Virus record (IMG/VR): IMGVR_UViG_3300027668_000016
Location: 1,718 to 65,717 of that record
DNA length: 64,000 nt
From: a virus
Lineage: Duplodnaviria; Caudoviricetes
Direction: 5' to 3' (one strand)
In this document: piece by piece, positions 1 to 64,000 of the stretch
Layout: each line of letters starts with the position of its first letter
Numbering within the stretch: position 1 is the stretch's first letter
Position numbers and translations under genes: made by a program
The notes under the pieces: generated by a model
The model's input: the letters and a program-made list of their open reading frames with translations, nothing else
The model's database searches: none
Told to the model about the DNA's origin: nothing

Positions 1-226
1 GGTCTAACTCACCATATGCCCTATTTTCTTTAATCTCTCTACCTTTGTATTTATCAACTTCTCGTTTGAGAACTTCTGATGGGTAGATTCTACCGTTTTG
101 GTTTTCCGATTCAGCTCTTTGTAATACACCCTCAACAATCAATCGACCATTGTGTTTAGTCATGGATTCATTAAGTTGCTTTGGTGTTATACTGAATGGT
201 GTTATGTCTACTAATAGTTTATTCAT
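1..226 (-). CDS. Prohead core protease (T4 gp21-like), 5' part; runs off the window
   Basis: Hand translation: MNKLLVDITPFSITPKQLNESMLKHNGRLIVEGVLQRAESENQNGRIYPSEVLKREVDKY...NRAYGELD. The N-x-NGRxYP and A-x-GELD(H) motifs are typical of gp21, and the gene lies downstream of the portal. Confidence 0.9.
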   Translation of the reverse strand, partial: MNKLLVDITPFSITPKQLNESMTKHNGRLIVEGVLQRAESENQNGRIYPSEVLKREVDKYKGREIKENRAYGELD

Positions 227-360
227 TACTTATCCCACACTTTTCGTTTCCTATACAAATCAAACATAATTTGTGCTACCTCATATCGTATAAGTAGCCT
301 GATATCTTCCAAATCCTTATTTGAAAGTTCTTCTTTTAATATTTTCTTTTTACGAATCAT
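226..360 (-). CDS. Small 44-aa hypothetical protein (head module)
   Basis: MIRKKKILKEELSNKDLEDIRLLIRYEVAQIMFDLYRKRKVWDK; start and stop overlap both neighbouring genes. Confidence 0.65.
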   Translation of the reverse strand: MIRKKKILKEELSNKDLEDIRLLIRYEVAQIMFDLYRKRKVWDK

Positions 361-839
361 GAACTCAGCTCTTTTAGTTTATGTGCTACTTTTAACAATC
401 TTTCAGAGATTTTTCCAAAACGTTGTTGAGTTGATTTCCAATACTGACCAGTATGTACACCAGCTTCAGTTTTTAACTTTGTGTTCTGATTAACGATACG
501 TTCCATTTCGAACATCATACGATTTATTTTTTTAATAGAATCGTTTACCTTTTGATAATCTTTTCGAGTATCATCTTTTTTATATTCTTTATAAGATATT
601 TCATTTATCTTAGATTCTAACTTTCTTTCCAACGATTCCATTGTTTTAATGTTCTTTTTGGATTTTTTAGATTTTTTATAACCTAAAACTTCAATATGGT
701 CATTATCTAATTCATCCTCATCATCAACAAAAGCGTATGGGGTTTTGGGAGGACCTTCTCCACCATCCATATTACCGGTAACATTAATTTCTTCTATCTC
801 TTCAAACTTATCTGATATTTCTTTTAGTAAACTTTTCAT
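357..839 (-). CDS. Hypothetical head-module protein (possible prohead core component)
   Basis: Lies between portal and protease; TAATG coupling; several [IL]xE motifs. Confidence 0.6.
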   Translation of the reverse strand: MKSLLKEISDKFEEIEEINVTGNMDGGEGPPKTPYAFVDDEDELDNDHIEVLGYKKSKKSKKNIKTMESLERKLESKINEISYKEYKKDDTRKDYQKVNDSIKKINRMMFEMERIVNQNTKLKTEAGVHTGQYWKSTQQRFGKISERLLKVAHKLKELSS

Positions 840-1684
840 TAAAATGCCTTTTTTAATTCAGAGTATAACTCATTATATCGTAATAATGATAAAATTTGAG
901 ATTCTGTGATAGTTTTTGAAGATTTTACTTTTGAAATTAATCTTACAACTTCAGTTACCTTAATTTTAGTAACTTGGTCAGTTATTTTTATTAATTTTAT
1001 ATTTTTTGTAAGTAAGTTACATTCTCTTATAACAAAACTCTTTAATTTTTTAGAATTATCAACTGAGTTTATATATTCTTTTAAAATACCACGCTGCTTA
1101 TCAGATAAATGTGTATATTTGTTATTAAAATTCTCTATTAACATTTTCCAAGCAAGTAATCGAACCTCTTTAGGTTGCTTTGAGTACTCTTCGTTGATAG
1201 TTGTGATAACTGTATCTGCATTTTGAGCTTTACCTGTTAGGTGTTCCATCAATGTAGATTTACAATCAACATATTCTTTTGGGTTTTCTGAATTTAAGTA
1301 TTCAAAGAGTTTGTAGATAGATGCATTCTCTTTATAGTTACTAACTCTATAGTTAAAAAAGTCTTCCAATACAAAATTAGATTTAATATCTTTAATTAAG
1401 TTGTATTTTTGCTTACTTAATGTAGTTACGGTTAACTTATTTCGTTCTTTAAGAATAATATTCAAAAACTCACTAGCCTTATACTCAGAATCGAACGATT
1501 CCTTTATAGCAGATTGATATAATCTTAATTCTTTTGCTAATTCCGAATTGTTACCGAAGTGTTCTCTGATAATATCAGTTGCTTTTGAATCTTTGTTGTT
1601 CAAAGTATCGGTCGCAATTTGTCTAACAAGTAATTCAAATAGAATCCCTGTATTTTTAAACTTACTATGCTTTAATTTCTTCAT
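839..1684 (-). CDS. Conserved head-module protein (possible core/scaffold)
   Basis: 281-aa helical ORF directly downstream of the portal, preceded by the ATATTTAT motif. Confidence 0.6.
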   Translation of the reverse strand: MKKLKHSKFKNTGILFELLVRQIATDTLNNKDSKATDIIREHFGNNSELAKELRLYQSAIKESFDSEYKASEFLNIILKERNKLTVTTLSKQKYNLIKDIKSNFVLEDFFNYRVSNYKENASIYKLFEYLNSENPKEYVDCKSTLMEHLTGKAQNADTVITTINEEYSKQPKEVRLLAWKMLIENFNNKYTHLSDKQRGILKEYINSVDNSKKLKSFVIRECNLLTKNIKLIKITDQVTKIKVTEVVRLISKVKSSKTITESQILSLLRYNELYSELKKAF

Positions 1685-1734
1685 CCGTTCCTTATAGTTT
1701 GGTAGAATAACCCATACAGTTGGTTATAAATATA

Positions 1735-3636
1735 TTAATTATTAGAATCCAATATATTATTTTCATCTAATAGTGATATATTATCAGTTTCTTCTTCAAT
1801 TTTAAGAGATTCTGCTATAATACCTCTAGTCTTAATCTTAATTTTCATTTTAGATAACATTGAGTTCGTAGATTCTTTGTTAACTACTTCGTTTGCGTTA
1901 TATCCTCTTGATGGAGCTTCTGGTTTAATAGAAATACTTTTATTTCCTATTGGGTCTCTACCAAATGGGGATTTATCTTTCCCATATGTATTACCTTCCT
2001 TAGGTCTACCAGCCCCCTCATATCCACCTTCAGGTGTTTCAGATTCAACGGTTGGGAATCCGGCATTTGCTCCGTTATCATCACCAACTTGATTACCACT
2101 TTGTTGTAGTGTTGCCATATCATGTGGAGTTCCGAATGATTCACCAGTCTTAATCGGGTCATTACCTTCACTTTCAATCTGCTCTTGTCTGAATCCTAAT
2201 TTAAGGTCATTAATAACCCCCATTTGTTCTTTCTTCCACTCATCATCACTCATATTGAAAATGTTTTTATACATCCATTCTTGTGATACCATTTTAAGGT
2301 CTTTCATATCCCTTACTAATGATACTTTTTCAGACCAAAGGTTTGCCTTCTCTTGCTCATATATAATAGATGGTGTTGTTAACTCTAATTCAAAGTTTAC
2401 CAACTCAGCATCCTCATATCCTTGTGAGTATAAGTGAACTATTGCTATTTTAGTTAATTCTGAAAGTACAATCTTTTGGATTCTCTCTACTGAACGAGCA
2501 AATCTAATATCTTGCTGTGCTAATGTAGATTTACCTTCAACACCTTCTTCATATCCAATAAATGCTTTTGGAACTTTAAGAGCTGCCATCATTCTGTTCT
2601 TTAGGTATTCGATATCATCTATACCACCGAACTCCATACCACTAAGAGAATCAATTTCAGTACCACTTTGCCCACCTCTTACAGGTAAGTAATAATCTTC
2701 TAGCATATTCTGCATATTGAATTTTAAGTTGTACTCACCAGTCGCTTCATCCACATAAGGAACTTTCTTCATTTGGTCAATGATGTTTGCCATATACGAA
2801 TCAACTTCTGCTGGTGGAATATTTCCAATATCAATTTTAAAGATTCTCTTTTCAGGTGCTCTCATAATTCTATGAATCATCATTGCATCTTCCATAAGAA
2901 TTAATTGCTTCCAAGTCTTTCTTGCACCTTCTAATAAAGAACGACCATAAGGAAGGAAGTTTGTATCTGTAAGTAATCTAAAATGTGCTACTTGAAATGA
3001 TTCTAAGTATTTAGTTGAGTTTCTTTGAGATGCGGCTGATGTGTTATGTTCATCTACTTCAAATCGTACTGAGTATGGGTTATCTAAATCATAACCTTCT
3101 TCTCTACGAGTCTCATAAACTGATAATGGTTGTGCATTTACTACACCCAACTCATCATCTAAATCTAAATGTAAATAGTAATCACCATATTTGTTCATAC
3201 CTCTAACCCATCCCCAAAGATTGAATTCAATATTCAATACATCGTAAAATAGGTTGTGAAGTGTTTTCTTTAATTTTTCATCAGATGATTTAATTCTAAT
3301 AACATCACCCATATCATTTTTAAGGGTAGCCTCATCGGAGTATATATCTAATATAGATGAAATGATAGAATCTTTATCCATCGATTCATAATCAGTATAT
3401 AATTCTAATTTGTTTGAATGGTAATTAAATCGTTCATTGGAACTTTGCCAATTCTTTCTTGAGTTTGCCCCATGCAATCTACCATATCTATCGTAATGAG
3501 CAGAACCTTGCTTATTACCATCGCTCTGTAATCTTGATGAATCGACTACTTTTATCTTATCCTTTCCAACACGCCGTACAACGACTTGTGTTGAGAATAA
3601 TTTCTTTAATTTACCGAATAATGAATTGTCTGCCAT
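1735..3636 (-). CDS. Portal protein (T4 gp20-like)
   Basis: Motifs LMEDAMMIHRIMRAPEKRIFKIDIGN, MLEDYYLPVRGG..GTEIDSL, IDDIEYL..ALKVP. Confidence 0.95.
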   Translation of the reverse strand: MADNSLFGKLKKLFSTQVVVRRVGKDKIKVVDSSRLQSDGNKQGSAHYDRYGRLHGANSRKNWQSSNERFNYHSNKLELYTDYESMDKDSIISSILDIYSDEATLKNDMGDVIRIKSSDEKLKKTLHNLFYDVLNIEFNLWGWVRGMNKYGDYYLHLDLDDELGVVNAQPLSVYETRREEGYDLDNPYSVRFEVDEHNTSAASQRNSTKYLESFQVAHFRLLTDTNFLPYGRSLLEGARKTWKQLILMEDAMMIHRIMRAPEKRIFKIDIGNIPPAEVDSYMANIIDQMKKVPYVDEATGEYNLKFNMQNMLEDYYLPVRGGQSGTEIDSLSGMEFGGIDDIEYLKNRMMAALKVPKAFIGYEEGVEGKSTLAQQDIRFARSVERIQKIVLSELTKIAIVHLYSQGYEDAELVNFELELTTPSIIYEQEKANLWSEKVSLVRDMKDLKMVSQEWMYKNIFNMSDDEWKKEQMGVINDLKLGFRQEQIESEGNDPIKTGESFGTPHDMATLQQSGNQVGDDNGANAGFPTVESETPEGGYEGAGRPKEGNTYGKDKSPFGRDPIGNKSISIKPEAPSRGYNANEVVNKESTNSMLSKMKIKIKTRGIIAESLKIEEETDNISLLDENNILDSNN

Positions 3637-3739
3637 AATTATATGTTTATATAGTACTTACAATTTATAAATATACAAAAAATATTTAATATATCCTAAT
3701 TTATCTTTACAAATTTTGACAATTGTCAAAAAACAACCA

Positions 3740-5311
3740 TCACAATAACCAGCTTATATCCTCATCACCTTTTCCAGTGTTAACTTTCCAAGCATTCTTA
3801 GCTTGGGTTGATGAGGTTTTAAATACTCCTGAGTTTTTAGATGTTAATGATAATGCTTTTCTATTTAATTCAATTCCTTGTTGTCTCAATTTTAATGCGG
3901 TATCTCTAACCCATAATGCAGTTGAAAATGATATAGTTAAATCATCGTTATAACCTTGCTGAGCCTCTGCTCTACTACCATTCCAAATAAATACAAACAA
4001 CTCATCTATCAATCTCTTAGAACGTATGATAGGTGTCCTGTCTCTCATATAAGTATCTAACTTAGATATAACTAATGGTCGTGTTCTACTTGTCATTGAG
4101 AATCCTGGTACCATCTGAGATTTATCTTTTAAATCAAATCCCTTATTCAAATGAATATCGTTATCTACATATCCATAATCTTTTGCTGAATAATATAAGT
4201 TTGTATAGTTTCTATCAATTGCTTCTTGAATTACAGCCCAACCAATGTTTGCGTTTTCAATTACTAATAATGCATCATTCCATTCGGTTGCAACGTTAAC
4301 TAACATTCTACCGTAATCTTTAGTATCTATCTTACCTTTGTATTCTGCTACTTGCTCTACCGATTCTATATCAATAACGTGGAATGCTGAATAATCTTTT
4401 CCATCACCCCTAGCGACATCTGCTACTACTACATAATTCCTACTATAATTTGGTTGTTGCCATAACCAATAGTTCCCATCAAACCCACGTTTTTCAATGG
4501 GGTCTTGTACATGAGTTTCTTCGTACCATTGTAGTAGCTCACCATCAACAACCGTATAACCAGATGAAATGAAATCACAATCACATTCTTGTGCTGCCAT
4601 TTTCTCACCTAATAGTTGTGTTTGTTTTTCTCTCCACTTTTCATCACGCTCAGGGTGTACAGTCCAATGTAATTTAATTGGATTCCAGCTATCACCAATT
4701 TCACCCTTTTGCCAAGTTTTATGAAAGAAGTTACCAACACCATTTGGAGTTGATAAAACAATTGCCTTTCCACCAGTCGATAGAGTTGATTGGGCGGATG
4801 CCCATATTTCATCTACACTTTTAATAAATGCAGCTTCATCTATAATTAACATTGATAACGCTTCAGAACGACCTGCATCACCACTAGCAGATGTTGCTTT
4901 AATCTGAGAACCATTCCCTAATCTTAATGACAGTTTGTTATCTTCAATAGTTTCACCCTTCAACCAAGATGGAAGGCTTTCGTGCATGTATCGAACTTTA
5001 GTTACTAAGTTTTTAGCTACCTCTTGTTTAGTTGCGATTACTAATACATTCTTATCATCTTGAAATAACATCATCCAAAGTGAATACCCTGCTGATAATG
5101 TTGAGATACCTAATTGACGTGATTTAAGAATTACGTTGAATTGATGTTCATCGAGTTCACCCATAACATCTTCTTGAAATGGGAATAAATCAAATAGAAT
5201 TTTCCCACGCTTTGGGTGTTGGATATAGCAGTACTTTTTAAAAAAGTATATTGGGTTTTTAGCACATTTTACATATTCTTCTCGAATAAGTTCTTTTATA
5301 GATTTACTCAT
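3740..5311 (-). CDS. Terminase large subunit (T4 gp17-like)
   Basis: Walker A KSRQLGIST, Walker B IIDEAAF, STPNG coupling motif, nuclease motifs VADVARG and DDL. Confidence 0.96.
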   Translation of the reverse strand: MSKSIKELIREEYVKCAKNPIYFFKKYCYIQHPKRGKILFDLFPFQEDVMGELDEHQFNVILKSRQLGISTLSAGYSLWMMLFQDDKNVLVIATKQEVAKNLVTKVRYMHESLPSWLKGETIEDNKLSLRLGNGSQIKATSASGDAGRSEALSMLIIDEAAFIKSVDEIWASAQSTLSTGGKAIVLSTPNGVGNFFHKTWQKGEIGDSWNPIKLHWTVHPERDEKWREKQTQLLGEKMAAQECDCDFISSGYTVVDGELLQWYEETHVQDPIEKRGFDGNYWLWQQPNYSRNYVVVADVARGDGKDYSAFHVIDIESVEQVAEYKGKIDTKDYGRMLVNVATEWNDALLVIENANIGWAVIQEAIDRNYTNLYYSAKDYGYVDNDIHLNKGFDLKDKSQMVPGFSMTSRTRPLVISKLDTYMRDRTPIIRSKRLIDELFVFIWNGSRAEAQQGYNDDLTISFSTALWVRDTALKLRQQGIELNRKALSLTSKNSGVFKTSSTQAKNAWKVNTGKGDEDISWLL

Positions 5312-5314
5312 AAC

Positions 5315-5941
5315 TTACTTTTTACCAAGTTTCCACATCATTCTTGCAGAAATCACCGGCTCTAAGGTTTGATTAAACCCTAAACCGATTCCAAATACTT
5401 TCTTACGTTTACTTCTAAATAAAAGTTCACCACCAATATAATTGAATTGAGTTCTGTTACCAGCTAACCCAATACCTACATAAAACTCATGTTTACTAAT
5501 TAATGAATCTCTTGTAATGGTGGTGGTTGGTAATAATAAATTTGGGGTGATTTGTCGAAACACAATTGAGTTTTTACTAATTGTATCGTTTATTATGATG
5601 TTACCTAATGAATCTAAATTTAATGTATCCGTATAGAAATACTTTGTATAGTAATCTTTTAAAATATCTAATGTATCAATGTTCGCTGGGATGGTATCAT
5701 GTATAGTTTCAATTTTGGTTTTCCATTTTGGTATATAAACTAAACTATCAATCTTTACAGTATCCCACTTTGTTTCAATTTTAGTAATAACCGTACCTTC
5801 AACAGGCTGTTCGATTCTTTTATTGAATGGGTTTAAGTTAAATGGTTGAAACGGACTTGAACATTGTTGTTGCAGTATAATTATAATAATTAAAACTGCT
5901 ATTATTATACTTTTTAGACTATTGAAAATCTCTTTAATCAT
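5315..5941 (-). CDS. Membrane-anchored periplasmic protein, possibly spanin-like
   Basis: N-terminal hydrophobic helix followed by QQQC, a T/D-rich stalk and C-terminal amphipathic beta-strands. Confidence 0.5.
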   Translation of the reverse strand: MIKEIFNSLKSIIIAVLIIIIILQQQCSSPFQPFNLNPFNKRIEQPVEGTVITKIETKWDTVKIDSLVYIPKWKTKIETIHDTIPANIDTLDILKDYYTKYFYTDTLNLDSLGNIIINDTISKNSIVFRQITPNLLLPTTTITRDSLISKHEFYVGIGLAGNRTQFNYIGGELLFRSKRKKVFGIGLGFNQTLEPVISARMMWKLGKK

Positions 5942-6267
5942 TACTTTTTAGTTGTAGTTTTTTTAGATGGTTTTCTACCTCTACGTGGTTTACCTTTAAC
6001 GGCACCAACTACATCTTTAGTTTGTTTTCTTACTTGCTTTACAGCATCAGTTACATCTTTAACTTCTTCTTTAACTCGCTTAACTCTGCGCTTAACTTCA
6101 GTTCTAACTTTAGTTACTTCTTCTTTAACATCATCAATAGCATCTTCTACTATATCTGGAATACCATCACCATCTGAATCTTTTATTTTTTCTGACTTTG
6201 TAACGTATAATATTGATATCACACTTAGTATGACTAATACTATAATAAAAATTGGGAATGTACTCAT
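5941..6267 (-). CDS. Small membrane protein (N-terminal TM helix, DSDGDG loop, basic tail)
   Basis: Hydrophobic N-terminus, DxDGDGIPD motif, K/R-rich C-terminus. Confidence 0.6.
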   Translation of the reverse strand: MSTFPIFIIVLVILSVISILYVTKSEKIKDSDGDGIPDIVEDAIDDVKEEVTKVRTEVKRRVKRVKEEVKDVTDAVKQVRKQTKDVVGAVKGKPRRGRKPSKKTTTKK

Positions 6268-6332
6268 AATTCAATGTTTTTTTTAAAATTTGTTTATAGT
6301 AATAAATATGTAAAAGTTTTTTATTAATTCAA

Positions 6333-7619
6333 CTACCACTTTCTACAAGACCAATAGTTTGCTTTCCATTTTGGGCCGGGTGAATCACAATTCATTCTAG
6401 CTCTAAATGATTTACGAGCTGCTGGATTATCTTTTTTGATTACCATTCCCTTTTGTCCAAAGTTTACTTTTACTACGTTACCTTTTTCATTATTAACATA
6501 AACTTTAAACTTCTTAACATCACCTTGCATTGGTTTGTTAAGTTTAACTGTTCTACCTTGATATTCACCTTCTTCTATTACTTCAGAAGTATTTTCTTTC
6601 TTCATAAGTTTATATGCCGTATGACTCATCATTACGATACCACTCTTAACAAACTTATCTTTATTAGATTGTTTTTTAAGTGCATCATATACTTGAACGA
6701 TTAAGTTTGCTGAACCCATATCAACTCTTACATTCTTACCACTCTTAGTATCTTTAATCAAATCGTTTTGTGAATCTTTTACGATTTTTCTTAATTGAGT
6801 AATTACTTTAGGCTCTTTAGCTTCGTTAACTACTGATTCATTCATATCTTCGATTGTAGCTGCCATATCACCAATTGCCATAGTTACGTTTCCGTTTCTC
6901 TGATATAGATAATACTTAACACCTTTTGGGTTTGCTACACTTTGTAGAATGATTCTTTCTACTTTTTGTTTACCAACTAAAGTTTTACCCTTAGTTACTT
7001 TGAATTTGGCTTCTCTACCACTACTGATTGATGAACCATACTTAATTGTAATCTCATCACCTTTTTTGAGTTTATCGTAAACCTTTAATCGTTTGTTCAT
7101 ATCCATTGATTTGGCTTCATCTACTGATTCTTTATTTTCAGTTTTCCAACCACCACCTGCTGCTTTGTATTTTTTAGCAGCCCATCCGTTAGCGTATGCC
7201 GATGGGTATACATCGAACTTTTTCTTTGCTTGTGATTTGTAGTAAGACCATTTAGATGAATCAGTTGGAACATTCTTTTCTGTAAGTTCCATTACTCGCT
7301 CTTCTAACTTCTTTTTATAATCTTCACTTGTGATTGTATTAGACTGGTTTTTTTCTAATTCAGCTCTAAGATAATGTTTTGCTCCGATTAGATAATCTTT
7401 TGCTTTGATTACTTTTGCTTGCCACCAATGTGGTAAATCAATTTCATCATTTGTATTTGATAATGTATCCATCACATCTTTTAACTCAGATGCATATCTA
7501 GCGATTACACTTAAATCAGAGGATAACATATCTGGCTCATTATCAGTATGACCTAAATCCGTATCTTCGTTAGTGTCTGATATTTCGTTGATATATTTTG
7601 ATATCCATTTATTATTCAT
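6333..7619 (-). CDS. Modular putative internal head protein (polyprotein-like)
   Basis: Several unrelated small modules (e.g. YPSAYANGW...GGGW; RKSFRARMNC...YWSCRKW) joined by LTE/ESVDE/ESVVNE/VIEE linkers. Confidence 0.6.
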   Translation of the reverse strand: MNNKWISKYINEISDTNEDTDLGHTDNEPDMLSSDLSVIARYASELKDVMDTLSNTNDEIDLPHWWQAKVIKAKDYLIGAKHYLRAELEKNQSNTITSEDYKKKLEERVMELTEKNVPTDSSKWSYYKSQAKKKFDVYPSAYANGWAAKKYKAAGGGWKTENKESVDEAKSMDMNKRLKVYDKLKKGDEITIKYGSSISSGREAKFKVTKGKTLVGKQKVERIILQSVANPKGVKYYLYQRNGNVTMAIGDMAATIEDMNESVVNEAKEPKVITQLRKIVKDSQNDLIKDTKSGKNVRVDMGSANLIVQVYDALKKQSNKDKFVKSGIVMMSHTAYKLMKKENTSEVIEEGEYQGRTVKLNKPMQGDVKKFKVYVNNEKGNVVKVNFGQKGMVIKKDNPAARKSFRARMNCDSPGPKWKANYWSCRKW

Positions 7620-7627
7620 AGTATTCC

Positions 7628-7924
7628 TTAGTTTATGTAATAAGTTAATTCAAATTTACCACTATCCATACCATATAATGATATTGATAACCCCTTTCGT
7701 TGAGGTTTATCATTTTTTAGTAATCCAATTTGGAATGAATGTGTTTTACCAACACCTGGTCTTAATCTACTATATTTACCACCATGTGTGATTTGATTAT
7801 GCCAATCATCTTCATCAATAGTAAATCCTTTTTTCTCAACTGCTGTTTTAGCAAAATCAACGGCTTCACTTGCGGTTTTAAAGTAATCATTATTACCTTC
7901 TAGTAATTCTTTTAACTTAATCAT
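7628..7924 (-). CDS. Putative internal head protein
   Basis: Likely true start is MIKLKELLE at 7924, right after the upstream stop; the leader ends in LLE. Confidence 0.55.
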   Translation of the reverse strand: MIKLKELLEGNNDYFKTASEAVDFAKTAVEKKGFTIDEDDWHNQITHGGKYSRLRPGVGKTHSFQIGLLKNDKPQRKGLSISLYGMDSGKFELTYYIN

Positions 7925-7925
7925 A

Positions 7926-8342
7926 TTATGCTCCTGTTTTGCTATTTGTAGGGGCTTTACCCTTAGTACGGTTACCACCTTTTTTGGAATCACCAGCTTT
8001 CTTTTGTGCTCTTCGTTTTCGACCTACAAAAGTTTTACGTCCATCTGGCCCAAGTTTAGCAGCTTTCTCTTTTGATAAACAAGCAGCGTATGCACCACCC
8101 TTCTTACCATCACCACACTTACCTAACTTCTGACCATCAGAACCGTATCTATCCCATCCACCACCTGATGTAGTACCAGTCTTTCCTTTTCCAAACCATT
8201 TACGGAGGTCTTCGGTCATTAGGTTTTCTGTAGTAAGATATTCATACATATCAGATTTTACATACTCTATAGCTAGTGAATTTTTTACACCATCATTGAT
8301 GTAAGTTTCGTAAGTGTTTTGTATGTATTCTCTGATACCCAT
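7926..8342 (-). CDS. Basic Gly/Lys-rich putative internal head protein
   Basis: LTTENLMTE followed by a DLRKWFG...GGW...KCG...ACL module. Confidence 0.6.
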   Translation of the reverse strand: MGIREYIQNTYETYINDGVKNSLAIEYVKSDMYEYLTTENLMTEDLRKWFGKGKTGTTSGGGWDRYGSDGQKLGKCGDGKKGGAYAACLSKEKAAKLGPDGRKTFVGRKRRAQKKAGDSKKGGNRTKGKAPTNSKTGA

Positions 8343-8932
8343 TAATCTTCCTTAGTCTCTTTATTTTTTAATTTATCAATGAAATCTGTTTTAAAAGTTT
8401 CAAATCCTTCATCAATCTTAGCAATCATTTCATCTTCCGATAAACCATCCCACTCTTCAATAGAACCATCCTCATTTATGAATGATGCTTTAATTGTTGA
8501 TTTTAAAACTTCTTTTTCTATTTCTGCTTCTTTCAACCACGCCTCTGCATTATTTAAAAGTTTTGTACGTTCATATTCATCGTACTCTCCCTTTAACTTT
8601 AAATCATGTTCCATTTCTACAACACAATCTAAACACATACCATGTATAGCTTTCATTTTTAAATCAGCTTGACTTGGTTCTATACAAGCACACGTTTTTT
8701 TACAATTTGGAAATTCTTTTAGGTCTTCTCTTAATTTTGCGAACTTACCAACTTTTACTTTGTATCCGTTTTTTTGTTCCCAAGATTGACCATCATCATC
8801 TATCCAATTTTCTCCAACTTCTTTTTTTACAAACTTTTTACCTTCAAACGATATACTTTTCTTTGTTTGGGTTTTATGTTCACCCAACAGCATCTCGTTT
8901 ACTGCTTTAATATTCTTTAATTTCTTACTCAT
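8342..8932 (-). CDS. Hypothetical protein with Cys/His cluster (possible Zn binding)
   Basis: CKKTCAC...HGMCLDC; preceded by the ATATTTAT motif. Confidence 0.6.
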   Translation of the reverse strand: MSKKLKNIKAVNEMLLGEHKTQTKKSISFEGKKFVKKEVGENWIDDDGQSWEQKNGYKVKVGKFAKLREDLKEFPNCKKTCACIEPSQADLKMKAIHGMCLDCVVEMEHDLKLKGEYDEYERTKLLNNAEAWLKEAEIEKEVLKSTIKASFINEDGSIEEWDGLSEDEMIAKIDEGFETFKTDFIDKLKNKETKED

Positions 8933-8969
8933 AACTATGTTTGTTTTATATAAATATTATATTATTTAA

Positions 8970-11294
8970 TTAAAAGTACATTAACCCTAAAATCTGGTTA
9001 AGCGAAGCAAAAGCGCCTGTAAGTTTGTAAGTGTCTCCTTTGAAAACAAATACTAAACCTTCATTTGGTACAATCTTTTCTTTACCACCTATTGCTGCTA
9101 ATCGTTCTAATTCCATTTTAAGTTTTTCAATTTTAGCAGGGTTTCCTGATTTCTTAACATCTTTAATCGTAACATCTAATCTCTTCTTCATATCCCTAAC
9201 TGCCTTATCAGGGTTAACTGTAAGTACTGAACTCATAAATGATAGAACTTCTGCACCAACACCTAAAAAGATATCTTCGAATTTTCTAGTGTTTTCTTTT
9301 GCTAACTTAGTATGGTCTTTTTTATCGATTTTCTTAGACCACTCTAATGTTTTAGAATCGGTAATGTTTTTCTTATCCAGTCTAAATGATTTATCGAAAA
9401 ATGCCCATCTCTTAACTAATCCCATTTTGGTTTTGTTATCTAATGTAGATGGTGAGTTTTTATCAACCCATTGTTCCCACCATGCTTGATGATAATCAGC
9501 TACACCATCAGAATCTTTTAGTTTAAATTCAGATTGAACTTTTTTAAGTTGAGAATCAAACTTAGATTGCATTTTGGATAGTTCTTGATTTTTAGGTAGT
9601 TGTGTTACTGGTGGTCCTTGTATTGTGTACTTATCAGTAACGTTTTTATTTATTTGTTTAATCATCCCAGCTAATATCTTAGCTGCATCTGTGTTTGCTC
9701 CAATTTGAATACCATCATCATTAAACTCACCTGTGTTGTGGAATACTAATAATGCTTGTCCGTAAGGAACTACATTTACTGATGTAGGCCATATAACTTC
9801 TAAGTTCATAAATGATGAACCTTGTTTAAATATCTTATCTCGTTGAGCTGATGATAGTGATTTTATTGCATCATTCAAATCTCTCATTGCGAAGTTGTAT
9901 GCATCGGTTAATCCACCACGTCCACCAAATTTAGATGCCATTGCACTTATATCTAATGCGTTTTCACCTTTGTTCTTTAAGTGTCCTTTGTTTCGTGCTG
10001 CGATTAAACCTTTATCATCTCTCCAACTAACTGCTAATGCTTGTCCATCTGTTTTTTCTCTAGCTAATTCTAACTTACCATTTAATGCACCTTTGATAAT
10101 TTGCTTTAAATCACCAAATGTTAAATTCATTTCAATATCAAATGGGTGATTCATATGTCCGTATGCCCCACCTTCGGTTATTAAAGATTCTTTTAATTCT
10201 TTAAACTTTTCGGATTCTACATCTGTTGTATTATTAGGTTCTGATACTTTATTTGGTTCGTTTTTAGAACTATCAACAGCTTTTTTAGCATCTAAGAAAT
10301 CTACTAAAGTATATCCAACCATTGTCGCTACTTTTGTAATATGGTTTACCCACATTTTGTATGCAGGATTACCTTTAAAATCATTATATCTGATTTGCCC
10401 ATTCAATCCTGCTTTACCTGATGGGAAGAATGATACTGGGAATTTATCTTCAATACCCCTAGCATCATCAGCATATATAGAATCTTCATCGGTATCTAAT
10501 ATATAATCAACTACTTGCCATCCTAATCTTCGTGCGGTTTCATCACCAATTGCTTTATATGATTTTGAGTTACCATAATATGCACCTGGCCCATCATCAA
10601 CACCTTGTGAGTTACCACCTATTGCAGTTGCAGTTGAATTTGATGCTTCAGATAATAGTTTATTAAAATCAAAAGTAGATAAGAAAGATTCCATTGTAGA
10701 TTCCACCTTAACCAATTTATCACTTACTAATTTAAATATTTTTGGGTCGAATTTACCATATGCTTTTTTGAAACCAGATTTTCGTTGGGTTTCTGAACCT
10801 TTTGCTAACCAATCACGAACATCAGTACCACTAATTGCATTAGATTGTGCTGGTGCTACATAAACATATCCCTTTTCTTTATACCCTTGTTGAACTTTAT
10901 CAGGATGGTATGGTTCGAAGTATTTACCTTTTAATCTGTATCTATCCTTTTCACCCACAACACTTATAAGTGCGGTTGTATCTTCTGGAAACTTACCAAT
11001 GATTTCAGATGGGGCGTATGGGTTTTTAATTTGAATGATTTTATTCGATGAGATTCCAAACATCTTCATCATTATAGTTTTCTTTTCATTAAACTTAAAT
11101 GGTGATTTAATATTATCAGTTTTATTAGATGTACCAATATAAACATTATCTTTACCAAAATGCTTTACCAAATTCATATAAGTAGCATAATGCCCTTTAT
11201 GGAATGGTTGGAATCTTCCAGAGTAAACTACAACTTTCTTATCTATATTTTCTGTTAAGACTTCCTTAACCCAATTTTTCATTAAATTTCCCAT
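8970..11294 (-). CDS. HxGH nucleotidyltransferase fused to a ligase-fold (KxDG) nucleotidyltransferase domain
   Basis: N-terminal GRFQPFHKGH, GEKDR and ISGTDVR; C-terminal EKTDG, NEGLVF and YKLTG. Confidence 0.75.
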   Translation of the reverse strand: MGNLMKNWVKEVLTENIDKKVVVYSGRFQPFHKGHYATYMNLVKHFGKDNVYIGTSNKTDNIKSPFKFNEKKTIMMKMFGISSNKIIQIKNPYAPSEIIGKFPEDTTALISVVGEKDRYRLKGKYFEPYHPDKVQQGYKEKGYVYVAPAQSNAISGTDVRDWLAKGSETQRKSGFKKAYGKFDPKIFKLVSDKLVKVESTMESFLSTFDFNKLLSEASNSTATAIGGNSQGVDDGPGAYYGNSKSYKAIGDETARRLGWQVVDYILDTDEDSIYADDARGIEDKFPVSFFPSGKAGLNGQIRYNDFKGNPAYKMWVNHITKVATMVGYTLVDFLDAKKAVDSSKNEPNKVSEPNNTTDVESEKFKELKESLITEGGAYGHMNHPFDIEMNLTFGDLKQIIKGALNGKLELAREKTDGQALAVSWRDDKGLIAARNKGHLKNKGENALDISAMASKFGGRGGLTDAYNFAMRDLNDAIKSLSSAQRDKIFKQGSSFMNLEVIWPTSVNVVPYGQALLVFHNTGEFNDDGIQIGANTDAAKILAGMIKQINKNVTDKYTIQGPPVTQLPKNQELSKMQSKFDSQLKKVQSEFKLKDSDGVADYHQAWWEQWVDKNSPSTLDNKTKMGLVKRWAFFDKSFRLDKKNITDSKTLEWSKKIDKKDHTKLAKENTRKFEDIFLGVGAEVLSFMSSVLTVNPDKAVRDMKKRLDVTIKDVKKSGNPAKIEKLKMELERLAAIGGKEKIVPNEGLVFVFKGDTYKLTGAFASLNQILGLMYF

Positions 11295-11309
11295 ATCAAT
11301 AAATATCCT

Positions 11310-14300
11310 TTAATTAACTGAACCACTTTCTAAAGTTTCAATTCTGGTTTGTAGTTTGTTTATTATGTTACTTTGTTCTTGCACTGCCTTTATTAGAGGT
11401 GATATAAATTCACTATATCTCAGCGATAAATAGTTACCATCAGTATCATATCCACCAAAGTTATGAACATCAAATTCAGCGAGTGATTGTGATACTTCCT
11501 GTGCAATTAACCCATAATGTGTTTTATCATCACTCATATTGTATTTTACAGGTTTAAGTGAATCTATAAAACTCAATCCTAAATCTGATATTTCAATATT
11601 TGATTTTAATCTTCTATCAGAAAGTGTTGATACTGCATCTTTTAAATATGCAGTCTTCCATCTCTGTGTAGGTGTACCTAATGTATAACTAGCAGTAGGG
11701 GCGCCGGATGGGTCTGTTGCTGAATTAAAAATTGATGATGTTACTATTGGTGCAAAGTTACCTTTATGTGCAGTAGTTTCTTTACCATCCCATGTAAGGT
11801 ATGTATCTTTAAAGTGAATTGTTTGTGTATCGATTGATGCAATTCTAACAGGCTCTACCAATCTCATTTCGGTAAGTGCGAATCCCAATGGTTTATATTG
11901 GAGTGGGTGAAGTGTGGTGTCTGGCACATTACCCAACGAACCACTATATCTCATACTTAATTTTACTTTGAAAACTTCTTCTATAGATGATGATACGGTA
12001 GGTGTTGCATTTATTGATAATATATCCGTAAGTGGAATATCAAATACTACCCAATTTTTATGAGTTGCGTTTTCATCTTGATATGTTTTTGTAAAGAATG
12101 TTTTTGAACCCGATATTATATCTACTTGATATGTTGGATTAAATCCGGTGAATCCCATTGGGTATGGGTGTGTTGTTCCCCTAACACCAAATTGTAAATG
12201 TGAGTTTTTAACTCCACCATCTAAATTCAATGATTGTGAAATATTAATAAGTTCGGATGTGATAGTACTGTTTATAGATTGGGATATATCACTTCCTGTA
12301 ATATCATTAAATATTAACTGCGTTCCTATTGAACCAATTGATAGAGATGCTGATGCAGCTGCTACATCTAATACGTTTTCAGAATTTACATATTTGTAAT
12401 CATTACCAACACCACTTATATTATACCAACTTTTAAATTCAGCTGGATAACCTACTCCATCATGTGATGAGCCTGTTACTAAAAATTGTTTTTGTAATGC
12501 AATTGGGCCTCCTACAATCCAACTACCATGCGAACCAATTAGTGTATTTGATGCGTTTCCACCACTTTCACTAAACTTAGTATCGGATGGTGATTTTGAC
12601 CATGCTTCTAGAAACGGTAATTGATATCTAACACCAACTGCGTTATTGTTAATTACGCCGGTTTCTACAATTTTACCACCTAAGTAAGTATCTTGCATAA
12701 ACCCACTACTAGCTCTTATATCACCTTTTACTGTTAAATTCTTATTACTTAGGTCAAATAATGATGATGATATACTAAATTCAGTTTCGTTACCAATTAT
12801 CTTACCATTCGGATTTGAAAATTCAAATTTGTTTGCGTTTATATTTAATGCAGAGCCTGATATAACACCTCCTGAAAAGTTTACGTTAGAACCCGTTATA
12901 TCTCCATTATCATCTAAGATGAAATTTGATGATGATATAATACCACTACCACTAATACTAAATGTTACTTTTTCAACAAATGAACCTGATAGCGAACCAA
13001 CTGATACTATTGAACTGGGTCCGGCATTAAATGTTAATAATTGTTCGTATTCAGCAGCATGAGGTATAGCTTTGAATTCAGCATCGTAAAATACATCGGA
13101 TACAATGCTTTCATAAATATCACCTGAGCCTGTTAAATCTGCATATTCAGCTGCGGTTAAATCGGTTAGAACTCTAGTCGCATCTATTCTAGATGTTATA
13201 TTTACAGCTCGGCCTAATGCATCTATAACTTGATTATTAAACGAACCATTGATTGAATTTGGTTGGAACGAACCACTTTCAGCAATCTCCAATGGCCAGA
13301 GTGAATCGTATAATTTTACTTCTGATGATACTGTGTTTTTCTTTAATGTCGCATTATGATAAAATTTTAGTGGAAGTCCTGCAATTGATTCTCCTTCTGG
13401 GTCTGCAGTTATTGGTCCAGCTCCAGCTTCAATAGCGTTATTACCGTAGCTATATTGGTTTGGTTCATCGTTATTATTAATTAACATTTCAGCCCAGCTA
13501 ATTCCGTTAAACACAGAGTTTCCCAGTTTTGAATTCCCAGTATTATTACTAAACGTATCAATTATAGCTGCGGCTGCAGGATTAATAAAGAATCCTGGAA
13601 ATAAAGATGCCATATAATGTTCACCTCTATTGTAGTTTATATTTTTAGATGCATTTGTTGAACCACCACCATCTTGAATAATACTTCTAAATTCTATCGG
13701 ATTCGGATTGATAGTTAACACTTCTGCACGTGATGCTGTAATGACTTGGCTATCTTCTAGTAATGCATCAAAAAAGCTCCCCCTGGTCATATTGTTGTAT
13801 AATTCTTCGGATGAAAACCCACTCGAATCTTTGATTACTGGAGCAAAACAAAACATAGAGCCTGATAAAATATCATATTCAGCTGGAGTAAGTATTTGGG
13901 CTGTACCTGATGTTTTAGGGGCAAAGAATCCACTTTGATAATCAACCCCATTATCTGCCATTGAGGATGATAAGAAGAATGTGTGAGTGACATTACCTTC
14001 TTCAATCGCTTGAGTTGCACTAGCTACCCATATAAATCTATTTCCTGCAGCTACTCCACTAGAGCCAGTCCAAAATTGATTTATAAAATCTATATGAGGT
14101 TGGTCGGTATTTATTTTTGAGGCGAATCCGTTGGCGTATCCACCAGCAATTCCAGCTCCTTGGTTGTTTAATTCAGAAATGAAAGTGAATCGGCCTGGGT
14201 TAGTACCATTGTTAATATTTTCCTGAGAACCTTGAATTGAACCACCATTTGCACTCACATCGGCCGAACCCGATTTTCTCGTTGTAAAAAATGAGCCGGT

Positions 14301-17300
14301 TTTTAATTTAGCTAATAATTCTAAATCAGGTTCAACATGTAATTCTAAATTTTCCTGTATGGCAGAATTAAAGTTAATTCTATCATCAATAGGAATAGAA
14401 AAGAGCTCAGGGGAAAATGGGTTATTTGAGGAAGTATCGAGATTAAATTTCGGGTATTCATCACCTGAACTCACTGCAGCTGCGTTGAATGCAAATGCGT
14501 ATAACCCTCTAAAATTTTGTAGAATGTTATCAGTTCCTGCTTCAGCCATATATTTCTGTTCGTCTATATACCGCTGGTCCTGACTGTAGAATCCACCTGT
14601 TATTGCACCATATGATGCGGATGGAAATAATCTAGTAAATGATTCACTTACAAAAGTTGCCTTACCACTATTGAATGTATCCGAACCACTATAGTTTATT
14701 TGATATGTTCCGTTTACAGCATGTGAGCCTGTGCGTAAATGAAGTATACTGTTACTTTCTCTACTTAAAATTCCAACAACACTTGCAGTTGGAAGGCTGT
14801 TTATACTTATAGTTGCTCTACTATCAACTTCCAATGGGATTGCGGTGATTGCTTCTCCACTAATAGAATTTAAACTAGCAGTTACTCCGTTAATAGGTTC
14901 AAATTCTTCTGCCAATCTAAGTGCATCAAATCTAGATGATGTAATTAAGAATGATGCGATTTTACCCGATTCGGCTGTTATGTGTCCTGATGAACTTAGG
15001 ATTAATAATCCATTAGATGAACTAACGGTTGTTGCGTTTATACCAAAACCACCGATTGTACCAAATGTTGCTTTAATACCACCTTGTAGGTATACGTTGT
15101 TTGTTGCTAATCCATAGCCTGGTGCTGAACTACCAAATACAAAATCAGTATTTGCTAATCCACTCAAATCACCTAATCTAGCAGCGAGTGCTACATCATA
15201 TAAACCAGAACCCGTTCGTTCAACGATATCCATAAATGGAGTAGCAGTATCAGATGGATTTGCGTTTAATTTAATATAACCAGTTCCGATTTTACCTGTT
15301 GATACTACAACCTGTCCATCTTCATATGATTGTGATATACTTCCGATATCACCTACATAATCACCAGATGAACCACTACCATACCCTCTAGTTACATATA
15401 ACCTACCATAATTTTCATCTTCATTACTTTGGTTACCCTCAAGAGATGATGAGTTAACTAATATATATTCTGTCTGAAATCCAGTATTATCAACTTTCTT
15501 AGCTAATAGTATTTCACCACTTACAAATCCTTTTATGTTCTTAACAGACATCGTTGCATCAGTTGCTAAGATTGAGCCTGTAAGTGTTGATGAGTTAGCA
15601 ATCCATAATTGACCACCAACTGCATTAACTGATTCTTTTTCGAATGTAGTGGTTCTCATCGTACCTCTAATACGAACATTTTCAAATTCTGCAGTTCCGT
15701 TTCCTTCAGATGAAATCTTCCACCCCTTTAATCCACTTGCAAAATCTTTTGTTTGTAAGATACCTTCTGGTTTCATTAAAAGGTTTCCACCTTCAATAGA
15801 TGCAGTAGTTATATCCCAACCACCAATACTAGCCGATGTGAATTTAGCGAACCCAGTTGAAGTGATTGATGAACTTGCGTTTAGTATAGTTGATTGTACA
15901 CCACCAATTGTTGCTGGTGTAAATATTTCATTTGCAGAGAGTGCTGCGTTTATTACTGTACCTGCTCCAATTATTAATGAATTGTTTTTTGGGTCTAAGT
16001 GAAATAAAGATGAGCTGATTTCAATGTTTGAATCAGAACCACTAATGAATTGAGTATTATTTGTACCAATAAAGAATTTATCAGTTTTAACATCTAATAA
16101 CCCACCATCATGTGTTGTGAATATAAAGTGTCTATCATCATTATCACCAATCATCTGCATACCAACACCATGTAAGGTATCTGCTCCGATTTCCATATTA
16201 CCAGAACCACTATAGATTATAAATCCACCAGGACCTTTTCCTAATGATGCAGATGTTTGTCCATCAAATCCTACAGAACGTATAAATCCAGATGATACCC
16301 CACCCATTTCAATTCCAGTACCAAGTGCATTGGAAATAAACATTGAACCACTTATAAGGTTTTTGCTCCCACCAATATATGAGTTACCACCTGCGAATGA
16401 GAATGGTGATAGAGTAGTTTCAGTTCTTGATATTTCACCTAATGCGTTTAAATATTGAAATTTTAATAGTTTAGGGTCGTTTAAGTGTTCAGATGGGATT
16501 GGTACTTTAATTGCTACCGATGCACTAAATGGTACTGTTACTTCGTTTAGTAATTCGAACTCACCTGGTAACCCATCTGATTTAATTAATACTTTTATTT
16601 TATCAACTACACCCACAATTGGGTCTAATCCACTAAATGTAACATTTGCAAATGAACGTTGATTTTCAGTATTAGTTCTTAATGCGTTTTGGAAATATGA
16701 TACAGAGTAATTAGCTGAATCGATTAAGTTAAATGTATGTATTAATTCATCTCTATCTGTAAACGTAGTTGTGAACGGTGTATCTAAGATAACCGTATTT
16801 GTATCTATTATAGATTTAATTGATGAAGTATATGATGTTATATTTAATGGGCTATCATATTTAGATATCGGATGTGCTGGCGTTACAAATGTATCTAAGA
16901 ATATATTACTACCAACCATTTCTGCAACGAACTCACCATCGGTAGTTTTAATTATTGGAGTTTTACCTCTAAATAAATAATTTGCACCATTTCCAGTTAT
17001 GGTTGTTAATTCTAACTCAGTACCAGATGTTGGTGAATTTTTGTAAACTTCAATACTTTCTGATAATGATGTAGTTGGTAGTACTGTTGAGTTAAATATT
17101 ACGGATGATATGTTATTTCGATTTCTATCAACATTTACAGTTGTAGACCATTTAACATTATACTTACCTTCATACTTAGCAGGTACTGGTTCATTACGAC
17201 CAGGTCTTACATCCCGCTTTGCAATTCCATATATTGATATTTCAGCATCACCATTGGATGTGTTAAAATCATCTTTATCGTGATAAATCCAAATAGATAT

Positions 17301-17567
17301 TACCCTACTCTTATCTGCTTCTAAGTACTCAGGAATTTCAAAATATATCGGGTCCCCATTTGAATCTTTTATATCTACTATTATTTGAGATTCTTCTAGT
17401 AAATTAGATGGGTGGGCTGATATTCTTAATAGGTTCTTTCCCTTACATAATATCGATGGTACATCGGATACCCTAAAGTAGTTAATTGACAATGGGGTAG
17501 TATCCTCAATTAGTATATCTAAGTTATTATAATTTTTAGGTGTAAACTTTTTAAATGGTAATGACAT
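11310..17567 (-). CDS. Long tail fibre with C-terminal intramolecular chaperone (peptidase S74)
   Basis: G/S-rich beta repeats (ASIGGWDI, GTIGGFGI); C-terminal SDRRLKSNI...GLIAQEV...LRYSEFISPLIKAVQE followed by a coiled coil. Confidence 0.88.
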   Translation of the reverse strand: MSLPFKKFTPKNYNNLDILIEDTTPLSINYFRVSDVPSILCKGKNLLRISAHPSNLLEESQIIVDIKDSNGDPIYFEIPEYLEADKSRVISIWIYHDKDDFNTSNGDAEISIYGIAKRDVRPGRNEPVPAKYEGKYNVKWSTTVNVDRNRNNISSVIFNSTVLPTTSLSESIEVYKNSPTSGTELELTTITGNGANYLFRGKTPIIKTTDGEFVAEMVGSNIFLDTFVTPAHPISKYDSPLNITSYTSSIKSIIDTNTVILDTPFTTTFTDRDELIHTFNLIDSANYSVSYFQNALRTNTENQRSFANVTFSGLDPIVGVVDKIKVLIKSDGLPGEFELLNEVTVPFSASVAIKVPIPSEHLNDPKLLKFQYLNALGEISRTETTLSPFSFAGGNSYIGGSKNLISGSMFISNALGTGIEMGGVSSGFIRSVGFDGQTSASLGKGPGGFIIYSGSGNMEIGADTLHGVGMQMIGDNDDRHFIFTTHDGGLLDVKTDKFFIGTNNTQFISGSDSNIEISSSLFHLDPKNNSLIIGAGTVINAALSANEIFTPATIGGVQSTILNASSSITSTGFAKFTSASIGGWDITTASIEGGNLLMKPEGILQTKDFASGLKGWKISSEGNGTAEFENVRIRGTMRTTTFEKESVNAVGGQLWIANSSTLTGSILATDATMSVKNIKGFVSGEILLAKKVDNTGFQTEYILVNSSSLEGNQSNEDENYGRLYVTRGYGSGSSGDYVGDIGSISQSYEDGQVVVSTGKIGTGYIKLNANPSDTATPFMDIVERTGSGLYDVALAARLGDLSGLANTDFVFGSSAPGYGLATNNVYLQGGIKATFGTIGGFGINATTVSSSNGLLILSSSGHITAESGKIASFLITSSRFDALRLAEEFEPINGVTASLNSISGEAITAIPLEVDSRATISINSLPTASVVGILSRESNSILHLRTGSHAVNGTYQINYSGSDTFNSGKATFVSESFTRLFPSASYGAITGGFYSQDQRYIDEQKYMAEAGTDNILQNFRGLYAFAFNAAAVSSGDEYPKFNLDTSSNNPFSPELFSIPIDDRINFNSAIQENLELHVEPDLELLAKLKTGSFFTTRKSGSADVSANGGSIQGSQENINNGTNPGRFTFISELNNQGAGIAGGYANGFASKINTDQPHIDFINQFWTGSSGVAAGNRFIWVASATQAIEEGNVTHTFFLSSSMADNGVDYQSGFFAPKTSGTAQILTPAEYDILSGSMFCFAPVIKDSSGFSSEELYNNMTRGSFFDALLEDSQVITASRAEVLTINPNPIEFRSIIQDGGGSTNASKNINYNRGEHYMASLFPGFFINPAAAAIIDTFSNNTGNSKLGNSVFNGISWAEMLINNNDEPNQYSYGNNAIEAGAGPITADPEGESIAGLPLKFYHNATLKKNTVSSEVKLYDSLWPLEIAESGSFQPNSINGSFNNQVIDALGRAVNITSRIDATRVLTDLTAAEYADLTGSGDIYESIVSDVFYDAEFKAIPHAAEYEQLLTFNAGPSSIVSVGSLSGSFVEKVTFSISGSGIISSSNFILDDNGDITGSNVNFSGGVISGSALNINANKFEFSNPNGKIIGNETEFSISSSLFDLSNKNLTVKGDIRASSGFMQDTYLGGKIVETGVINNNAVGVRYQLPFLEAWSKSPSDTKFSESGGNASNTLIGSHGSWIVGGPIALQKQFLVTGSSHDGVGYPAEFKSWYNISGVGNDYKYVNSENVLDVAAASASLSIGSIGTQLIFNDITGSDISQSINSTITSELINISQSLNLDGGVKNSHLQFGVRGTTHPYPMGFTGFNPTYQVDIISGSKTFFTKTYQDENATHKNWVVFDIPLTDILSINATPTVSSSIEEVFKVKLSMRYSGSLGNVPDTTLHPLQYKPLGFALTEMRLVEPVRIASIDTQTIHFKDTYLTWDGKETTAHKGNFAPIVTSSIFNSATDPSGAPTASYTLGTPTQRWKTAYLKDAVSTLSDRRLKSNIEISDLGLSFIDSLKPVKYNMSDDKTHYGLIAQEVSQSLAEFDVHNFGGYDTDGNYLSLRYSEFISPLIKAVQEQSNIINKLQTRIETLESGSVN

Positions 17568-17589
17568 TCACGCTCCGTTGTTTTCTTTG

Positions 17590-20500
17590 TTATAAATATC
17601 TAATAGATGAAAATCCATCAACTTTGGATATATCTATAATTTGGTCTACCATATCTCGCGTTTTATCAATGTGAGATATTGTTACTAAAAAATCAAATTG
17701 ACTCTTTAGGTAATCAAATAATAAATATAGAGAGTTGAAGTTATCACTATCTAATGAACCGAACCCCTCATCAATTGCAATGAAGTTTGGTCGTGGTAAG
17801 TTTGAAACATTGATAAGGGCTGTTCGGATTGCTACCGATGATATAAACTTCTCCATACCACTTGTCAGTTCTAATGGCCAGAATTCTTCAGAAGCATATG
17901 CAATGTATGAATTAATGTTTTTACCATCAGTATTAAGTAGTATCTGAAAATCTACAATAGGTTGTAATATATTATTAATTTCAACTTCTAACTTAGGTAA
18001 TACATCTGATATTAACTCATACGGTATCCCATCTCTCTTAACGCATTTAAGGTAATACTCATACCCCTCATACTTACGTTCCATATAATCTAATTTATTA
18101 ATAGAATCATTAACAGTTTCAATTGTGTTCTTTGCAATACGAATATTACCACTAATATCAATTAACTCATCATTTGTTTCATCAATAAGATTATCGATTT
18201 GCTTTAGATGTCGTTTCATACTATCGATTTCTAATTGTATTTTAGAGTTGTACTCCACCGATTCTTTTTGTTCAGTTGATTTTTGAATATCAGCATTAAC
18301 TGTACCAATTCTAGTCTGAAGTTCGGTTAGTTCTAAGTTACATGATTTTGATTCTAACTCTAACTTATCAATTTTATTTTCATAATCATCAATTGATATC
18401 TGTAAGTTATTAACTTTAGATAATATATCAGAAACATCAAACTTTGCTTTATTTATACAAGCTTCATCAAATTCAAGCTGTTTTGTTTTTTTGTGTTTTA
18501 ATAAATCTTTTATTTCAATTTCTAAAGATTGTGCTTGTTTTGCAAATGGTGTGTTTTTGTTTGCAATACAATGTTCACAATTATCATCAAATGAAAGTGA
18601 ACCAATACCATCTAAATGCTTTTGTTTATGTAGTATCTCAGTATTTGTTGTATCCAAATCTTCTTGAAGATAATCTTTTATTTTAGTAAATTTTTCAAAA
18701 TTAACATACTTTAATTTTAAATCAATTAAATCGTATGATTCAAATTCAGATTCAATTTTTGATAATTTATCTAACATTAATACTAATGAATCGGTGTAAC
18801 CTGTACACTCATTTGATTTTGATTTAAGATTACTACCAAGTGATTTGTTAAGAGTATGTAGTTTATCAATATTAATTATTGTAGAATCTACTGAGATTAA
18901 CTTTAGAATTAATAGTTCGATTTGTGATGTTACCTTTACTTTTGATTCACGATGCGTATCTAATGTGGATTGAACCTCCGATAGTACAGATTCATTTTCT
19001 ACTAAACTATCTTTAGCTTCTGATAATTTCTCTGTAAAGTTTTGGTTTTTATAATCTTTAAGTAAAGCACTTAATTCTTTGATTTCTTCGTTTGCAACAA
19101 AGTATAGTTCCTCAAATACATCCATATCTAAGAATTGAGCAAGAAGTTCTTTTCTCTCTTTTTGCGTTTTCTCAATGAACCCACTATTATTAGATTGGTT
19201 TGACATTGCAGTTAATGTAAAATCCTCATACGAACCCACATACTGCCTAATCATTGAATTTGTATCTCTACGTTCTTCACCATTTAATGATTCATTAGAA
19301 CCATCCTCATTGATTCTGAAAAAGTTAACATCAACCTTCACAGTACCACGCTTTGGTGATTTCGTAGCAATACGTTCAATAAAATAATCTACTCCGTTAA
19401 TTTCGAAGTTAAACTTACATTCAAATGAATTCTTTGAATAATTTAAAACATCAAGTGCTTTAGTAGTTCTAGAGCATTTATCAAATATACAAAATGAAAG
19501 TGCATCCCATAGAGATGATTTACCACTAGCGTTTGGTGCAAAGATACCATATGTACCTTTCATCTGACTGAAATCAATTGTGTTATTACTAGCATATGAA
19601 AACATATTAGAAAACTCAAATGTTTTTGGCTTCCATATAATATTCTTCATTCCTACTGCTGGACTTAACTTGGAGTTTATATCGTTGTTTATATTTCGGA
19701 TAACCTCTAAGTGTTCATCACTAACAACAAATCTATCTGATAGGAAATCTTCAATAAGTTTATTTTGAAATCCAACATCTCTTACATTTTGTAAGATTAC
19801 AGATGTACTTCCAGTAGAATCTTTTGTATCAGTTATTACCTTTTGGATTGCAACTTCTTGCACTTTTCGACCTACTCTAATATCAGCTAATATAGTCTTT
19901 AAATCAGATTGGGTTGTATCCTTCACTCTAACCCTCATTCTAGGCTTATTTGGTATGATTGGGTTACCAACTATTTTACCACCATCTACATCCACCGTAA
20001 CGTACCCATAATCGTTATGGATTGGAACGAATTCAGATTCTTTAGTAGAAACATCCCAAACTAATATACCATGCTCTGGATATTTAGCTTCCCCATGATT
20101 CTGCATAATAGTTGAACCACAATACTTAATAGTACCTTCTGAATTTAATGATTGGTTTGGAACGTGAATATCTCCTAATAGAACCAAATCGTAACCATCA
20201 AATGATTCAACGTTTACGTTTTTATTCTCAATTTGGAATCCATGCTCAGTTTCAACCCTATCAACAGGCCCATGATATAATGCGATTTTGTAATCACCAT
20301 TAACTTCATCCGATGGAATTATTTCTTTTGATTCACCAAAGACTGATGAATGTGAGAATGTTAACCCACCCATGCTCCAAACACCGTCATCCTTTAGATA
20401 ATGTAAATTGGAATGATTTAGTGCATTAACAATTGGAGATAGTGCATCTAACCTCGATGGGTTATTTAAGTTTGCATCGTGATTTCCTGGTATTAATACC

Positions 20501-20763
20501 GTTGGTAGTAAATTTGATAATTCTTTTAGGAACGTTTGAGTCATCTCTATAACTTCAGGAGTCATATCCGTTTTAGCGTGAACTATATCACCTGCTAATA
20601 CTATAATTGAATCTTCCGTTTTTGTTTCTAAAATGTATTTATATAGATTCTTAAATACATCTCTATATTCCGAGTGTCTTTTTAAATTTCTAATATGTAC
20701 ATCTGCTATATGGTAAATCTTATTTACCTTCCCATTATACTTAATCTTAGTTATATTTCTCAT
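17590..20763 (-). CDS. Fused Mre11/SbcD nuclease + Rad50/SbcC ATPase (gp47-gp46 fusion)
   Basis: DVH, GDIVH, GNHD, GDIH phosphoesterase motifs; Walker A APNASGKS, CEHC zinc hook, SGME signature, IDEGFGSLD, ISH. Confidence 0.93.
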   Translation of the reverse strand: MRNITKIKYNGKVNKIYHIADVHIRNLKRHSEYRDVFKNLYKYILETKTEDSIIVLAGDIVHAKTDMTPEVIEMTQTFLKELSNLLPTVLIPGNHDANLNNPSRLDALSPIVNALNHSNLHYLKDDGVWSMGGLTFSHSSVFGESKEIIPSDEVNGDYKIALYHGPVDRVETEHGFQIENKNVNVESFDGYDLVLLGDIHVPNQSLNSEGTIKYCGSTIMQNHGEAKYPEHGILVWDVSTKESEFVPIHNDYGYVTVDVDGGKIVGNPIIPNKPRMRVRVKDTTQSDLKTILADIRVGRKVQEVAIQKVITDTKDSTGSTSVILQNVRDVGFQNKLIEDFLSDRFVVSDEHLEVIRNINNDINSKLSPAVGMKNIIWKPKTFEFSNMFSYASNNTIDFSQMKGTYGIFAPNASGKSSLWDALSFCIFDKCSRTTKALDVLNYSKNSFECKFNFEINGVDYFIERIATKSPKRGTVKVDVNFFRINEDGSNESLNGEERRDTNSMIRQYVGSYEDFTLTAMSNQSNNSGFIEKTQKERKELLAQFLDMDVFEELYFVANEEIKELSALLKDYKNQNFTEKLSEAKDSLVENESVLSEVQSTLDTHRESKVKVTSQIELLILKLISVDSTIINIDKLHTLNKSLGSNLKSKSNECTGYTDSLVLMLDKLSKIESEFESYDLIDLKLKYVNFEKFTKIKDYLQEDLDTTNTEILHKQKHLDGIGSLSFDDNCEHCIANKNTPFAKQAQSLEIEIKDLLKHKKTKQLEFDEACINKAKFDVSDILSKVNNLQISIDDYENKIDKLELESKSCNLELTELQTRIGTVNADIQKSTEQKESVEYNSKIQLEIDSMKRHLKQIDNLIDETNDELIDISGNIRIAKNTIETVNDSINKLDYMERKYEGYEYYLKCVKRDGIPYELISDVLPKLEVEINNILQPIVDFQILLNTDGKNINSYIAYASEEFWPLELTSGMEKFISSVAIRTALINVSNLPRPNFIAIDEGFGSLDSDNFNSLYLLFDYLKSQFDFLVTISHIDKTRDMVDQIIDISKVDGFSSIRYL

Positions 20764-21692
20764 ACACCCATTAGCTTATACTCCATCAATTTAGTTAGAG
20801 TAAGTTCTTTTGTATTTTTCATTAATTTGTAAAAATCATCAAATCCCATTTCAGATGGGTCTGAATCTTTAAGTTCTATTATGTGCACATTAACACCTTC
20901 ATTCATTAGGTTTTGTGCAAATCTTAATGCGTTAGTGAACGCATCCGAATCTAATGCGATGTAAATCTTTTTTACACCTTTACCGATTATCTTCTTTTGT
21001 AGTTCTGATTGTGGTGATTTACCGAATAGTGGTATTGCGTTCATTCGTATTGCAATTGCATCATAAACACCCTCACATATAACAATTGGTAAATCCCAAT
21101 TAACAAGCATATCAAATCCTACTACATCTTTAGATACAGTTGGGTTCTTATGTTTGTATGCGGTATCATAAAAACTTCTACCTACGAAATAATTCAATCT
21201 ACCATTAAAATCATATGATGGTACAATTATTTTATGTTTATAATCACCATCCTCACAATACCCAATACTATACTTTATAATATCAGCTGCTGAAACTCCA
21301 CGCTGTTCTAAATAACGAAGTGCATGTTTTCTAATAACTGAGGTAGATGGTTTCCATAATGGTTGGTATTCGGATGGTAACTGAACTACCTTAGATTGCT
21401 CGGTAGTTGAATCAGTTTTGTATTTATATTTCTTACTGAATATGGAATTGTGCTCATCCCAAACATCTTTAGATACCTTTAACTTTCTGAATAATGAGTT
21501 TATCGTTTTACCCTTTTCATCGGATATCCAACAATGCCAAGGATTATTACCTTCAGCGTTTAACTCAATGTTTATCTCTAACTTTGGTTTGTAGTGTTCT
21601 ACAAATGGAGAATAAAAGGCATAGTTATTTCCTGATGTTTTCTTTGAAACACCTATCACCGATTCCAACAATGTTAATAATCTATCTTCCAT
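20760..21692 (-). CDS. DnaG-like DNA primase (T4 gp61-like)
   Basis: TOPRIM motifs CEGVYDA and ALDSDA, plus YLEQRG, GRS and DPSE; likely start MEDRLL at 21692. Confidence 0.9.
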   Translation of the reverse strand: MEDRLLTLLESVIGVSKKTSGNNYAFYSPFVEHYKPKLEINIELNAEGNNPWHCWISDEKGKTINSLFRKLKVSKDVWDEHNSIFSKKYKYKTDSTTEQSKVVQLPSEYQPLWKPSTSVIRKHALRYLEQRGVSAADIIKYSIGYCEDGDYKHKIIVPSYDFNGRLNYFVGRSFYDTAYKHKNPTVSKDVVGFDMLVNWDLPIVICEGVYDAIAIRMNAIPLFGKSPQSELQKKIIGKGVKKIYIALDSDAFTNALRFAQNLMNEGVNVHIIELKDSDPSEMGFDDFYKLMKNTKELTLTKLMEYKLMGV

Positions 21693-21722
21693 ATAGGAAC
21701 AAATATACAAATAATAATTGGA

Positions 21723-22145
21723 TTAACCAAAGAAATTCACACTTTCTTTTTCATCTATCCATTCTTGAGGTATTTCCTTACCAGCCCATTTGAAACCGTG
21801 CTTATCACACCATTGGGAATATGTGGTTTTAGAACCCTTATATATTTTACCATTTGGGGATTGTAAAACAAATCTTAAATCTATATCAGGATTCTGCTCT
21901 TTAATAAGTAAATGCTTCTTTCTATCTTCTGGAAGAAACCAACCTTTCGACTCGATGAAGATACCATTAGGTAATCTAAAGTCAGGTTTGTAAGTATGAT
22001 TTGTTTGTGGTATGATGTACTTTACTTCGTGTTGTTCGTATTCACCATCAATACCTTTAGATGATAGTTGTTCATCAATTCGTGTCTCAAGCCCACTTTT
22101 GTGGCCTTTTGACTTTTGGATGTGACTCCAATTACCTTTTGCCAT
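21723..22145 (-). CDS. T7 gp3-type endonuclease I (Holliday junction resolvase)
   Basis: SGLE, YKPDFRLPNGIFIESKG, DRKKHLLIK..P.DLRFV, KGSKTTY..WC.KHGF. Confidence 0.93.
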   Translation of the reverse strand: MAKGNWSHIQKSKGHKSGLETRIDEQLSSKGIDGEYEQHEVKYIIPQTNHTYKPDFRLPNGIFIESKGWFLPEDRKKHLLIKEQNPDIDLRFVLQSPNGKIYKGSKTTYSQWCDKHGFKWAGKEIPQEWIDEKESVNFFG

Positions 22146-22148
22146 AAC

Positions 22149-24005
22149 TTAATTTTTATTTATTTGTCTATTCCAAACGAATTTTCCACTATTGGTACTA
22201 TCTTCACTTATCGTATAATTAATTGATTCACTTAAAAACTTATCAATTACAACAGGCTTTCCAAATGCACCATCTAAGTCAAATCTAACCTTTACTGTGA
22301 TATCAGCATCATCTCTATTTTTGATAGTGGTTGCAAGTTTACCTACTGCTATTAATTCAAATTCTTTATTGTACAATCCTATTGTTGTAAAATAATTATT
22401 AAAATCTGAACCTGTAACGAATGGTTTTAGTAATTCGGAGTTAACATCGTTATTTTTTCTTAATGTAGGATTCTGTGATATAATAAATTCATTTCGATTA
22501 ACTTCACATAAAACTGATGTTTCAAATAGTTTTTTTGTTGATTTGTATTTTGTTGTGAATCCGAAGTTTTGTCCATAATCCCAATTACCAGTCGCACCAA
22601 CCATAACATTTTTATATTTAGGTCGGGGGTCTGATACTACTGCTATACCATGATTGTAAAAAACTTCCCCAACTATATCACTTTGATATGCCGAACCAGT
22701 TCTCCAATCGTTATCTGATAATCCTATGATTTCGGTTTCGGTTAATGAACGTCTATACATTCTAACCTCATCTAATGAGCCTGTTAATGTGTTGAATTCC
22801 TCACCGACATCAAATACACCCTCAGATGTAAATTTAGAACCTAATAATATATCATAATCATTCCATACATCACCTCTAAGATTTATTGAAGATGATGATT
22901 CTTTAGTACCATCAACCCATAATTCTAAAAGAGAGCCATTTTTATTAAGTACAACGTGATGTTGTCCATCATTTACAAGTGTAGTTGATGTAGCTAATGG
23001 AGTTCTAATTCCATCTGACATTGATATTACAACCTTACCATTATTAGATGTGTTTTGATTGTAAACCTTTACATCATATGGGAATATTGGACTTTCTATA
23101 TTTCTACGTCTTGTAACATCATTTAATTTCTTATCTTTTCCATAATCTAAAAAAGTACCACGTTTATTTAAAATCCAATTGTAATCTTCGGATGCATCAG
23201 ATTGTGATGCTGGTAAATCAGTCCATAATGAAATTGCGTAATCATTACCTTTTACAAAATTATATATAGGTTTCTGTTTGATTAGGATATACGAATCAGT
23301 ACCATTGAATTTTACTGATGTGCCTGATGCTATGGATGCAGTACCTGATGTAAGAATACCTGGCTCATATACTAAGTTTTTACCTGTTGCGTGATTTGTA
23401 TAACCACTTCTATCAAATATAACTTTATCTAAGCTAGTACTACGAGGTACTACCTCATCGTTAAATCCCCAATAACCAACTAATGATGCGAATGGAACAT
23501 ATGAACTTGTATTTAATACAGTATCGGTAAGATACCCATGATACTCATCAATCTTTCTATCAATAATAGTGAATCCAGAACCAAGTAGGTTATAAGTTGA
23601 TATATCACTTATGTTTACACTTAAAGGTTTTATACCATCACCCAATCTGTTATGTGGGATTGAAAATATAGAAGCTGATGTGTAGAGGTCTCTCTCATTA
23701 TTAGTTCTGTGTTTAAAAAACATTTGATTTAAACCAGACCAAATAACCTTCTGTTCCTTAGATGCTAGAAATGTAGTACTATTAGAATTAGAATTATCTA
23801 ACTGTGTTGAATCAGCAACAGCCTCATTATCAACAGATGATGATAGAGGTACTTTTTCATTGTATAGTGGTGATATGCCTTTTAATATAGACATATCATA
23901 TTCAGCCTGACGGTAATTACTATCAGTCACCACCCATCTTTTATGAGCGTTGTATGGGTATTGTTGTAACCCACCCCCGTTTATGGGTTTGTAAGCATCT
24001 GCCAT
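22149..24005 (-). CDS. Virion protein with LamG/ConA-like domain and baseplate/tail-collar-type C-terminus
   Basis: LVGYWGF..DRSG, FNGTDSYI, HHVV..LWVDG, GSLDEVRMY.RSLT; C-terminal TTIGLY..ELIAVGKL...VRFD. Confidence 0.8.
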   Translation of the reverse strand: MADAYKPINGGGLQQYPYNAHKRWVVTDSNYRQAEYDMSILKGISPLYNEKVPLSSSVDNEAVADSTQLDNSNSNSTTFLASKEQKVIWSGLNQMFFKHRTNNERDLYTSASIFSIPHNRLGDGIKPLSVNISDISTYNLLGSGFTIIDRKIDEYHGYLTDTVLNTSSYVPFASLVGYWGFNDEVVPRSTSLDKVIFDRSGYTNHATGKNLVYEPGILTSGTASIASGTSVKFNGTDSYILIKQKPIYNFVKGNDYAISLWTDLPASQSDASEDYNWILNKRGTFLDYGKDKKLNDVTRRRNIESPIFPYDVKVYNQNTSNNGKVVISMSDGIRTPLATSTTLVNDGQHHVVLNKNGSLLELWVDGTKESSSSINLRGDVWNDYDILLGSKFTSEGVFDVGEEFNTLTGSLDEVRMYRRSLTETEIIGLSDNDWRTGSAYQSDIVGEVFYNHGIAVVSDPRPKYKNVMVGATGNWDYGQNFGFTTKYKSTKKLFETSVLCEVNRNEFIISQNPTLRKNNDVNSELLKPFVTGSDFNNYFTTIGLYNKEFELIAVGKLATTIKNRDDADITVKVRFDLDGAFGKPVVIDKFLSESINYTISEDSTNSGKFVWNRQINKN

Positions 24006-24074
24006 ATATTAATCCTTAGATTCTATTATAAATATGAATTTATAATTTATTAATACTGATATATGATTATAAAC

Positions 24075-24115
24075 AAAAAATGCCGTAAACATAATTAAAC
24101 ACTTACGGCATTTTT
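24075..24115 (-). terminator. Intrinsic terminator
   Basis: Inverted repeat aaaaatgccgtaa...ttacggcattttt just downstream of the 24136..25218 gene. Confidence 0.7.
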
Positions 24116-24135
24116 GAATTATATGTTCTTAGTAA

Positions 24136-25218
24136 TTAGAAGTCTAACTTTACCTTCACAAGAACTTCTGATGAAAATGATTTCAAAATTGGTTGTGATA
24201 ATTTAGCAACTGCTAATAATTCTTGCATACTACTATATAAACCAACAGTAGTTATGTATGCTTTAGGATTGTTTACAAATGTTGGTTGGTTGAATGCTCC
24301 ATTTGAACCTGTCACAAATGATGGGTTGTTTGAGAAGTTGTACTCAGCGTTTTTAGCTCTTACAAAATAAAACGTTGATTGTACTTTTTCTTCGTTTCTT
24401 GCTGCAAACCCATATGTAGAATTTATGGCGGCTGCCCCACTAATAGATGTATGTAACTTAAATGCATTATCACCATTAATGTTTGAACCACTAACAGTTC
24501 CGAAATCTAACTCTGTATTTAAAGTATCTGCGTTTAAAATAACAACACCTTGTTCTGGGAATACTGAACCAAAATATGTTTTTGGTGAGTAAACTCCATT
24601 TGCAATAGAACCTGATACTAAGTTGTATGTTCTACCTATTTGAGTTGCCGATTGTAGTGAATCAGCTGAATCATCAATTAACGTTACTACTTTAAGTCCA
24701 ACTGAAACTTCAACGTTAGAACCTGTATGATAAATGTTAGGAGTTAAACTACCACTTAATGTTGCTAATCCTATTTGGAAATTACCTGGGTCTAATCTAT
24801 CTTTTAATCTGGCACGATTCATATTGATAGCGTATATATGCTCCGATGCAATATTATTAAATTTAAATGTTCTAACATTATCATCAAGTAGAATTTGTGC
24901 ATATTGTGAGTAAATAGCATTTGAAGGAGAATCTTCATTAGTTCCTAAAGAACCACTACCAGCGTTATGCCCGTATGTTACTGAAAACTGTGCTTCAGAT
25001 GTTGCTAATGATGAAACCCCATTAAAAACTTCATAGTAATATGATTTCTGAATTGCTGATTGAGCTGATGATGTATGAAATGATGTTAATGTACCTACAT
25101 TACCACTCCATAACCCTCTAGTGACTCTTTCAACTCCACCTTCAACTACATCACCTACTTTAAATGCCGTATATACTCTTCTTTGTGTATTAAACGAACC
25201 TGCTGGTAAAATTGCCAT
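24136..25218 (-). CDS. Virion structural protein (tail/baseplate)
   Basis: C-terminal YITTVGLY..ELLAVAKLSQPI..VKLDF, paralogous to the C-terminus of 22149..24005. Confidence 0.75.
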   Translation of the reverse strand: MAILPAGSFNTQRRVYTAFKVGDVVEGGVERVTRGLWSGNVGTLTSFHTSSAQSAIQKSYYYEVFNGVSSLATSEAQFSVTYGHNAGSGSLGTNEDSPSNAIYSQYAQILLDDNVRTFKFNNIASEHIYAINMNRARLKDRLDPGNFQIGLATLSGSLTPNIYHTGSNVEVSVGLKVVTLIDDSADSLQSATQIGRTYNLVSGSIANGVYSPKTYFGSVFPEQGVVILNADTLNTELDFGTVSGSNINGDNAFKLHTSISGAAAINSTYGFAARNEEKVQSTFYFVRAKNAEYNFSNNPSFVTGSNGAFNQPTFVNNPKAYITTVGLYSSMQELLAVAKLSQPILKSFSSEVLVKVKLDF

Positions 25219-25241
25219 ATTTATTTCCTTTTAGTATTTTT

Positions 25242-25901
25242 TTATAGTCCTAATGTGTTATTAGCAAACCCATTAATTTCTGTGTTATCTGTAATGGTTA
25301 AATCAATTTCAGTACTTCCACCTGTTTCATTTCCAACTACAATAAGTTTAGTTGAAATATTTATATTATCAGCTAATATTTTAGATGTAATTGTAAATGT
25401 TGTGCCTGTACTTATTGAAACACTACGTCTATCTTCGTTTGCACCAACTACATCTGTGTTGTTTGCAACACCTTTACCATCACCAACTATGTTAGCTGCA
25501 TCTGAGTTAAGTAGTGTAACTGTATACCCAAGTGTATTTGCACCGTTTATAGTATTACAAGTTACGACTTGTGTTTTACTACCCTCTTCTATAGTAATAG
25601 AGGCTGGATTAGTTGATACAATTGGAATTCTGATTGTATTTTTTGGTAACGTTAAGAGTTTGTATCTTAATGAATAGTTCTCATCGGTTACTGCTTCTAC
25701 GATTGGCATATTCTCTATGATTACACCATAGTAATCTGACCCGAGTGGGTGTGCTGGATTCCATAATTCGTAATCTACTTCATCATCTGCTAATGCAAAT
25801 TGACTAATTACAAAGAAGTCTCGCCCTTTTGATAACAACTCTCTACCCTTTTTAGTAAGAATTGCATCTACTGTTATCGATGAATTATCTAAATATCCCA
25901 T
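25242..25901 (-). CDS. Virion structural protein
   Basis: MGYLDNSSITVDAILTKKGRELL...FALADDEVDY; lies in the structural block behind an ATATTTAT motif. Confidence 0.7.
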   Translation of the reverse strand: MGYLDNSSITVDAILTKKGRELLSKGRDFFVISQFALADDEVDYELWNPAHPLGSDYYGVIIENMPIVEAVTDENYSLRYKLLTLPKNTIRIPIVSTNPASITIEEGSKTQVVTCNTINGANTLGYTVTLLNSDAANIVGDGKGVANNTDVVGANEDRRSVSISTGTTFTITSKILADNINISTKLIVVGNETGGSTEIDLTITDNTEINGFANNTLGL

Positions 25902-25999
25902 ATTGTTTGCCTTTTACGTTTTCTGTATTTGTAATAAATATGTAAATAAATCTTTTTAAACTAATTTTAAAAGAATATCCATTTTTATCTACTGTTATT

Positions 26000-27592
26000 T
26001 TAAATATTGTTATTATTTAAGTTTATTAATTGAGTTTCTACCGCATCGATTGCAGTTCGAAGTTTTGACTCTGCTATTTTTTCAGTTATATAAAATCCTT
26101 CAACTTCATCAGATTCCATTGATTCTTTAAGTTTTAATAATTCAAGCTGTCGTTCTTCCGTCAAACCCATGTCAGTTTCAACAGTATCTCGTATCAATAT
26201 ATCATTTGGATTTAATTGTGAATCAATATCAAAATCGGAATCAGTACTTTCGATAATATCTCTATGAGGTACTACCTTCCTACCTAACTTACGTTCTAAA
26301 TCATTTATTTCTTTTCTGCTACGTTCTACATCTGTCATATTATTTAAATCTAAATTTTCTTCGGATTCTTCTATCATATCATCACTTACAGTATCTTCAA
26401 AAATATCCTGTTGCTCTTCATCTCTGAGTTCATTATATTTTAATGCACGTTCTTCGGCCTTTCTTGCAAGTTCATCCTGACGTCTTTTTCTATTTTTAGC
26501 TCTTCGTCTGAGCTGAAGTGTTTTAAATCGTTTCTTTTCTACCTCAATACTGATTTTTAAATCTTCTTTTTCTTTTGGGGTAGTGATATCGTTACGGATA
26601 AACATCGGGTACTCTGATTGCATTAGCAAATCAAATTCCGATTGTAAGTTCTTTATATATTCATCAAACTCAAGTTTAGTTTGTGGTTCATCTCCAATTA
26701 ATATATCAATTGCAATCCTACGTTCATCTTCTGTATTTCTACGGATGAGGTCATTATCTAAGAATTCCATTCGTTCTGTAAACGATTTCAATTCGTATCC
26801 GTTACGAACTACTATACCTTGACTTAATAACAATTTAATACGCCGATTTCGGATACGTTGAGCTTCAGTTAATCCTTCTAACTCTGTGGCTTTGAGTTTT
26901 GCTTCTTTATCAGATGCGGCCTGTTTTGCTTTTTCTTCAGATGCTTTAATAAGTTCTAATGCAGCTTTATCTTCTTCTGCCTTTTTTATGAGTAACTCAG
27001 CTGCTATAATTTTTGCGTTTTCTTCGGCGGCCTTTCTTTCATCAGCTAAACGATTTCGTCTAAGGGCATCTTCTCCCATCTGTGTTTTTAATAAGGATTG
27101 TGCTGCTGCAGCCTTTCGCTTTGCATCCAATGCCTTAAAGCGCTCCGCTTGTGCTTCTTGCTGTTCGGTTTGTATTTTATTAAGGAATCCATTAACAAAC
27201 TTGATAAGTGTATCATCAGTATCTCCTAATTGAATTAACCTATGTTGTTCTTTCTGCAAATCAGCTGATGAAAACTTTTCATATTTAGCATTCCATTGTG
27301 CGAGTTGAGCCGATTTACTTAGGGGTTCAATATTTTTTTTACCAATATTTAATAAACCACCTTTCTTATCATCACCACGACTCTCAGTAGATTTTGCTGC
27401 GTTTTTAGCTTTTGCATCATTTTCCATTTCTAATCTAGCTCTGGCAGCTGCGGTGGTATCGTTTGATATTTGGGTAGAATTACCACCACCATCATTTCCA
27501 TCACCATTAATGTTAGCGGCTATAAATTCATCAAGCGAACCATTGAATCTTCCTTCTGCTATTGCCAATGTATATTGTTCTTGTTCATTCAT
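26000..27592 (-). CDS. Charged coiled-coil hypothetical protein
   Basis: 530-aa E/K/A/R-rich ORF inside the baseplate block. Confidence 0.6.
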   Translation of the reverse strand: MNEQEQYTLAIAEGRFNGSLDEFIAANINGDGNDGGGNSTQISNDTTAAARARLEMENDAKAKNAAKSTESRGDDKKGGLLNIGKKNIEPLSKSAQLAQWNAKYEKFSSADLQKEQHRLIQLGDTDDTLIKFVNGFLNKIQTEQQEAQAERFKALDAKRKAAAAQSLLKTQMGEDALRRNRLADERKAAEENAKIIAAELLIKKAEEDKAALELIKASEEKAKQAASDKEAKLKATELEGLTEAQRIRNRRIKLLLSQGIVVRNGYELKSFTERMEFLDNDLIRRNTEDERRIAIDILIGDEPQTKLEFDEYIKNLQSEFDLLMQSEYPMFIRNDITTPKEKEDLKISIEVEKKRFKTLQLRRRAKNRKRRQDELARKAEERALKYNELRDEEQQDIFEDTVSDDMIEESEENLDLNNMTDVERSRKEINDLERKLGRKVVPHRDIIESTDSDFDIDSQLNPNDILIRDTVETDMGLTEERQLELLKLKESMESDEVEGFYITEKIAESKLRTAIDAVETQLINLNNNNI

Positions 27593-27623
27593 AATGCTAT
27601 CTTATTATTTGATGTTATCATAA

Positions 27624-30600
27624 TTACTTTGCCATTTCGTATACCAATGCAATTGAATTAGCTTCTGATATTAATAACGGGTCGGTAGTGGAGTTACTAA
27701 TGAATTTTATAGGACCTTCTGGTGCTGTGTTAAATGCATATTCTAATAATAGTAATTCAGTTTGCCTATCATCGGTAATAGCCATTGATTTAAAATATTT
27801 ATTCTTTTCATCTTCATCAAACTTCATATTTATAAATTCTATGGATTCTTTGAATCGATTGGTTTGCTGATTACCCATAAATTTTGGTAATGGTTTATCA
27901 TTGGTAACAACCGATTGGTCTGTGTTACCTAAATTACCGATTTCAGTTTGTTCAATTCTATCTCTTTCTTCTTGCTCAATTCTATCTCTTTCTTCATCAT
28001 TCTCATCGAATGTATCAAGACCTTTATTAACAGTATCAAACTCAACCCTTCTAAGGTCTTCATATTCACGCCGTATCTCATCAGTTTTGATTCTAGAAGT
28101 AAACTCAGCTCTACGAGTGTTTTCAATACTAACCAACTTACCAATCCTTTGTCTGAATGCTGCTTTCTCATCGTTGTATTCTTTTAAAAGTTGATGCTTC
28201 ACAAACTCCCATACATACAATTCTTGCAAATCTATAAATGTAGCTGGTTGATTCGTTAAACTACCTACTGATAAGTTTCCACCAGCGGCGGTTGTTGATG
28301 TATAGATTAGTACATTAGCATCTGCTGCAAATATTTCTATTACAGGCTTTCCATCAGGTGTATCCGGCGAATTCGTTGTTAATGAATCTGATGTCATCTT
28401 ACACCCGAAGAATGTTAGATTCTCCATTGCGAAGGATTTCTCATCTGATGATACTGATGATGGTACTAATGATGATGAAGATGGTAACCCTAATGATGCA
28501 GATAATCGTGTACTATAAAAAAGAACCTTAGTTTTTGCGTATTTAGATGGTTTAGCGTTTATTGCTGTAGATGATGTTACATTATAATTCCAATATCCAT
28601 TTGTTTCTGCTTTCCACCCAGCCCCATAACCAATATTAGTAGCTGATGATGTTGCGACCAATATAGTGTATTTATATATTGATGGTGCATACATATCTTT
28701 AATTTGAGGATTTCCAATTGATTCTAGATTATCTTTTGTAGATACAACTGTATCAGTATCAATTGGAGTTAACGTAAAATTGTAATCATTGTATGTTACA
28801 GTAGGTAGTTTTAATGGTTCTAATACCAAAGCCTCATGCTGTTGTAAATGTTTGGTGATTGGAACTTTTACTACTTCATCTATTACGACCGAATATTCAT
28901 TGTAATCGCTAGTAAGTGTTTTCTCATATTGTTTTAATGTTACATCATAATGCGGTTGTGTATATGTTACATTTGTTTTAGATTTAAATTTAGGTCGTTC
29001 TAAAATATGTGGTTCAATTAAGATACCCGAATTGTAATCAACTCTAGCCGGCATAGTCTGTCTAATCTGTTCAAATACAGATTGGTCATATCTTGCTAAT
29101 ATATTAATTACAGTATTTATTAAATTTTTAGAAGTATATTTTTTAAATACATTTCTTCTTAAATAATCTAATTCTTCATTCTGCTCATTAAGTCCTTCTC
29201 TTCTATCAGGATTACCAATATAATCATCTATCTCAAAATAACCGGTATGATTGTAGATATCTTCGTTGTACATTTTTGTAGCAGAAAGATATACACCAAC
29301 TTGATTTGAATCAACAGGTGAAGTATCATATTGTGATTTTTCCTTTTTCTTATCAGAATCTAATACCCCATTCAATGAACTTTGTTCAATTCTAACTTTA
29401 TTGTTCATTATATTGTTAGCTCCAGCAGAAGGAACTTTTGTATAATATTCTTCAGTAACACCTCTCAAATCATCAGCTTCAAAATTGAAAAGTGATGCCG
29501 TTAATGGGCTACCGTTCTCAGATGTAAGTATATTTCTATTTGGATGTGATGATACTATACTATAAGCGCTAGTTACACTTTTCAATTGAGAATCAGGAAT
29601 AAACCTAAATTTCAAATCAAAGTAAGATGATGTTGCTGAATTACCATGATACGTTTCTCTCGATAGTGTATGTTCATCTACAACTATATCTTTTAATGGA
29701 TTTGCCCAATATCTAATCTCTTGTATAGAACCACTTAAATATTCAGCTGCGTTCCAAAGAGTTAATCCAGTAGCGGTTGGTAAATCTTTACCAATAGTTA
29801 AATTATCACTACCAGTCCAAGCTGCATTGTATGATGATTCAGTAGAACCATCAACTGAAATACTAGCTGATTTATTTGTAATGATATCATCTTTTCTACT
29901 TCTACGATATTGTATTTTGTAAGTGTTATCTGCGGTTATATCATCAACTGAAGATTCTCTTTGTACTAATAACGTACTCATAGTTGAATCAAATACCATA
30001 ACATCATTGATAGATGCTGATTTATATCCAGCACTACCACTTAGAAAAAAGTGAATATTACCTCTACCAGCTCTAGATGAGTTTGGCTCTAATACAACTC
30101 CGAAATCCAATCCCTTATTTAATACTGCAGTTGTTCTACTTAAATTTTGTTGAATTTGGATTTCTATTGTATCAACTGGGTTTGGGTCGTTTACTGAATA
30201 TGTAGTAGAATCTACATCAGTTATTTTATCCCAAGGAAGTGTAATATAATTATCAGTGTCAAATCTTAAATGATATACAAACTTATCGTGTTCCCATATT
30301 GGTCTAACATCTTCAACCATTGGACCACCATACTCTTTAATAGATAGAAATGTTTGTGGGATACCATATGTTGCAATTAATGCTTTTACTGCTCTAGCAG
30401 AACCTTTTGATTTTAATAAGTAAGGTATGTTGTTTACAACTCTACGCCAAACTTCATAATTAATTTGTTCATGTGATTTTGATTTCAATGAACCACTTTG
30501 TGCAGGTACACCTTCCTGGTTTGTTCCTAATGCGTAATCCCAAAGGTTAGATGTATCCTTACCATGAGTTAGTTTCCAACCCATTGATTTTGCTACATCA

Positions 30601-32432
30601 TAAAGAAGTTCGTTTGGCATACCATCATATGGATGCTCTTCCCTCGTATTTATTGAAGTTAGTGTTTTTACATAACTCCATGTAATATCGAAGTGATGTC
30701 CAATCATATCAATAAATAAAATATAATCTTTATTCAAAGGGTCTTCTACAATTGATGCTGGTATTGAATGTGTTAATCGTGCTTCATTCTCAGAATCAAA
30801 TAAACTAGCAGATGAAATTAACCCATTAAAGTAATTTTCACCGGTAGTAGAGGTGGTTGAATATGTTACGGTTGGGTAGGATGATACTTTAGGCCAAGCA
30901 TTAAATGTAAATGCGGATGAACTGTAATGTGTATATGTACTACCTGTTTCATAATACATCCACTTTTCCCAACCATCAAATCCACTGGATACATTATCTC
31001 TCCGTTGAATTGATTGGGATATGTTTGTTATTGCTTCTGAACCACTAACCGAACCTAAAGTTGTTATTCTAGCATTGTATGATTCTATTAACCCTAATTT
31101 ATATTTAAAATTATGAACACGCTCTTCTGCTGATGAATAGTTTACAAAGTTTTTAAAATCAGAATAATCTATATTAAGTGTAGTGTTACCGAATGATGAA
31201 CTAAGATACTTATCAACAATTTGTTGAGATGTTGATAGATTGGCATCTAATAACTCATTCCAATTTTTTAAATCTGTTCCTTGAGATTTACCGTAGTTAC
31301 CCATGTCTATCTTAAAGTTGGGTGGTGAGAAATCTAATGTTTCAACAGATTTGGTAAATGGGAAAACTGATACTCTATCAATATACGAATCGTGAACCAA
31401 TCGTGCTATTGTTGGGTTTAGTAACTGTTGAGTATCTTTTAAAGGTTTATATAATTTAACTACAACAGTTTTTAAATTATTAGTATTAGCTAATGATGCG
31501 TTATAATATCTTACCTTAGAAAAGTTTTTGATGGTCTGGTTAATAAAAGTACCATTCTCTGGTCCATTAAATTTCCTATCATTATCAGTTGCATCGTTAG
31601 TATAATAAATAATATCACCATTTGCATCTAATTCGGGCTCATATGAAAGTGTACCATTATCATTAACAATGTTGAATTTTGCAGCTCTACCAGTAGCTTC
31701 AGGTGGGTAGGATACATAAAGAATTTCTTTAGATGATTCCGCCGTTTCCGAAAATTCACCACCTGTGATAGAAGATTCACCTACAGAGTATTCATCCGAT
31801 ATCTCTACCCAAAATTTATCATCACCAAATAAAGGATAAAATGTTGTTTTCTTACCATCGAATCTTCCAATCGGATAATCTACATTCTTTACAATTTCAC
31901 CTACCTTTGGGTTGTTATTAAAATCAAACCCTACAATTGGTATTAGTTCGTTATTACCTAAGTTTAATACTAAATCATCGTTATAGTTTGATGATAAATT
32001 TGATTGTATATATTGATATAAATCACTAAAAGTTTCACTATTAGAGATTGTTAATTCCAACTCAGTTGAATCGGATGATATCCTATTTATATTTAATTTA
32101 TCAGTTAAAGTGTTAATAAAATTATATAGAATACTATAATAACCACTTTTTGCTCCTGCTAATCTTACATCTAATTCAGGCTTTACTAATATATTATATG
32201 GTATTTTTTCTCCAGATAGTTCGTATTCAATATCAGTTTGTTGAGATTGTACTAACGAATCAGCTGAATATAAATGTGATTCAATCTTTGAATTCTTTAG
32301 TAAATCTTCTGAGATATCTAATATATCAGTAGGTATCTTAGTAATATCAGCTGCAGAATATATTGCAGTATTTTCTACTGGCCCCTTTGAGGTTTTTAAT
32401 ATATTTTTATTTTCAAATCTATCTATTGCCAT
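27624..32432 (-). CDS. Large baseplate wedge-type structural protein
   Basis: 1602 aa; FIDMIGHHFD and YLLKSKGS.RAVKALI..YG (gp7-like wedge motif); close to gp6. Confidence 0.7.
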   Translation of the reverse strand: MAIDRFENKNILKTSKGPVENTAIYSAADITKIPTDILDISEDLLKNSKIESHLYSADSLVQSQQTDIEYELSGEKIPYNILVKPELDVRLAGAKSGYYSILYNFINTLTDKLNINRISSDSTELELTISNSETFSDLYQYIQSNLSSNYNDDLVLNLGNNELIPIVGFDFNNNPKVGEIVKNVDYPIGRFDGKKTTFYPLFGDDKFWVEISDEYSVGESSITGGEFSETAESSKEILYVSYPPEATGRAAKFNIVNDNGTLSYEPELDANGDIIYYTNDATDNDRKFNGPENGTFINQTIKNFSKVRYYNASLANTNNLKTVVVKLYKPLKDTQQLLNPTIARLVHDSYIDRVSVFPFTKSVETLDFSPPNFKIDMGNYGKSQGTDLKNWNELLDANLSTSQQIVDKYLSSSFGNTTLNIDYSDFKNFVNYSSAEERVHNFKYKLGLIESYNARITTLGSVSGSEAITNISQSIQRRDNVSSGFDGWEKWMYYETGSTYTHYSSSAFTFNAWPKVSSYPTVTYSTTSTTGENYFNGLISSASLFDSENEARLTHSIPASIVEDPLNKDYILFIDMIGHHFDITWSYVKTLTSINTREEHPYDGMPNELLYDVAKSMGWKLTHGKDTSNLWDYALGTNQEGVPAQSGSLKSKSHEQINYEVWRRVVNNIPYLLKSKGSARAVKALIATYGIPQTFLSIKEYGGPMVEDVRPIWEHDKFVYHLRFDTDNYITLPWDKITDVDSTTYSVNDPNPVDTIEIQIQQNLSRTTAVLNKGLDFGVVLEPNSSRAGRGNIHFFLSGSAGYKSASINDVMVFDSTMSTLLVQRESSVDDITADNTYKIQYRRSRKDDIITNKSASISVDGSTESSYNAAWTGSDNLTIGKDLPTATGLTLWNAAEYLSGSIQEIRYWANPLKDIVVDEHTLSRETYHGNSATSSYFDLKFRFIPDSQLKSVTSAYSIVSSHPNRNILTSENGSPLTASLFNFEADDLRGVTEEYYTKVPSAGANNIMNNKVRIEQSSLNGVLDSDKKKEKSQYDTSPVDSNQVGVYLSATKMYNEDIYNHTGYFEIDDYIGNPDRREGLNEQNEELDYLRRNVFKKYTSKNLINTVINILARYDQSVFEQIRQTMPARVDYNSGILIEPHILERPKFKSKTNVTYTQPHYDVTLKQYEKTLTSDYNEYSVVIDEVVKVPITKHLQQHEALVLEPLKLPTVTYNDYNFTLTPIDTDTVVSTKDNLESIGNPQIKDMYAPSIYKYTILVATSSATNIGYGAGWKAETNGYWNYNVTSSTAINAKPSKYAKTKVLFYSTRLSASLGLPSSSSLVPSSVSSDEKSFAMENLTFFGCKMTSDSLTTNSPDTPDGKPVIEIFAADANVLIYTSTTAAGGNLSVGSLTNQPATFIDLQELYVWEFVKHQLLKEYNDEKAAFRQRIGKLVSIENTRRAEFTSRIKTDEIRREYEDLRRVEFDTVNKGLDTFDENDEERDRIEQEERDRIEQTEIGNLGNTDQSVVTNDKPLPKFMGNQQTNRFKESIEFINMKFDEDEKNKYFKSMAITDDRQTELLLLEYAFNTAPEGPIKFISNSTTDPLLISEANSIALVYEMAK

Positions 32433-32448
32433 ATTATCTTTTATTATA

Positions 32449-33429
32449 TCAATTAGATATTAATTCAATATCCCAAAAACTACTATCTACCAAATACCCA
32501 ACCTCAACGTTATCAGAAGTCCCACATGAACCAGCTACCTGCCACTCATCAAACTCTTTCATATCTTTGTTTAGGATTGTGATTGTCTGACTGTGATTGA
32601 ACCCATTATTTTTAGGTGGTCGAAGGGTAACAGCTCTACCAGATGTGGAAGTTTGGATAGAAGGACCAACATTATCTGAAACGGTTTGTTGACTACCAAA
32701 TGTAACAGTCGAAGTATCTGTTGATGATTTTCTGATTCGTTGGAATCGAGTATCTATACCAACAGGAAAAAATATAACACGCCGCTCACGAGGTGTTTTG
32801 CCAAAGTTAGCCCAATGGACTTTTGCAGCTCCCAGGGTTTGGTTAGTATATTTACCGTTAGTGTTACGATTCCCAAAAGCTGCTCGCAAATCAGAATATC
32901 GGTCTAGGTAATTTGCTGCGGAGCTATTGGCCAATGCGGAGGGTCGAGATACTTCTCTTTTATCGAATGAGCGAATTTGGTACGTTAGTTTTAAATCGTT
33001 ACCACTATCTATCAACTCTTTTGTAATAGTATATCTACCTGCTGATGTTTGTGGTGGTCCGTATACAACTTTACTGAACCCTAAGTTTGTACTACCATAT
33101 GGTCTTGTGGTAGATTCATAGCTTTGGTTATATGAATAAAACTTTTTATCATTTGGAGGTAACTCATATCTAGCGCTGAATTCATCTTTGAATCCTGTAA
33201 AGTTTCTTAAATCCAATTTCTCTTCATTAATAATTGTAAGTTCAAGTGATGGTCCTACGTTTACTAACTCAGTTGGAGGTATATATAAAACTTTGTTAAA
33301 CGCATCTTTACCATAAACAGTTTTAGATGCTGCAAGTTTAACCGTACCATACGAATCAGTTCCATTTGGGTCTAACGTATATGATACTATTTGTTTAGAT
33401 GTATTTCTTTTTACTTTTCTATCCACCAT
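32449..33429 (-). CDS. Hypothetical structural-region protein with an inserted YxDL repeat
   Basis: Translationally coupled to the upstream gene; internal YLDRYSDLRAAFG...HWANFG..ERR module. Confidence 0.6.
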   Translation of the reverse strand: MVDRKVKRNTSKQIVSYTLDPNGTDSYGTVKLAASKTVYGKDAFNKVLYIPPTELVNVGPSLELTIINEEKLDLRNFTGFKDEFSARYELPPNDKKFYSYNQSYESTTRPYGSTNLGFSKVVYGPPQTSAGRYTITKELIDSGNDLKLTYQIRSFDKREVSRPSALANSSAANYLDRYSDLRAAFGNRNTNGKYTNQTLGAAKVHWANFGKTPRERRVIFFPVGIDTRFQRIRKSSTDTSTVTFGSQQTVSDNVGPSIQTSTSGRAVTLRPPKNNGFNHSQTITILNKDMKEFDEWQVAGSCGTSDNVEVGYLVDSSFWDIELISN

Positions 33430-34523
33430 TACCTAACCACTTTAAATACATAACCATCAAAATACTCTTGTCTACTATCTCTATCAACTCTAAATTCAAA
33501 CTGATAGAATCGTTCAGGTTGAAGTGTATTAAACCAAAAATCAAAATAGTTACCATTCGAATCACAACTAATTTTAGTATAAGTTGTATCGAATGGTGCT
33601 AACACTAAATTGGTCTCAACATCTCTAACCTGATAATAAGTATTTTGAGGAAGAGATTTAACATCATTATATAGAGAAGAAGTTGAAAAAGTTCTTTGTG
33701 GAAATCTTTGCCTACCCACTACTCTTATTCTTGATTTTGAATTTTCCTTATATTCTGCCATTAAATTCTTTGGGTATATTAAAATATCATCACCTGTTAA
33801 TGATGATAACGACCCAGTAACATATGCTGAATCATCCCATCTGACTTCTAATGTTGGAACATATATTGTATGTGTTTCGTTTGAGAAGAATTTAGATGAG
33901 CCATATCTGGTAGAACCACTCTCTTCTAATAATGGTCGTTTTACAATAAACCCATTGTTGTATCTTGAACCACTCATCCAATCTTTAACATACTCAGTAA
34001 CTTCTACTTTTAAGTCATTTGTGTATTTGTTAAAGGTTTGTGAGTATGCTGTGTTATTTGCCGATGCAGTATACCAAGTACCACCACCATCATTATGTAT
34101 GTATGAACCAGTCGTTCCACTTGCAAATGAACCTGTTGTCCATAATGAACTATTTCTATATTGCCAGCTTACACCATCCGTTTGAATTGGTGAATCATAA
34201 AATTGACCTTTACCTTCTGTCCAACTTTGTGAAACGGGATATATATCTAACTGATATTCAGATTGTACTCCAACTTGTTCAGTAGATGTGAGGTTTAAAT
34301 AAAATTTACAATTAGATGAAATCTCACCTGCTGATATTGATGCTGATAATGATGTGATATTAAATTGTGTTAACACCCTACTGTTACCTATTAGAATACT
34401 ATCAGTATCAGTATCGTAAAATTTAGTTACTTCTAATATTTCATCACCACCAGCATTCTGTGCTCTTAATGCGTCTTGTTCGTATATTGTAGAATCCTTT
34501 TGTCCGTATATTCTATATATCAT
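33429..34523 (-). CDS. Virion structural protein (DNRLRE-like beta-sandwich)
   Basis: KDSTIYE..NAGGDEILE, SRVL.QF, PVSQSWTE, GVSW, VTEYVKDW...NNGFIVK..FFSNE..PTLEV.W. Confidence 0.7.
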   Translation of the reverse strand: MIYRIYGQKDSTIYEQDALRAQNAGGDEILEVTKFYDTDTDSILIGNSRVLTQFNITSLSASISAGEISSNCKFYLNLTSTEQVGVQSEYQLDIYPVSQSWTEGKGQFYDSPIQTDGVSWQYRNSSLWTTGSFASGTTGSYIHNDGGGTWYTASANNTAYSQTFNKYTNDLKVEVTEYVKDWMSGSRYNNGFIVKRPLLEESGSTRYGSSKFFSNETHTIYVPTLEVRWDDSAYVTGSLSSLTGDDILIYPKNLMAEYKENSKSRIRVVGRQRFPQRTFSTSSLYNDVKSLPQNTYYQVRDVETNLVLAPFDTTYTKISCDSNGNYFDFWFNTLQPERFYQFEFRVDRDSRQEYFDGYVFKVVR

Positions 34524-34534
34524 TGTTTATCTCC

Positions 34535-36475
34535 TTAGAATGATTGAGTTATCACTTTACCTTTTATATCCAAATTAGGAAATTTAACTTCAAATATTGA
34601 TGAATCTTTAGGTGGAAAAATTACACCCATTTTGGTAGCATTGTTAATGCTATATTTGTTAGGTGAATAATTACCATTATATTTATTAGTTATCTGTAAT
34701 CCACCTACTCCCTGTGCATCTGGTCGAGGTACTGTTTGAACTCCTTGAATACCATCTAATAATACATATATTTGAGATAATGTTATAGGTTGGTTTATAC
34801 TCCAATTATCAATATTAAAATAATCTTTTAATGCTGCTATACATCTTAATAACGTTTCGTTTGAATTAGCATCTGGTAAAACTATGATATCAAATTGAAT
34901 TGCTATGTTAACAATAAATGCATCTTTGATGTTAACTGCATCAGTTAACATTCTATAATATGAAATATATGTTTTAAGATTAGTTTTAGTTGCGTTGTTT
35001 AACTGAGTTAACTTTTTGTTATTATCATAACCCAATGTATATAAATTTAATGCTAGTGGATTTGGAATCTCAGTTGATACTACATTCCCATCTACCTTTT
35101 TGTTTTCTATTTGATAATCTTGTAGTATGTATGCTTTTGCTACCGAACCGAATTGTGGTGGTAATGCGTAACATCTCATAATGTAATCTTCTCTACTTAC
35201 AGTTCTATTTTGAGCTGCAAAGTATGCCATTGCATTGTTACGAATCTCATCATCCGTTTCTTTACTCCTACCACCAACTGCAGGAGTTGGATTTGTAACT
35301 GCTAATGAATTTTGTGAGAATCGTAAAGTATCTTGATTTAAATTTAATGTGTTATCATTCTCAAATATTCTACCAGTTATGTTAATTAAATCTTTAGCAG
35401 GTACATTATCTTTAATTCCATTACCAACGAAATATTCAACTGTTAAAGTTGTATTGGATGGTGCTACTCCGTATGTTTTTGTATATAGAAAGTTTGATGG
35501 GTCGATACCCTGGTCTAAAGATGCGTTAGCGGTGTATAGTGCTGAACCAACATTATCGGGATTAGGGATTATTTCTTCATCAGCGTTTGATGATATACCA
35601 GCTCCAAACTGAATTGATAAATTACTTTCATCTTCAAATTTAGTAATGAATCTTTTAGGAACTCTATTTAGTTGTAACAAATATGGAGTTTCGCCTGCAT
35701 GTTGTGAAAAATCTAATGTATTGTCTTGATTATTTTCAATTTGTTCAAATACAGTATCTTGTGCTAAGAATGGAACTTCAGTCCATATATCACCATCTTC
35801 ATCTTTTATAGATTTTATTTTTATTATGCTTGAATCGGTTATCCGTATCTTATCATAAATTTTGGCCGTTCCGAATGTAAATGTTTGTGTCTTTACAGTA
35901 CCACTTGTAGCCTTTACTTGTTTTTTAAGTAAATAGTATATTGGTTCATTTGTAGTCTCATTAATACTGTATACCGAAACTTCGGTTGTATTAAAAGATG
36001 ATGAAAATTGAAAGTCAATATCAGTTGTTGTTCTAAATTCAACATCTTGAAATTCATCAGAACCAACACTCATATTTCTTGCAACCTTTAACCCATAATC
36101 GTAATCGGGTCTTACATTATCAGCTGTACCTTTAGATGGTACTAATTGAAACACATCTAATGTTACCGTTGATGGTACTATATTTTTAGGTTTATATCCA
36201 TAAGTTGCAGCGAGATTAAATAGGTTTGCTTTCTCTTCTGCATTTATAAGTAAGGATTCTCTTAGTTGAGTATCTGTATAAAATGATAGAACATCACCAA
36301 CATACGATGCCATCTCAATGAACATCATACCAGGAGATGATTCGTTAAAATCATTAAATGTATTTGGGAAATAGTTTTTAGAAAACTCAATTAAGTTTTT
36401 TCGTAATTGACCAAAATCCTTTCCAACTAAGGAAACATCTTTTCTTACTAAATCTGTTTTATTTGTCTTTGCCAT
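34535..36475 (-). CDS. Baseplate wedge subunit (T4 gp6-like)
   Basis: DFNESSPGMMFIEMASYVGDVLSFY, GYKP, IQFGAG, AVGGRSKET..EIR, AQNRTVSREDY. Confidence 0.92.
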   Translation of the reverse strand: MAKTNKTDLVRKDVSLVGKDFGQLRKNLIEFSKNYFPNTFNDFNESSPGMMFIEMASYVGDVLSFYTDTQLRESLLINAEEKANLFNLAATYGYKPKNIVPSTVTLDVFQLVPSKGTADNVRPDYDYGLKVARNMSVGSDEFQDVEFRTTTDIDFQFSSSFNTTEVSVYSINETTNEPIYYLLKKQVKATSGTVKTQTFTFGTAKIYDKIRITDSSIIKIKSIKDEDGDIWTEVPFLAQDTVFEQIENNQDNTLDFSQHAGETPYLLQLNRVPKRFITKFEDESNLSIQFGAGISSNADEEIIPNPDNVGSALYTANASLDQGIDPSNFLYTKTYGVAPSNTTLTVEYFVGNGIKDNVPAKDLINITGRIFENDNTLNLNQDTLRFSQNSLAVTNPTPAVGGRSKETDDEIRNNAMAYFAAQNRTVSREDYIMRCYALPPQFGSVAKAYILQDYQIENKKVDGNVVSTEIPNPLALNLYTLGYDNNKKLTQLNNATKTNLKTYISYYRMLTDAVNIKDAFIVNIAIQFDIIVLPDANSNETLLRCIAALKDYFNIDNWSINQPITLSQIYVLLDGIQGVQTVPRPDAQGVGGLQITNKYNGNYSPNKYSINNATKMGVIFPPKDSSIFEVKFPNLDIKGKVITQSF

Positions 36476-36484
36476 TTATAACCC

Positions 36485-36922
36485 TTATTCTATTGTAGTT
36501 GTTCCAGCCGAATCTACAAATATTGTTATTTGTTGATTAGCCCCTTGCTCTGTAACTTTGAAATCTAATGATATGTTTACATGATTTCTATCAAAATCAG
36601 GGGTTACCGTAAGTTTATCAATTACTATGTATGGTAACCAATACCCAATATCTTCACGTAGTTGTTCATCTAAGGCGGTGCTTAAATCACCATCCATCTG
36701 TTCAAACATAAGAGAATAAACTGATGAACCAAATTCAGGTTGAAATAACCGTTCACCCTTTCTGGTTAATAATAAATTCTTTAAATTAGATATTGATTGT
36801 TCCTCAGTTGTATAACTTAAAGAAAATAATCCTTTGTTCTTACCAAATGGTAATGTTATACCAACTGCTACATCTTTTTCAAAATCTAGTGGGTTGTAAA
36901 AGTTTTCTTTTCTTTGAGCCAT
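36485..36922 (-). CDS. Baseplate wedge subunit (T4 gp25-like)
   Basis: NLKNLLLTRKGERLFQPEFGS..LMFE..WLP. Confidence 0.93.
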   Translation of the reverse strand: MAQRKENFYNPLDFEKDVAVGITLPFGKNKGLFSLSYTTEEQSISNLKNLLLTRKGERLFQPEFGSSVYSLMFEQMDGDLSTALDEQLREDIGYWLPYIVIDKLTVTPDFDRNHVNISLDFKVTEQGANQQITIFVDSAGTTTIE

Positions 36923-36925
36923 TTG

Positions 36926-37423
36926 TTACTTTCCTTTTTTAGCGTTAATGGTTTTCATTAATTCTGAATAATCTTTAGTTAATGCTGCTCCTACTGCTGC
37001 AACTTGCTCATTGTTAGTATCAACCGGTCTTCCATCTATATCAGTAGTTGGCATCATATTCGATTGACCATCTCCATACCCAATTGCATCTGCCATACCG
37101 GCTCTATTAAATCCTTGTGCTTGGTTTGCTCCGAATTGACCATCCATATTTCTCCACTCACCATCATTGGCGGTTTCATTTAATATAGAATTTAAAGTTG
37201 GATTTTTTGTAAACTCTTGAGTTGGGTTAACCTTTGAGGTATTCGCTCTAGATTCTTCCAATACATCAGAAATATCTAATGGGTCTTTTTGTTTAGGTTT
37301 GCGTACTTCTTTGATAATTGGTTTAGAACTTTTTCTAACCTCTTTTAAAATCGGTTTAAGTTCTTCTTTAACTACCTTTCGTACAATCAATTCTAATAGT
37401 GTTGCTAAGTCTTTTGCTTTCAT
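36926..37423 (-). CDS. Conserved hypothetical late protein
   Basis: IVRKVVKEEL...ILNETA...LTKDYSELMK; preceded by the ATATTTAT motif. Confidence 0.6.
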   Translation of the reverse strand: MKAKDLATLLELIVRKVVKEELKPILKEVRKSSKPIIKEVRKPKQKDPLDISDVLEESRANTSKVNPTQEFTKNPTLNSILNETANDGEWRNMDGQFGANQAQGFNRAGMADAIGYGDGQSNMMPTTDIDGRPVDTNNEQVAAVGAALTKDYSELMKTINAKKGK

Positions 37424-37462
37424 TGTGTTTCTATTTGTATATAAATATTAAAGTCTTTTGTT

Positions 37463-38032
37463 TTATGATACCCCAACCCAAGGAAAAGGTGGGCCTGGTA
37501 TTGGTGATGGTACTGATGGGATTAATCCATTATATAATCCGTTTACAGTTAGTAGATGTGTTGTGAATGCTGATATCAATTTACCACATATAATATTACC
37601 CATCGGTGTTGGTGCTGGTGGATTGTTAAATGCGTTCCATAATCCTACATCTAATGGGGATGGAGTTCCACCTGTTAGAACTGTAACACCTGATGTTGGT
37701 GATATATATCCTGGTGGTGGTGGCATTGGTGTCCATGTAACACTTGCCCAATATTTTACAATCTCAGTTGCCCATTTTAAAAACATAGGTGGAGTTGGTG
37801 GTCCTTCGGAATCTTTTATCTGATTGAAGGTATCCAATATAGCATCTTCAATTGGTTTAGTTGGTGGTGCTGATATGATTGCTGAGCCTGGAATCAATGT
37901 AATCATTCCACTAGCAACCGATATCCCATATGAATCTGCTATAATCTTAGCAGTATCTGCTTCTGTCTTTTCTATTGGTGCATCTAAGTAAGGTGCAACC
38001 GTTGATTGGAATGATGGGAATAATACAGGCAT
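37463..38032 (-). CDS. Proline-rich baseplate spike-associated protein
   Basis: Directly downstream of the gp5-like gene; Pro-rich. Confidence 0.55.
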   Translation of the reverse strand: MPVLFPSFQSTVAPYLDAPIEKTEADTAKIIADSYGISVASGMITLIPGSAIISAPPTKPIEDAILDTFNQIKDSEGPPTPPMFLKWATEIVKYWASVTWTPMPPPPGYISPTSGVTVLTGGTPSPLDVGLWNAFNNPPAPTPMGNIICGKLISAFTTHLLTVNGLYNGLIPSVPSPIPGPPFPWVGVS

Positions 38033-39016
38033 TTATTGAGCCATTAATTTTAAATCGGTTAATAATTTCTGAACATCTGCTACGTTTGTAGCAGGGCCTG
38101 TTGGACCTACACCTGTTGCAAATGTTGCAGTCCCAGCGGTTAAATCCGCTAGCTGTTGAATTAATGATTCTAATAGTGTAAACATCTTGTCCATATCCAT
38201 TGCCCATGCGGGTGTTGCTATATTTACGGATTTAGCCCCACTAAGTATAATGTAATCAGATTTTGAATTAAGAATAATTCTATCTGAATTAACTATTGTA
38301 GATGGTTTATCAAAATTAGATTGTGGTGTTAACCCAGTTCCTATATTTTTTTGAGATGTTGTTAGTTTAACTTTTTGAGATGAGGTTAACCATATAGATG
38401 ATAAATCTTCATCCACATTTTCTATAATAAATTTATTATAAGAACCAGCTGATTTTCTTCCATTTGATAATATCGTTATTGGGTCTTCGGGTGTTGATGA
38501 ATTCCAAGATGGGTCTTCTGTTGTATCAGCTCCCTCAGGAGAGTACCCAAATCTAAGAGAGTGTCCAAACCTACCTTCTATAAGTAAATCACCTAAGAAT
38601 GGTTGTAATGAACCTACATCATCTCGTTCAACAAACCCATCACCTAAATCTACTGAAGAATCACCACCCTCTGTATTTGGATTACCTGCAGATGTTGAAC
38701 TGTAATCACCACCCTGTGTAGTTATTGGAACTCCGGCAACCGATGGTAATGCGTTATGATGAATATTTTGTTGAATTGATATTACATCAATATAATATAA
38801 TCTAGATACCGTTTTTGTACTAGAACCTTCTGCTAATGTTGCTGGTACAATGATAACGGATTCACCAATTATAGGAACTCTTTTAATATTAGTATTAAGT
38901 GCGTAAGCTATAGCTACTTGATTGTTAGGTGTTAATCTTACCTTTACAGCATAAGTTGTTTCAAAATTATCATCAGTTAAATTAATAGCAATTACTTCTC
39001 CAGATTGTATAACCAT
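38033..39016 (-). CDS. Baseplate hub/central spike (gp5-like, no lysozyme domain)
   Basis: N-terminal OB-like P.IGESV, GDLLIEGRFGHSLRFG, beta-repeat NSDRIILNSK, C-terminal TGVGPTGP. Confidence 0.7.
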   Translation of the reverse strand: MVIQSGEVIAINLTDDNFETTYAVKVRLTPNNQVAIAYALNTNIKRVPIIGESVIIVPATLAEGSSTKTVSRLYYIDVISIQQNIHHNALPSVAGVPITTQGGDYSSTSAGNPNTEGGDSSVDLGDGFVERDDVGSLQPFLGDLLIEGRFGHSLRFGYSPEGADTTEDPSWNSSTPEDPITILSNGRKSAGSYNKFIIENVDEDLSSIWLTSSQKVKLTTSQKNIGTGLTPQSNFDKPSTIVNSDRIILNSKSDYIILSGAKSVNIATPAWAMDMDKMFTLLESLIQQLADLTAGTATFATGVGPTGPATNVADVQKLLTDLKLMAQ

Positions 39017-39381
39017 TATAAATCTCCCTCTTCTACCATCGTATCAATTTTAGCATCGATTGCTTCAGCGTTTGCCATTAATTGTTTTTTCTCATCTTCA
39101 GTCAAACCTAAACCACCACCATCTTCTGAGTTTGCATCTTTCATCATACGTTGAACGATAGCTGCAAGTTTTACTATTTGGTCATCATTTTTAACTGATA
39201 CATCCATATATTCCTTAATTAAAGGAACTACAACAGTAGCATCATTTATATTAGTAACCAATGGTTCTAATTGAGCGATAAGAAGTTTAATCTGCTTATC
39301 CTTCTTTTTTGAATTATGATAAACATCCGACATTATATCTGCAAATGTTTTACCTTTAAATAATTCACTATCTTTATCCAT
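39016..39381 (-). CDS. Conserved hypothetical helical protein
   Basis: Likely start MDKDSELF at 39381 with an AGGAGA ribosome-binding site upstream. Confidence 0.6.
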   Translation of the reverse strand: MDKDSELFKGKTFADIMSDVYHNSKKKDKQIKLLIAQLEPLVTNINDATVVVPLIKEYMDVSVKNDDQIVKLAAIVQRMMKDANSEDGGGLGLTEDEKKQLMANAEAIDAKIDTMVEEGDL

Positions 39382-40096
39382 AGTTCTCCTGTAATTGGTA
39401 ATGTATCGATAAGAATCCCGTCGTATTATATTCACTATACAATTCAATATATAAACGTTTCATCTTATTTATTACTTTTGTAATATATTGTGTATCCACT
39501 CCAGTTCTTTCTCTAATAAGTATGTAAAGTGCTTTCTTATTGTAAGAATATAAATCAGTACGAGTTCTAAATAATTCATTTACGCTATCGGCTATTGACC
39601 TATCTCTATCTTTTAAAAATAAATCGTATAGATGTAAATCAATATACCTAACATATTGGTCCATAAAATCTGATTTGGATTCCCTAACATTATCTAAAGC
39701 TAACTCATTTGAAATATCTCTATTTAAATCTATTGCTGATACTTCTGCTTTAGATTTCAATCTAGCATAGTTAGCATTATTCTCATTGAATAAATAATTA
39801 CGAGCTACAACTGTAAAGTATGAAAATGCTCTACCATTATCACCATTGAACCTATCAATCTTTTCATTTAAGAATGCTACTACGTTTGCTTTAATATCCT
39901 CATATGGTTCTTGAAAATAGTAAGTCTTATAAGTATGGATTACGTTCTCTGATAATTTATCAAATGGGTAATGTATGAACCTATTGTATATTTTATTTTT
40001 AAGTCTATCATCATCACAGTTATTATATGCATTGATAGCCATCTCAGTTATTTGCGTAAAATATCGTTTACTTCTCTTCTTTCTCGGTTTCGCCAT
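39374..40096 (-). CDS. Phage sigma factor (T4 gp55-like, late transcription)
   Basis: Region-2-like segment FLNEKIDRFNGDNGRAFSYFTVVARNYL. Confidence 0.72.
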   Translation of the reverse strand: MAKPRKKRSKRYFTQITEMAINAYNNCDDDRLKNKIYNRFIHYPFDKLSENVIHTYKTYYFQEPYEDIKANVVAFLNEKIDRFNGDNGRAFSYFTVVARNYLFNENNANYARLKSKAEVSAIDLNRDISNELALDNVRESKSDFMDQYVRYIDLHLYDLFLKDRDRSIADSVNELFRTRTDLYSYNKKALYILIRERTGVDTQYITKVINKMKRLYIELYSEYNTTGFLSIHYQLQENYG

Positions 40097-40364
40097 CTAA
40101 ATTATATTCGTTATTTAATTGTTCTATTGCTTCCTTTATCTGTTCAAAGATATACCCACTTTCATCATCGGATTGAAATGAACCCAATCTATCGATAGAT
40201 TTCATTCTTAATAAAGCCTTCTGCATTGATGTGTATACCTTCTCAATTATGTTATCAGTATATTCAAATTCCCTCTCTAATATTTCATACTTCCGTAATG
40301 AGTTCCATAGAGCGTAACCTAATACTGTAACTAAAATGAGTAATGTAATTATTATATATTCCAT
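40068..40364 (-). CDS. Small membrane protein
   Basis: N-terminal TM helix starting MEYIIITLL, then a coiled coil with GSFQSDDESG. Confidence 0.6.
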   Translation of the reverse strand: MEYIIITLLILVTVLGYALWNSLRKYEILEREFEYTDNIIEKVYTSMQKALLRMKSIDRLGSFQSDDESGYIFEQIKEAIEQLNNEYNLDGETEKEEK

Positions 40365-40365
40365 A

Positions 40366-41139
40366 TTAAGCTTCTTCCACTTCCCCAAATATAGATTTAA
40401 AATCTACTTTAGCGGGCATTTGTATATTTTGTAACTTTGTTTTTTTAGCGGGTCTACCACCAACGTTCTTAGGTGCTACACTACCTTGTTTTAATTTCGA
40501 CCATCTCTCATTTTCAAATCGAGCTGCCATAATATCAGCTTGGTGCATTACAAATGGTAATGAAGATTTCAATGTGTTATCAGCACTATATGTTATAAAG
40601 TAAGGTTTGTTACCATCATCGTATAACCCATCAGTAAGTTTGATGCCTAAGTATTCTACTTCTGAAATTTCGATTCCGAAATGATTCAACATCCAAAACG
40701 TTCTATCATTAAGATTCATCCAATGCATTGTTGGATTTGTTTTATATACTTTACCTTGGTTTTCAATATGCCATTGTGAATCATTTGGAATATACCAACT
40801 CTCATCAGCGTTTCCAACTTTACCTAAGTCGTGGTGAAGTGCTGTAAAGATTACAGTTTCTCTATCATAATCACCAATACCAATTCCAACTTCTTCGTAC
40901 ATCTCAAAAACCTTAACTGCGTTTTGAGTAACTCTTAATACATGCTCTATATAACCACCAGCAAATGCGTTGTGGAAATGAGCGGTTGATGATGCTGGTG
41001 TTAGTACTATCCTATCCTCAAGATGGTCGTACATTTTGTTAAGGGATTGTAATCTTTCACCTGTGAATGTTTGGTTGATTAACTTTCTGAACTTTGTGTA
41101 GTTCTCAGTAATTTTTGCTTCGTCTAAAATGTGTATCAT
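40366..41139 (-). CDS. HD-domain phosphohydrolase (YhaM-like HD domain)
   Basis: PASS..HFHNAFAGGYIEHVLRV, LHHDLGK, HQAD. Confidence 0.85.
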   Translation of the reverse strand: MIHILDEAKITENYTKFRKLINQTFTGERLQSLNKMYDHLEDRIVLTPASSTAHFHNAFAGGYIEHVLRVTQNAVKVFEMYEEVGIGIGDYDRETVIFTALHHDLGKVGNADESWYIPNDSQWHIENQGKVYKTNPTMHWMNLNDRTFWMLNHFGIEISEVEYLGIKLTDGLYDDGNKPYFITYSADNTLKSSLPFVMHQADIMAARFENERWSKLKQGSVAPKNVGGRPAKKTKLQNIQMPAKVDFKSIFGEVEEA

Positions 41140-41192
41140 AATTTTTAATTTTTATTGTAACTAACTGATTATCGATGAGTTGATGATAGTGA

Positions 41193-41501
41193 TTATGAAT
41201 TAACCACAATTTCATCTAATATCGATAGTAACTCACTCTCTCTGTATATATTGTATGTGTTCTTACCATTCTTATGTTTGAATCCAGTACCATCTAATAA
41301 TACGGTATCACCCACTTTTACACTCATTGGAATCATCTTACCTGTATGTGTATATAATCCCTTTCCTACTGCTATAACAGTACCTGTCATAGTTGTATCG
41401 TTTCCTTGTGGTTTGTATAATCCACCTGATGTTTTATCATCGTTTCTTTTAATAATCTCAATGACTACTCTATCCCCTAAAGGTCTGTATTTTGTTTCCA
41501 T
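41193..41501 (-). CDS. groES: Co-chaperonin GroES
   Basis: RPLGDRVVI, TSGGLY, GTVIAVGKG, PMSVKVGDTVL, RESELL. Confidence 0.92.
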   Translation of the reverse strand: METKYRPLGDRVVIEIIKRNDDKTSGGLYKPQGNDTTMTGTVIAVGKGLYTHTGKMIPMSVKVGDTVLLDGTGFKHKNGKNTYNIYRESELLSILDEIVVNS

Positions 41502-41504
41502 AAC

Positions 41505-42149
41505 TTATATTATTTTATCTATTATTCCTAATTGTAATGCTTCCTCTGAGTTTAGGAAGTAATCTGTTTGTTGGTTATCTGACCACCATTGTTTATCTTT
41601 ATTTGTACATTCAGCCATAATGTTATTACAATCATCTTCTAATGATTCAGCGAATTTAGCATTTGATTTTAAATCAGATAACTTTCCTACTGCATAAGAT
41701 GATAATTGATGTACCATTATTTTAGAATGTTTGGATGCTGCTCTAAGACCTGTTCCTGCTGCTAATAGTAGTGCTGCTGCACTCATTGCCATACCTCTAC
41801 AAACTATGTTAGTTTTAATTCCATCACTTTGGTTTAGGCTTCGGATATAATCTATTAATCCTAATGTTTCAACAACATCCCCACCACCTGAATTTAAAAG
41901 TATAGTTATTGATTTTAGTTCTGAATTAATCTTTTTTAGTAATCTAACCTTTGAAATAATATCAAATGTTAATCCAGCTGATATATCATCTTGAATTAAT
42001 ATAATATTATCTTTAATATCAATACCGTAATCAAACTCTCTAAACTCCTGAAACCACTTTTCCTTTTCTGTTTTTTCTCTTATGATTTCGTAGTTTGTAT
42101 CTATATTACCATTAGTTGTACTTCTACTATCGTTGTATAAATCACTCAT
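41505..42149 (-). CDS. clpP: ClpP-family serine protease
   Basis: LNSGGGDV, AMSAAA (Ser), IMVHQ (His), DYFLNSEEALQLGIIDKI (Asp). Confidence 0.9.
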   Translation of the reverse strand: MSDLYNDSRSTTNGNIDTNYEIIREKTEKEKWFQEFREFDYGIDIKDNIILIQDDISAGLTFDIISKVRLLKKINSELKSITILLNSGGGDVVETLGLIDYIRSLNQSDGIKTNIVCRGMAMSAAALLLAAGTGLRAASKHSKIMVHQLSSYAVGKLSDLKSNAKFAESLEDDCNNIMAECTNKDKQWWSDNQQTDYFLNSEEALQLGIIDKII

Positions 42150-42217
42150 AATACTATAATGTTTTTAATTTGTTAATACAAATATACAAAATTTATTTCA
42201 CATTACCTAATTTATTT

Positions 42218-43237
42218 CTATAAACCTTCGTTCTTTTTTGTTGAGTCACCATAGTTTTTACCATTTGGTTTTTGTTTAGCTTCTCCATATAGTGTTTTTT
42301 TATCAACTTCATGTAATTTTTCTATCTTAACTTTCTTTGGTTCTTTAACTACAATTGGCGTTGTATCATCAACTACCACCACCAACTTTTCTTCTTTTCG
42401 TTTTGGTTCAACTACATTAACATCACCACCTATATATTTGTTTATTGCAATTACCATTGCTACTGCTAATGGGTCAAACACAAATACGATTAGTAACGTA
42501 AACCAATTCACAATTATATCCATCGACTTCCCAGTAATCTTTGATAGATATCTTAATGGTCCTACTTCAGCGGCAACTTCGTTATTAGATTCCATATCTA
42601 ATACTTTTAAATCTAAAGAAGTAATTGAATCTATAAGAGCTTCCATTTTAGTGGATACTATTGACCTCTGTTCCTTAGTCTCTTTCAATTGGGCTTGTAG
42701 AACTCTTCTTGTCGATGATGAGGTAGTTGTAATGATTTCACCTGTCTCTTTATCTTTATACTGAATAGTGTTGTTAGATAACCCCTTAGAGAGTTGTGAT
42801 ATTGATTCATTCAACTGAATCTTTTCTAACTTATAATCAGCTAAAGATTCCGTAAACCTATCTTTCTTTAATTCAACAACTGCCGTTTGTTTATCGATAA
42901 TAGTTAATTGGTCTGATGTGATTTGATAAGATGATGTTAAGAATCCATATATACCTGCTGATGTGATTATCATTAGAACAACGACACCAATAGTTAAGTA
43001 ACTTTTAAATAACCAACCTAACTTAGACCAATTATTATGTAGGTATGATGCTACTACTAATTTAGCGAACTCAAGTGATGTTGCCATAATCATAACTTCG
43101 GTCCTTGCTCCAGCAAATAAGGAACTTAATCCAAACACAGAATAGTAAGCTGCAGATAATGATAACGAAATGGTTGAAATTACCATTAAAACACCAAATC
43201 CAGTTCTCTTAGTAAAAAAGTTATTAACAATTTCCAT
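42218..43237 (-). CDS. Multi-pass membrane protein with coiled coil
   Basis: Three N-terminal TM helices, a coiled coil, and AEVGPLRY...IVFVFDPLAV TM segment. Confidence 0.7.
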   Translation of the reverse strand: MEIVNNFFTKRTGFGVLMVISTISLSLSAAYYSVFGLSSLFAGARTEVMIMATSLEFAKLVVASYLHNNWSKLGWLFKSYLTIGVVVLMIITSAGIYGFLTSSYQITSDQLTIIDKQTAVVELKKDRFTESLADYKLEKIQLNESISQLSKGLSNNTIQYKDKETGEIITTTSSSTRRVLQAQLKETKEQRSIVSTKMEALIDSITSLDLKVLDMESNNEVAAEVGPLRYLSKITGKSMDIIVNWFTLLIVFVFDPLAVAMVIAINKYIGGDVNVVEPKRKEEKLVVVVDDTTPIVVKEPKKVKIEKLHEVDKKTLYGEAKQKPNGKNYGDSTKKNEGL

Positions 43238-43390
43238 ATTTTTTATATATTATTGGTTTTATTAAATTCCTGAATTGTACTTATATATAACTCTATTATC
43301 TTAACATAAGACAATGTTGTTAAAACAACAAACATAACAATAAATATTAAAATAAAAAGAATTAAATAATCAAACAAGCTAAACCCCATA

Positions 43391-44299
43391 TCATGCGTGC
43401 ACGTTTTTGTACTGAGATAGGGTTAATTCTTTCTTTTTAGCTTCTATCATAATATCTACATCTAATCCATAAGTATTTATATATTCTGAAATGTAATCTG
43501 AATGTGCTTGTGGTTTAATCTTATCATTCTCTTCGTGTAATGATTTAGATTCTGAATAATGAACTACAGGCTTAATATCACCCCAAGTACTAGCTGCAAG
43601 TTTAAGAGCTTCTTCTTCTGTTAATCCGCCTGTACAAAACTTATGATGATGATAATCAAATACAATTGGAATACCGATGCGTTCGTGAATGTACATTAAA
43701 TCTGTTACAGAATACATACTAGCCTTATCATCGTTCTCTACTGTCAATCTGTTTTGTGCAGATAGAGGGAGTCTATTAAAGTTCTTACAGAATCTATCCA
43801 TAGCAGTAATCTTATTACCATAGACACCATTACAATGGATATTAATCTTATTGTACGGAGTTTGTGATAATCCCATAAGGTCGAACATTTCAGCATGGTC
43901 TGTTAGCTCATTGATAGTATTTTGTACTACACTATCAGTTGGTGATGGTAATACGTTGAATGGGCCAGGATGAGTTGTAATACGTTGACCGTACTTAGTA
44001 GCAAGAGCACCAGCACCTTCTAATAGGATTTTGATACGATTGGCATGTGGCATATCTGATAACTTATATTCAGAATACCACGGAAATAAACCTGAAGTCA
44101 TTCTAAAGAAGTTAATACCATTTTGATGATTCCATTTGATAATCTCAATCAAATCTCTACAATTCTGAATGGCCAGCTCTGATGCGTATTCTACACCACG
44201 CTCTTTGAACGTTCTCTTAATCATACTACGATTGGTAGTAATTTTGGGTTTCTGTGAACCCAATGTTTCGTTGATACATGCGTATCCTAAATTCTGCAT
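43391..44299 (-). CDS. uvsE: UV damage endonuclease (UvsE/UVDE)
   Basis: LGYACIN, FFRMTS.LFP, HPGPFNVL, INIH.NG.YG, ENDDK, FDYHHH, HYSES, AHSDY, EAKKKE. Confidence 0.95.
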   Translation of the reverse strand: MQNLGYACINETLGSQKPKITTNRSMIKRTFKERGVEYASELAIQNCRDLIEIIKWNHQNGINFFRMTSGLFPWYSEYKLSDMPHANRIKILLEGAGALATKYGQRITTHPGPFNVLPSPTDSVVQNTINELTDHAEMFDLMGLSQTPYNKINIHCNGVYGNKITAMDRFCKNFNRLPLSAQNRLTVENDDKASMYSVTDLMYIHERIGIPIVFDYHHHKFCTGGLTEEEALKLAASTWGDIKPVVHYSESKSLHEENDKIKPQAHSDYISEYINTYGLDVDIMIEAKKKELTLSQYKNVHA

Positions 44300-44334
44300 A
44301 TTGTTTATTTTTAATGTTTAACTATTAATTTTTA

Positions 44335-44398
44335 TTACTATGTAAATGTAAGATTAAAATGTGGTATTACCAAACTTCCAATGTTAACAAATTGTTAA
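44335..44398 (-). promoter_or_regulatory. Early promoter cassette (uvsE)
   Basis: TTAACAATTTGTTAACATTGGAAGTTTGG-N-TACATTTACATAGTAA; member of a ~10-copy family. Confidence 0.75.
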
Positions 44399-44408
44399 GT
44401 TTTGGGCA

Positions 44409-44439
44409 TAAAAAAAGGGAACTTAATTAAAAGCCCCCT
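44409..44439 (-). terminator. Probable intrinsic terminator
   Basis: Minus strand AGGGGGCTT..AAGTTCCC followed by a T-run, downstream of 44447..44650. Confidence 0.55.
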
Positions 44440-44446
44440 CATTTAG

Positions 44447-44650
44447 TTAATCAGTTACTATGTTATCTTCTTCAATCGGTTCAACATCTACAATTTCTTC
44501 ACAGAAATAGAAATAAGGTTCTTTTTTAAAAACCCTATCGGCTCTAAGATGTTCTCGCCACGTATCTACAATAGGACTATCTGAAATTCTGATTTTCCTT
44601 AGAACAATGTACAAAGTATCCGAAATATTTATAACTTCTTTACATAACAT
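44447..44650 (-). CDS. Hypothetical protein
   Basis: 67-aa ORF coupled to the Hsp20 gene. Confidence 0.55.
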   Translation of the reverse strand: MLCKEVINISDTLYIVLRKIRISDSPIVDTWREHLRADRVFKKEPYFYFCEEIVDVEPIEEDNIVTD

Positions 44651-44997
44651 TATTTAACTGATATTGTTTTTACCTTATCCTCATTTCTAATAGATGGTGG
44701 TATTGATATAGTAAGTACACCATTAAGAACTTCAGCGGTTGCATTAAGTACATCCCATCTTTCTTGAATGTTGTATTCTTTATTAAGTGTTCTACCATTA
44801 GCTTCACCATTAATAAATAATCTATTCCCAGCCGATTTTATTGTGACTGTATTTTTGGAAAAGCCTGGAACATCAAATTCCATATTTAGCATCCCATCTT
44901 TATCTATATTCATATTATCCGAAATCGATTTGGGAATATGATTGTTTTTACTTTGATAGTTTAGCCTATCAATCAATGTATCTATGTTGTAATTCAT
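44650..44997 (-). CDS. Small heat-shock protein (Hsp20)
   Basis: DVPGFSKN.V.I, L.ING, AEVLNGVLTISIP. Confidence 0.85.
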   Translation of the reverse strand: MNYNIDTLIDRLNYQSKNNHIPKSISDNMNIDKDGMLNMEFDVPGFSKNTVTIKSAGNRLFINGEANGRTLNKEYNIQERWDVLNATAEVLNGVLTISIPPSIRNEDKVKTISVK

Positions 44998-45097
44998 AAT
45001 AACTTTGTTTTAGTTTAATAATTTATAGTATGTAATGTTCAAATGATGTACCATAATTGTACATCGGAAATATTGTCATATGGTTTATGACAAATGG

Positions 45098-45478
45098 TCA
45101 GTTAACTGATATTGGAATACCAGAACCTATTATTTTATAATTTAGAGAAACCTCACCATTATCTGACATGGATACTTTTTTATCTGAAAGAATCATACCA
45201 TCCATTACCATAGTAGTTACAACCTTATTCAAAAGTTCAACTGAAGCACCCGTTATTGAAAGGTAACCTGATTTATCAATTAGTGCTGTTACTTCTTGTC
45301 TAATTGGAATATCATCATCAAACTCATCAAATTCAAAATCGCTATCATCATCTAGTCCATCATATTCGTATTGAAAATCACCCAACATTAAATCATACAG
45401 ATACATTAACTTATCAGTATCATCTAATGTATTAAAGAAATTGTATTCTACGTTATCCCAATAATTGTCATCATCCAT
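45098..45478 (-). CDS. Acidic hypothetical protein
   Basis: Likely start MDDDNYW at 45478; D/E-rich. Confidence 0.55.
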   Translation of the reverse strand: MDDDNYWDNVEYNFFNTLDDTDKLMYLYDLMLGDFQYEYDGLDDDSDFEFDEFDDDIPIRQEVTALIDKSGYLSITGASVELLNKVVTTMVMDGMILSDKKVSMSDNGEVSLNYKIIGSGIPISVN

Positions 45479-45486
45479 AATAGTCC

Positions 45487-45675
45487 TTATTTTAAAGATT
45501 CTAAATATATTTGATACGCCAACCATGCGGGCTCAGGTCCGAATTGTAAAAAGTAATCGTTTCTCAACATATACAGTTTTAATTTAGAAAGGAGGGTATC
45601 TTCTTCGTACTTACTTATGATTTCATATAAACCATTCCTGTGTTCATCATCTGTTATTAGTTCTATTACTTTCAT
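45487..45675 (-). CDS. Hypothetical protein
   Basis: 62-aa ORF in the co-oriented run. Confidence 0.5.
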   Translation of the reverse strand: MKVIELITDDEHRNGLYEIISKYEEDTLLSKLKLYMLRNDYFLQFGPEPAWLAYQIYLESLK

Positions 45676-45688
45676 GTATATAAGTATC

Positions 45689-46114
45689 TTAGATTATTCC
45701 TTTTGTTTTATATAATTTGTTTAAATATTTTAAAACCTCTTTTGGAACAACGGTTCGCTTGGTAGAAATGTGCTCAACCAATACGTTTAAAAATTGATGT
45801 ATGTGTTCAAACTCAACTGAACTCTGTATACTTTTATGCAACATATTAATTCTATCAAGCATCTTATCCACATATTCATCACTTACATTATCAGATGATT
45901 CTAAATAATTAGACACCATATATCTCATAGAAAACCATAACTGTGGTTTAGCATCTGTTGTAATACAGTTCTTTAAAACAGTATTTACAAACTCTTCTAA
46001 AGATAATATGGATGGGACTGATTGTTCAAACTTTTTATAGGAGACCCAATCACGAGCGTTCTTCATTTCTGGGTCTCCATTTCCAAGTTGATTAAACAAT
46101 TCATTAGAGTTCAT
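45689..46114 (-). CDS. Hypothetical protein
   Basis: 141-aa ORF in the co-oriented run. Confidence 0.55.
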   Translation of the reverse strand: MNSNELFNQLGNGDPEMKNARDWVSYKKFEQSVPSILSLEEFVNTVLKNCITTDAKPQLWFSMRYMVSNYLESSDNVSDEYVDKMLDRINMLHKSIQSSVEFEHIHQFLNVLVEHISTKRTVVPKEVLKYLNKLYKTKGII

Positions 46115-46395
46115 TAGAACATACCTAATTTCTGCTTTTGCCTAATAATATGTTGTGCATCTAATAACATTTCCATTACTTTATTACACTCTGAGTAGGT
46201 TAGTTCTATATAACGGTTACCTACCATTAAGCTACCTATTGATTTTGACCTATCTTTAATATTCATTGCTGTTAATGAATTTGACATTTCAAAATTAATT
46301 GAACTGTAATTCTTACCTAATTTATCAAACCGTTCTTGCGTTTTATTATCAAGTGGTGTTATTTGGTTAACATAGGATTTTCTTTCGTGATTCAT
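46114..46395 (-). CDS. Hypothetical protein
   Basis: 93-aa ORF preceded by the ATATTTAT motif. Confidence 0.55.
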   Translation of the reverse strand: MNHERKSYVNQITPLDNKTQERFDKLGKNYSSINFEMSNSLTAMNIKDRSKSIGSLMVGNRYIELTYSECNKVMEMLLDAQHIIRQKQKLGMF

Positions 46396-46451
46396 AACTA
46401 CTAATTTAAATTATACATTTATTATAAATATGAAATCAGTATTAATAAAAC

Positions 46452-46751
46452 CTATTTAACCTTTTTATTTCTTTTAGAAATCCTATTAAATTTCTTTTCG
46501 AAATCAATTGTACTAAGTCTTTTCGGATTTGTTCGTTGAATATTTTTATCAATACGAATTATTTCACCTAACCAATGCCAGGCTAATACCACAGTCGATT
46601 GTGCCGGTATCATATATTCAGAGGTAAGGGAATTACCCTCACCATCTGATACATAATATAAACCACCACTAGTCATCTTTGTTAAAGCATTAGGAAATTC
46701 CTTTAGTATTTTCTTTTTTAATCGCTTAAACTTTGCTATATCAATTTTCAT
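46452..46751 (-). CDS. Basic hypothetical protein
   Basis: 99-aa ORF in the co-oriented run. Confidence 0.55.
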   Translation of the reverse strand: MKIDIAKFKRLKKKILKEFPNALTKMTSGGLYYVSDGEGNSLTSEYMIPAQSTVVLAWHWLGEIIRIDKNIQRTNPKRLSTIDFEKKFNRISKRNKKVK

Positions 46752-46754
46752 CTT

Positions 46755-46967
46755 CTATTTGTTATTAAATACTTTAGTCATAACTGAATTTATATAGACG
46801 TCAGAATCACCCATTACAGAAACACCAACTAAAACTTTACCATCTTCCATCTCTACATTGTGTACGATATTATTTAAGGAAACTGCTCGTTCTACAATCT
46901 TACCCACCTTATGTTTTTTAAAGATGGTAACTACTACGGTAGTCCCTAATTCGTAATTTAAATCCAT
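46755..46967 (-). CDS. Small SH3/KOW-like beta protein
   Basis: Y.LG..VVV..K.GKIV..V.MEDG pattern. Confidence 0.5.
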   Translation of the reverse strand: MDLNYELGTTVVVTIFKKHKVGKIVERAVSLNNIVHNVEMEDGKVLVGVSVMGDSDVYINSVMTKVFNNK

Positions 46968-47167
46968 TACGATATAACTTTAATAATTTTGGTTTCATTA
47001 ACGTGAGTTACTTCAAACTCCAATCCATCGTTCTTAAACTCTTCATGTACTTTTGCTTCTGCATCTGTTACGGATACGGCATGAACACAATACTGTTCTA
47101 CTATTTTCTTTTGTCTACCCTTATCATCGGTAGTTACTACTTTTACTTTTGCGATATAATACTTCAT
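46967..47167 (-). CDS. DUF4494-like small protein (Bacteroidota family)
   Basis: Y.AKVK..DDKGRQKKIVEQYCVHAVSVTDAEAKV...ETKI. Confidence 0.7.
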   Translation of the reverse strand: MKYYIAKVKVVTTDDKGRQKKIVEQYCVHAVSVTDAEAKVHEEFKNDGLEFEVTHVNETKIIKVIS

Positions 47168-47180
47168 AATTGTTTTGATT

Positions 47181-47579
47181 TTAATTGTTATACTTAATGT
47201 TAAATTTAGATTCTAATTCTTCTTCTGTAACCATTTCATACGAACCATTACAGTTAGTATCTTCCATGTCTTCACATATGGTATGGAAATATTGAATATA
47301 GGTATCACCATCCTTCTGTCTTCCAGATGGAATAACCAACATCCACAATGGTAAATTAACCGATTTAAACGATTTAAATTCACGTGGACCAATTTCATCA
47401 GGCCCTTTATTAAATCTCACTCGCAACTGTGTATAGTAGTCCTCATCTAACTCTGTCCACTCCTGCTCATTCATAAGGAACAATTCTGATTCATCCATTG
47501 CTTTAGCCATACCTTCTTTTTCAGCTTCTGTTAGCGTACTCCAGTATTCATCTGGAATTATGTTTTCTTCTTTCTTCAT
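47181..47579 (-). CDS. Acidic hypothetical protein
   Basis: 132-aa ORF in the co-oriented run. Confidence 0.55.
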   Translation of the reverse strand: MKKEENIIPDEYWSTLTEAEKEGMAKAMDESELFLMNEQEWTELDEDYYTQLRVRFNKGPDEIGPREFKSFKSVNLPLWMLVIPSGRQKDGDTYIQYFHTICEDMEDTNCNGSYEMVTEEELESKFNIKYNN

Positions 47580-47584
47580 ATCAT

Positions 47585-47905
47585 TTATTTATTTTGGTTC
47601 ATTGTATATCCAACTTCACCACTTTTTGTTAATACTTCTTTTACAATACCCTTATCTTTTAAGCTGTCAATAGTATTATCAACATTCTCTTTAATTATAT
47701 TTCGGGTAAGATTAATTACTGCATCCATTACAAGATTAAATAACTCATCTTCTGTGTTTGCTTTCGATATAAAATCAGAAGTTTCTAATATCTTATAGAA
47801 CCTTACTTTAAATTTATGTTTATCGATAAACTCATTCTCAAAATAATTATCATCATTCAAATCATTAAAGATAGTATCTGCTAAGTGTTTATTATTAAAT
47901 TCCAT
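47585..47905 (-). CDS. Hypothetical protein
   Basis: 106-aa ORF; C-terminal LKDKGIV..GEVGY resembles a winged-helix end. Confidence 0.55.
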   Translation of the reverse strand: MEFNNKHLADTIFNDLNDDNYFENEFIDKHKFKVRFYKILETSDFISKANTEDELFNLVMDAVINLTRNIIKENVDNTIDSLKDKGIVKEVLTKSGEVGYTMNQNK

Positions 47906-48071
47906 AATCTCCCTTTATACCGTATTTATTTAATGTTTTAATATTATCTTTAGTGATAAACATTCGGTTTTTCCATATGGATTCCAAACAATTTAACAAT
48001 TCTTTTTCAGTATATGTTTCCGCTGCAGCGTTTTGTAACGTATCATTCGGATTTAAGTTTAATTTACTCAT
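47895..48071 (-). CDS. Hypothetical protein
   Basis: Likely start MSKLNL at 48071. Confidence 0.45.
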   Translation of the reverse strand: MSKLNLNPNDTLQNAAAETYTEKELLNCLESIWKNRMFITKDNIKTLNKYGIKGDYGI

Positions 48072-48142
48072 AATTTTATTATAATAGAAAGTGAACTCCA
48101 TCCCATTTAGCTGAAGGTCACTCTCAGTAGTTAAATATTAAA

Positions 48143-49408
48143 TTAAAATGGGTTATCTAATGTATCATCATTTACATTGAAGAGGTCTTCTTTTTCGGTA
48201 GTACCAACAAACTTTTGAACAAACTGACGAATGTAAGTTCGTTCTGATTGTGCTCCACCAGCATCATCAAATAATGGGTAGATAGTAATCTCAGCTGCAT
48301 CTTCCAAAGTAAACCCATCGTAAAGTAGTGACCCAATCTCAACTGCTGTACGAGTCGAAAGTGAATTAGTAAGTTGTGGTGTTTCCTTCTTAACTTCTGA
48401 ACGAGTCATAGAAGTGATTTCAGCAACATTGGTAATTTGAGTTAAATCAACAGATGGGTACATCATACTAAGTAGACTTGTTTCCTCATCTTTAGTTAAA
48501 GTGTCCATTTCGATAATTTGAAATCTATCAACAATTGCTCTATCCAATTGTCGAGTGGCGGTGTATTCATTACCAATGTTAGCAGAAGCGATAAAGGAAA
48601 CACCTTCAGCAACTTTCACAACAGGTGAATCAGCTGCCTCATCTAAACGTAAATAACGTTGCCCAACATCCAAAACACTCATCAGAATGTTGTGAGCCTC
48701 AGGATGTGCTCTCGTAATCTCATCCAATACAATAACTGTATTTGGAGTTTGAATTGCCTGAACAAATGGTGATGGTGAAAACACAGTTCCTTTTTTAGTA
48801 TCGAATTGTGTATTACCGATTAACGTAGCCCGTGGGTCTTGCGTTGAACCTAAGTTGAAGATTTCCATTTGGTAACCCTCAATTGAATTAGCAGCTGCCT
48901 TAGCGGCCATTGTTTTACCACAACCAGCTGGTCCGGTCATCATAATGTTCTTACCTCTAATGATATTACGGATAAGATATTTCCACTTCAATTCGTTCAT
49001 AAACAACATTTGTGGTTTTAAATCCTTAGCTTCATTATGAATAAAGTTAAAGAACTCATCTTCTAATGGAGCGGTAACAACCTCTGCAGCTGTTGGTGTT
49101 GATTTCATTTGGTATTGTTCCAACCCACCATTTGGTTTGTTGAAATTCCCAACAGGCTTAGAACCGTTAAACTTCTCACCTGGCACTCTTCCAAACTCAA
49201 TTGAACCTTCGGTAAGGTTACCACTCACACGTACCTTAAAACAATACTTAGTGGGGTTGTTGGAGGCTGCAACTGCTCTCTTATATAGAGAACTACCAAC
49301 CTCATTTAGTTGAGGGACTAAAAATTCAACACCATTGGAATCTACCAATATTAACTCTTTGTTCTCATTTCGAACAACTTTACAAAATACGCTTCTTTGT
49401 GCTTTCAT
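48143..49408 (-). CDS. MoxR/CbbQ/CobS-type AAA+ ATPase
   Basis: Walker A GPAGCGKT, Walker B VLDEITR, sensor ASAN, LDRAIVDRF, STR. Confidence 0.92.
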   Translation of the reverse strand: MKAQRSVFCKVVRNENKELILVDSNGVEFLVPQLNEVGSSLYKRAVAASNNPTKYCFKVRVSGNLTEGSIEFGRVPGEKFNGSKPVGNFNKPNGGLEQYQMKSTPTAAEVVTAPLEDEFFNFIHNEAKDLKPQMLFMNELKWKYLIRNIIRGKNIMMTGPAGCGKTMAAKAAANSIEGYQMEIFNLGSTQDPRATLIGNTQFDTKKGTVFSPSPFVQAIQTPNTVIVLDEITRAHPEAHNILMSVLDVGQRYLRLDEAADSPVVKVAEGVSFIASANIGNEYTATRQLDRAIVDRFQIIEMDTLTKDEETSLLSMMYPSVDLTQITNVAEITSMTRSEVKKETPQLTNSLSTRTAVEIGSLLYDGFTLEDAAEITIYPLFDDAGGAQSERTYIRQFVQKFVGTTEKEDLFNVNDDTLDNPF

Positions 49409-49454
49409 ATATAATTATTTTTTAATTTTTAATTGGGTTAAACCTTAACCCCTT

Positions 49455-49520
49455 ATTACCTTACTAAGATACGACAATTATTTTGATTTACCAAACTTTC
49501 AATGTTAAGAAATTGTTAAT
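49455..49520 (-). promoter_or_regulatory. Early promoter cassette (AAA+ ATPase)
   Basis: TTAACAATTTCTTAACATTGAAAGTTTGG-N-CGTATCTTAG. Confidence 0.75.
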
Positions 49521-49526
49521 TCTTAT

Positions 49527-49676
49527 TTACTTTTTTACTTTTTTAAATCCTTTACCACATCCACAAGTCCAAGTGTTTATTCCTAAAGTTGGTTTTTCAC
49601 AATCGCAATACTCCGATTCTATTTGCTTCTTTGTCAAATAAGTTCCTGTCATTTTATTAAATTTTAGTTCTTTCAT
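49527..49676 (-). CDS. 49-aa Cys-rich (CxC...CxC) microprotein
   Basis: Hand translation MKELKFNKMTGTYLTKKQIESEYCDCEKPTLGINTWTCGCGKGFKKVKK, directly behind its own promoter cassette. Confidence 0.6.
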   Translation of the reverse strand: MKELKFNKMTGTYLTKKQIESEYCDCEKPTLGINTWTCGCGKGFKKVKK

Positions 49677-49695
49677 AACTCTTAATTTTTAACTT

Positions 49696-49799
49696 TTAAT
49701 AGGGATAACTAACCCCCCTTTCTTATTACATAATAAAGATACTATTAATAATTGGATTTACCAAGCGTTTTTGTACTTATTTTAAAAAGTTATTAACAA
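49696..49799 (-). promoter_or_regulatory. Early promoter cassette with leader hairpin
   Basis: TTGTTAATAACTTT...TTGG-N-GTATCTTTATTATGTAATAAG; 47 nt identical to 63703..63749. Confidence 0.7.
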
Positions 49800-49800
49800 T

Positions 49801-51963
49801 TTACTGAAATAATTTGTTTAACGTTTTAGTTAATGGTATTAAGTTGGTTACGTTGATGGATTGAGATGATTTACCATACATCTTCTTAAAGCTTTCCATT
49901 CCATAAGATGCATCATAACTACCACCTGATATAAAGTAAGATAGAATCTTAACTCCAGCCATCTCCATTTTTTTAACCTGCTTTGATGTATGTGCTATTG
50001 CACCTTCACCACCATATTCCATATCACCATTACTAAACCCTGGGTAACCATCGGAGAAGTTAATGAAGTAAGAATCAACACCTTTAGAAGTTTTGATGAT
50101 ATCATCTAAGATAGCCTCAAAACACAAACCTTCCGGAGTAGTCCCAGAAGGATTAAGATATTTAAAAGTTTGTTGAATCTTATTAATTTTATCTTTTCGT
50201 GAATCGTAAGCGATTAACATTAATGGTTGAACTGATTGAGTAGAATTACCTTGAATACTTCTGTATGAAATAACTACATCTAAATTAGAAGTCATCGAAG
50301 CAGCCTTAGCGATTGCAACAGCAGCTGTTTGTGAATTAGTCCATTTGCTCCCACCCATTGATGAACTAGCATCAATTGATATATGAACAAGCGCTGGATT
50401 ATGTTTATCAATTATCATCTGGTCAAATATGTTTGTGTTACCCATACCTAACTCATGTAGTAACCGACCTGATATCTTACCGTTCTTCATACGAGGTGTA
50501 GTTAGTGAACGTTCTTCAGAACGAAGTTTCAACTTACGACCCAACATAGTACCAATCTGAATTCCTTTAGTTATTGATGGTTGGTTACGTTCACATGCCC
50601 AAGGGTAAGTACTTAACATACCAATTGTATCTGATTCAGCTAATGCTTTTGAAAAGTTTCTAACTACAACTACTGCAGTTTTTCTTGATTGTCTCCAATA
50701 ATGGTCTGAATTATAATCATTACCAACTATCTTTTCTTCAATACCCGCTTTAGATAATGTTTCTAATTTTTGTTGTTCTGTTTTTGAAACTTTCTTTTTA
50801 GTAATCTCACCATTTTGAAATTGTTTTTGTTTCTTAATAGCGTTTTCTAACATTCGTTTCTGGCGGTCTGTAAATTTACCATCACCACTAACTGCTTCTT
50901 CAGTAGCGATATCCACATTCCCACCATCACCACCAGCTCCATTGGGATTGTAAGCGGTTGAACTACTTTTAACTGCATCACCATCAGCATCACCTTTCGT
51001 TTCATCCTTTCCATCGGAATCTTGCTTTGATTCAGTATCACCATTTGATTCTGAATTATCAGTACCATCAGTTTCAGTAGAGTCACCTCCACCCCCACTA
51101 CCGCTACCTTCATCAGTTTCTCCATCCTTACTCTTTTCACCTTCATCATTTTCATCACCCTCTTCAGTTTGGGTTTGGTTAGGTAATGAATCTTCAACCA
51201 TTGTGAAAATCTCACAAGCTAATTCCATTACCTGTGTAGTGTTTTCTAATCTTTTGATATTTTTAAGGTCAATCATATCCCATACTTTCTGTAACATTGG
51301 TAGAGCCTCTAAATCACGATTCTCATTAATGAAATTACAGATACGGAACATATAAGATTCCCAATCATCAGTTCGGAATTCCGAAGATGTTAAACCTTTA
51401 TCAATAATCCGAGCGTTGAAGTACTTATCGTACATTGCGTGGTAGTAACCTTTATAACCAGGAGAAGTAGAATAGATATAGTAATCAATTCGTCTATCTT
51501 CAATAATATTGATTAAATCTTTAACAATACCTTGAACATACTGGCGAACCCGATTGTAACCCATCCCATGCTTTTCTCCTAAAGATTCCAAATAATCATA
51601 AGTGATATGTTTAGGATAATCGTTAGCTCTTAGGTTATCTAACGTAGTGAAATCAGTTAGTTTGATATGAGAACCCTCATGCAATGCCAACCCAACGGTT
51701 GAATCAAAATCTTTACCATCCATCTTAGCTGATATAGTAACAGTTTTACCATCTGTATAAGAATCACCACGCTCATCAAATTTAACCTTAATGTTATCAT
51801 TAGTTACAATGTTAACGAAGTTACCGATAGCTCTCTTATAAGAGGCAAGAGCCATTAGGTTTGAGGATTTTTTATCTTCTTTATCTATTAAATTAGAATC
51901 ATCATCTCCGAACAAATCATTTCCAATCCAATAATCAGAATGTTGGTGTGTGTCTTTTTTCAT
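49801..51963 (-). CDS. vWA (CobT-like) partner of the AAA+ ATPase with N-terminal HExxH domain
   Basis: ALHEGSH, NIIEDRRID, acidic linker, MIDAS DASSSM, GTTP, NFSDGYP; likely start MKKDTH at 51963. Confidence 0.88.
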   Translation of the reverse strand: MKKDTHQHSDYWIGNDLFGDDDSNLIDKEDKKSSNLMALASYKRAIGNFVNIVTNDNIKVKFDERGDSYTDGKTVTISAKMDGKDFDSTVGLALHEGSHIKLTDFTTLDNLRANDYPKHITYDYLESLGEKHGMGYNRVRQYVQGIVKDLINIIEDRRIDYYIYSTSPGYKGYYHAMYDKYFNARIIDKGLTSSEFRTDDWESYMFRICNFINENRDLEALPMLQKVWDMIDLKNIKRLENTTQVMELACEIFTMVEDSLPNQTQTEEGDENDEGEKSKDGETDEGSGSGGGGDSTETDGTDNSESNGDTESKQDSDGKDETKGDADGDAVKSSSTAYNPNGAGGDGGNVDIATEEAVSGDGKFTDRQKRMLENAIKKQKQFQNGEITKKKVSKTEQQKLETLSKAGIEEKIVGNDYNSDHYWRQSRKTAVVVVRNFSKALAESDTIGMLSTYPWACERNQPSITKGIQIGTMLGRKLKLRSEERSLTTPRMKNGKISGRLLHELGMGNTNIFDQMIIDKHNPALVHISIDASSSMGGSKWTNSQTAAVAIAKAASMTSNLDVVISYRSIQGNSTQSVQPLMLIAYDSRKDKINKIQQTFKYLNPSGTTPEGLCFEAILDDIIKTSKGVDSYFINFSDGYPGFSNGDMEYGGEGAIAHTSKQVKKMEMAGVKILSYFISGGSYDASYGMESFKKMYGKSSQSINVTNLIPLTKTLNKLFQ

Positions 51964-52002
51964 ATTTTTTAATTTTAAATTTCTATTAGATTCAATCATC
52001 TC

Positions 52003-52086
52003 CCTTTCTTATTACATAATAAAGATAGGTATTTTATATTTAATAACCTAACATTTTATGTTAATTTTTGTTAAAGTTATTAACAA
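52003..52086 (-). promoter_or_regulatory. Early promoter cassette (vWA gene)
   Basis: TTGTTAATAACTTTAACAAAAATTAACAT..TTAGG-N-TATCTTTATTATGTAATAAGAAAG. Confidence 0.7.
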
Positions 52087-52284
52087 TCAAAATAGGGATT
52101 TGATTAGTTTCTTATAATCTATGGATAGTAACCCTATCATAGATAACATAATTGAGGTCAATGTAAAGGCCATCTCATTCAACACCCCCGAAAAGGTGAT
52201 GTAATTAGAGAGCGTCCCACTCATTGTGTTTGTAGCGATTACGAATCCAGCTACTGATAATAAAATTGCTTGATAATTTTTCAT
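52087..52284 (-). CDS. Small two-TM membrane protein
   Basis: Two hydrophobic segments; own promoter cassette. Confidence 0.55.
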   Translation of the reverse strand: MKNYQAILLSVAGFVIATNTMSGTLSNYITFSGVLNEMAFTLTSIMLSMIGLLSIDYKKLIKSLF

Positions 52285-52302
52285 ATTGTATATCTCTTAA
52301 TG

Positions 52303-52367
52303 ATTACAATACTAAAGTACGAAAAAAGATTGGGATTACCAAACTTCCAATGTTAACAAATTGTTAA
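52303..52367 (-). promoter_or_regulatory. Early promoter cassette
   Basis: TTAACAATTTGTTAACATTGGAAGTTTGGTAAT-N-CGTACTTTAG. Confidence 0.75.
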
Positions 52368-52370
52368 GTT

Positions 52371-53339
52371 TTAATTTGATAAAGGGGCTTTAATTGATGG
52401 ATGGGATTTATATCCTAGTAGCTCAATATCAAATTTACCATTTAAAATATCTACATTAGATAATTTAATAGTAGGTAAATCAAAATTATTTCTTTTTATT
52501 TGCTCTTCTGCTTGTTCAATGTGATTAAGATATAGATGGGTATCACCTAAGTTACCAATCAACCTACCTGCGACCATATTAACTTCTTTTGCTAATAACT
52601 CCAATAACAAACCATAGGATGCTATGTTGAAAGGTAATCCTAAGAATGTATCTACTGAACGTTGATTCCACATTAGGGATAGTGTTCGTGTTGGTACATT
52701 GTACTCATTCATCTCTTGTTCAATAAAGTCGTGATGCATATATGAACCTCCATTATTACCAAACCAAGTAAATCTCTCACTCAGACTTAACTCTCTTGTA
52801 TAAACTTGAAATCCATAATGGCAGGGTGGTAAAGTCATATTATTTAACTTTCCAACGTTCCAAGCGTTGACCATTAATCGTCTTGAATCCGGATTTGTTT
52901 TAAGGTCGTTGATTAGGTTAGCGATTTGGTCGAACCCATTCCAATCTCTCCATTGCTTTCCATATATAGGGCCTAATTCACCCCAACTTTTTGCTCTTAA
53001 CGAATCGGTTTTGATAGTATCAATGAATTTCATCATTGATTCGGGATTTTGATTGTTTTTACAATATGCCTTATAAGCATCACCATTCCAAATGTTGCAA
53101 CCATTATCAACTAAGTACTTGATGTTTGTATCTCCTTTCAGAAACCAAATCAATTCAGTCATCATTGTTTTAAATGCAACCTTTTTAGTTGTTAACAAAG
53201 GAAACCCATCTGACATATTATGTGTTATCTGTCTTCCGAAAACGGATAGTGTGCCTGTTCCGGTTCTATCCATCTTATCTACTCCAATTTCTAAAATGTC
53301 TTCGAGTAATGTGTTATATTGATAATCTAAGTTATTCAT
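52371..53339 (-). CDS. thyA: Thymidylate synthase
   Basis: DRTGTGT, FPLLTTKK, GPIYGKQWR, SRR, LPPCHY, QRSVD..LGLPFNIASY, GDTHLYLNH. Confidence 0.97.
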   Translation of the reverse strand: MNNLDYQYNTLLEDILEIGVDKMDRTGTGTLSVFGRQITHNMSDGFPLLTTKKVAFKTMMTELIWFLKGDTNIKYLVDNGCNIWNGDAYKAYCKNNQNPESMMKFIDTIKTDSLRAKSWGELGPIYGKQWRDWNGFDQIANLINDLKTNPDSRRLMVNAWNVGKLNNMTLPPCHYGFQVYTRELSLSERFTWFGNNGGSYMHHDFIEQEMNEYNVPTRTLSLMWNQRSVDTFLGLPFNIASYGLLLELLAKEVNMVAGRLIGNLGDTHLYLNHIEQAEEQIKRNNFDLPTIKLSNVDILNGKFDIELLGYKSHPSIKAPLSN

Positions 53340-53521
53340 CTTTGTTTTGGTTTAGTATATCAGCATTCAACCACCAATGCGTTATTACTGCTATCTTCAT
53401 AAAATTCTTTTAGTCTATTTACTAACCATTGGTGGTTAGGGTGTTTCTTTGTAGCTAGTAATCTAAATGATATTTCATCAACTAACTTTTTAACATCCTC
53501 ATCTTTCATAGTACTCTTTAA

Positions 53522-53851
53522 TTATTTGGGGTTATTCTGTGGGTCATAAAATATATATTTGCACGTAATCTCATCACCTGCAATAATATCTTCTATTGTA
53601 TTTAATTCTAAATAGGGTTGTACATACTCATCTGATATAATCACATTTTCACAATTAGGAGTATCGCTGTGATTATAAAAACCACCTAATGGTAATCGTA
53701 ACCAATCATCCGTTGTAACGTTATACTTTACTCTAATGTGTGATACACCTATATGTGTACCTTTTGGGATATCTACTTTAGTGAATAACCCCACACCTTC
53801 AATCTTACTTTCTTTTATTGTTAAGTAATCTGGTAGTGGTTTGTAACTCAC
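53522..53851 (-). CDS. SET-domain lysine methyltransferase
   Basis: S.IEGVGLF...IPKG, NHSDTPNC, DIIAGDEIT..Y. Confidence 0.85.
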   Translation of the reverse strand: MSYKPLPDYLTIKESKIEGVGLFTKVDIPKGTHIGVSHIRVKYNVTTDDWLRLPLGGFYNHSDTPNCENVIISDEYVQPYLELNTIEDIIAGDEITCKYIFYDPQNNPK

Positions 53852-54015
53852 TTAGTTTTATTTAGTAGTTGTTTAAAAGCACTTTCAATTGATTCTAATT
53901 GGGTTAACTTAGGGTTATCCTGTCTTAGTACTTTACTTGCGTTAATTATTACTTCTCTGATACCATATGAATGAGCTTCCATAAGCACCTCTTCTATTTG
54001 TTCTTCTACTGTCAT
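53848..54015 (-). CDS. 55-aa hypothetical protein
   Basis: Hand translation MTVEEQIEEVLMEAHSYGIRE...; stop overlaps the SET gene start (GTGA). Confidence 0.55.
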   Translation of the reverse strand: MTVEEQIEEVLMEAHSYGIREVIINASKVLRQDNPKLTQLESIESAFKQLLNKTK

Positions 54016-54035
54016 AATCATTTACTAATTAAAAT

Positions 54036-54104
54036 TGGTGGGGGTGAGAAGGCTAGCTGTGTCTGGCAATGCCAATTTCTGCTTCAATCTCATCCGTACC
54101 CACC
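54036..54104 (-). ncRNA. Putative small hairpin RNA A
   Basis: GGTGGG..TGAGA pairs with TCTCA..CCCACC; 3' end CACCA; starts just after tRNA-Gly-like copy 1. Confidence 0.55.
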
Positions 54105-54108
54105 TTTG

Positions 54109-54180
54109 AGCGGGAGGTTGGAACTGCCCCAACTTCTTTGTACTGGAAGTACAACGAGTTTCTCTTAACTCTTCTCTCGC
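54109..54180 (-). tRNA. Atypical tRNA-Gly(UCC), copy 1
   Basis: GCGAGAG-AA-GAGT TAAGAGAA ACTC-G-TTGTA CTTCCAG TACAA-AGAA-GTTGG GGCAGTT CCAAC-CTCCCGC-T; full cloverleaf with non-canonical D and T loops. Confidence 0.85.
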
Positions 54181-54185
54181 ATTTG

Positions 54186-54257
54186 AGCGGAGGGTTGGAA
54201 TCGCACCAACACCTTCTATCTGGATGATAAATGTCTTACTACTAAGACTTCCCCCGC
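54186..54257 (-). tRNA. Atypical tRNA-Gly(UCC), copy 2
   Basis: GCGGGGG-AA-GTCT TAGTAGTA AGAC-A-TTTAT CATCCAG ATAGA-AGGT-GTTGG TGCGATT CCAAC-CCTCCGC-T; A33 and GUGC in place of GTTC. Confidence 0.82.
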
Positions 54258-54262
54258 AATAT

Positions 54263-54322
54263 AGAGAATGATAACCGGTAGCTTAAACTGAGCGGCCTTA
54301 TCTCAATCTTTAATCATTCTCC
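54263..54322 (-). ncRNA. Putative small hairpin RNA B
   Basis: 10-bp closing stem GGAGAATGAT/ATCATTCTCT; shares AGATTGA..CAG..AGCTA with RNA A; starts just after tRNA-Gly-like copy 3. Confidence 0.55.
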
Positions 54323-54326
54323 TTTG

Positions 54327-54398
54327 AGCGAAAGGTTGGAACTGCCCCAACTTCTCTATACTGGAAGTATAGCGGGTTTCTCTTAACCCCTCTCTCGC
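54327..54398 (-). tRNA. Atypical tRNA-Gly(UCC), copy 3
   Basis: GCGAGAG-AG-GGGT TAAGAGAA ACCC-G-CTATA CTTCCAG TATAG-AGAA-GTTGG GGCAGTT CCAAC-CTTTCGC-T. Confidence 0.85.
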
Positions 54399-54407
54399 AT
54401 TTATTAT

Positions 54408-54440
54408 GTAAATATACAAATAAAAATTGATATAACCTAA
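54408..54440 (-). promoter_or_regulatory. Bacteroidota-type promoter driving the tRNA-Gly-like operon
   Basis: TTAGG-N-TTTGTATATTTAC ending about 10 nt upstream of copy 3. Confidence 0.65.
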
Positions 54441-54719
54441 TTATATACCATAATATTTTATTGTACGTTTTTTAATAGCCGATATTATCGAATCATCTTT
54501 TTGTGCATTAATTGAGGTATCCCATAACTTCTTCATAAACATCATATGGTGTGGTTGGATATCAAATCCCATCTCACCATCAAATGTATTTAATGAGCCT
54601 GTAATAAGTGCGTTTACAATCTGAATATCTCCCGTATCTACTGTAGATTCTTTCGAATTTTCCATCAATTTCTTTAGATATACTATTTTATCGGTTATTT
54701 CTATACTTTCCCACATCAT
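54441..54719 (-). CDS. Hypothetical protein
   Basis: 92-aa ORF with TATATTTG a few nt upstream (nearly leaderless). Confidence 0.55.
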   Translation of the reverse strand: MMWESIEITDKIVYLKKLMENSKESTVDTGDIQIVNALITGSLNTFDGEMGFDIQPHHMMFMKKLWDTSINAQKDDSIISAIKKRTIKYYGI

Positions 54720-54784
54720 TTGAATACAAATATACGAAATTTAATTCATATATCCTAATTTATTTACTATTATTTTTACTATTG

Positions 54785-54856
54785 TAGCCCGTAAGAGAAT
54801 CGAACTCTTATTTTACGGATGAAAACCGTATATCCTAACCGTTAGATGAACGGGCC
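54785..54856 (-). tRNA. tRNA-Glu(UUC)
   Basis: GGCCCGT..ATCTAACGGTTAGGAT..TACGG TTTTCAT CCGTA..AAGAG TTCGATT CTCTT ACGGGCT A; canonical; CCA not encoded. Confidence 0.92.
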
Positions 54857-55061
54857 ATTGATTATTTTTTATTAAATCTATCTAAACATAGATGAATGTA
54901 CGTTATACTATCAGAAGAACCTATTAATACATCAGCTTTCCAATATTTTTTACAAATTTCATCTACATTGAGCTTTTTTAATGATACTAACTTAGGTACA
55001 TACACTTTATTCAATCCCATAACTACAAATATACACAATTAATTTGGGAATTACAAGCATT

Positions 55062-55379
55062 TTACTTCTTTTTTCTACCTATAATGATTGGAATTGTTAT
55101 TGATACTGAACCTAACGCTGTTGCGAGTATATCTTTTCCATCAAATTTACCACCACGACCCTTATCGTAGGCCTCCTTAGCGATTCCAGCTACAATACCT
55201 GTGCCGATTGAGATTAATACTCTATTTGATTCTTTAAGTTCGAACCGATTCAACCCTATATAGGTAGTTGATGTTATAAAACCACCTGCCACAAAGTGAG
55301 TTACCTTGTCTGATGGGATTGTTTGTGTCATACCCACCATTCCGATGAGTAATGCTACTGTTGTTAATACTTCTTTCAT
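55062..55379 (-). CDS. Exported membrane protein, YfiM/DUF2279-like
   Basis: Signal peptide, DKVTHF.AG, GIAKEAYD..F..KDILATALG. Confidence 0.7.
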   Translation of the reverse strand: MKEVLTTVALLIGMVGMTQTIPSDKVTHFVAGGFITSTTYIGLNRFELKESNRVLISIGTGIVAGIAKEAYDKGRGGKFDGKDILATALGSVSITIPIIIGRKKK

Positions 55380-55458
55380 ATAACTTTATTTTTTATTTAT
55401 AAACCATCTCCAATGTTCCGCTTTCCATAGGTTAGGGTTTTTAATGTCTTCGTTCATC

Positions 55459-55782
55459 TTAATGTATTGATGTTATAGTTCCACTCTTACTAATACCATT
55501 TAGATGGCCTTCACATTTCATAGTTAGTTTATACACATAGGTAGTATCAAATGGTAATCCATCCCAACCTTCGACAGGGTCGTTTGTCCAAAACACCAAC
55601 ACACCATCCCTATCAAATATTTGTAAGTCGTATTGATTTACACTAAGTGTATCATCAAACACAGGTTTCCAAATATCATTATGCCCATCCCCATTTGGTG
55701 TGAATGCATTTGGGATGTAAACATCTTGTGCGAATGATGTTGTTCCAACAAACATCGCTACTACTATTAATAACTTCTTCAT
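55459..55782 (-). CDS. Signal peptide + stand-alone T9SS type-B (gliding-motility-associated/CHU_C) C-terminal sorting domain
   Basis: MKKLLIVVAMFVGTTSFA|Q followed by YIPNAFTPNGDGHND.W.P, LQIFDRDG.LVF, GWDG, TYVY, KSG.IT. Confidence 0.85.
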   Translation of the reverse strand: MKKLLIVVAMFVGTTSFAQDVYIPNAFTPNGDGHNDIWKPVFDDTLSVNQYDLQIFDRDGVLVFWTNDPVEGWDGLPFDTTYVYKLTMKCEGHLNGISKSGTITSIH

Positions 55783-55888
55783 AACTTATAACTTTCTTTT
55801 TCGTTTCTATTGTATAACGCATCTAATAATTTATGTGCTACCTCTTCGGATATCTCATTCGAATTATACAAATTAAATATTAACTTTC

Positions 55889-56140
55889 TCATACGTTCCA
55901 TTTAAAATCCTCAACCCATATAGGATTATTCTCCATATAAGCACCAAATGTATTAAACTCTAAATACTCAGCGGCTTCATCCATATCCATACCATCTTTA
56001 ATCAGCAATTCGATACATTTGGTTCTTGAATACACCACCTTCCACATATTTGGTTCGAATCCAATGATACAATCATTAAACCCATCGGCGAACAGAATAT
56101 CATCTGAACTTCCGTAGTGTTCTATTATCTTCTCTCTCAT
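55889..56140 (-). CDS. Conserved phage hypothetical protein
   Basis: ADGFNDCIIG..VYS..KCIE.L..GM..DEA.EY.EFN..GAY pattern. Confidence 0.65.
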   Translation of the reverse strand: MREKIIEHYGSSDDILFADGFNDCIIGFEPNMWKVVYSRTKCIELLIKDGMDMDEAAEYLEFNTFGAYMENNPIWVEDFKWNV

Positions 56141-56325
56141 ATCAGTTCGGTTGTTGGTGGTTTAATAGAAAATCCTATTACAGGCCTATGACCACTCACA
56201 TCATTACATCTTTTTTGAATCAACTCCTTAGAGAATTGTAGTGTTTCGATATCCTCACTTTCGGATACCCATTCAACAAATAATTTTGTCAGTAACTTAC
56301 TCTTAATCGTTTTTAACATATTCAT
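56137..56325 (-). CDS. Hypothetical protein
   Basis: 62-aa ORF ending in a RPVIGF motif. Confidence 0.5.
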   Translation of the reverse strand: MNMLKTIKSKLLTKLFVEWVSESEDIETLQFSKELIQKRCNDVSGHRPVIGFSIKPPTTELI

Positions 56326-56335
56326 ATTTTAATTT

Positions 56336-56767
56336 TTAAGCTATTAATCTAAATGGTTCATTATTTTTTAGTTTGCTAACCACATTAGGCAACATACTCA
56401 TTCCCGTAGCAACACCACTAAGACGATTCATTGCAGAAATCTTATTTAAGACCGTCAGGTATATCTCTTTACTACCGTTGGGATAATCTGAAACTTCTCT
56501 TGTAAACAAATAAGTTATAGAAGGGTTTTCATACTGTTTTCTATACTTACTAATTAGTTGTTTAGTAGCTTTAACAATCATTAGATTGGATGGTGCCGAT
56601 GTAACAATAACTATTTGGTTAGTTTCGGGGTTAATCATATTATTACCATTTCTTGCCATTGATACAAACCCTGCATTTTTGAGTACGGGTTGAAATATTG
56701 TTTTGAATCGGAACTGTGCCTCTTCTCTATCTTTCGGTGGGTTACCACAATAGTTTAATGTTGCCAT
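56336..56767 (-). CDS. Hypothetical early protein
   Basis: 143-aa ORF directly behind a promoter cassette. Confidence 0.55.
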   Translation of the reverse strand: MATLNYCGNPPKDREEAQFRFKTIFQPVLKNAGFVSMARNGNNMINPETNQIVIVTSAPSNLMIVKATKQLISKYRKQYENPSITYLFTREVSDYPNGSKEIYLTVLNKISAMNRLSGVATGMSMLPNVVSKLKNNEPFRLIA

Positions 56768-56802
56768 AATGTTTAATTTTTAATGTTTAATTCTTAACTC
56801 TT

Positions 56803-56872
56803 TTACTATGTAAATATAATACTAATAATCTAGTCTACCAAATTTTAAATGTTAAAAAATGTTAAATTGTTA
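56803..56872 (-). promoter_or_regulatory. Early promoter cassette
   Basis: TAACAATTTAACATTTTTTAACATT..TTTGG-N-TATATTTACATAGTAA. Confidence 0.7.
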
Positions 56873-56900
56873 TAGTGAGTTATTACCCCCACCCACCCGA

Positions 56901-57089
56901 TTACGAATTCGTTAATTTGTGTGAAAAGGAAACTTGCGTTTCCTCTTTTGGATTAACTCTTAACGGAGTTACCGTATCCTTAAAATGCTTCTCTAATATT
57001 TCAACCGCTTCCTCAATGGCATCGTAATCTGTCATTGTAGTGTTAAACGCACTTACTAATTCTTCTGCTATATCTAATATTTGTTTCAT
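56901..57089 (-). CDS. Hypothetical protein
   Basis: 62-aa ORF. Confidence 0.5.
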   Translation of the reverse strand: MKQILDIAEELVSAFNTTMTDYDAIEEAVEILEKHFKDTVTPLRVNPKEETQVSFSHKLTNS

Positions 57090-57101
57090 ATCTCTGTCAA
57101 T

Positions 57102-57284
57102 TTATATTTCTTCTATTAACTCTAATATACTACTCACTGCTAACTGAACCTCATTCCGTTCGGATTCACCTGCATCTACCTCATCTACCGCTAACTGTAA
57201 ATAATCTAAACTTGCTTCTTTAAGGGATGGGTGGGCTAGTGACATATCAATAACGTATTGTTTTAAATCGTATAAGTTTTCCAT
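57102..57284 (-). CDS. Acidic hypothetical protein
   Basis: 60-aa ORF. Confidence 0.5.
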   Translation of the reverse strand: MENLYDLKQYVIDMSLAHPSLKEASLDYLQLAVDEVDAGESERNEVQLAVSSILELIEEI

Positions 57285-57459
57285 ATTGTTCGTATAATTT
57301 AATTATTAAAATTTTTTAATACATTTCGTCTTTCATATTGATACTTATAAACCACCATCTTTGTGGTTATCTTTAATTGCGTTTGCGAGGTAAAGAACAC
57401 CCCATACAAATAGAATAGCATTTGTGCATATTCCTAATAAAACCCATAGTTCACTCATC

Positions 57460-58248
57460 TTATTTAATTTTTATGTTTAATTTAATCCACCCACGATTGG
57501 GAATATAATCTTTATGGTCACTATAGTTAGATACTTCAATTGATTCTACAATTTCATCAACACTCATCCCTGTTAGGTGTTTAATATTTAAACAAGTATC
57601 CGAATCTTCTTTAGGGTTAACCAACCCATTAACTCTATTATCTTTTATATTATAACCAGCTTGTCTGAATTGTGATTGATTAACTGTGAATATATTCCAT
57701 TCATCGGTCATATGGTCTATGAATACATCTACTGCTAATTTGATTGGTTGGTATTTAGCTATTAACTTATCTACGCTGGATTGGTTGATGAGGTATGCAT
57801 GTGCTCCCCAACCACCATGTCCATACAATACTCTGGAAATCAGTTTGGTTTCAGCCATACCGGTTATATATTTTTCATGCTTACCTAAGTATATAACATC
57901 CCAATCTAATTTATCTATATCTAATTGTAACTTTTCTAATTCGTAGGATGGTGTATAAACTGCATCATCTTCCAATATTAATCCAATACTCTCTCCACTT
58001 TCTTTAAATTCGGTCCATGCCTTAATGTGTGATAACGAACATCCAATGATATTTTTATTTAGAATACCAGATGGGTCGTAGAATGATTCGTTAAGAACAC
58101 CAGCCTTTATAAGTTTGGATACATTTATATCGGAGCCAGGTACGGCATCAATAAATGTGTAATCTAACCAATCCATAGTAGATACTATATTATTACGTCT
58201 ATCAGTTCTATTTAAGAGTGATATAATATAAGTTTTCCAATTTTTCAT
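57460..58248 (-). CDS. Glycosyltransferase family 25
   Basis: YIISL..RTDRR, FIDAV.G, IGCSLSH..W, LILEDDA, WDVIYLG, AHAYLIN, VD. Confidence 0.9.
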   Translation of the reverse strand: MKNWKTYIISLLNRTDRRNNIVSTMDWLDYTFIDAVPGSDINVSKLIKAGVLNESFYDPSGILNKNIIGCSLSHIKAWTEFKESGESIGLILEDDAVYTPSYELEKLQLDIDKLDWDVIYLGKHEKYITGMAETKLISRVLYGHGGWGAHAYLINQSSVDKLIAKYQPIKLAVDVFIDHMTDEWNIFTVNQSQFRQAGYNIKDNRVNGLVNPKEDSDTCLNIKHLTGMSVDEIVESIEVSNYSDHKDYIPNRGWIKLNIKIK

Positions 58249-58709
58249 TTTTTAGTTTTAAACATTTGGTACTCCGATTTTGTCATACCGAGTTTACATT
58301 GCTTCTTATACCAAAAATATAAATCTTCAGTAGTACCTTTACCTCTTTGTCTTTCTAAGGATTTATCCCAAAGGTCTTTATCGAATTCTTTTTCTAACTC
58401 TAATCTGAGTTCGAATAAACGTTTTTGTTCTTCCTCATTACCAACTTCCATCAACTTCAAACGTTTTACCCTTTTCATTTTAGTACGTTCCATCGCTTCA
58501 TGTCTACGTTCTCCCTCATTGGCTATTAAAATAGTTTTCATTAATTCTTCCACCATTTTATCACCCTCTTTTTCTACTTCTTTGGCCTCTGAGAAGTATG
58601 GGGAATGTTCATAATCACCATTCTGAATTCTCAGTAATAAAGGTTCTGATTTCTTTAATGGTTTCTTACGTTTACCATTTGTGTACCATCTAAATTTGTT
58701 ATATCCCAT
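58245..58709 (-). CDS. Conserved hypothetical protein
   Basis: 154-aa ORF, FRWY...LL.RIQNGDYEHSPY. Confidence 0.6.
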   Translation of the reverse strand: MGYNKFRWYTNGKRKKPLKKSEPLLLRIQNGDYEHSPYFSEAKEVEKEGDKMVEELMKTILIANEGERRHEAMERTKMKRVKRLKLMEVGNEEEQKRLFELRLELEKEFDKDLWDKSLERQRGKGTTEDLYFWYKKQCKLGMTKSEYQMFKTKK

Positions 58710-58710
58710 A

Positions 58711-58896
58711 TTATATACAACTAGTTACAGTATCATAATCCTCAACTGATAGGGTATCAAACCAATCAGATGATAGGTTGATTTCTTCCATTGAGAAATT
58801 ACAATCTTTATTATAACCACCATCCTCATTCTGAGGATGAACACACATATTGGAAGTATCAAATACACTTCTTACTGATTCTAAAATTATTAACAT
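58711..58896 (-). CDS. Hypothetical protein
   Basis: 61-aa ORF. Confidence 0.5.
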   Translation of the reverse strand: MLIILESVRSVFDTSNMCVHPQNEDGGYNKDCNFSMEEINLSSDWFDTLSVEDYDTVTSCI

Positions 58897-59241
58897 AACT
58901 TATTTATTTTTAATTTGACTTAAGGCCAACCGATACTCCATCGCTAGGTCATATTTAGCGGCAGTTAAAGCCACACCCAATTCTAAATGTTCTGAATAGT
59001 TGTGAGCATTTAATTCAATTAATTTATATAGTCTATCGATTAACATAACTTTTTAATTTTTACAATATTATTTTAAAATAACAAAACAGATTGGTGAGGA
59101 CTTTCTTTATTCCAAATAATGGGTGGGTCTCCTCAAGAAGTTGCAACCTCTCTTTACCTATCGTACCAACAAGTTTTTAATCTGTCTGTTACTATTAACA
59201 TAACTTTTCTTCATTTTTCATATCGTACCTTTAAATCTCAT

Positions 59242-59304
59242 TACTATGTAAATATACAACAATAGTGTGAAGAATCCAAATTTCCAATGTTAAGAAATTG
59301 TTAA
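59242..59304 (-). promoter_or_regulatory. Early promoter cassette
   Basis: TTAACAATTTCTTAACATTGGAAATTTGG-N-GTATATTTACATAGTAA. Confidence 0.75.
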
Positions 59305-59349
59305 TTCTTTGTCTTTATTCATAATTTTTTAATTATATAGGCTTTAATG

Positions 59350-59769
59350 CTACCTTTCTACATATAAGTTAGTATGTGCTTCTGTATCCTCACCTCTATA
59401 ATATCCTACATATTGCTTTTTCTTTCTTCCTACAATAAACGGTTTTACCCAATCAAAAAAGTTGTCTATCTCACTATCGTAGTTTTTAAACTCGGTGTGT
59501 AGGTTAATAATCCACCTACCGTTTTCTTCGTAAAATCTACCGCCTTGCATTTCATCATCAAAGTTTGTAGAAAGAAAAAGCATATACCACCGTTCACATT
59601 TAAAAAACGGATGATTAAGTTCAGGCTTAAACACATCTTCTGTGCTAAACAATGCTTTATCGTGTCCTAAGTCACGTTCATTTATTACCCTTTTTAAAAT
59701 GTTCACTACATTTTTAGGTGTATCTTGCTTTAGTTTTACATCAAACTTTAATTCGGTATAGTGTCCCAT
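59350..59769 (-). CDS. Conserved phage hypothetical protein
   Basis: MGHYTE..HPFFKCERW..KNYDSEIDNF.DW..P..GYYR.E pattern. Confidence 0.65.
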   Translation of the reverse strand: MGHYTELKFDVKLKQDTPKNVVNILKRVINERDLGHDKALFSTEDVFKPELNHPFFKCERWYMLFLSTNFDDEMQGGRFYEENGRWIINLHTEFKNYDSEIDNFFDWVKPFIVGRKKKQYVGYYRGEDTEAHTNLYVER

Positions 59770-60418
59770 AATTATATTTTTAGTTGTTCATTAAAAGCGC
59801 ATAACAATGTATAAAAACCATAAATTTATTGCTCCTAATACGTAACCTGTAAATACTGCTGTAATCAAATCAAATCCATTATATTTTTTCATATCTATTT
59901 TTTACTGTTCTTATTCTTAACGTTGTAGCACATTTAGGATATAACCCAAATGCCTATTAAGTCAAGTTCTTGTAATGTCTTTATAGTTATACAAGTTAAT
60001 GCAATTATACCCATCCAAAACCATTGTGCATTTGATGGTGTTGGTAGCATTTGTCTTTCGTCAGTTTTATACCACTTAAAAAAACGTGCTACAACACTGG
60101 CTATATTTTCATTGCTCATAATATTTGTAGTTTAATAATTAGATTCGTTTTAAGGCAACGAAACATAGCCTAGTCATTAGGTACAATAAATTATTCTACC
60201 CAAACTATTTCTTTTGTTCCTACACCACAATTTAAAGATTGTGTCAATTCTTCAATAAATTCTTTTTCAGTTACTTTTCTATATTCTTCATTCTGATTAT
60301 CAAAATCCATAACCATTTTAAAATAGTTAAGAATTGACTTGTCCATTTTTACAATCTGTTTTACCATAATTAAAAGTGCCTAACATTGGCTATAAATAAA
60401 AAACATATTGCGTAAGTT

Positions 60419-60727
60419 TTATTTGTGTTCATACTCTATAATCAAATTTTTAAAGATACCACATAGTTCATATTCCTCTACCTCTTCGTTGTGGGTGATG
60501 AGAGCTTCCATCCAATCTAATCCATACCCATCTACTAAATGCATACTATCTACACCAATTGTGTGATACGATTTTATAAACTCCTGTGTCATTCCTTTAA
60601 GGACTGTGTGGGGAGGTAATTCCCCATATATCCTAACGTAATCATCCATTGAAAGATTACCCATTGCATCCATATAATTAATTTTGGGGAATGTATCCAT
60701 TTTACCATCCCAATTCTCTATATCCAT
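60419..60727 (-). CDS. Hypothetical protein with C-terminal UVR-like EEYELC motif
   Basis: 102-aa ORF. Confidence 0.55.
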   Translation of the reverse strand: MDIENWDGKMDTFPKINYMDAMGNLSMDDYVRIYGELPPHTVLKGMTQEFIKSYHTIGVDSMHLVDGYGLDWMEALITHNEEVEEYELCGIFKNLIIEYEHK

Positions 60728-61065
60728 TATACTTCTTTTAATGTTACAATTGAAAAATTATTAATATCAGTTACCATTTCTATAACGTTGTTGATATCTG
60801 TTCGTTGGAACCAACCTACAGTATCCGCATCGACTTGAAGAATATCTTTAGTTACCCACCTATCGGATTTGGTGTGTAGGATTCCTATCTCAAACGATTG
60901 GAAATCTTCTACTGTTGAAGAGTTCAATCCTTTAGGGGATGACATTGCAAGGTTACCACCTGCTATAATTGAGAGGGTATGTTCCCCAATCTTTTGTAGT
61001 GAAGCTACTCCACCCATATGTGGGAAGAATGTTAAATCTGTGAATGTTTTTATTTCTTGATGCAT
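60727..61065 (-). CDS. Hypothetical protein
   Basis: 112-aa ORF with own promoter. Confidence 0.55.
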   Translation of the reverse strand: MHQEIKTFTDLTFFPHMGGVASLQKIGEHTLSIIAGGNLAMSSPKGLNSSTVEDFQSFEIGILHTKSDRWVTKDILQVDADTVGWFQRTDINNVIEMVTDINNFSIVTLKEV

Positions 61066-61110
61066 AATTTTTAATTTATTTTTTAATATTACTCTGTAAA
61101 TATACGAACA

Positions 61111-61350
61111 CTATTTGGCTAAACGAAATCTATTTGCGGGAGTTGTAAAGTCATCTATTATTTGTTGATGCGTTCTATTACCCACAAGTTCATCCTCGTC
61201 AGATAGATATTGTAAAAACTTGTGCAACTTCTGCTTATAGTAGTACTCAGCGTACCACTCCATCATTTCCCCTATTTCATTCTCATAATGCTCTTCTGGA
61301 ATGTTTGTATTTTCCATATTTTCTTTTAAATACTCTGAACCTGTTATCAT
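61111..61350 (-). CDS. Hypothetical early protein
   Basis: 79-aa ORF behind a promoter cassette. Confidence 0.5.
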   Translation of the reverse strand: MITGSEYLKENMENTNIPEEHYENEIGEMMEWYAEYYYKQKLHKFLQYLSDEDELVGNRTHQQIIDDFTTPANRFRLAK

Positions 61351-61390
61351 AACTTTTATTTTTTAATGATGAGGTTAACTCTAACCCCTT

Positions 61391-61465
61391 TTACTATGTA
61401 AAGATAAGTATAATATTCCATTCTACCAAATCTTATATGTTAATTTTTGTTAAAGTTATTAACAA
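61391..61465 (-). promoter_or_regulatory. Early promoter cassette
   Basis: TTGTTAATAACTTTAACAAAAATTAACAT..TTTGG-N-TATCTTTACATAGTAA. Confidence 0.72.
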
Positions 61466-61591
61466 CAGTTTGTTTACAGTAAACACCATAGTGTAAACAA
61501 CCTAATATTATATTACCTCTGTGTACCACACAAGCCATCAGACGGGTTTCTACCAGGTAAAAAAACCAGCCCCGGTATGAAAACCACTAAA

Positions 61592-61740
61592 GCGCGGTTA
61601 TAATTCATTGATACTCATACGGTTACAAGTAATTGCCCCGCCCCCCCTCTTGTTGGTGACGTATTCACGAATATCATCGGTAACAGAAAGGGTTAGGGGA
61701 TTACAAATTATGAGTAATAAGAAGACTCTACTCGCCGAGC
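61592..61740. ncRNA. Putative long irregular hairpin RNA
   Basis: Nested pairings tactcata/tatgagta, gtaat..cccc/ggggattac, ccct..tgtt/aaca..aggg, tattc/gaata in a non-coding, GC-richer tract. Confidence 0.45.
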
Positions 61741-61755
61741 CTCAAAGCGTATATG

Positions 61756-61986
61756 TGGATGATGAGGGAGTCGAACCCTCTAATGTTATCTAATGTGGCC
61801 TTATCGCCTGATACATCCCAATTCCATTGGTACACCCAGCACTACTGTTTGTTATCACTATACTACAGTACCTCATACATCTGTGGGTATCATTCAGTTT
61901 GAATGATTATTAGTATAACTATCTTCTATTTACTTCTCACGAAGCCACAACGTAGGAGTTCCGATTTTCCTAACTTCTTAATCCCC
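61756..61986 (-). ncRNA. tRNA-like / tmRNA-like structured RNA
   Basis: Perfect T-arm GAGGG TTCGACT CCCTC followed by ATCATCC-A; 5' GGGGAT; long-range pairing TGTGGCTT/AGGCCACA; no anticodon arm. Confidence 0.45.
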
Positions 61987-61988
61987 TT

Positions 61989-62237
61989 CTATCTCACTCC
62001 GGAGTTATCCGTTCCGTAACTTCCTGTGGGAGCGGTGGTTGGTTCTACCTCTTGGGGTAATTCAATACCTTTGATTCTGTTTGTTGCTAATGCCCAAACG
62101 AACATATTTGAGAATAAATCATCATTTGAGAAAGCTTTAATCTCATCATCTGTGATTCCATTCTCTAATTTAAATAACCCTACTAAGATTGGTAGTTGGG
62201 TAATTACTATTTCTTCTTTTATCTTCTTTCTCTTCAT
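61989..62237 (-). CDS. Hypothetical protein
   Basis: 82-aa ORF. Confidence 0.5.
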   Translation of the reverse strand: MKRKKIKEEIVITQLPILVGLFKLENGITDDEIKAFSNDDLFSNMFVWALATNRIKGIELPQEVEPTTAPTGSYGTDNSGVR

Positions 62238-62632
62238 AGCTCCTAACTTTACTGATTTTCCTATAAGTTTCTTTTTAACGTTCCAATACGGATATCTTAG
62301 TATCCCATTGTTTTTGGATAAAGTAATCTAACTTCTCATGAGCTCTATTTACTCCACTAAGGTTATTGTTCTCTACTGCTTTGTTGAGTTCTGATGTCCA
62401 ATACTCTATCTTACCCCAATACCCATTACTATACTCCTTTCTCATAACTTTGCTATTTTTAATCTATATCACTTTTTATTTGAATCTTAGCCATGCTTTC
62501 GTTTGTATTTTTTACAATCTGATTTACTCCCTTGGAATTCAACAGCATCATTAATAGTATCTACTACTTGATATACATCATTATATTCATATAGTCCAAT
62601 TATTCTTAATACTCTTTTCATAACTTATCTCT

Positions 62633-62704
62633 CTTTCTTATTACATAATAAAGATACGATTTTTAATCCACTTTACCAAGCTTTCAATGTTAACAAATTG
62701 TTAA
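62633..62704 (-). promoter_or_regulatory. Early promoter cassette
   Basis: TTAACAATTTGTTAACATTGAAAGCTTGG-N-CGTATCTTTATTATGTAATAAGAAAG. Confidence 0.75.
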
Positions 62705-62943
62705 GGATTCGATGGGTTTGGAAGATAGTAGTAGCGAGAGTAATACCCTATAGTACCAATCTCTGAATCATCATTGTTTATAAACTGAAACCCATTATAG
62801 TTTCCAGAGTTATGAAGTATCCTTCCTACCATAGTAGAGATACCACTCTTAAACCCCATATCAACATACTCATCAGTTCTACCCAATTGCATATTGGCCC
62901 ATTTAACCATCTGTTCTACCTCAACCGTTTTTTTACTCTTCAT
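62701..62943 (-). CDS. Hypothetical early protein
   Basis: 80 aa, ILHNSGNYNGF motif; stop lies inside the next promoter box. Confidence 0.55.
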   Translation of the reverse strand: MKSKKTVEVEQMVKWANMQLGRTDEYVDMGFKSGISTMVGRILHNSGNYNGFQFINNDDSEIGTIGYYSRYYYLPNPSNP

Positions 62944-62953
62944 AATATATTTT

Positions 62954-63493
62954 TTAATTAACTGTGAATATTTTCAATTCTTCTCCAGTAACTCCTTCTT
63001 TCTGAAACGCTTTATCAATTTGTTGCGCTAAGTCAAGGTCAGTAATCTTTTTTACCTCAACTTCATTCATCGTAAATGCTTTGGAGGCCCAAACCTTAGA
63101 GTTAACTGCTTTGTATTGATTCGAATCCATCAAATTGGTGTTATCATACATACTATTAATAGTACCTACCGTTAAGTTAAGTAATATAGTTTCATCAACT
63201 AACTTAACCTTCTTACCAACCCTACTGAATATAGTTAGGTAGGTTTCAAATCCTTTAGGTTTAAATTGAACTGTTTGAATACCACCTCTCTTATAACCAT
63301 TGATGATACTCTCAGGATATTTAGAACATCTATCGTTATCAAAACTTCTACCATCTACAGAGGTCATTCCCAACTTTGTTTTAACTATCCATCTATACTC
63401 ACCCTCACCATTACATTGTGATAGGATATCTACTAACGTTGGTTGAACGGCCATTGCCATTACTAAATTTGGATTCTTTGGAGTCATTCTCAT
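62954..63493 (-). CDS. Hypothetical early protein
   Basis: 179-aa ORF. Confidence 0.6.
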   Translation of the reverse strand: MRMTPKNPNLVMAMAVQPTLVDILSQCNGEGEYRWIVKTKLGMTSVDGRSFDNDRCSKYPESIINGYKRGGIQTVQFKPKGFETYLTIFSRVGKKVKLVDETILLNLTVGTINSMYDNTNLMDSNQYKAVNSKVWASKAFTMNEVEVKKITDLDLAQQIDKAFQKEGVTGEELKIFTVN

Positions 63494-63702
63494 ATCTTAT
63501 CTATTTAATATAGTTAATTCTAATTCTCTCTTTTCGTAAACCTTTACCACTTCGTTGTATCTCTCAACTGCAATGCTCGGATTAACCTCCTTCGCCCCTC
63601 TTAACTCACCACCATACTTTACTGTGATTAAAGAACCACTTAACTCTACCTCATACTTACCAATTGATTTTTTCATATTTTTTAATTTTTAATGTTTAAC
63701 TC

Positions 63703-63796
63703 TTAATAGGGATAACTAACCCCCCTTTCTTATTACATAATAAAGATACGAATAAAAGCCGGAATAACCAAGCTTTCAATGTTAACAAATTGTTAA
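63703..63796 (-). promoter_or_regulatory. Early promoter cassette with leader hairpin
   Basis: TTAACAATTTGTTAACATTGAAAGCTTGG-N-CGTATCTTTATTATGTAATAAGAAAGGGGGGTTAGTTATCCCTATTAA. Confidence 0.75.
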
Positions 63797-64000
63797 GTTA
63801 TTTTGAACTATATCGTAATAGGTAGATTCGCTCTCAGCATACGTTTTAGCCTCACTAAATACACGAAATGATTTAACATCATTCGTATTGATATCGATAC
63901 CATTTGAGAAGTAAGGTATTACTGTCCAAATCTCAATTTCACTTTCATTCACCATAATCATTGTTTTTAAATGGGCCTTAACTCTCAACCCTCTCTCTCT

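Follow-up and report, generated by a model that had tools for sequence, protein, structure and literature searches.

The minus strand of a marine phage fragment carries three odd tRNAGly cloverleaves, each 72 nt long, that are probably dedicated to donating glycine for DNA hypermodification and take no part in decoding. They belong to a family that keeps the features involved in charging, does not keep those involved in decoding, and travels with the gene for Mom, and it is this combination that points to private glycine carriers for DNA modification. The original prediction, made from the sequence of this fragment, was that the three genes supply a glycyl-tRNA that avoids translation and feeds a transferase (DNA being one possible substrate) or, alternatively, act as a decoy for host defense. 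The comparative evidence favors the first option and names Mom as the likely transferase, which would draw on tRNAs that are presumably charged and kept from EF-Tu.

Three odd tRNAGly genes and their surroundings

The analyzed window is a 64,000-nt stretch of viral DNA (positions 1,718 to 65,717 of IMG/VR record IMGVR_UViG_3300027668_000016). The array and its neighbors, from upstream to downstream, are:

54784..54856, minus strand: canonical tRNAGlu(UUC), called by ARAGORN (Rfam 59 bits), the window's sole ordinary tRNA
54441..54719, minus strand: 92-aa ORF, conserved upstream neighbor of the array (cluster 1)
54399..54440, minus strand: short A+T-rich leader, with TAtaTTTA at 54409-54416 as read from the sequence
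54327..54398, minus strand: odd tRNAGly copy A (R1 96.3 bits); anticodon loop CUUCCAG, T-loop GGCAGUU, A8, D-loop UAAGAGAA
54258..54325, minus strand: conserved hairpin between copies A and B (fold z -2.1)
54186..54257, minus strand: odd tRNAGly copy B (R1 90.5 bits); anticodon loop CAUCCAG (A33), T-loop UGCGAUU, A8, D-loop UAGUAGUA
54109..54180, minus strand: odd tRNAGly copy C (R1 96.4 bits); anticodon loop CUUCCAG, T-loop GGCAGUU, A8, D-loop UAAGAGAA
54030..54108, minus strand: long hairpin after copy C, then AAUUUU (fold -25.7 kcal/mol, z -3.2)

The minimum-free-energy fold of each copy is a cloverleaf (z -2.3 for copy A, folded one base off as 54326-54397, -3.5 for copy B, and -2.9 for copy C), with a single A4.C69 mismatch in copy C. 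All three combine a UCC anticodon with G1-C72, C2-G71, G3-C70, U73, C35, and C36, the identity set of bacterial GlyRS, as had been predicted. Other predicted details can also be read in the sequence: A8, the GGCAGTT and TGCGATT T-loops, A33 in the second copy, compensatory D-stem and anticodon-stem pairs between the first and third copies, and the canonical character of the nearby tRNAGlu. The claim that the D-loop lacks GG went too far, in that G18 is lost (A18) but G19 is kept. Of the marks of a canonical elongator, the odd family shows the cloverleaf with a 7-bp acceptor stem and departs from the set U8, G18, T54-Psi55 (TTC), and U33. The T-stem (G49-C65, U50-A64, U51-A63) does contain the two U-A pairs listed in the prediction, but these are not diagnostic, since a canonical phage tRNAGly(UCC) in another locus (L153) has an identical T-stem; an argument about EF-Tu built on this stem was dropped for the same reason.

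Low scores from tRNA finders had been anticipated. ARAGORN calls none of the three odd copies, none is found by Rfam at the gathering threshold, and only in sensitive mode does one of them, copy B, reach the Rfam tRNA cut-off (39 bits). The window copies do not encode CCA, the bases after U73 being CAA. No cultured phage genome matched the 1.2-kb array region in a blastn search. The Pfam scan of the window covered 54 of the 81 listed minus-strand ORFs and two more were compared with PHROGs only.

The single promoter proposed for the array did not emerge from a sigma-70 scan, which found no site on the array strand; the TAtaTTTA motif, a reading by eye, is a possible candidate for a Bacteroidota-type promoter element. 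In related loci, the upstream ORF extends into the first tRNA and takes the place of the leader. Of 17 loci compared, the window among them, 10 have a homolog of the 92-aa ORF immediately upstream of the array, and comparison of this ORF with PHROG returned no match. In the hairpin between copies A and B, 62 nt are 93-95% identical to the sequence that separates the two odd tRNAs in four other loci (L142, L151, L155, and L163). The hairpin after copy C, possibly a terminator or a further small RNA, received no call in a terminator scan and has no counterpart in the other fetched loci. The stretch 54046-54406 and the upstream ORF are covered, at 90-97% identity, by Logan contigs from four marine metatranscriptome runs. 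These contigs, which belong to relatives, could contain some DNA, and say nothing on RNA ends or CCA, hint only weakly at transcription. In two runs of one study the RNA contigs break at 54397-54406, and a contig from another study spans these breaks.

Conservation and covariation of the family

Homologs with the same loop changes in related phages, on which the original prediction hinged, are plentiful: the family comprises 64 hits and 57 distinct sequences from many viral contigs. Pairing holds in 99.8% of stem cells, double changes are seen at 15 of the 21 pairs, and none of 500 shuffles attained the covariation score. The family is genuine and its structure is selected for, and since covarying members turn up on many viral contigs, the window cloverleaves are more than chance. 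A first T-arm pattern proved too loose (among the matches listed, most loci were without a family member), and a Paenibacillus match to the pattern (L268) was rejected, having neither a family member nor Mom.

The distribution of constraint along the molecule fits charging and not decoding. All 57 family members have G1, G3, C70, G71, C72, U73, C35, C36, and A37, together with A8, U14, G19, and C56, and C2 is kept in 56. Position 33, in contrast, is A in 31, U in 23, G in 2, and C in 1, and position 34 is U in 44 and A in 13. A18 and G55 are each found in 56 of 57, and positions 54 and 58 are G/G in 54 and U/A in 3; the tertiary partners of the odd family thus change together (A8 with U14, and 54 with 58). 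The ordinary tRNAs of the same 37 loci do keep the usual features: among 121 distinct ARAGORN tRNAs, 120 have U33, and U8 and a TTCRA T-loop are each found in 118. CCA is encoded in the family copy of a metagenome-assembled genome (MAG) contig and in some of the copies adjacent to Mom, and a related tRNA set adjoining Mom has C34.

These constraints bear on an alternative that we consider rather unlikely, in which the odd genes are translating tRNAGly(UCC) with an unusual but working elbow that supplement GGA or GGN decoding, perhaps offsetting glycyl-tRNA drained by Mom. Ordinary phage tRNA clusters serve codon supplementation, and the odd genes resemble them in their early tRNA cluster location, shared strand, and tandem layout, among species that mostly decode with U34. 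Copies A and C have C32, U33, U34, C35, C36, and A37, the G19-C56 platform is retained, the window has no canonical tRNAGly by ARAGORN, and GGA and GGG account for 36% of its 951 glycine codons (28 ORFs). However, U33 is found in fewer than half of the family, A34 occurs in the family and C34 in the related set adjoining Mom, and the top glycine codon is GGT (60%), whereas other phage tRNAs do match the top codon. Several loci, moreover, carry a canonical tRNAGly beside the family (UCC in L153, L172, and L175; GCC in L021, L057, and L164), with 12 distinct ARAGORN-called tRNAGly sequences in the family-bearing loci. Supplementation is also at odds with a genome that lacks the odd tRNAs and Mom together yet keeps the flanking tRNAAla and tRNAGlu, and with odd tRNAs that directly adjoin Mom genes in other lineages, both described below.

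The layout of the array in most relatives argues against another reading, which we regard as very improbable: that the odd tRNAs have no amino-acid role and are structural or processing punctuation at which RNase P and RNase Z free the hairpin RNAs or the upstream mRNA. The conserved hairpin between copies, the upstream ORF that ends within the first tRNA in related loci, and the contig breaks in the two runs of one study would suit such a role, but most relatives have two odd copies 5 nt apart with nothing between them and so no cargo. Punctuation would have no need of invariant C35, C36, A37, and U73, and it leaves the link to Mom unexplained.

Association with Mom and a DruA-like protein

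Mom is identified here as Pfam PF25680 at an HMM cut-off of 27.1 bits. Mom co-occurs with the family, while FemAB (over its cut-off) and L/F-transferase, also suggested as partners, were found in none of the five records searched for them (G000, G001, G023, G029, and G078); a 12.2-bit FemAB match in a 1057-aa ORF of the window's own record, G000, fell below the cut-off and was dismissed. Among family-bearing records at least 84% complete, 13 of 14 carry two to three Mom paralogs scoring 117-166 bits. The fourteenth (G032), a fragment, has neither Mom nor PolB and maps to only part of a 270-kb genome (G029) that carries both. Conversely, a 180.8-kb genome that is 94% complete (G057), and whose PolB is 87% identical to that of G001, has neither Mom nor a family member; at its syntenic site the tRNAAla and tRNAGlu stay, and four ORFs stand in place of the odd pair. 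Few independent events underlie this co-occurrence, because the near-complete genomes form about 8 near-duplicate groups and joint absence is seen in one whole genome only. In G078, a complete 89-kb genome, a family member is present but Pfam detects no Mom.

The distance between Mom and the array is 57-107 kb in G001, G002, and G029, and for this reason Mom-less fragments (11 of 13 records in one set and 26 of 39 in another) were not counted as evidence. The same holds close to home: the window's record, with a completeness of 37%, stops 9.6 kb upstream of the array, and a PF25680 search of it gave no match, so Mom is unseen in the window's phage, where its presence would be expected from relatives. 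The window's subclade is without a near-complete genome, its closest relatives (G030 and G003) being fragments, and a 179-aa ORF near the end of the window's record has a match in G030 only among 21 records.

In other lineages the two genes are neighbors. On the MAG contig, which is without the clade's PolB, the odd tRNA begins inside the 3' end of the Mom gene, and among 24 viral loci with this second type of Mom, a family hit lies 0-0.9 kb downstream of Mom in 9 and there is no tRNA nearby in 15; for the Mom type of the PolB clade, none of 56 loci has such an adjoining hit. A reciprocal search with the tRNA pattern, blind to Mom, gave 40 hits in 39 loci. Mom is in the same locus as 30 of these hits, and of the remaining 10 hits, 6 have it elsewhere in their record. 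Mom-adjacent tRNAs are non-canonical and sit inside operons (a ribosome-binding site and the next gene follow 19 nt downstream), and their interpretation as att (integration) sites was therefore rejected.

Adjacency and co-inheritance separate the two options of the original prediction. As decoys or replacements, the odd tRNAs would counter host defenses that act on tRNAGly, such as toxins that acetylate Gly-tRNAGly or pyrophosphorylate CCA, or anticodon nucleases, a role that we think very improbable. The presence of two to three copies is compatible with it, as are the anticodon-loop changes reported in phage tRNAs that escape nucleases. Toxins targeting tRNAGly do exist (bioRxiv 10.1101/2024.07.05.602228; GNAT toxins, PMC13219725). 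However, a decoy needs no strict conservation of the acceptor and C35/C36 identity together with a re-wired elbow, no defense or anti-defense partner was seen, and the co-inheritance and adjacency with Mom would go unexplained. A donor for a transferase is preferred over a decoy because the identity positions are invariant, positions 33 and 34 drift, and Mom co-occurs with or adjoins the family in several lineages.

The consumer of the glycine could also be a different protein. In 55 PolB loci with full flanks, a DruA-like domain (PF14236) and Mom are both present in 41 and both absent in 14, with no discordant locus, and in the Mom-less G078 a tRNA with encoded CCA lies directly between PolB and the DruA-like domain. 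The predicted structure of the DruA-like protein (pLDDT 75.4) has a GNAT fold, with Mu Mom as its top Foldseek hit (E 3.9e-4). That the odd tRNAs are glycyl donors mainly for this protein, or for it and Mom in sequence, is nonetheless doubtful: DruA is absent from the MAG contig and from most loci with the second type of Mom, although these have Mom and the tRNA, the comparison of the model with Mu Mom (VIA, Z 9.7 over 180 residues) is tied by many ordinary GNATs at Z 9-10, and we know of no activity for DruA. A profile comparison between Mom and the DruA-like protein found nothing, as did a sequence search of the PDB, and an Atlas search with the DruA-like protein returned DruA alone. A broader scheme, possible though on the whole unlikely, would join the odd tRNAGly, the Mom paralogs, and the DruA-like GNAT in one three-part DNA-hypermodification kit, with an orthogonal, off-ribosome glycine carrier serving different enzymes or paralogs in different DNA contexts. 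If so, the DruA family, DruA of Druantia included, might by extension consist of aminoacyl-tRNA-dependent transferases that act on DNA.

A proposed route for glycine and its relation to known systems

If the odd tRNAs are private donors for Mom, they would be transcribed with the early tRNA region, excised by host RNase P and 3' processing, given CCA by the host enzyme, and glycylated by host GlyRS through the intact bacterial identity set. The re-wired elbow (A8-U14, A18 with G55, G54 with G58) and the loose positions 33 and 34 could keep the charged tRNAs off decoding, tag them for another enzyme, or both. The phage Mom-family GNATs would then move glycine to adenine of phage DNA, yielding the Mom-type carbamoylmethyl-adenine that would shield the phage genome from host nucleases, and the co-inherited DruA-like GNAT may participate.

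Parts of this route have precedent in Mu. Mom transfers glycine from Gly-tRNAGly to DNA adenine, refuses glycine carried on a tRNAAla body, and works with all three ordinary E. coli tRNAGly isoacceptors (PMC13219725); a private tRNA is thus not required by Mu Mom. The main text of that paper makes no mention of phage-encoded or neighboring tRNA genes, and we found no paper reporting a Mom-associated private tRNAGly. If phages do encode an orthogonal, non-translating aminoacyl-tRNA solely as a co-substrate for DNA chemistry, non-proteogenic tRNAs would be known from only two sources, Staphylococcus and these phages, the latter giving the first viral example and the first that serves DNA. The proposed role would account for standard tRNA finders missing these genes and predicts that Mom recognizes the re-wired elbow of the tRNA body. 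It would also provide natural tRNA/enzyme pairs in which charging is split from decoding, and a sequence marker of glycine-type DNA hypermodification in uncultured phages, with bearing on restriction evasion and sequencing.

In Staphylococcus, the non-proteogenic tRNAGly NP1-NP3 feed FmhB, FemA, and FemB, and such tRNAs are stated to be known in S. aureus and S. epidermidis only (PMC7826273). Both sets are additional tRNAGly(UCC) genes that can be charged (as predicted for the window copies), both are set apart by features of the D and T arms, both have lost the TTC of the T-loop (staphylococcal TGC or TGT; TGCGATT in copy B and a variant GGCAGTT in copies A and C), and both serve, or in the odd family are proposed to serve, as non-ribosomal glycine donors for a GNAT-fold transferase. 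The odd family differs in being phage-encoded rather than bacterial, in its likely consumer (DNA-modifying Mom rather than a cell-wall Fem transferase), and in how the elbow is re-wired (A8-U14, A18, G54, G55, and G58, with position 33 variable). The T-stems differ as well: the staphylococcal low-affinity EF-Tu stem is A49-U65, U50-A64, A51-U63, and that of the odd family is G49-C65, U/G50-A/C64, U51-A63.

Bona fide Mom-family genes are present in relatives of the window's phage, as in Mu. In the three paralogs of G001, six of seven active-site residues are invariant (H58, Y59, R111, S124, D149, and Y159), in a numbering of PMC13219725 that corresponds to the GenBank translation plus 10, as judged from spacing. 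The seventh, R151, reported there as essential in Mu Mom, is not conserved, being K, P, and P in the three paralogs. Whereas Mu, as described, relies on host tRNAGly, the relatives of the window's phage have two to three Mom paralogs around PolB together with putative private tRNAs.

Three odd tRNA-Gly genes and the family they define

The three odd cloverleaf tRNA-Gly genes of the original prediction were borne out in their coordinates, folds and bases at identity positions. These genes (copies A, B and C, together the array), their flanking hairpins and the one conventional tRNA gene nearby are as follows.

54784-54856, minus strand: canonical tRNA-Glu, the sole ARAGORN call in the window and also found by Rfam at gathering score
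54327-54398, minus strand: copy A, 72 nt, MFE cloverleaf z -2.3 (folded one base off, as 54326-54397)
54258-54325, minus strand: 68-nt hairpin between copies A and B, without Rfam match
54186-54257, minus strand: copy B, 72 nt, MFE cloverleaf z -3.5
54109-54180, minus strand: copy C, 72 nt, MFE cloverleaf z -2.9
54030-54108, minus strand: 79-nt hairpin 3' of copy C, ending AAUUUU (-25.7 kcal/mol, z -3.2)

All three copies carry G1-C72, C2-G71, G3-C70, U73, C35, C36 and A37, and in all three A8 replaces U8. The T-loop is GGCAGUU in copies A and C and UGCGAUU in copy B; copy B also has A33, and copy C a single A4.C69 mismatch. The D-loops read UAAGAGAA or UAGUAGUA, so that the reported lack of the D-loop GG holds for G18, which is gone, but not for G19, which is retained. 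As expected for non-canonical copies, ARAGORN called only the tRNA-Glu; none of the three matched Rfam at gathering score, copy B alone being recovered in sensitive mode (39 bits). The single promoter that had been proposed is at best putative: a sigma-70 scan of the array strand returned zero promoters and zero terminators, and the candidate element is a TAtaTTTA motif at 54409-54416, read from the sequence.

A covariance model built from the three copies (R1) gave 33 matches of at least 80.6 bits, in the window and 16 viral loci, against at most 49.2 bits for ordinary tRNAs. A stricter 20-base pattern occurred in 56 stretches among viral contigs, and R1 found 72 matches (E up to 1e-6) in 40 of the resulting loci. 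When 64 family matches were pooled, the suggested search of related contigs by covariance model had yielded 57 distinct homologues with covarying pairs: stem cells are paired in 99.8% of cases, both-sided changes occur in 15 of 21 pairs, and neither the 500 shuffles nor any slid register came near the real values. Across the 57 sequences every acceptor identity pair is constant (save for C2, 56/57), as are U73, C35, C36, A37, A8, U14, G19, A21 and C56; positions 54 and 58 co-vary (G/G in 54, U/A in 3). Position 33 is A in 31, U in 23, G in 2 and C in 1, and position 34 is U in 44 and A in 13. A control set of 121 distinct tRNAs, called by ARAGORN in the same 37 loci, is near-canonical (U33 in 120; U8 and a TTCRA T-loop in 118 each), and the usual decoding rules therefore held on the other tRNAs of these phages. 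Judged by its base constraints, the odd family follows the rules for glycine charging and for the L-shape, not those of the ribosome.

The U33 copies may, though less probably, serve in decoding. Canonical tRNA-Gly genes accompany the odd ones in several loci (UCC in L153, L172 and L175; GCC in L021, L057 and L164), and ARAGORN-called tRNA-Gly in family-bearing loci amount to 12 distinct sequences overall. The glycine codons of the window are 60% GGT and 25% GGA, and other phage tRNAs pair with the top codon for their amino acid, which speaks mildly against simple codon supplementation.

The window's closest relative encodes an intermediate tRNA (L102 5445-5516, plus strand). It has A8, but its D-loop has GG, its T-loop is the canonical TTCAAAT and its anticodon loop, CAUUCCAG, is 8 nt long.

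Association with the DNA modifier Mom

On balance, and with moderate confidence, we read the odd tRNAs as glycyl donors that are private to Mom-type DNA hypermodification and do not decode. The main idea of the original prediction, a Gly-tRNA kept off translation and feeding a transferase, is supported and sharpened to Mom, which the family co-occurs with or adjoins. Silva et al. (2026, PMC13219725) report that the Mom of phage Mu moves glycine from Gly-tRNAGly onto N6 of adenine in dsDNA; it takes every E. coli tRNA-Gly isoacceptor and refuses glycine that is carried by tRNA-Ala. No published phage tRNA partner for Mom was found in the main text of that paper or in the literature on momylation and on phage-encoded or non-canonical tRNA.

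Family-bearing records were searched with Pfam PF25680, defined by Mu Mom. Three Mom genes apiece were found in G001 (173 kb, 95% complete) and G002 (126 kb), the order in G001 being 2OG-Fe oxygenase, Mom, Mom, family-B DNA polymerase (PolB), Mom, a 231-aa protein, a DruA-like gene and a clamp loader. Mom is also present in 13 of 39 further family-bearing records, among them 10 of the 11 with completeness of 90% or more, and the more distant relatives G063 and G065 carry Mom as well as the odd tRNA. Overall, Mom occurs in 13 of the 14 family-bearing records whose completeness is 84% or more, the near-complete genomes forming about eight near-duplicate groups and so amounting to a modest number of independent observations, with few mutually independent gain or loss events behind the Mom-tRNA link. 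The sole Mom-less case of the 14, G032, is a fragment: its tRNA copies score the same as those of the 270-kb G029, it is without PolB too, and two anchor points place it on a part of G029 without PolB or Mom. The array lies 57-107 kb from Mom in G001, G002 and G029, a spacing that leaves smaller fragments unable to show both; the window's own record has just 9.6 kb upstream of the array, and Mom is unseen in this part-genome (37%). Aligned to Mu Mom, all three Mom paralogs of G001 retain H, Y, R, S, D and Y at the positions of H58, Y59, R111, S124, D149 and Y159, provided that the paper's numbering equals the GenBank translation plus 10, an assumption that fits all six spacings; R151 is replaced by K, P and P.

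In other lineages the tRNA and Mom are adjacent. The 20-base pattern found two stretches in 185,579 species genomes, and one is a true member (70.7 bits with R1, 80.7 bits with R2, a further model for scoring family matches), carried by a 136.6-kb contig from a MAG that binning placed in Alphaproteobacteria. This tRNA has an encoded CCA and the loop UGACCAA, begins within the 3' end of a Mom gene that scores 150.8 bits, and is followed by a ParB-like gene; clade-type PolB is absent from the contig. Among close viral relatives of the MAG-type Mom, an R2 match lies 6-46 nt past the Mom match in 4 of 8, and in a wider set 0-0.9 kb downstream on the same strand in 9 of 24 loci; for the PolB-clade Mom type, the same run gave a nearby R2 match in 0 of 56 loci. 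Where ARAGORN calls the Mom-adjacent RNAs at all, it calls tRNA-Gly(tcc) or tRNA-Gly(acc); further tRNAs within 3 kb amount to one His and one Tyr.

The reciprocal test, a tRNA-only pattern run blind to Mom, gave 39 loci with 40 R2 matches, 30 of which have Mom in the same locus, mostly no more than about 300 nt away, on either side. One locus has both arrangements at once.

L357 7077-8201, plus strand: two identical tRNA-Gly look-alikes flanking one Mom (tRNA-Mom-tRNA)

Pfam detects Mom elsewhere in six of the remaining 10 records; of the final four, three are small fragments or cut at the tRNA, and the fourth is G078, a complete 89-kb phage genome in which Pfam detected no Mom. In this set position 33 is any of the four bases and position 34 is U, A or C, with C35, C36 and A37 unchanging.

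A within-clade control comes from relatives of PolB (533 stretches). Mom adjoins PolB in 51 of the best 80 of these 533 loci. G057 (180.8 kb, 94% complete), whose PolB is 87% identical to that of G001, has neither Mom nor an odd-family member in its record and is otherwise syntenic with G001. Its Mom slots by PolB are empty or hold a methyltransferase-like gene, and at the array site tRNA-Ala and tRNA-Glu stay, with four ORFs between them in place of the two odd tRNAs.

L264 6101-7788, plus strand: the four ORFs of G057 (two DUF2589, one zinc-ribbon-like 67-aa protein)

A DruA-like companion and features of the window's clade

A DruA-like gene (PF14236) accompanies the system in two settings.

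L138 11002-12192, minus strand: DruA-like gene of G001, two genes after PolB
L395 3810-7109, plus strand: PolB, family tRNA (CCA encoded) and DruA-like domain in one unbroken 1099-aa frame of G078, the tRNA lying between the other two

Among the 55 full-flank loci in the best 80 of 533 (L176-L255), DruA-like and Mom are both present in 41, both absent in 14 and discordant in none; the gene is absent from G057. The predicted fold (15-sequence alignment, mean pLDDT 75.4) is GNAT. Mu Mom (8bv8) is the best Foldseek match of this model in the PDB (E 3.9e-4), and VIA-align gives Mom Z 9.7 over 180 residues, where many ordinary GNATs tie at Z 9-10, and FemA 8.9. As a lead, the kit may hold a second, candidate GNAT-type enzyme, the DruA-like protein. 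The FemX or L/F-transferase partner first suggested did not materialize: among other TRANSFERASES, neither FemAB over the cut-off nor L/F-transferase was found in G000 (the window's own record), G001, G023, G029 or G078, and a Pfam scan of the window ORFs covered gave neither family.

What is new in the window's clade is that the tRNAs are unlinked from Mom and lie in a tRNA cluster in 2-3 tandem copies, that 2-3 Mom paralogs surround PolB, that a DruA-like GNAT co-varies with Mom, and that a highly conserved hairpin separates tRNA copies. This hairpin (54258-54325) shares 93-95% identity over 62 nt with the spacer of the odd-tRNA pair in L142, L151, L155 and L163, genomes whose CobT-like protein is just ~50% identical to the window's; so close a match hints at a functional small RNA or at recent transfer. 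The hairpin at 54030-54108 received no terminator-scan call and has no counterpart among the other fetched loci.

The record behind the window is an IMG/VR virus of 65.7 kb, estimated at 37% complete, of which the window is nearly all; every large ORF in the window is on the minus strand, and G+C is ~32%. Genes near the array include the following.

43391-44299, 48143-53339 and 57460-58248, minus strand: accessory genes, including UvdE UV-endonuclease and family-25 glycosyltransferase
48143-49408, minus strand: CobS-like AAA_5 ATPase
49801-51999, minus strand: CobT-like protein, 732 aa
52371-53339, minus strand: thymidylate synthase
55459-55782, minus strand: 107-aa ORF with a CHU_C type IX secretion signal domain (E 2.7e-12) and little else

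The CHU_C domain would fit a Bacteroidota host. Marine metatranscriptome contigs from relatives span the array, a weak hint that it is transcribed. Contigs from two runs of one study start or stop at 54397-54406, at the 5' end of copy A, and a contig from a different study crosses this site. In four records of the window's subclade (G000, G003, G004 and G005) the contig breaks within ~10 kb upstream of the array, which could be a genome terminus or a hard-to-assemble region.

What the first reader, a model, noticed from the sequence alone, without database searches (positions are those of the whole stretch)
54036..54322. Two related small hairpin RNAs, each attached behind a tRNA-Gly-like copy
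Seen: in transcription order the operon reads tRNA3 - RNA B (54322-54263) - tRNA2 - tRNA1 - RNA A (54104-54036). The two closely related tRNA copies are each followed by CAAA and then a GG-starting 60-69 nt element whose ends pair. The closing stems differ in sequence (GGAGAATGAT/ATCATTCTCT vs GGTGGG..TGAGA/TCTCA..CCCACC), but the interiors share AGATTGA, CAG and AGCTA in the same order. RNA A ends in CACCA. Inference: [tRNA + partner RNA] is a duplicated functional unit, and the partner is an unrecognised ncRNA released by tRNA processing, in the way bacterial Y RNAs are often tRNA-linked.
Basis: partly seen in the sequence, partly recalled or inferred. Interest (0 to 1): 0.75.

Follow-up and report, generated by a model that had tools for sequence, protein, structure and literature searches.

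The report
Phage tRNA-array spacer RNAs: one conserved, one local
Of the two small hairpin RNAs between glycine-tRNA look-alikes in this marine phage, one belongs to a widespread, uncatalogued family of folded phage RNAs whose function is unknown, and the other is an unrelated hairpin that closes the operon in a few close relatives.

Summary
The sequence features are real, but the claim that the two RNAs are related is not supported.

**RNA B (54262-54322, minus strand)** belongs to a conserved folded-RNA family.
- 47 distinct copies were collected from viral contigs, and both stems covary.
- About 25 core bases are nearly invariant.
- It has no Rfam 15 match and no match in GenBank phages.
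- Only 1 of 18 pattern hits in the cellular-genome collection is real.
- 11 of the 46 copies from other contigs touch tRNAs or tRNA look-alikes. Most (26-28) lie between gp32-like SSB and RecA genes.

**RNA A (54036-54104)** does not fit the B model (1.2 bits). Its likeness to B is at chance level (389 of 2000 shuffles do as well). It occurs only in near-identical relatives, always as the last element before the next gene.

**The "tRNA-Gly-like copies"** belong to a 72-nt cloverleaf family that keeps the glycine identity marks. ARAGORN does not call them and Rfam does not match X1 or X3. This scan found the family earlier on other DNA and linked it to Mom enzymes.

B and the look-alikes occur without each other, so there is no obligate tRNA-plus-partner unit. 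Nothing supports a Y-RNA reading. The function of B is unknown. My best guess is a folded punctuation or end-protecting module.

The parts
54409..54416 (-). TATATTTA box, a likely promoter -7 element of the RNA operon
Evidence: Read from the sequence. Contigs from RNA libraries end at 54402 and 54406. This is a weak hint only.
54327..54398 (-). X3: 72-nt glycine-identity tRNA look-alike (loop CUUCCAG, T-loop GGCAGUU)
   Evidence: Member of the 35-sequence cloverleaf alignment: 99.9% of 770 cells paired, covariation beaten by 0 of 500 shuffles. ARAGORN does not call it and Rfam does not match it.
54262..54322 (-). RNA B: P1 closing stem, UUAAAG junction, P2 hairpin with loop AUAAGGCCG, then UACCGGUUAU
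   Evidence: Model R1 scores it 70 bits, E 1.4e-13. The family's P1 and P2 stems covary.
54186..54257 (-). tRNA2: more canonical member of the same look-alike family (loop CAUCCAG, A at position 33)
   Evidence: Rfam tRNA model 39 bits in E-value mode. It aligns without gaps with the X family. X1 versus tRNA2: 1 of 500 shuffles as good.
54109..54180 (-). X1: second copy of the glycine-identity tRNA look-alike
54036..54104 (-). RNA A: 69-nt branched hairpin that closes the operon, followed by AAUUUUAAUU and the next ORF (ATG at 54021)
   Evidence: Fold of -25.9 kcal/mol, z -3.2. Homologues occur in 9 of the 12 metagenome contigs that hold the 20-mer, always last before the ORF. One compensatory change and two wobble changes, not significant.

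Best explanation
**Shown**
- The locus is one short RNA operon of an uncultured marine phage. It holds three glycine-identity tRNA look-alikes (X3, tRNA2, X1) and two unrelated spacer RNAs.
- RNA B is a member of a conserved, virus-restricted structured RNA family. Its parts are:
  - a 10-bp closing stem P1;
  - junction UU(G/A)AAG;
  - hairpin P2 with loop AUAA--CCG;
  - an optional inserted hairpin;
  - then ACCGG-N-(U/C)-A.
- This family is a free-standing module. It is found inside tRNA arrays and, more often, in the spacer between gp32-like SSB and RecA genes.
- RNA A is a lineage-specific hairpin that always closes the operon.

**Inferred**
- In this operon B is cut out as a 61-70-nt RNA. 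RNase P would act at the next tRNA-like gene and 3'-end processing at the previous one.
- The family acts at the RNA level as a compact 'punctuation' module in polycistronic phage transcripts. It would be a folded block that defines or protects RNA ends, possibly through a factor that binds its invariant core.
- A serves as the 3'-terminal (terminator or stabiliser) hairpin.
- The look-alikes are probably charged with glycine and used outside translation. An earlier reading in this scan links them to Mom enzymes, which use Gly-tRNAGly.

The confidence given is for the whole statement. The shown part alone I would rate at about 0.85, and the inferred mechanism of B at about 0.3.
For: **B family**
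- Model R1 finds 62 matches in 100 pattern-fetched viral loci. 47 sequences are distinct.
- In the 10-sequence seed, 89% of 200 cells pair against 70.6 +/- 2.0% in shuffles. 13 of 20 pairs have changes on both sides. 0 of 500 shuffles reach the covariation score.
- G-U pairs outnumber A-C mismatches 68 to 26, so the fold is on the transcribed strand.
- No match in Rfam 15. No match in 50,697 GenBank phage records for the window's cluster; for a free-standing copy's region one coding-sequence match outside B.
- Only 1 of 18 pattern hits in the cellular-genome collection is real, and it is a 524-bp MAG contig.

**Context of the 46 distinct copies outside the window**
- 11 lie within 5 nt of a tRNA or look-alike.
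- 26 lie between gp32-like and RecA-like ORFs, plus 2 with one neighbour cut off.
- 3 lie after a 5'-3' exonuclease gene.
- 4 lie elsewhere.

**B in the window lineage**
- It is retained in all 9 related metagenome contigs, even where X3 is deleted.
- Variant bases seen in RNA-library contigs keep the pairs: A9-U becomes G-U, and U-G becomes U-A.

**RNA A**
- It is last in all three cluster variants.
- In other phages the last look-alike is followed directly by a short hairpin plus a U run.
- One RNA-library contig spans 54046-54402, which is about the promoter box to the end of A. This is a weak hint.

**Look-alikes**
- G1-C, C2-G, G3-C, discriminator U, C35, C36, G10 and G45 are invariant in 35 of 35 sequences.
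- These are the glycine identity marks listed in PMC9976931 (passages read) and PMC7826273 (passages read).
- Mom uses Gly-tRNAGly (PMC13219725, passages read).
- 3 of 5 look-alike-bearing records carry three Mom genes each, and both records that are at least 90% complete do so.
Against: - No experiment, and no read-level RNA ends. The RNA-library data are assembled contigs that bridge B, and they could even come from DNA in the library.
- The proposed CCG:CGG tertiary pair never varies, so it is untested.
- Most B copies lack a U run after P1, so B is not a general terminator.
- In RecA-relative loci the same spacer holds other inserts. Of 74 loci, 46 have a different insert of 70 nt or more, 3 have a short hairpin and 5 have nothing. 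This fits a generic or dispensable role as well as a specific one.
- RNA A's structure is compatible with the 6 known sequences but not significant (98 of 500 shuffles). The terminator scan finds nothing here because A's loop is too large for it, and the tail has only four consecutive U.
- The window's own record has no Mom gene. It is only 37% complete.
Confidence: 0.5

Rival explanations
1. [tRNA look-alike + partner RNA] is a duplicated functional unit, and A and B are related Y-RNA-like partners released by tRNA processing.
For: - Both RNAs follow a look-alike after CAAA, start with GG and have pairing ends.
- A keeps two features seen in many B copies: GAUUGAAG right after its inner stem, and GCUA before that stem's 3' strand.
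Against: - A-B similarity is at chance level (389 of 2000 shuffles).
- The B model gives A 1.2 bits.
- A follows tRNA2 or a hybrid gene in relatives.
- B and the look-alikes occur apart.
- No Rfam Y RNA match. No TROVE, RtcB or RNA-ligase gene in the record.
Confidence: 0.05
2. B is a new class of small self-cleaving ribozyme. It would cut polycistronic phage transcripts, and in tRNA arrays it would help free neighbouring tRNA ends, as theta ribozymes do.
For: - Small size (about 60 nt), a compact junction with about 25 near-invariant bases, and a variable inserted hairpin.
- Restricted to viruses, with varied intergenic contexts that include tRNA flanks.
- HDV-like theta ribozymes are known to sit next to phage tRNAs (PMC10879173, abstract and outline read).
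Against: - No match to any ribozyme family in Rfam.
- The 5' and 3' ends pair with each other, unlike the HDV-like topology as I recall it.
- None of the alternative inserts in the same gp32-RecA spacer matches a known ribozyme either.
- Three RNA-library contigs bridge B uncut. Contigs cannot show cleavage, so this is weak.
Confidence: 0.15
3. B is a cis-acting operator bound by a phage protein, for example the gp32-like SSB or a translational repressor, and it sets expression of the downstream gene (RecA).
For: - In 26-28 of 46 copies B ends 17-35 nt before the RecA start and just upstream of its ribosome-binding site, directly after the gp32-like gene.
- T4 gp32 is known to regulate translation through an RNA pseudoknot (as stated in PMC10690425, passages read).
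Against: - 11 of 46 copies are flanked only by tRNA-type genes with no ORF to regulate.
- Close relatives do without B in the same spacer.
- The window copy has no coding gene downstream within the operon.
Confidence: 0.12
4. RNA A is a decayed paralogue of B. It would have lost the P2 hairpin and the ACCGG segment and now serve only as the operon's end hairpin. This concerns A's origin and does not exclude the main reading.
For: - The layout is shared: a closing stem, then (G)AUUGAAG, and GCUA before the 3' strand.
- The hairpin loop with CCG and the ACCGG segment, which could pair with each other, are both missing in A.
- Recombination and decay are active in this array, as shown by hybrid and mutated look-alikes.
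Against: - There is no statistical support.
- The shared words were noticed after the fact.
- No intermediate forms were found. 0 viral contigs hold the A 20-mer, and all 9 metagenome homologues are nearly identical.
Confidence: 0.2
5. The elements act at the DNA level, as a replication origin, a priming signal or a recombination cassette boundary, rather than as RNA.
For: - B is single-copy where present.
- It often lies in the replication/recombination module.
- The gp32-RecA spacer is a swap site for different inserts.
- An earlier scan note reads a similar element as a cassette-junction marker (e1-5976947; sameness not verified).
Against: - G-U pairs outnumber A-C mismatches 68 to 26 on the transcribed strand.
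- B always has the orientation of the flanking genes or tRNAs.
- The window shows no GC-skew turn near 54 kb.
- B sits at tRNA-like spacing inside arrays.
Confidence: 0.07

Closest known systems
Phage T4 stable RNAs C and D (species 1 and 2) of the T4 tRNA gene cluster. Recalled knowledge; my paper search did not return a source that I read.
   Same: Small structured RNAs of unknown function. They are co-transcribed with phage tRNAs and freed by the tRNA-processing machinery.
   Different: B is shorter (about 60 nt against more than 100 nt as recalled). Most B copies lie outside tRNA arrays (35 of 46).
HDV-like theta ribozymes next to phage tRNAs (PMC10879173; abstract and outline read)
   Same: A small folded RNA placed directly beside phage tRNA genes and thought to help tRNA end formation.
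   Different: No Rfam ribozyme match for B. B's two ends pair with each other. Self-cleavage is untested.
Bacterial and phage Y RNAs (YrlA) with Ro60/Rsr. Features recalled, not read here.
   Same: Small non-coding RNAs, sometimes linked to tRNA-like modules and phages.
   Different: No Rfam match. No TROVE gene in the record. B's closing helix is not conserved in sequence. B occurs in mRNA spacers.
Candidate structured RNAs of IMG/VR viruses (8,495 unnamed models; PMC10690425, passages read)
   Same: Same data source and the same kind of object: covarying intergenic RNA motifs of uncultured phages, including tRNA-like ones and ones beside gp32 genes.
   Different: The paper highlights motifs upstream of gp32. 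B lies downstream of the gp32-like gene.
Non-proteogenic tRNAGly of Staphylococcus (PMC7826273, passages read) and Mom, which uses Gly-tRNAGly (PMC13219725, passages read). These are for the tRNA look-alikes, not for A or B.
   Same: The glycine identity marks are kept while the D and T loops are rebuilt. Mom genes are present in 3 of 5 look-alike-bearing records.
   Different: Charging and use by Mom are untested. The window's own record has no Mom gene (37% complete). The T-loop GGCAGUU and D-loop UAARAGAA are specific to this family.

Membership tests
B-type phage RNA motif (defined here by model R1) | RNA B has the full set: covarying P1, UU(G/A)AAG, P2 with an AUAA--CCG loop, and the ACCGG segment | tested here: met
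   70 bits, E 1.4e-13, full model length
B-type phage RNA motif (defined here by model R1) | RNA A has the same set of features | tested here: not met
   Not among 18 hits at E<=10 in the whole window. 1.2 bits in a 101-base search. It lacks the P2 loop and the ACCGG segment.
tRNA (Rfam RF00005 / ARAGORN) | Score above the family threshold | tested here: not met
   X1 and X3 get no match at E<=10 and no ARAGORN call. tRNA2 alone reaches 39 bits against a gathering score of 29. None of the 42 ARAGORN calls in 25 related cluster regions is a look-alike.
Bacterial tRNAGly identity set | G1-C72, C2-G71, U73, C35, C36 and the G10-Y25:G45 triple (PMC9976931, PMC7826273) | tested here: met
   Invariant in 35 of 35 aligned sequences. 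The exception is Y25, which is C in 34 and U in 1. Charging itself is not testable here.
Y RNA / Ro60 system | Match to an Rfam Y RNA or YrlA model | tested here: not met
   No match in gathering mode over the window or at E<=10 over 53800-55100.
Y RNA / Ro60 system | A Ro60 (TROVE) gene in the same genome | tested here: inconclusive
   PF05731 is absent from the 65.7-kb record, which is only 37% complete.
HDV-like / theta and other known self-cleaving ribozymes | Match to a ribozyme covariance model | tested here: not met
   No ribozyme family at E<=10 for the window's B or for a free-standing copy.
Intrinsic terminator (for RNA A) | G+C-rich stem followed directly by a U run | tested here: inconclusive
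   The outer stem GGUGGG/CCCACC is followed by A-AUUUUAAUU. The scan finds 0 terminators in 53500-55200, but it allows only loops of 3-8 nt.

The most novel reading that the evidence does not exclude
B is a new functional RNA class of marine phages. It would be a about 60-nt pseudoknotted three-way-junction module that is either self-cleaving or exonuclease-resistant, and it would punctuate polycistronic transcripts: tRNA arrays in one phage group, the SSB-RecA operon in another. It would be a protein-independent counterpart of tRNA punctuation.
Probability: 0.15. Interest if true: 0.8.

Novelty: new variant of a known kind. Interest (0 to 1): 0.55.

Why it matters
Phage tRNA arrays are usually annotated as tRNAs plus 'spacers'. 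In this array nearly all of the roughly 360 nt is structured RNA that standard tools miss.

- It holds three glycine-identity tRNA look-alikes, one member of a widespread virus-only RNA family, and a terminal hairpin.
- B has an invariant core and covarying stems. It appears in two very different transcript contexts, across phages with different translation signals.
- That makes B a good candidate for a bench test of self-cleavage, nuclease resistance or factor binding.
- The gp32-RecA spacer, where B alternates with several other unknown folded inserts, looks like a natural swap site for such RNA modules.

For annotation, a model of B and a model of the look-alikes would label hundreds of uncultured-phage loci.

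Tried and rejected
**Searches for A, B and the look-alikes in existing collections**
- Rfam found nothing for A, B, X1 or X3. This covers gathering mode over the whole window, E<=10 over 53800-55100, over a free-standing B, and E<=1 over 15 RecA-relative loci holding other inserts.
- blastn of the cluster against GenBank phages gave no match. For the region of a free-standing B it gave one weak coding-sequence match only.
- A neighbour-ORF search with the 92-aa ORF found no relatives.
- A search with the 57-aa ORF found 2 relatives. One of them, L148 (80% identical), has an ORF where the RNA cluster would be.

**Leads that turned out to be chance or uninformative**
- A loose B pattern returned mostly chance hits, so I replaced it with a stricter one.
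- The weak R1 hit at window 33894-33978 (17.3 bits) lies inside a 364-aa ORF. I dropped it as chance.
- Origin-of-replication idea: the GC skew falls steadily across the window with no turn.
- Terminator scans gave 0 sites near the locus. In 44-64 kb they gave 9 against 7.3 +/- 2.6 expected. This is uninformative.
- Mutual information found no covarying tertiary pair in B beyond P1 and P2.

**RNA libraries**
- Only assembled contigs were available. They cannot show RNA ends, strand or level.
- Parts without cover (53948-54021, and above 54762) prove nothing.

**Rows dropped**
- L008, a chance 18-mer hit.
- L076, a chance regex hit.
- L255, L258 and L263, chance 20-mer hits.
- L323, which has no upstream DNA.
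- L113's apparent 'X' neighbour, which I judged a regex artefact.

**Limits on what I could see**
- Paper searches for a published B-like motif found only the IMG/VR catalogue paper, whose tables I could not see.
- The T4 RNA C/D comparison rests on recall (one search gave no source that I read).
Full report
**1. What is at the locus**

The window is part of a 65.7-kb IMG/VR virus record that is 37% complete. It comes from marine samples. On the minus strand the sequence reads as follows.

| Element | Coordinates | Followed by |
|---|---|---|
| TATATTTA box | 54416-54409 | |
| X3 | 54398-54327 | CAAA |
| RNA B | 54322-54262 | UAUU |
| tRNA2 | 54257-54186 | CAAAU |
| X1 | 54180-54109 | CAAA |
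| RNA A | 54104-54036 | AAUUUUAAUU... |

A 57-aa ORF then starts at 54021. No minus-strand ORF of 40 aa or more lies between 54021 and 54441.

ARAGORN finds only the separate tRNA-Glu at 54784-54856. Rfam in gathering mode finds the same single tRNA. In E-value mode Rfam's tRNA model also matches tRNA2 at 39 bits. Nothing matches X1, X3, A or B at E<=10.

**2.

All the stated strings and coordinates are there.
- X1 and X3 are homologous (0 of 500 shuffles as good). X1 and tRNA2 are more distantly related (1 of 500).
- A and B each fold better than shuffles: z -3.2 with 2 of 200 as good, and z -2.2 with 4 of 200.
- The A-B likeness does not hold up. The best local alignment is the 7-mer AGATTGA, which 389 of 2000 shuffles equal. 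For the interiors alone, 1382 of 2000 shuffles do as well.

**3. The tRNA-like genes**

- The exact 18-base T-arm of X1/X3 occurs in 30 IMG/VR contigs. 29 of them show the whole element.
- I collected 34 distinct 72-nt sequences, none with an indel, and aligned them with tRNA2.
- A standard cloverleaf fits 99.9% of 770 cells. 12 of 22 pairs show changes on both sides. The covariation score is 0.52 against 0.195 in shuffles, with 0 of 500 as high.
- Invariant positions are G1, C2, G3 with their partners, the discriminator U, C35, C36, A37, G10 and G45. Most of the D-loop (UAARAGAA) and T-loop (GGCAGUU in most copies) is also invariant. Positions 32 and 38 pair: C-G in 34 sequences and U-A in 1.
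- These are the glycine identity marks listed in PMC9976931 and PMC7826273 (passages read). The elbow-forming loops are rebuilt.
- None of the 42 ARAGORN calls in 25 related cluster regions coincides with a look-alike.

Earlier notes of this scan, on other genomes, read the same family as private glycine carriers for Mom enzymes.
- I checked the published basis. Mom of phage Mu uses Gly-tRNAGly (PMC13219725, passages read).
- Pfam PF25680 (Mom) is found three times each in 3 of 5 look-alike-bearing records. Both records that are at least 90% complete have it.
- It is not found in the window's own incomplete record.
- So the link is plausible but untested for this genome.

**4. RNA B**

Six of the first loci had a B-like RNA right after a look-alike and before another one. 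Pattern scans added more copies.

*Fold.* A 10-sequence alignment supports two stems.
- P1, the 10-bp closing stem, has changes on both sides in 8 of 10 pairs.
- P2 has them in 5 of 7 pairs.
- Overall, 89% of 200 cells pair against 70.6 +/- 2.0% in shuffles, and 0 of 500 shuffles reach the observed covariation.

*Family size.* The covariance model R1 gives these results.
- It scores the window's B at 70 bits.
- It finds 13 matches in 29 look-alike loci.
- It finds 62 matches in 100 pattern-fetched loci.
- 47 sequences are distinct.

*Consensus.* P1, then UU(G/A)AAG(A), then P2 with loop (G/A)AUAAAACCG, then an optional hairpin insert of up to about 60 nt, then (U/A)ACCGG-N-(U/C)-A, then P1'.
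- Loop positions 5-6 vary (AA, GG, AG, CA, CG).
- A three-pair contact CCG:CGG between the loop and the 3' junction is possible but invariant, so it cannot be tested by covariation.
- G-U pairs outnumber A-C mismatches 68 to 26, so the fold belongs to the transcribed strand.

**5. Where B occurs**

The 46 distinct copies outside the window fall into these contexts.

| Context | Copies |
|---|---|
| Within 5 nt of a tRNA or look-alike on at least one side | 11 |
| Between a gp32-like ORF and a RecA-like ORF (both neighbours confirmed by blastp) | 26 |
| As above, with one neighbour cut off | 2 |
| After a 5'-3' exonuclease gene (DnaB-like helicase next in two) | 3 |
| Elsewhere | 4 |

- In the gp32-RecA setting the gp32-like ORF ends 6-19 nt upstream and the RecA-like ORF starts 17-35 nt downstream.
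- Families were verified for one locus of each type: PF08804 gp32, PF00154 RecA, PF02739 exonuclease and PF03796 DnaB.
- The gp32-RecA copies are followed by a Shine-Dalgarno-type GGAG. The window-type loci are followed by a TAnnTTT(G/A) promoter box instead. B therefore spans phage groups with different expression signals.

B is single-copy where present, and it is separable from the look-alikes.
- 2 of 5 look-alike-bearing records have one B.
- A 95%-complete record with look-alikes and Mom genes has none.

B is close to virus-only. Of 18 pattern hits in the collection of 185,579 species genomes, only a 524-bp MAG contig passes R1.

**6. The gp32-RecA spacer is a swap site**

I fetched 75 loci encoding close RecA relatives (80-100% identity) and could examine 74 of them.

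| Spacer content | Loci |
|---|---|
| B | 19 |
| A different insert of 70 nt or more, of several recurring types with long closing stems | 46 |
| A 62-68-nt spacer with a plain hairpin | 3 |
| Only 20-22 nt | 5 |
| Unclassified | 1 |

None of the other inserts matches Rfam in the 15 loci tested at E<=1. This agrees with an earlier scan note on a pseudoknot RNA at cassette junctions between gp32 and UvsX. I could not verify that it describes the same motif.

The spacer's occupant is therefore dispensable or interchangeable. That fits a generic role such as end definition, protection or insulation. It also fits selfish spread.

**7. RNA A**

- The B model gives A nothing: no hit in the whole window at E<=10, and 1.2 bits in a 101-base search.
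- A 20-mer of A is absent from IMG/VR. It is present in 12 metagenome contigs, 9 of which carry the whole element.
- These contigs give 5 further distinct sequences, all nearly identical to the window's.
- The changes that fall in stems keep pairing in all but one cell. There is one compensatory change (U13-A60 to A-U) and two wobble changes. With so little variation this is not significant (98 of 500 shuffles).

The same contigs show that the array is fluid.
- 4 contigs have the window's order.
- 4 lack X3 and carry a tRNA2/X1 hybrid in which identity bases C2 and C36 are mutated.
- 1 has X3-B-tRNA2-A with no X1.
- In every case B is kept and A is the last element before the ORF.

In other phages the last look-alike is followed, after the same CAAA or CUAA, by a short hairpin with a U run. 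A thus occupies the terminator position, although its tail has only four consecutive U.

A does share GAUUGAAG and GCUA with many B copies, at equivalent places. It could therefore be a decayed B paralogue. I rate this at about 0.2, because no test supports it.

**8. RNA evidence**

Contigs from marine RNA libraries cover the cluster: runs X15 and X16 from one study and X17 from a second.
- One 363-nt contig aligns to 54046-54402, which is about the promoter box to near the end of A.
- Three contigs bridge B.
- Their variant bases in B keep its pairs.
- These are assemblies, and they may include DNA carried in the library. They show presence, not RNA ends.

**9. Reading**

*Shown.* B is a bona fide conserved RNA fold of a large virus-restricted family that Rfam 15 does not hold. 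A is a separate, lineage-specific hairpin at the operon's end. The 'tRNA-Gly-like copies' are members of a glycine-identity look-alike family.

*Inferred.* B is released from the array by tRNA processing. The family works as a folded punctuation or end-protecting module, possibly with a bound factor.

**10. Novelty and limits**

- B and the look-alikes have no Rfam family and no match in GenBank phages.
- 8,495 unnamed candidate RNAs from IMG/VR were published (PMC10690425, passages read).
- The look-alike family was found before by this scan on other DNA.
- I therefore class the finding as a new variant of a known kind: small structured RNAs embedded in phage tRNA arrays and operon spacers. 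It keeps a modest chance of being a new functional class.

Noticed in passing
L271, L279, L289, L290, L297-L300, L304, L307, L310, L331, L337 (about 70-150 nt upstream of the RecA start, near locus position 1050-1200): The gp32-RecA spacer of closely related marine phages holds at least five other recurring folded inserts with long closing stems, in place of B. None matches Rfam at E<=1.
   Followed up: partly
L254, L259, L260, L264 and L256 (relatives of window 54036-54400): Recombination between the repeated tRNA look-alikes has produced array variants. In one, X3 is deleted and a tRNA2/X1 hybrid carries mutated identity bases (C2 to U, C36 to U). In another, X1 is deleted.
   Followed up: partly
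L020:5565-5644 (+): A second, divergent B-like element (35.5 bits) lies just upstream of the first look-alike. This relative therefore reads B'-X-B-X'.
   Followed up: no
L296, about 90 nt upstream of the RecA start: A B variant with GCCGG in place of ACCGG was missed by model R1 at E<=0.01. The family is wider than the model.
   Followed up: no
L148:1170-1500: In the closest relative by the 57-aa ORF (80% identity), a roughly 110-aa ORF occupies the place of the whole RNA cluster. The cluster is therefore an accessory cassette.
   Followed up: no
L352 (524-bp contig binned in an Akkermansiaceae MAG): This is the only B copy found in the cellular-genome collection. It is probably a phage fragment binned by mistake.
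   Followed up: no
L020, about 5445-5519 (+): ARAGORN reports a 'tRNA-???' with a two-base anticodon (tc), 45 nt upstream of the B-like element. It may be another odd tRNA-like gene.
   Followed up: no
G001, G002 and G004 (records behind L003, L018, L115): Each of these large look-alike-bearing phage records carries three Mom-family (PF25680) genes, two of them adjacent.
   Followed up: partly
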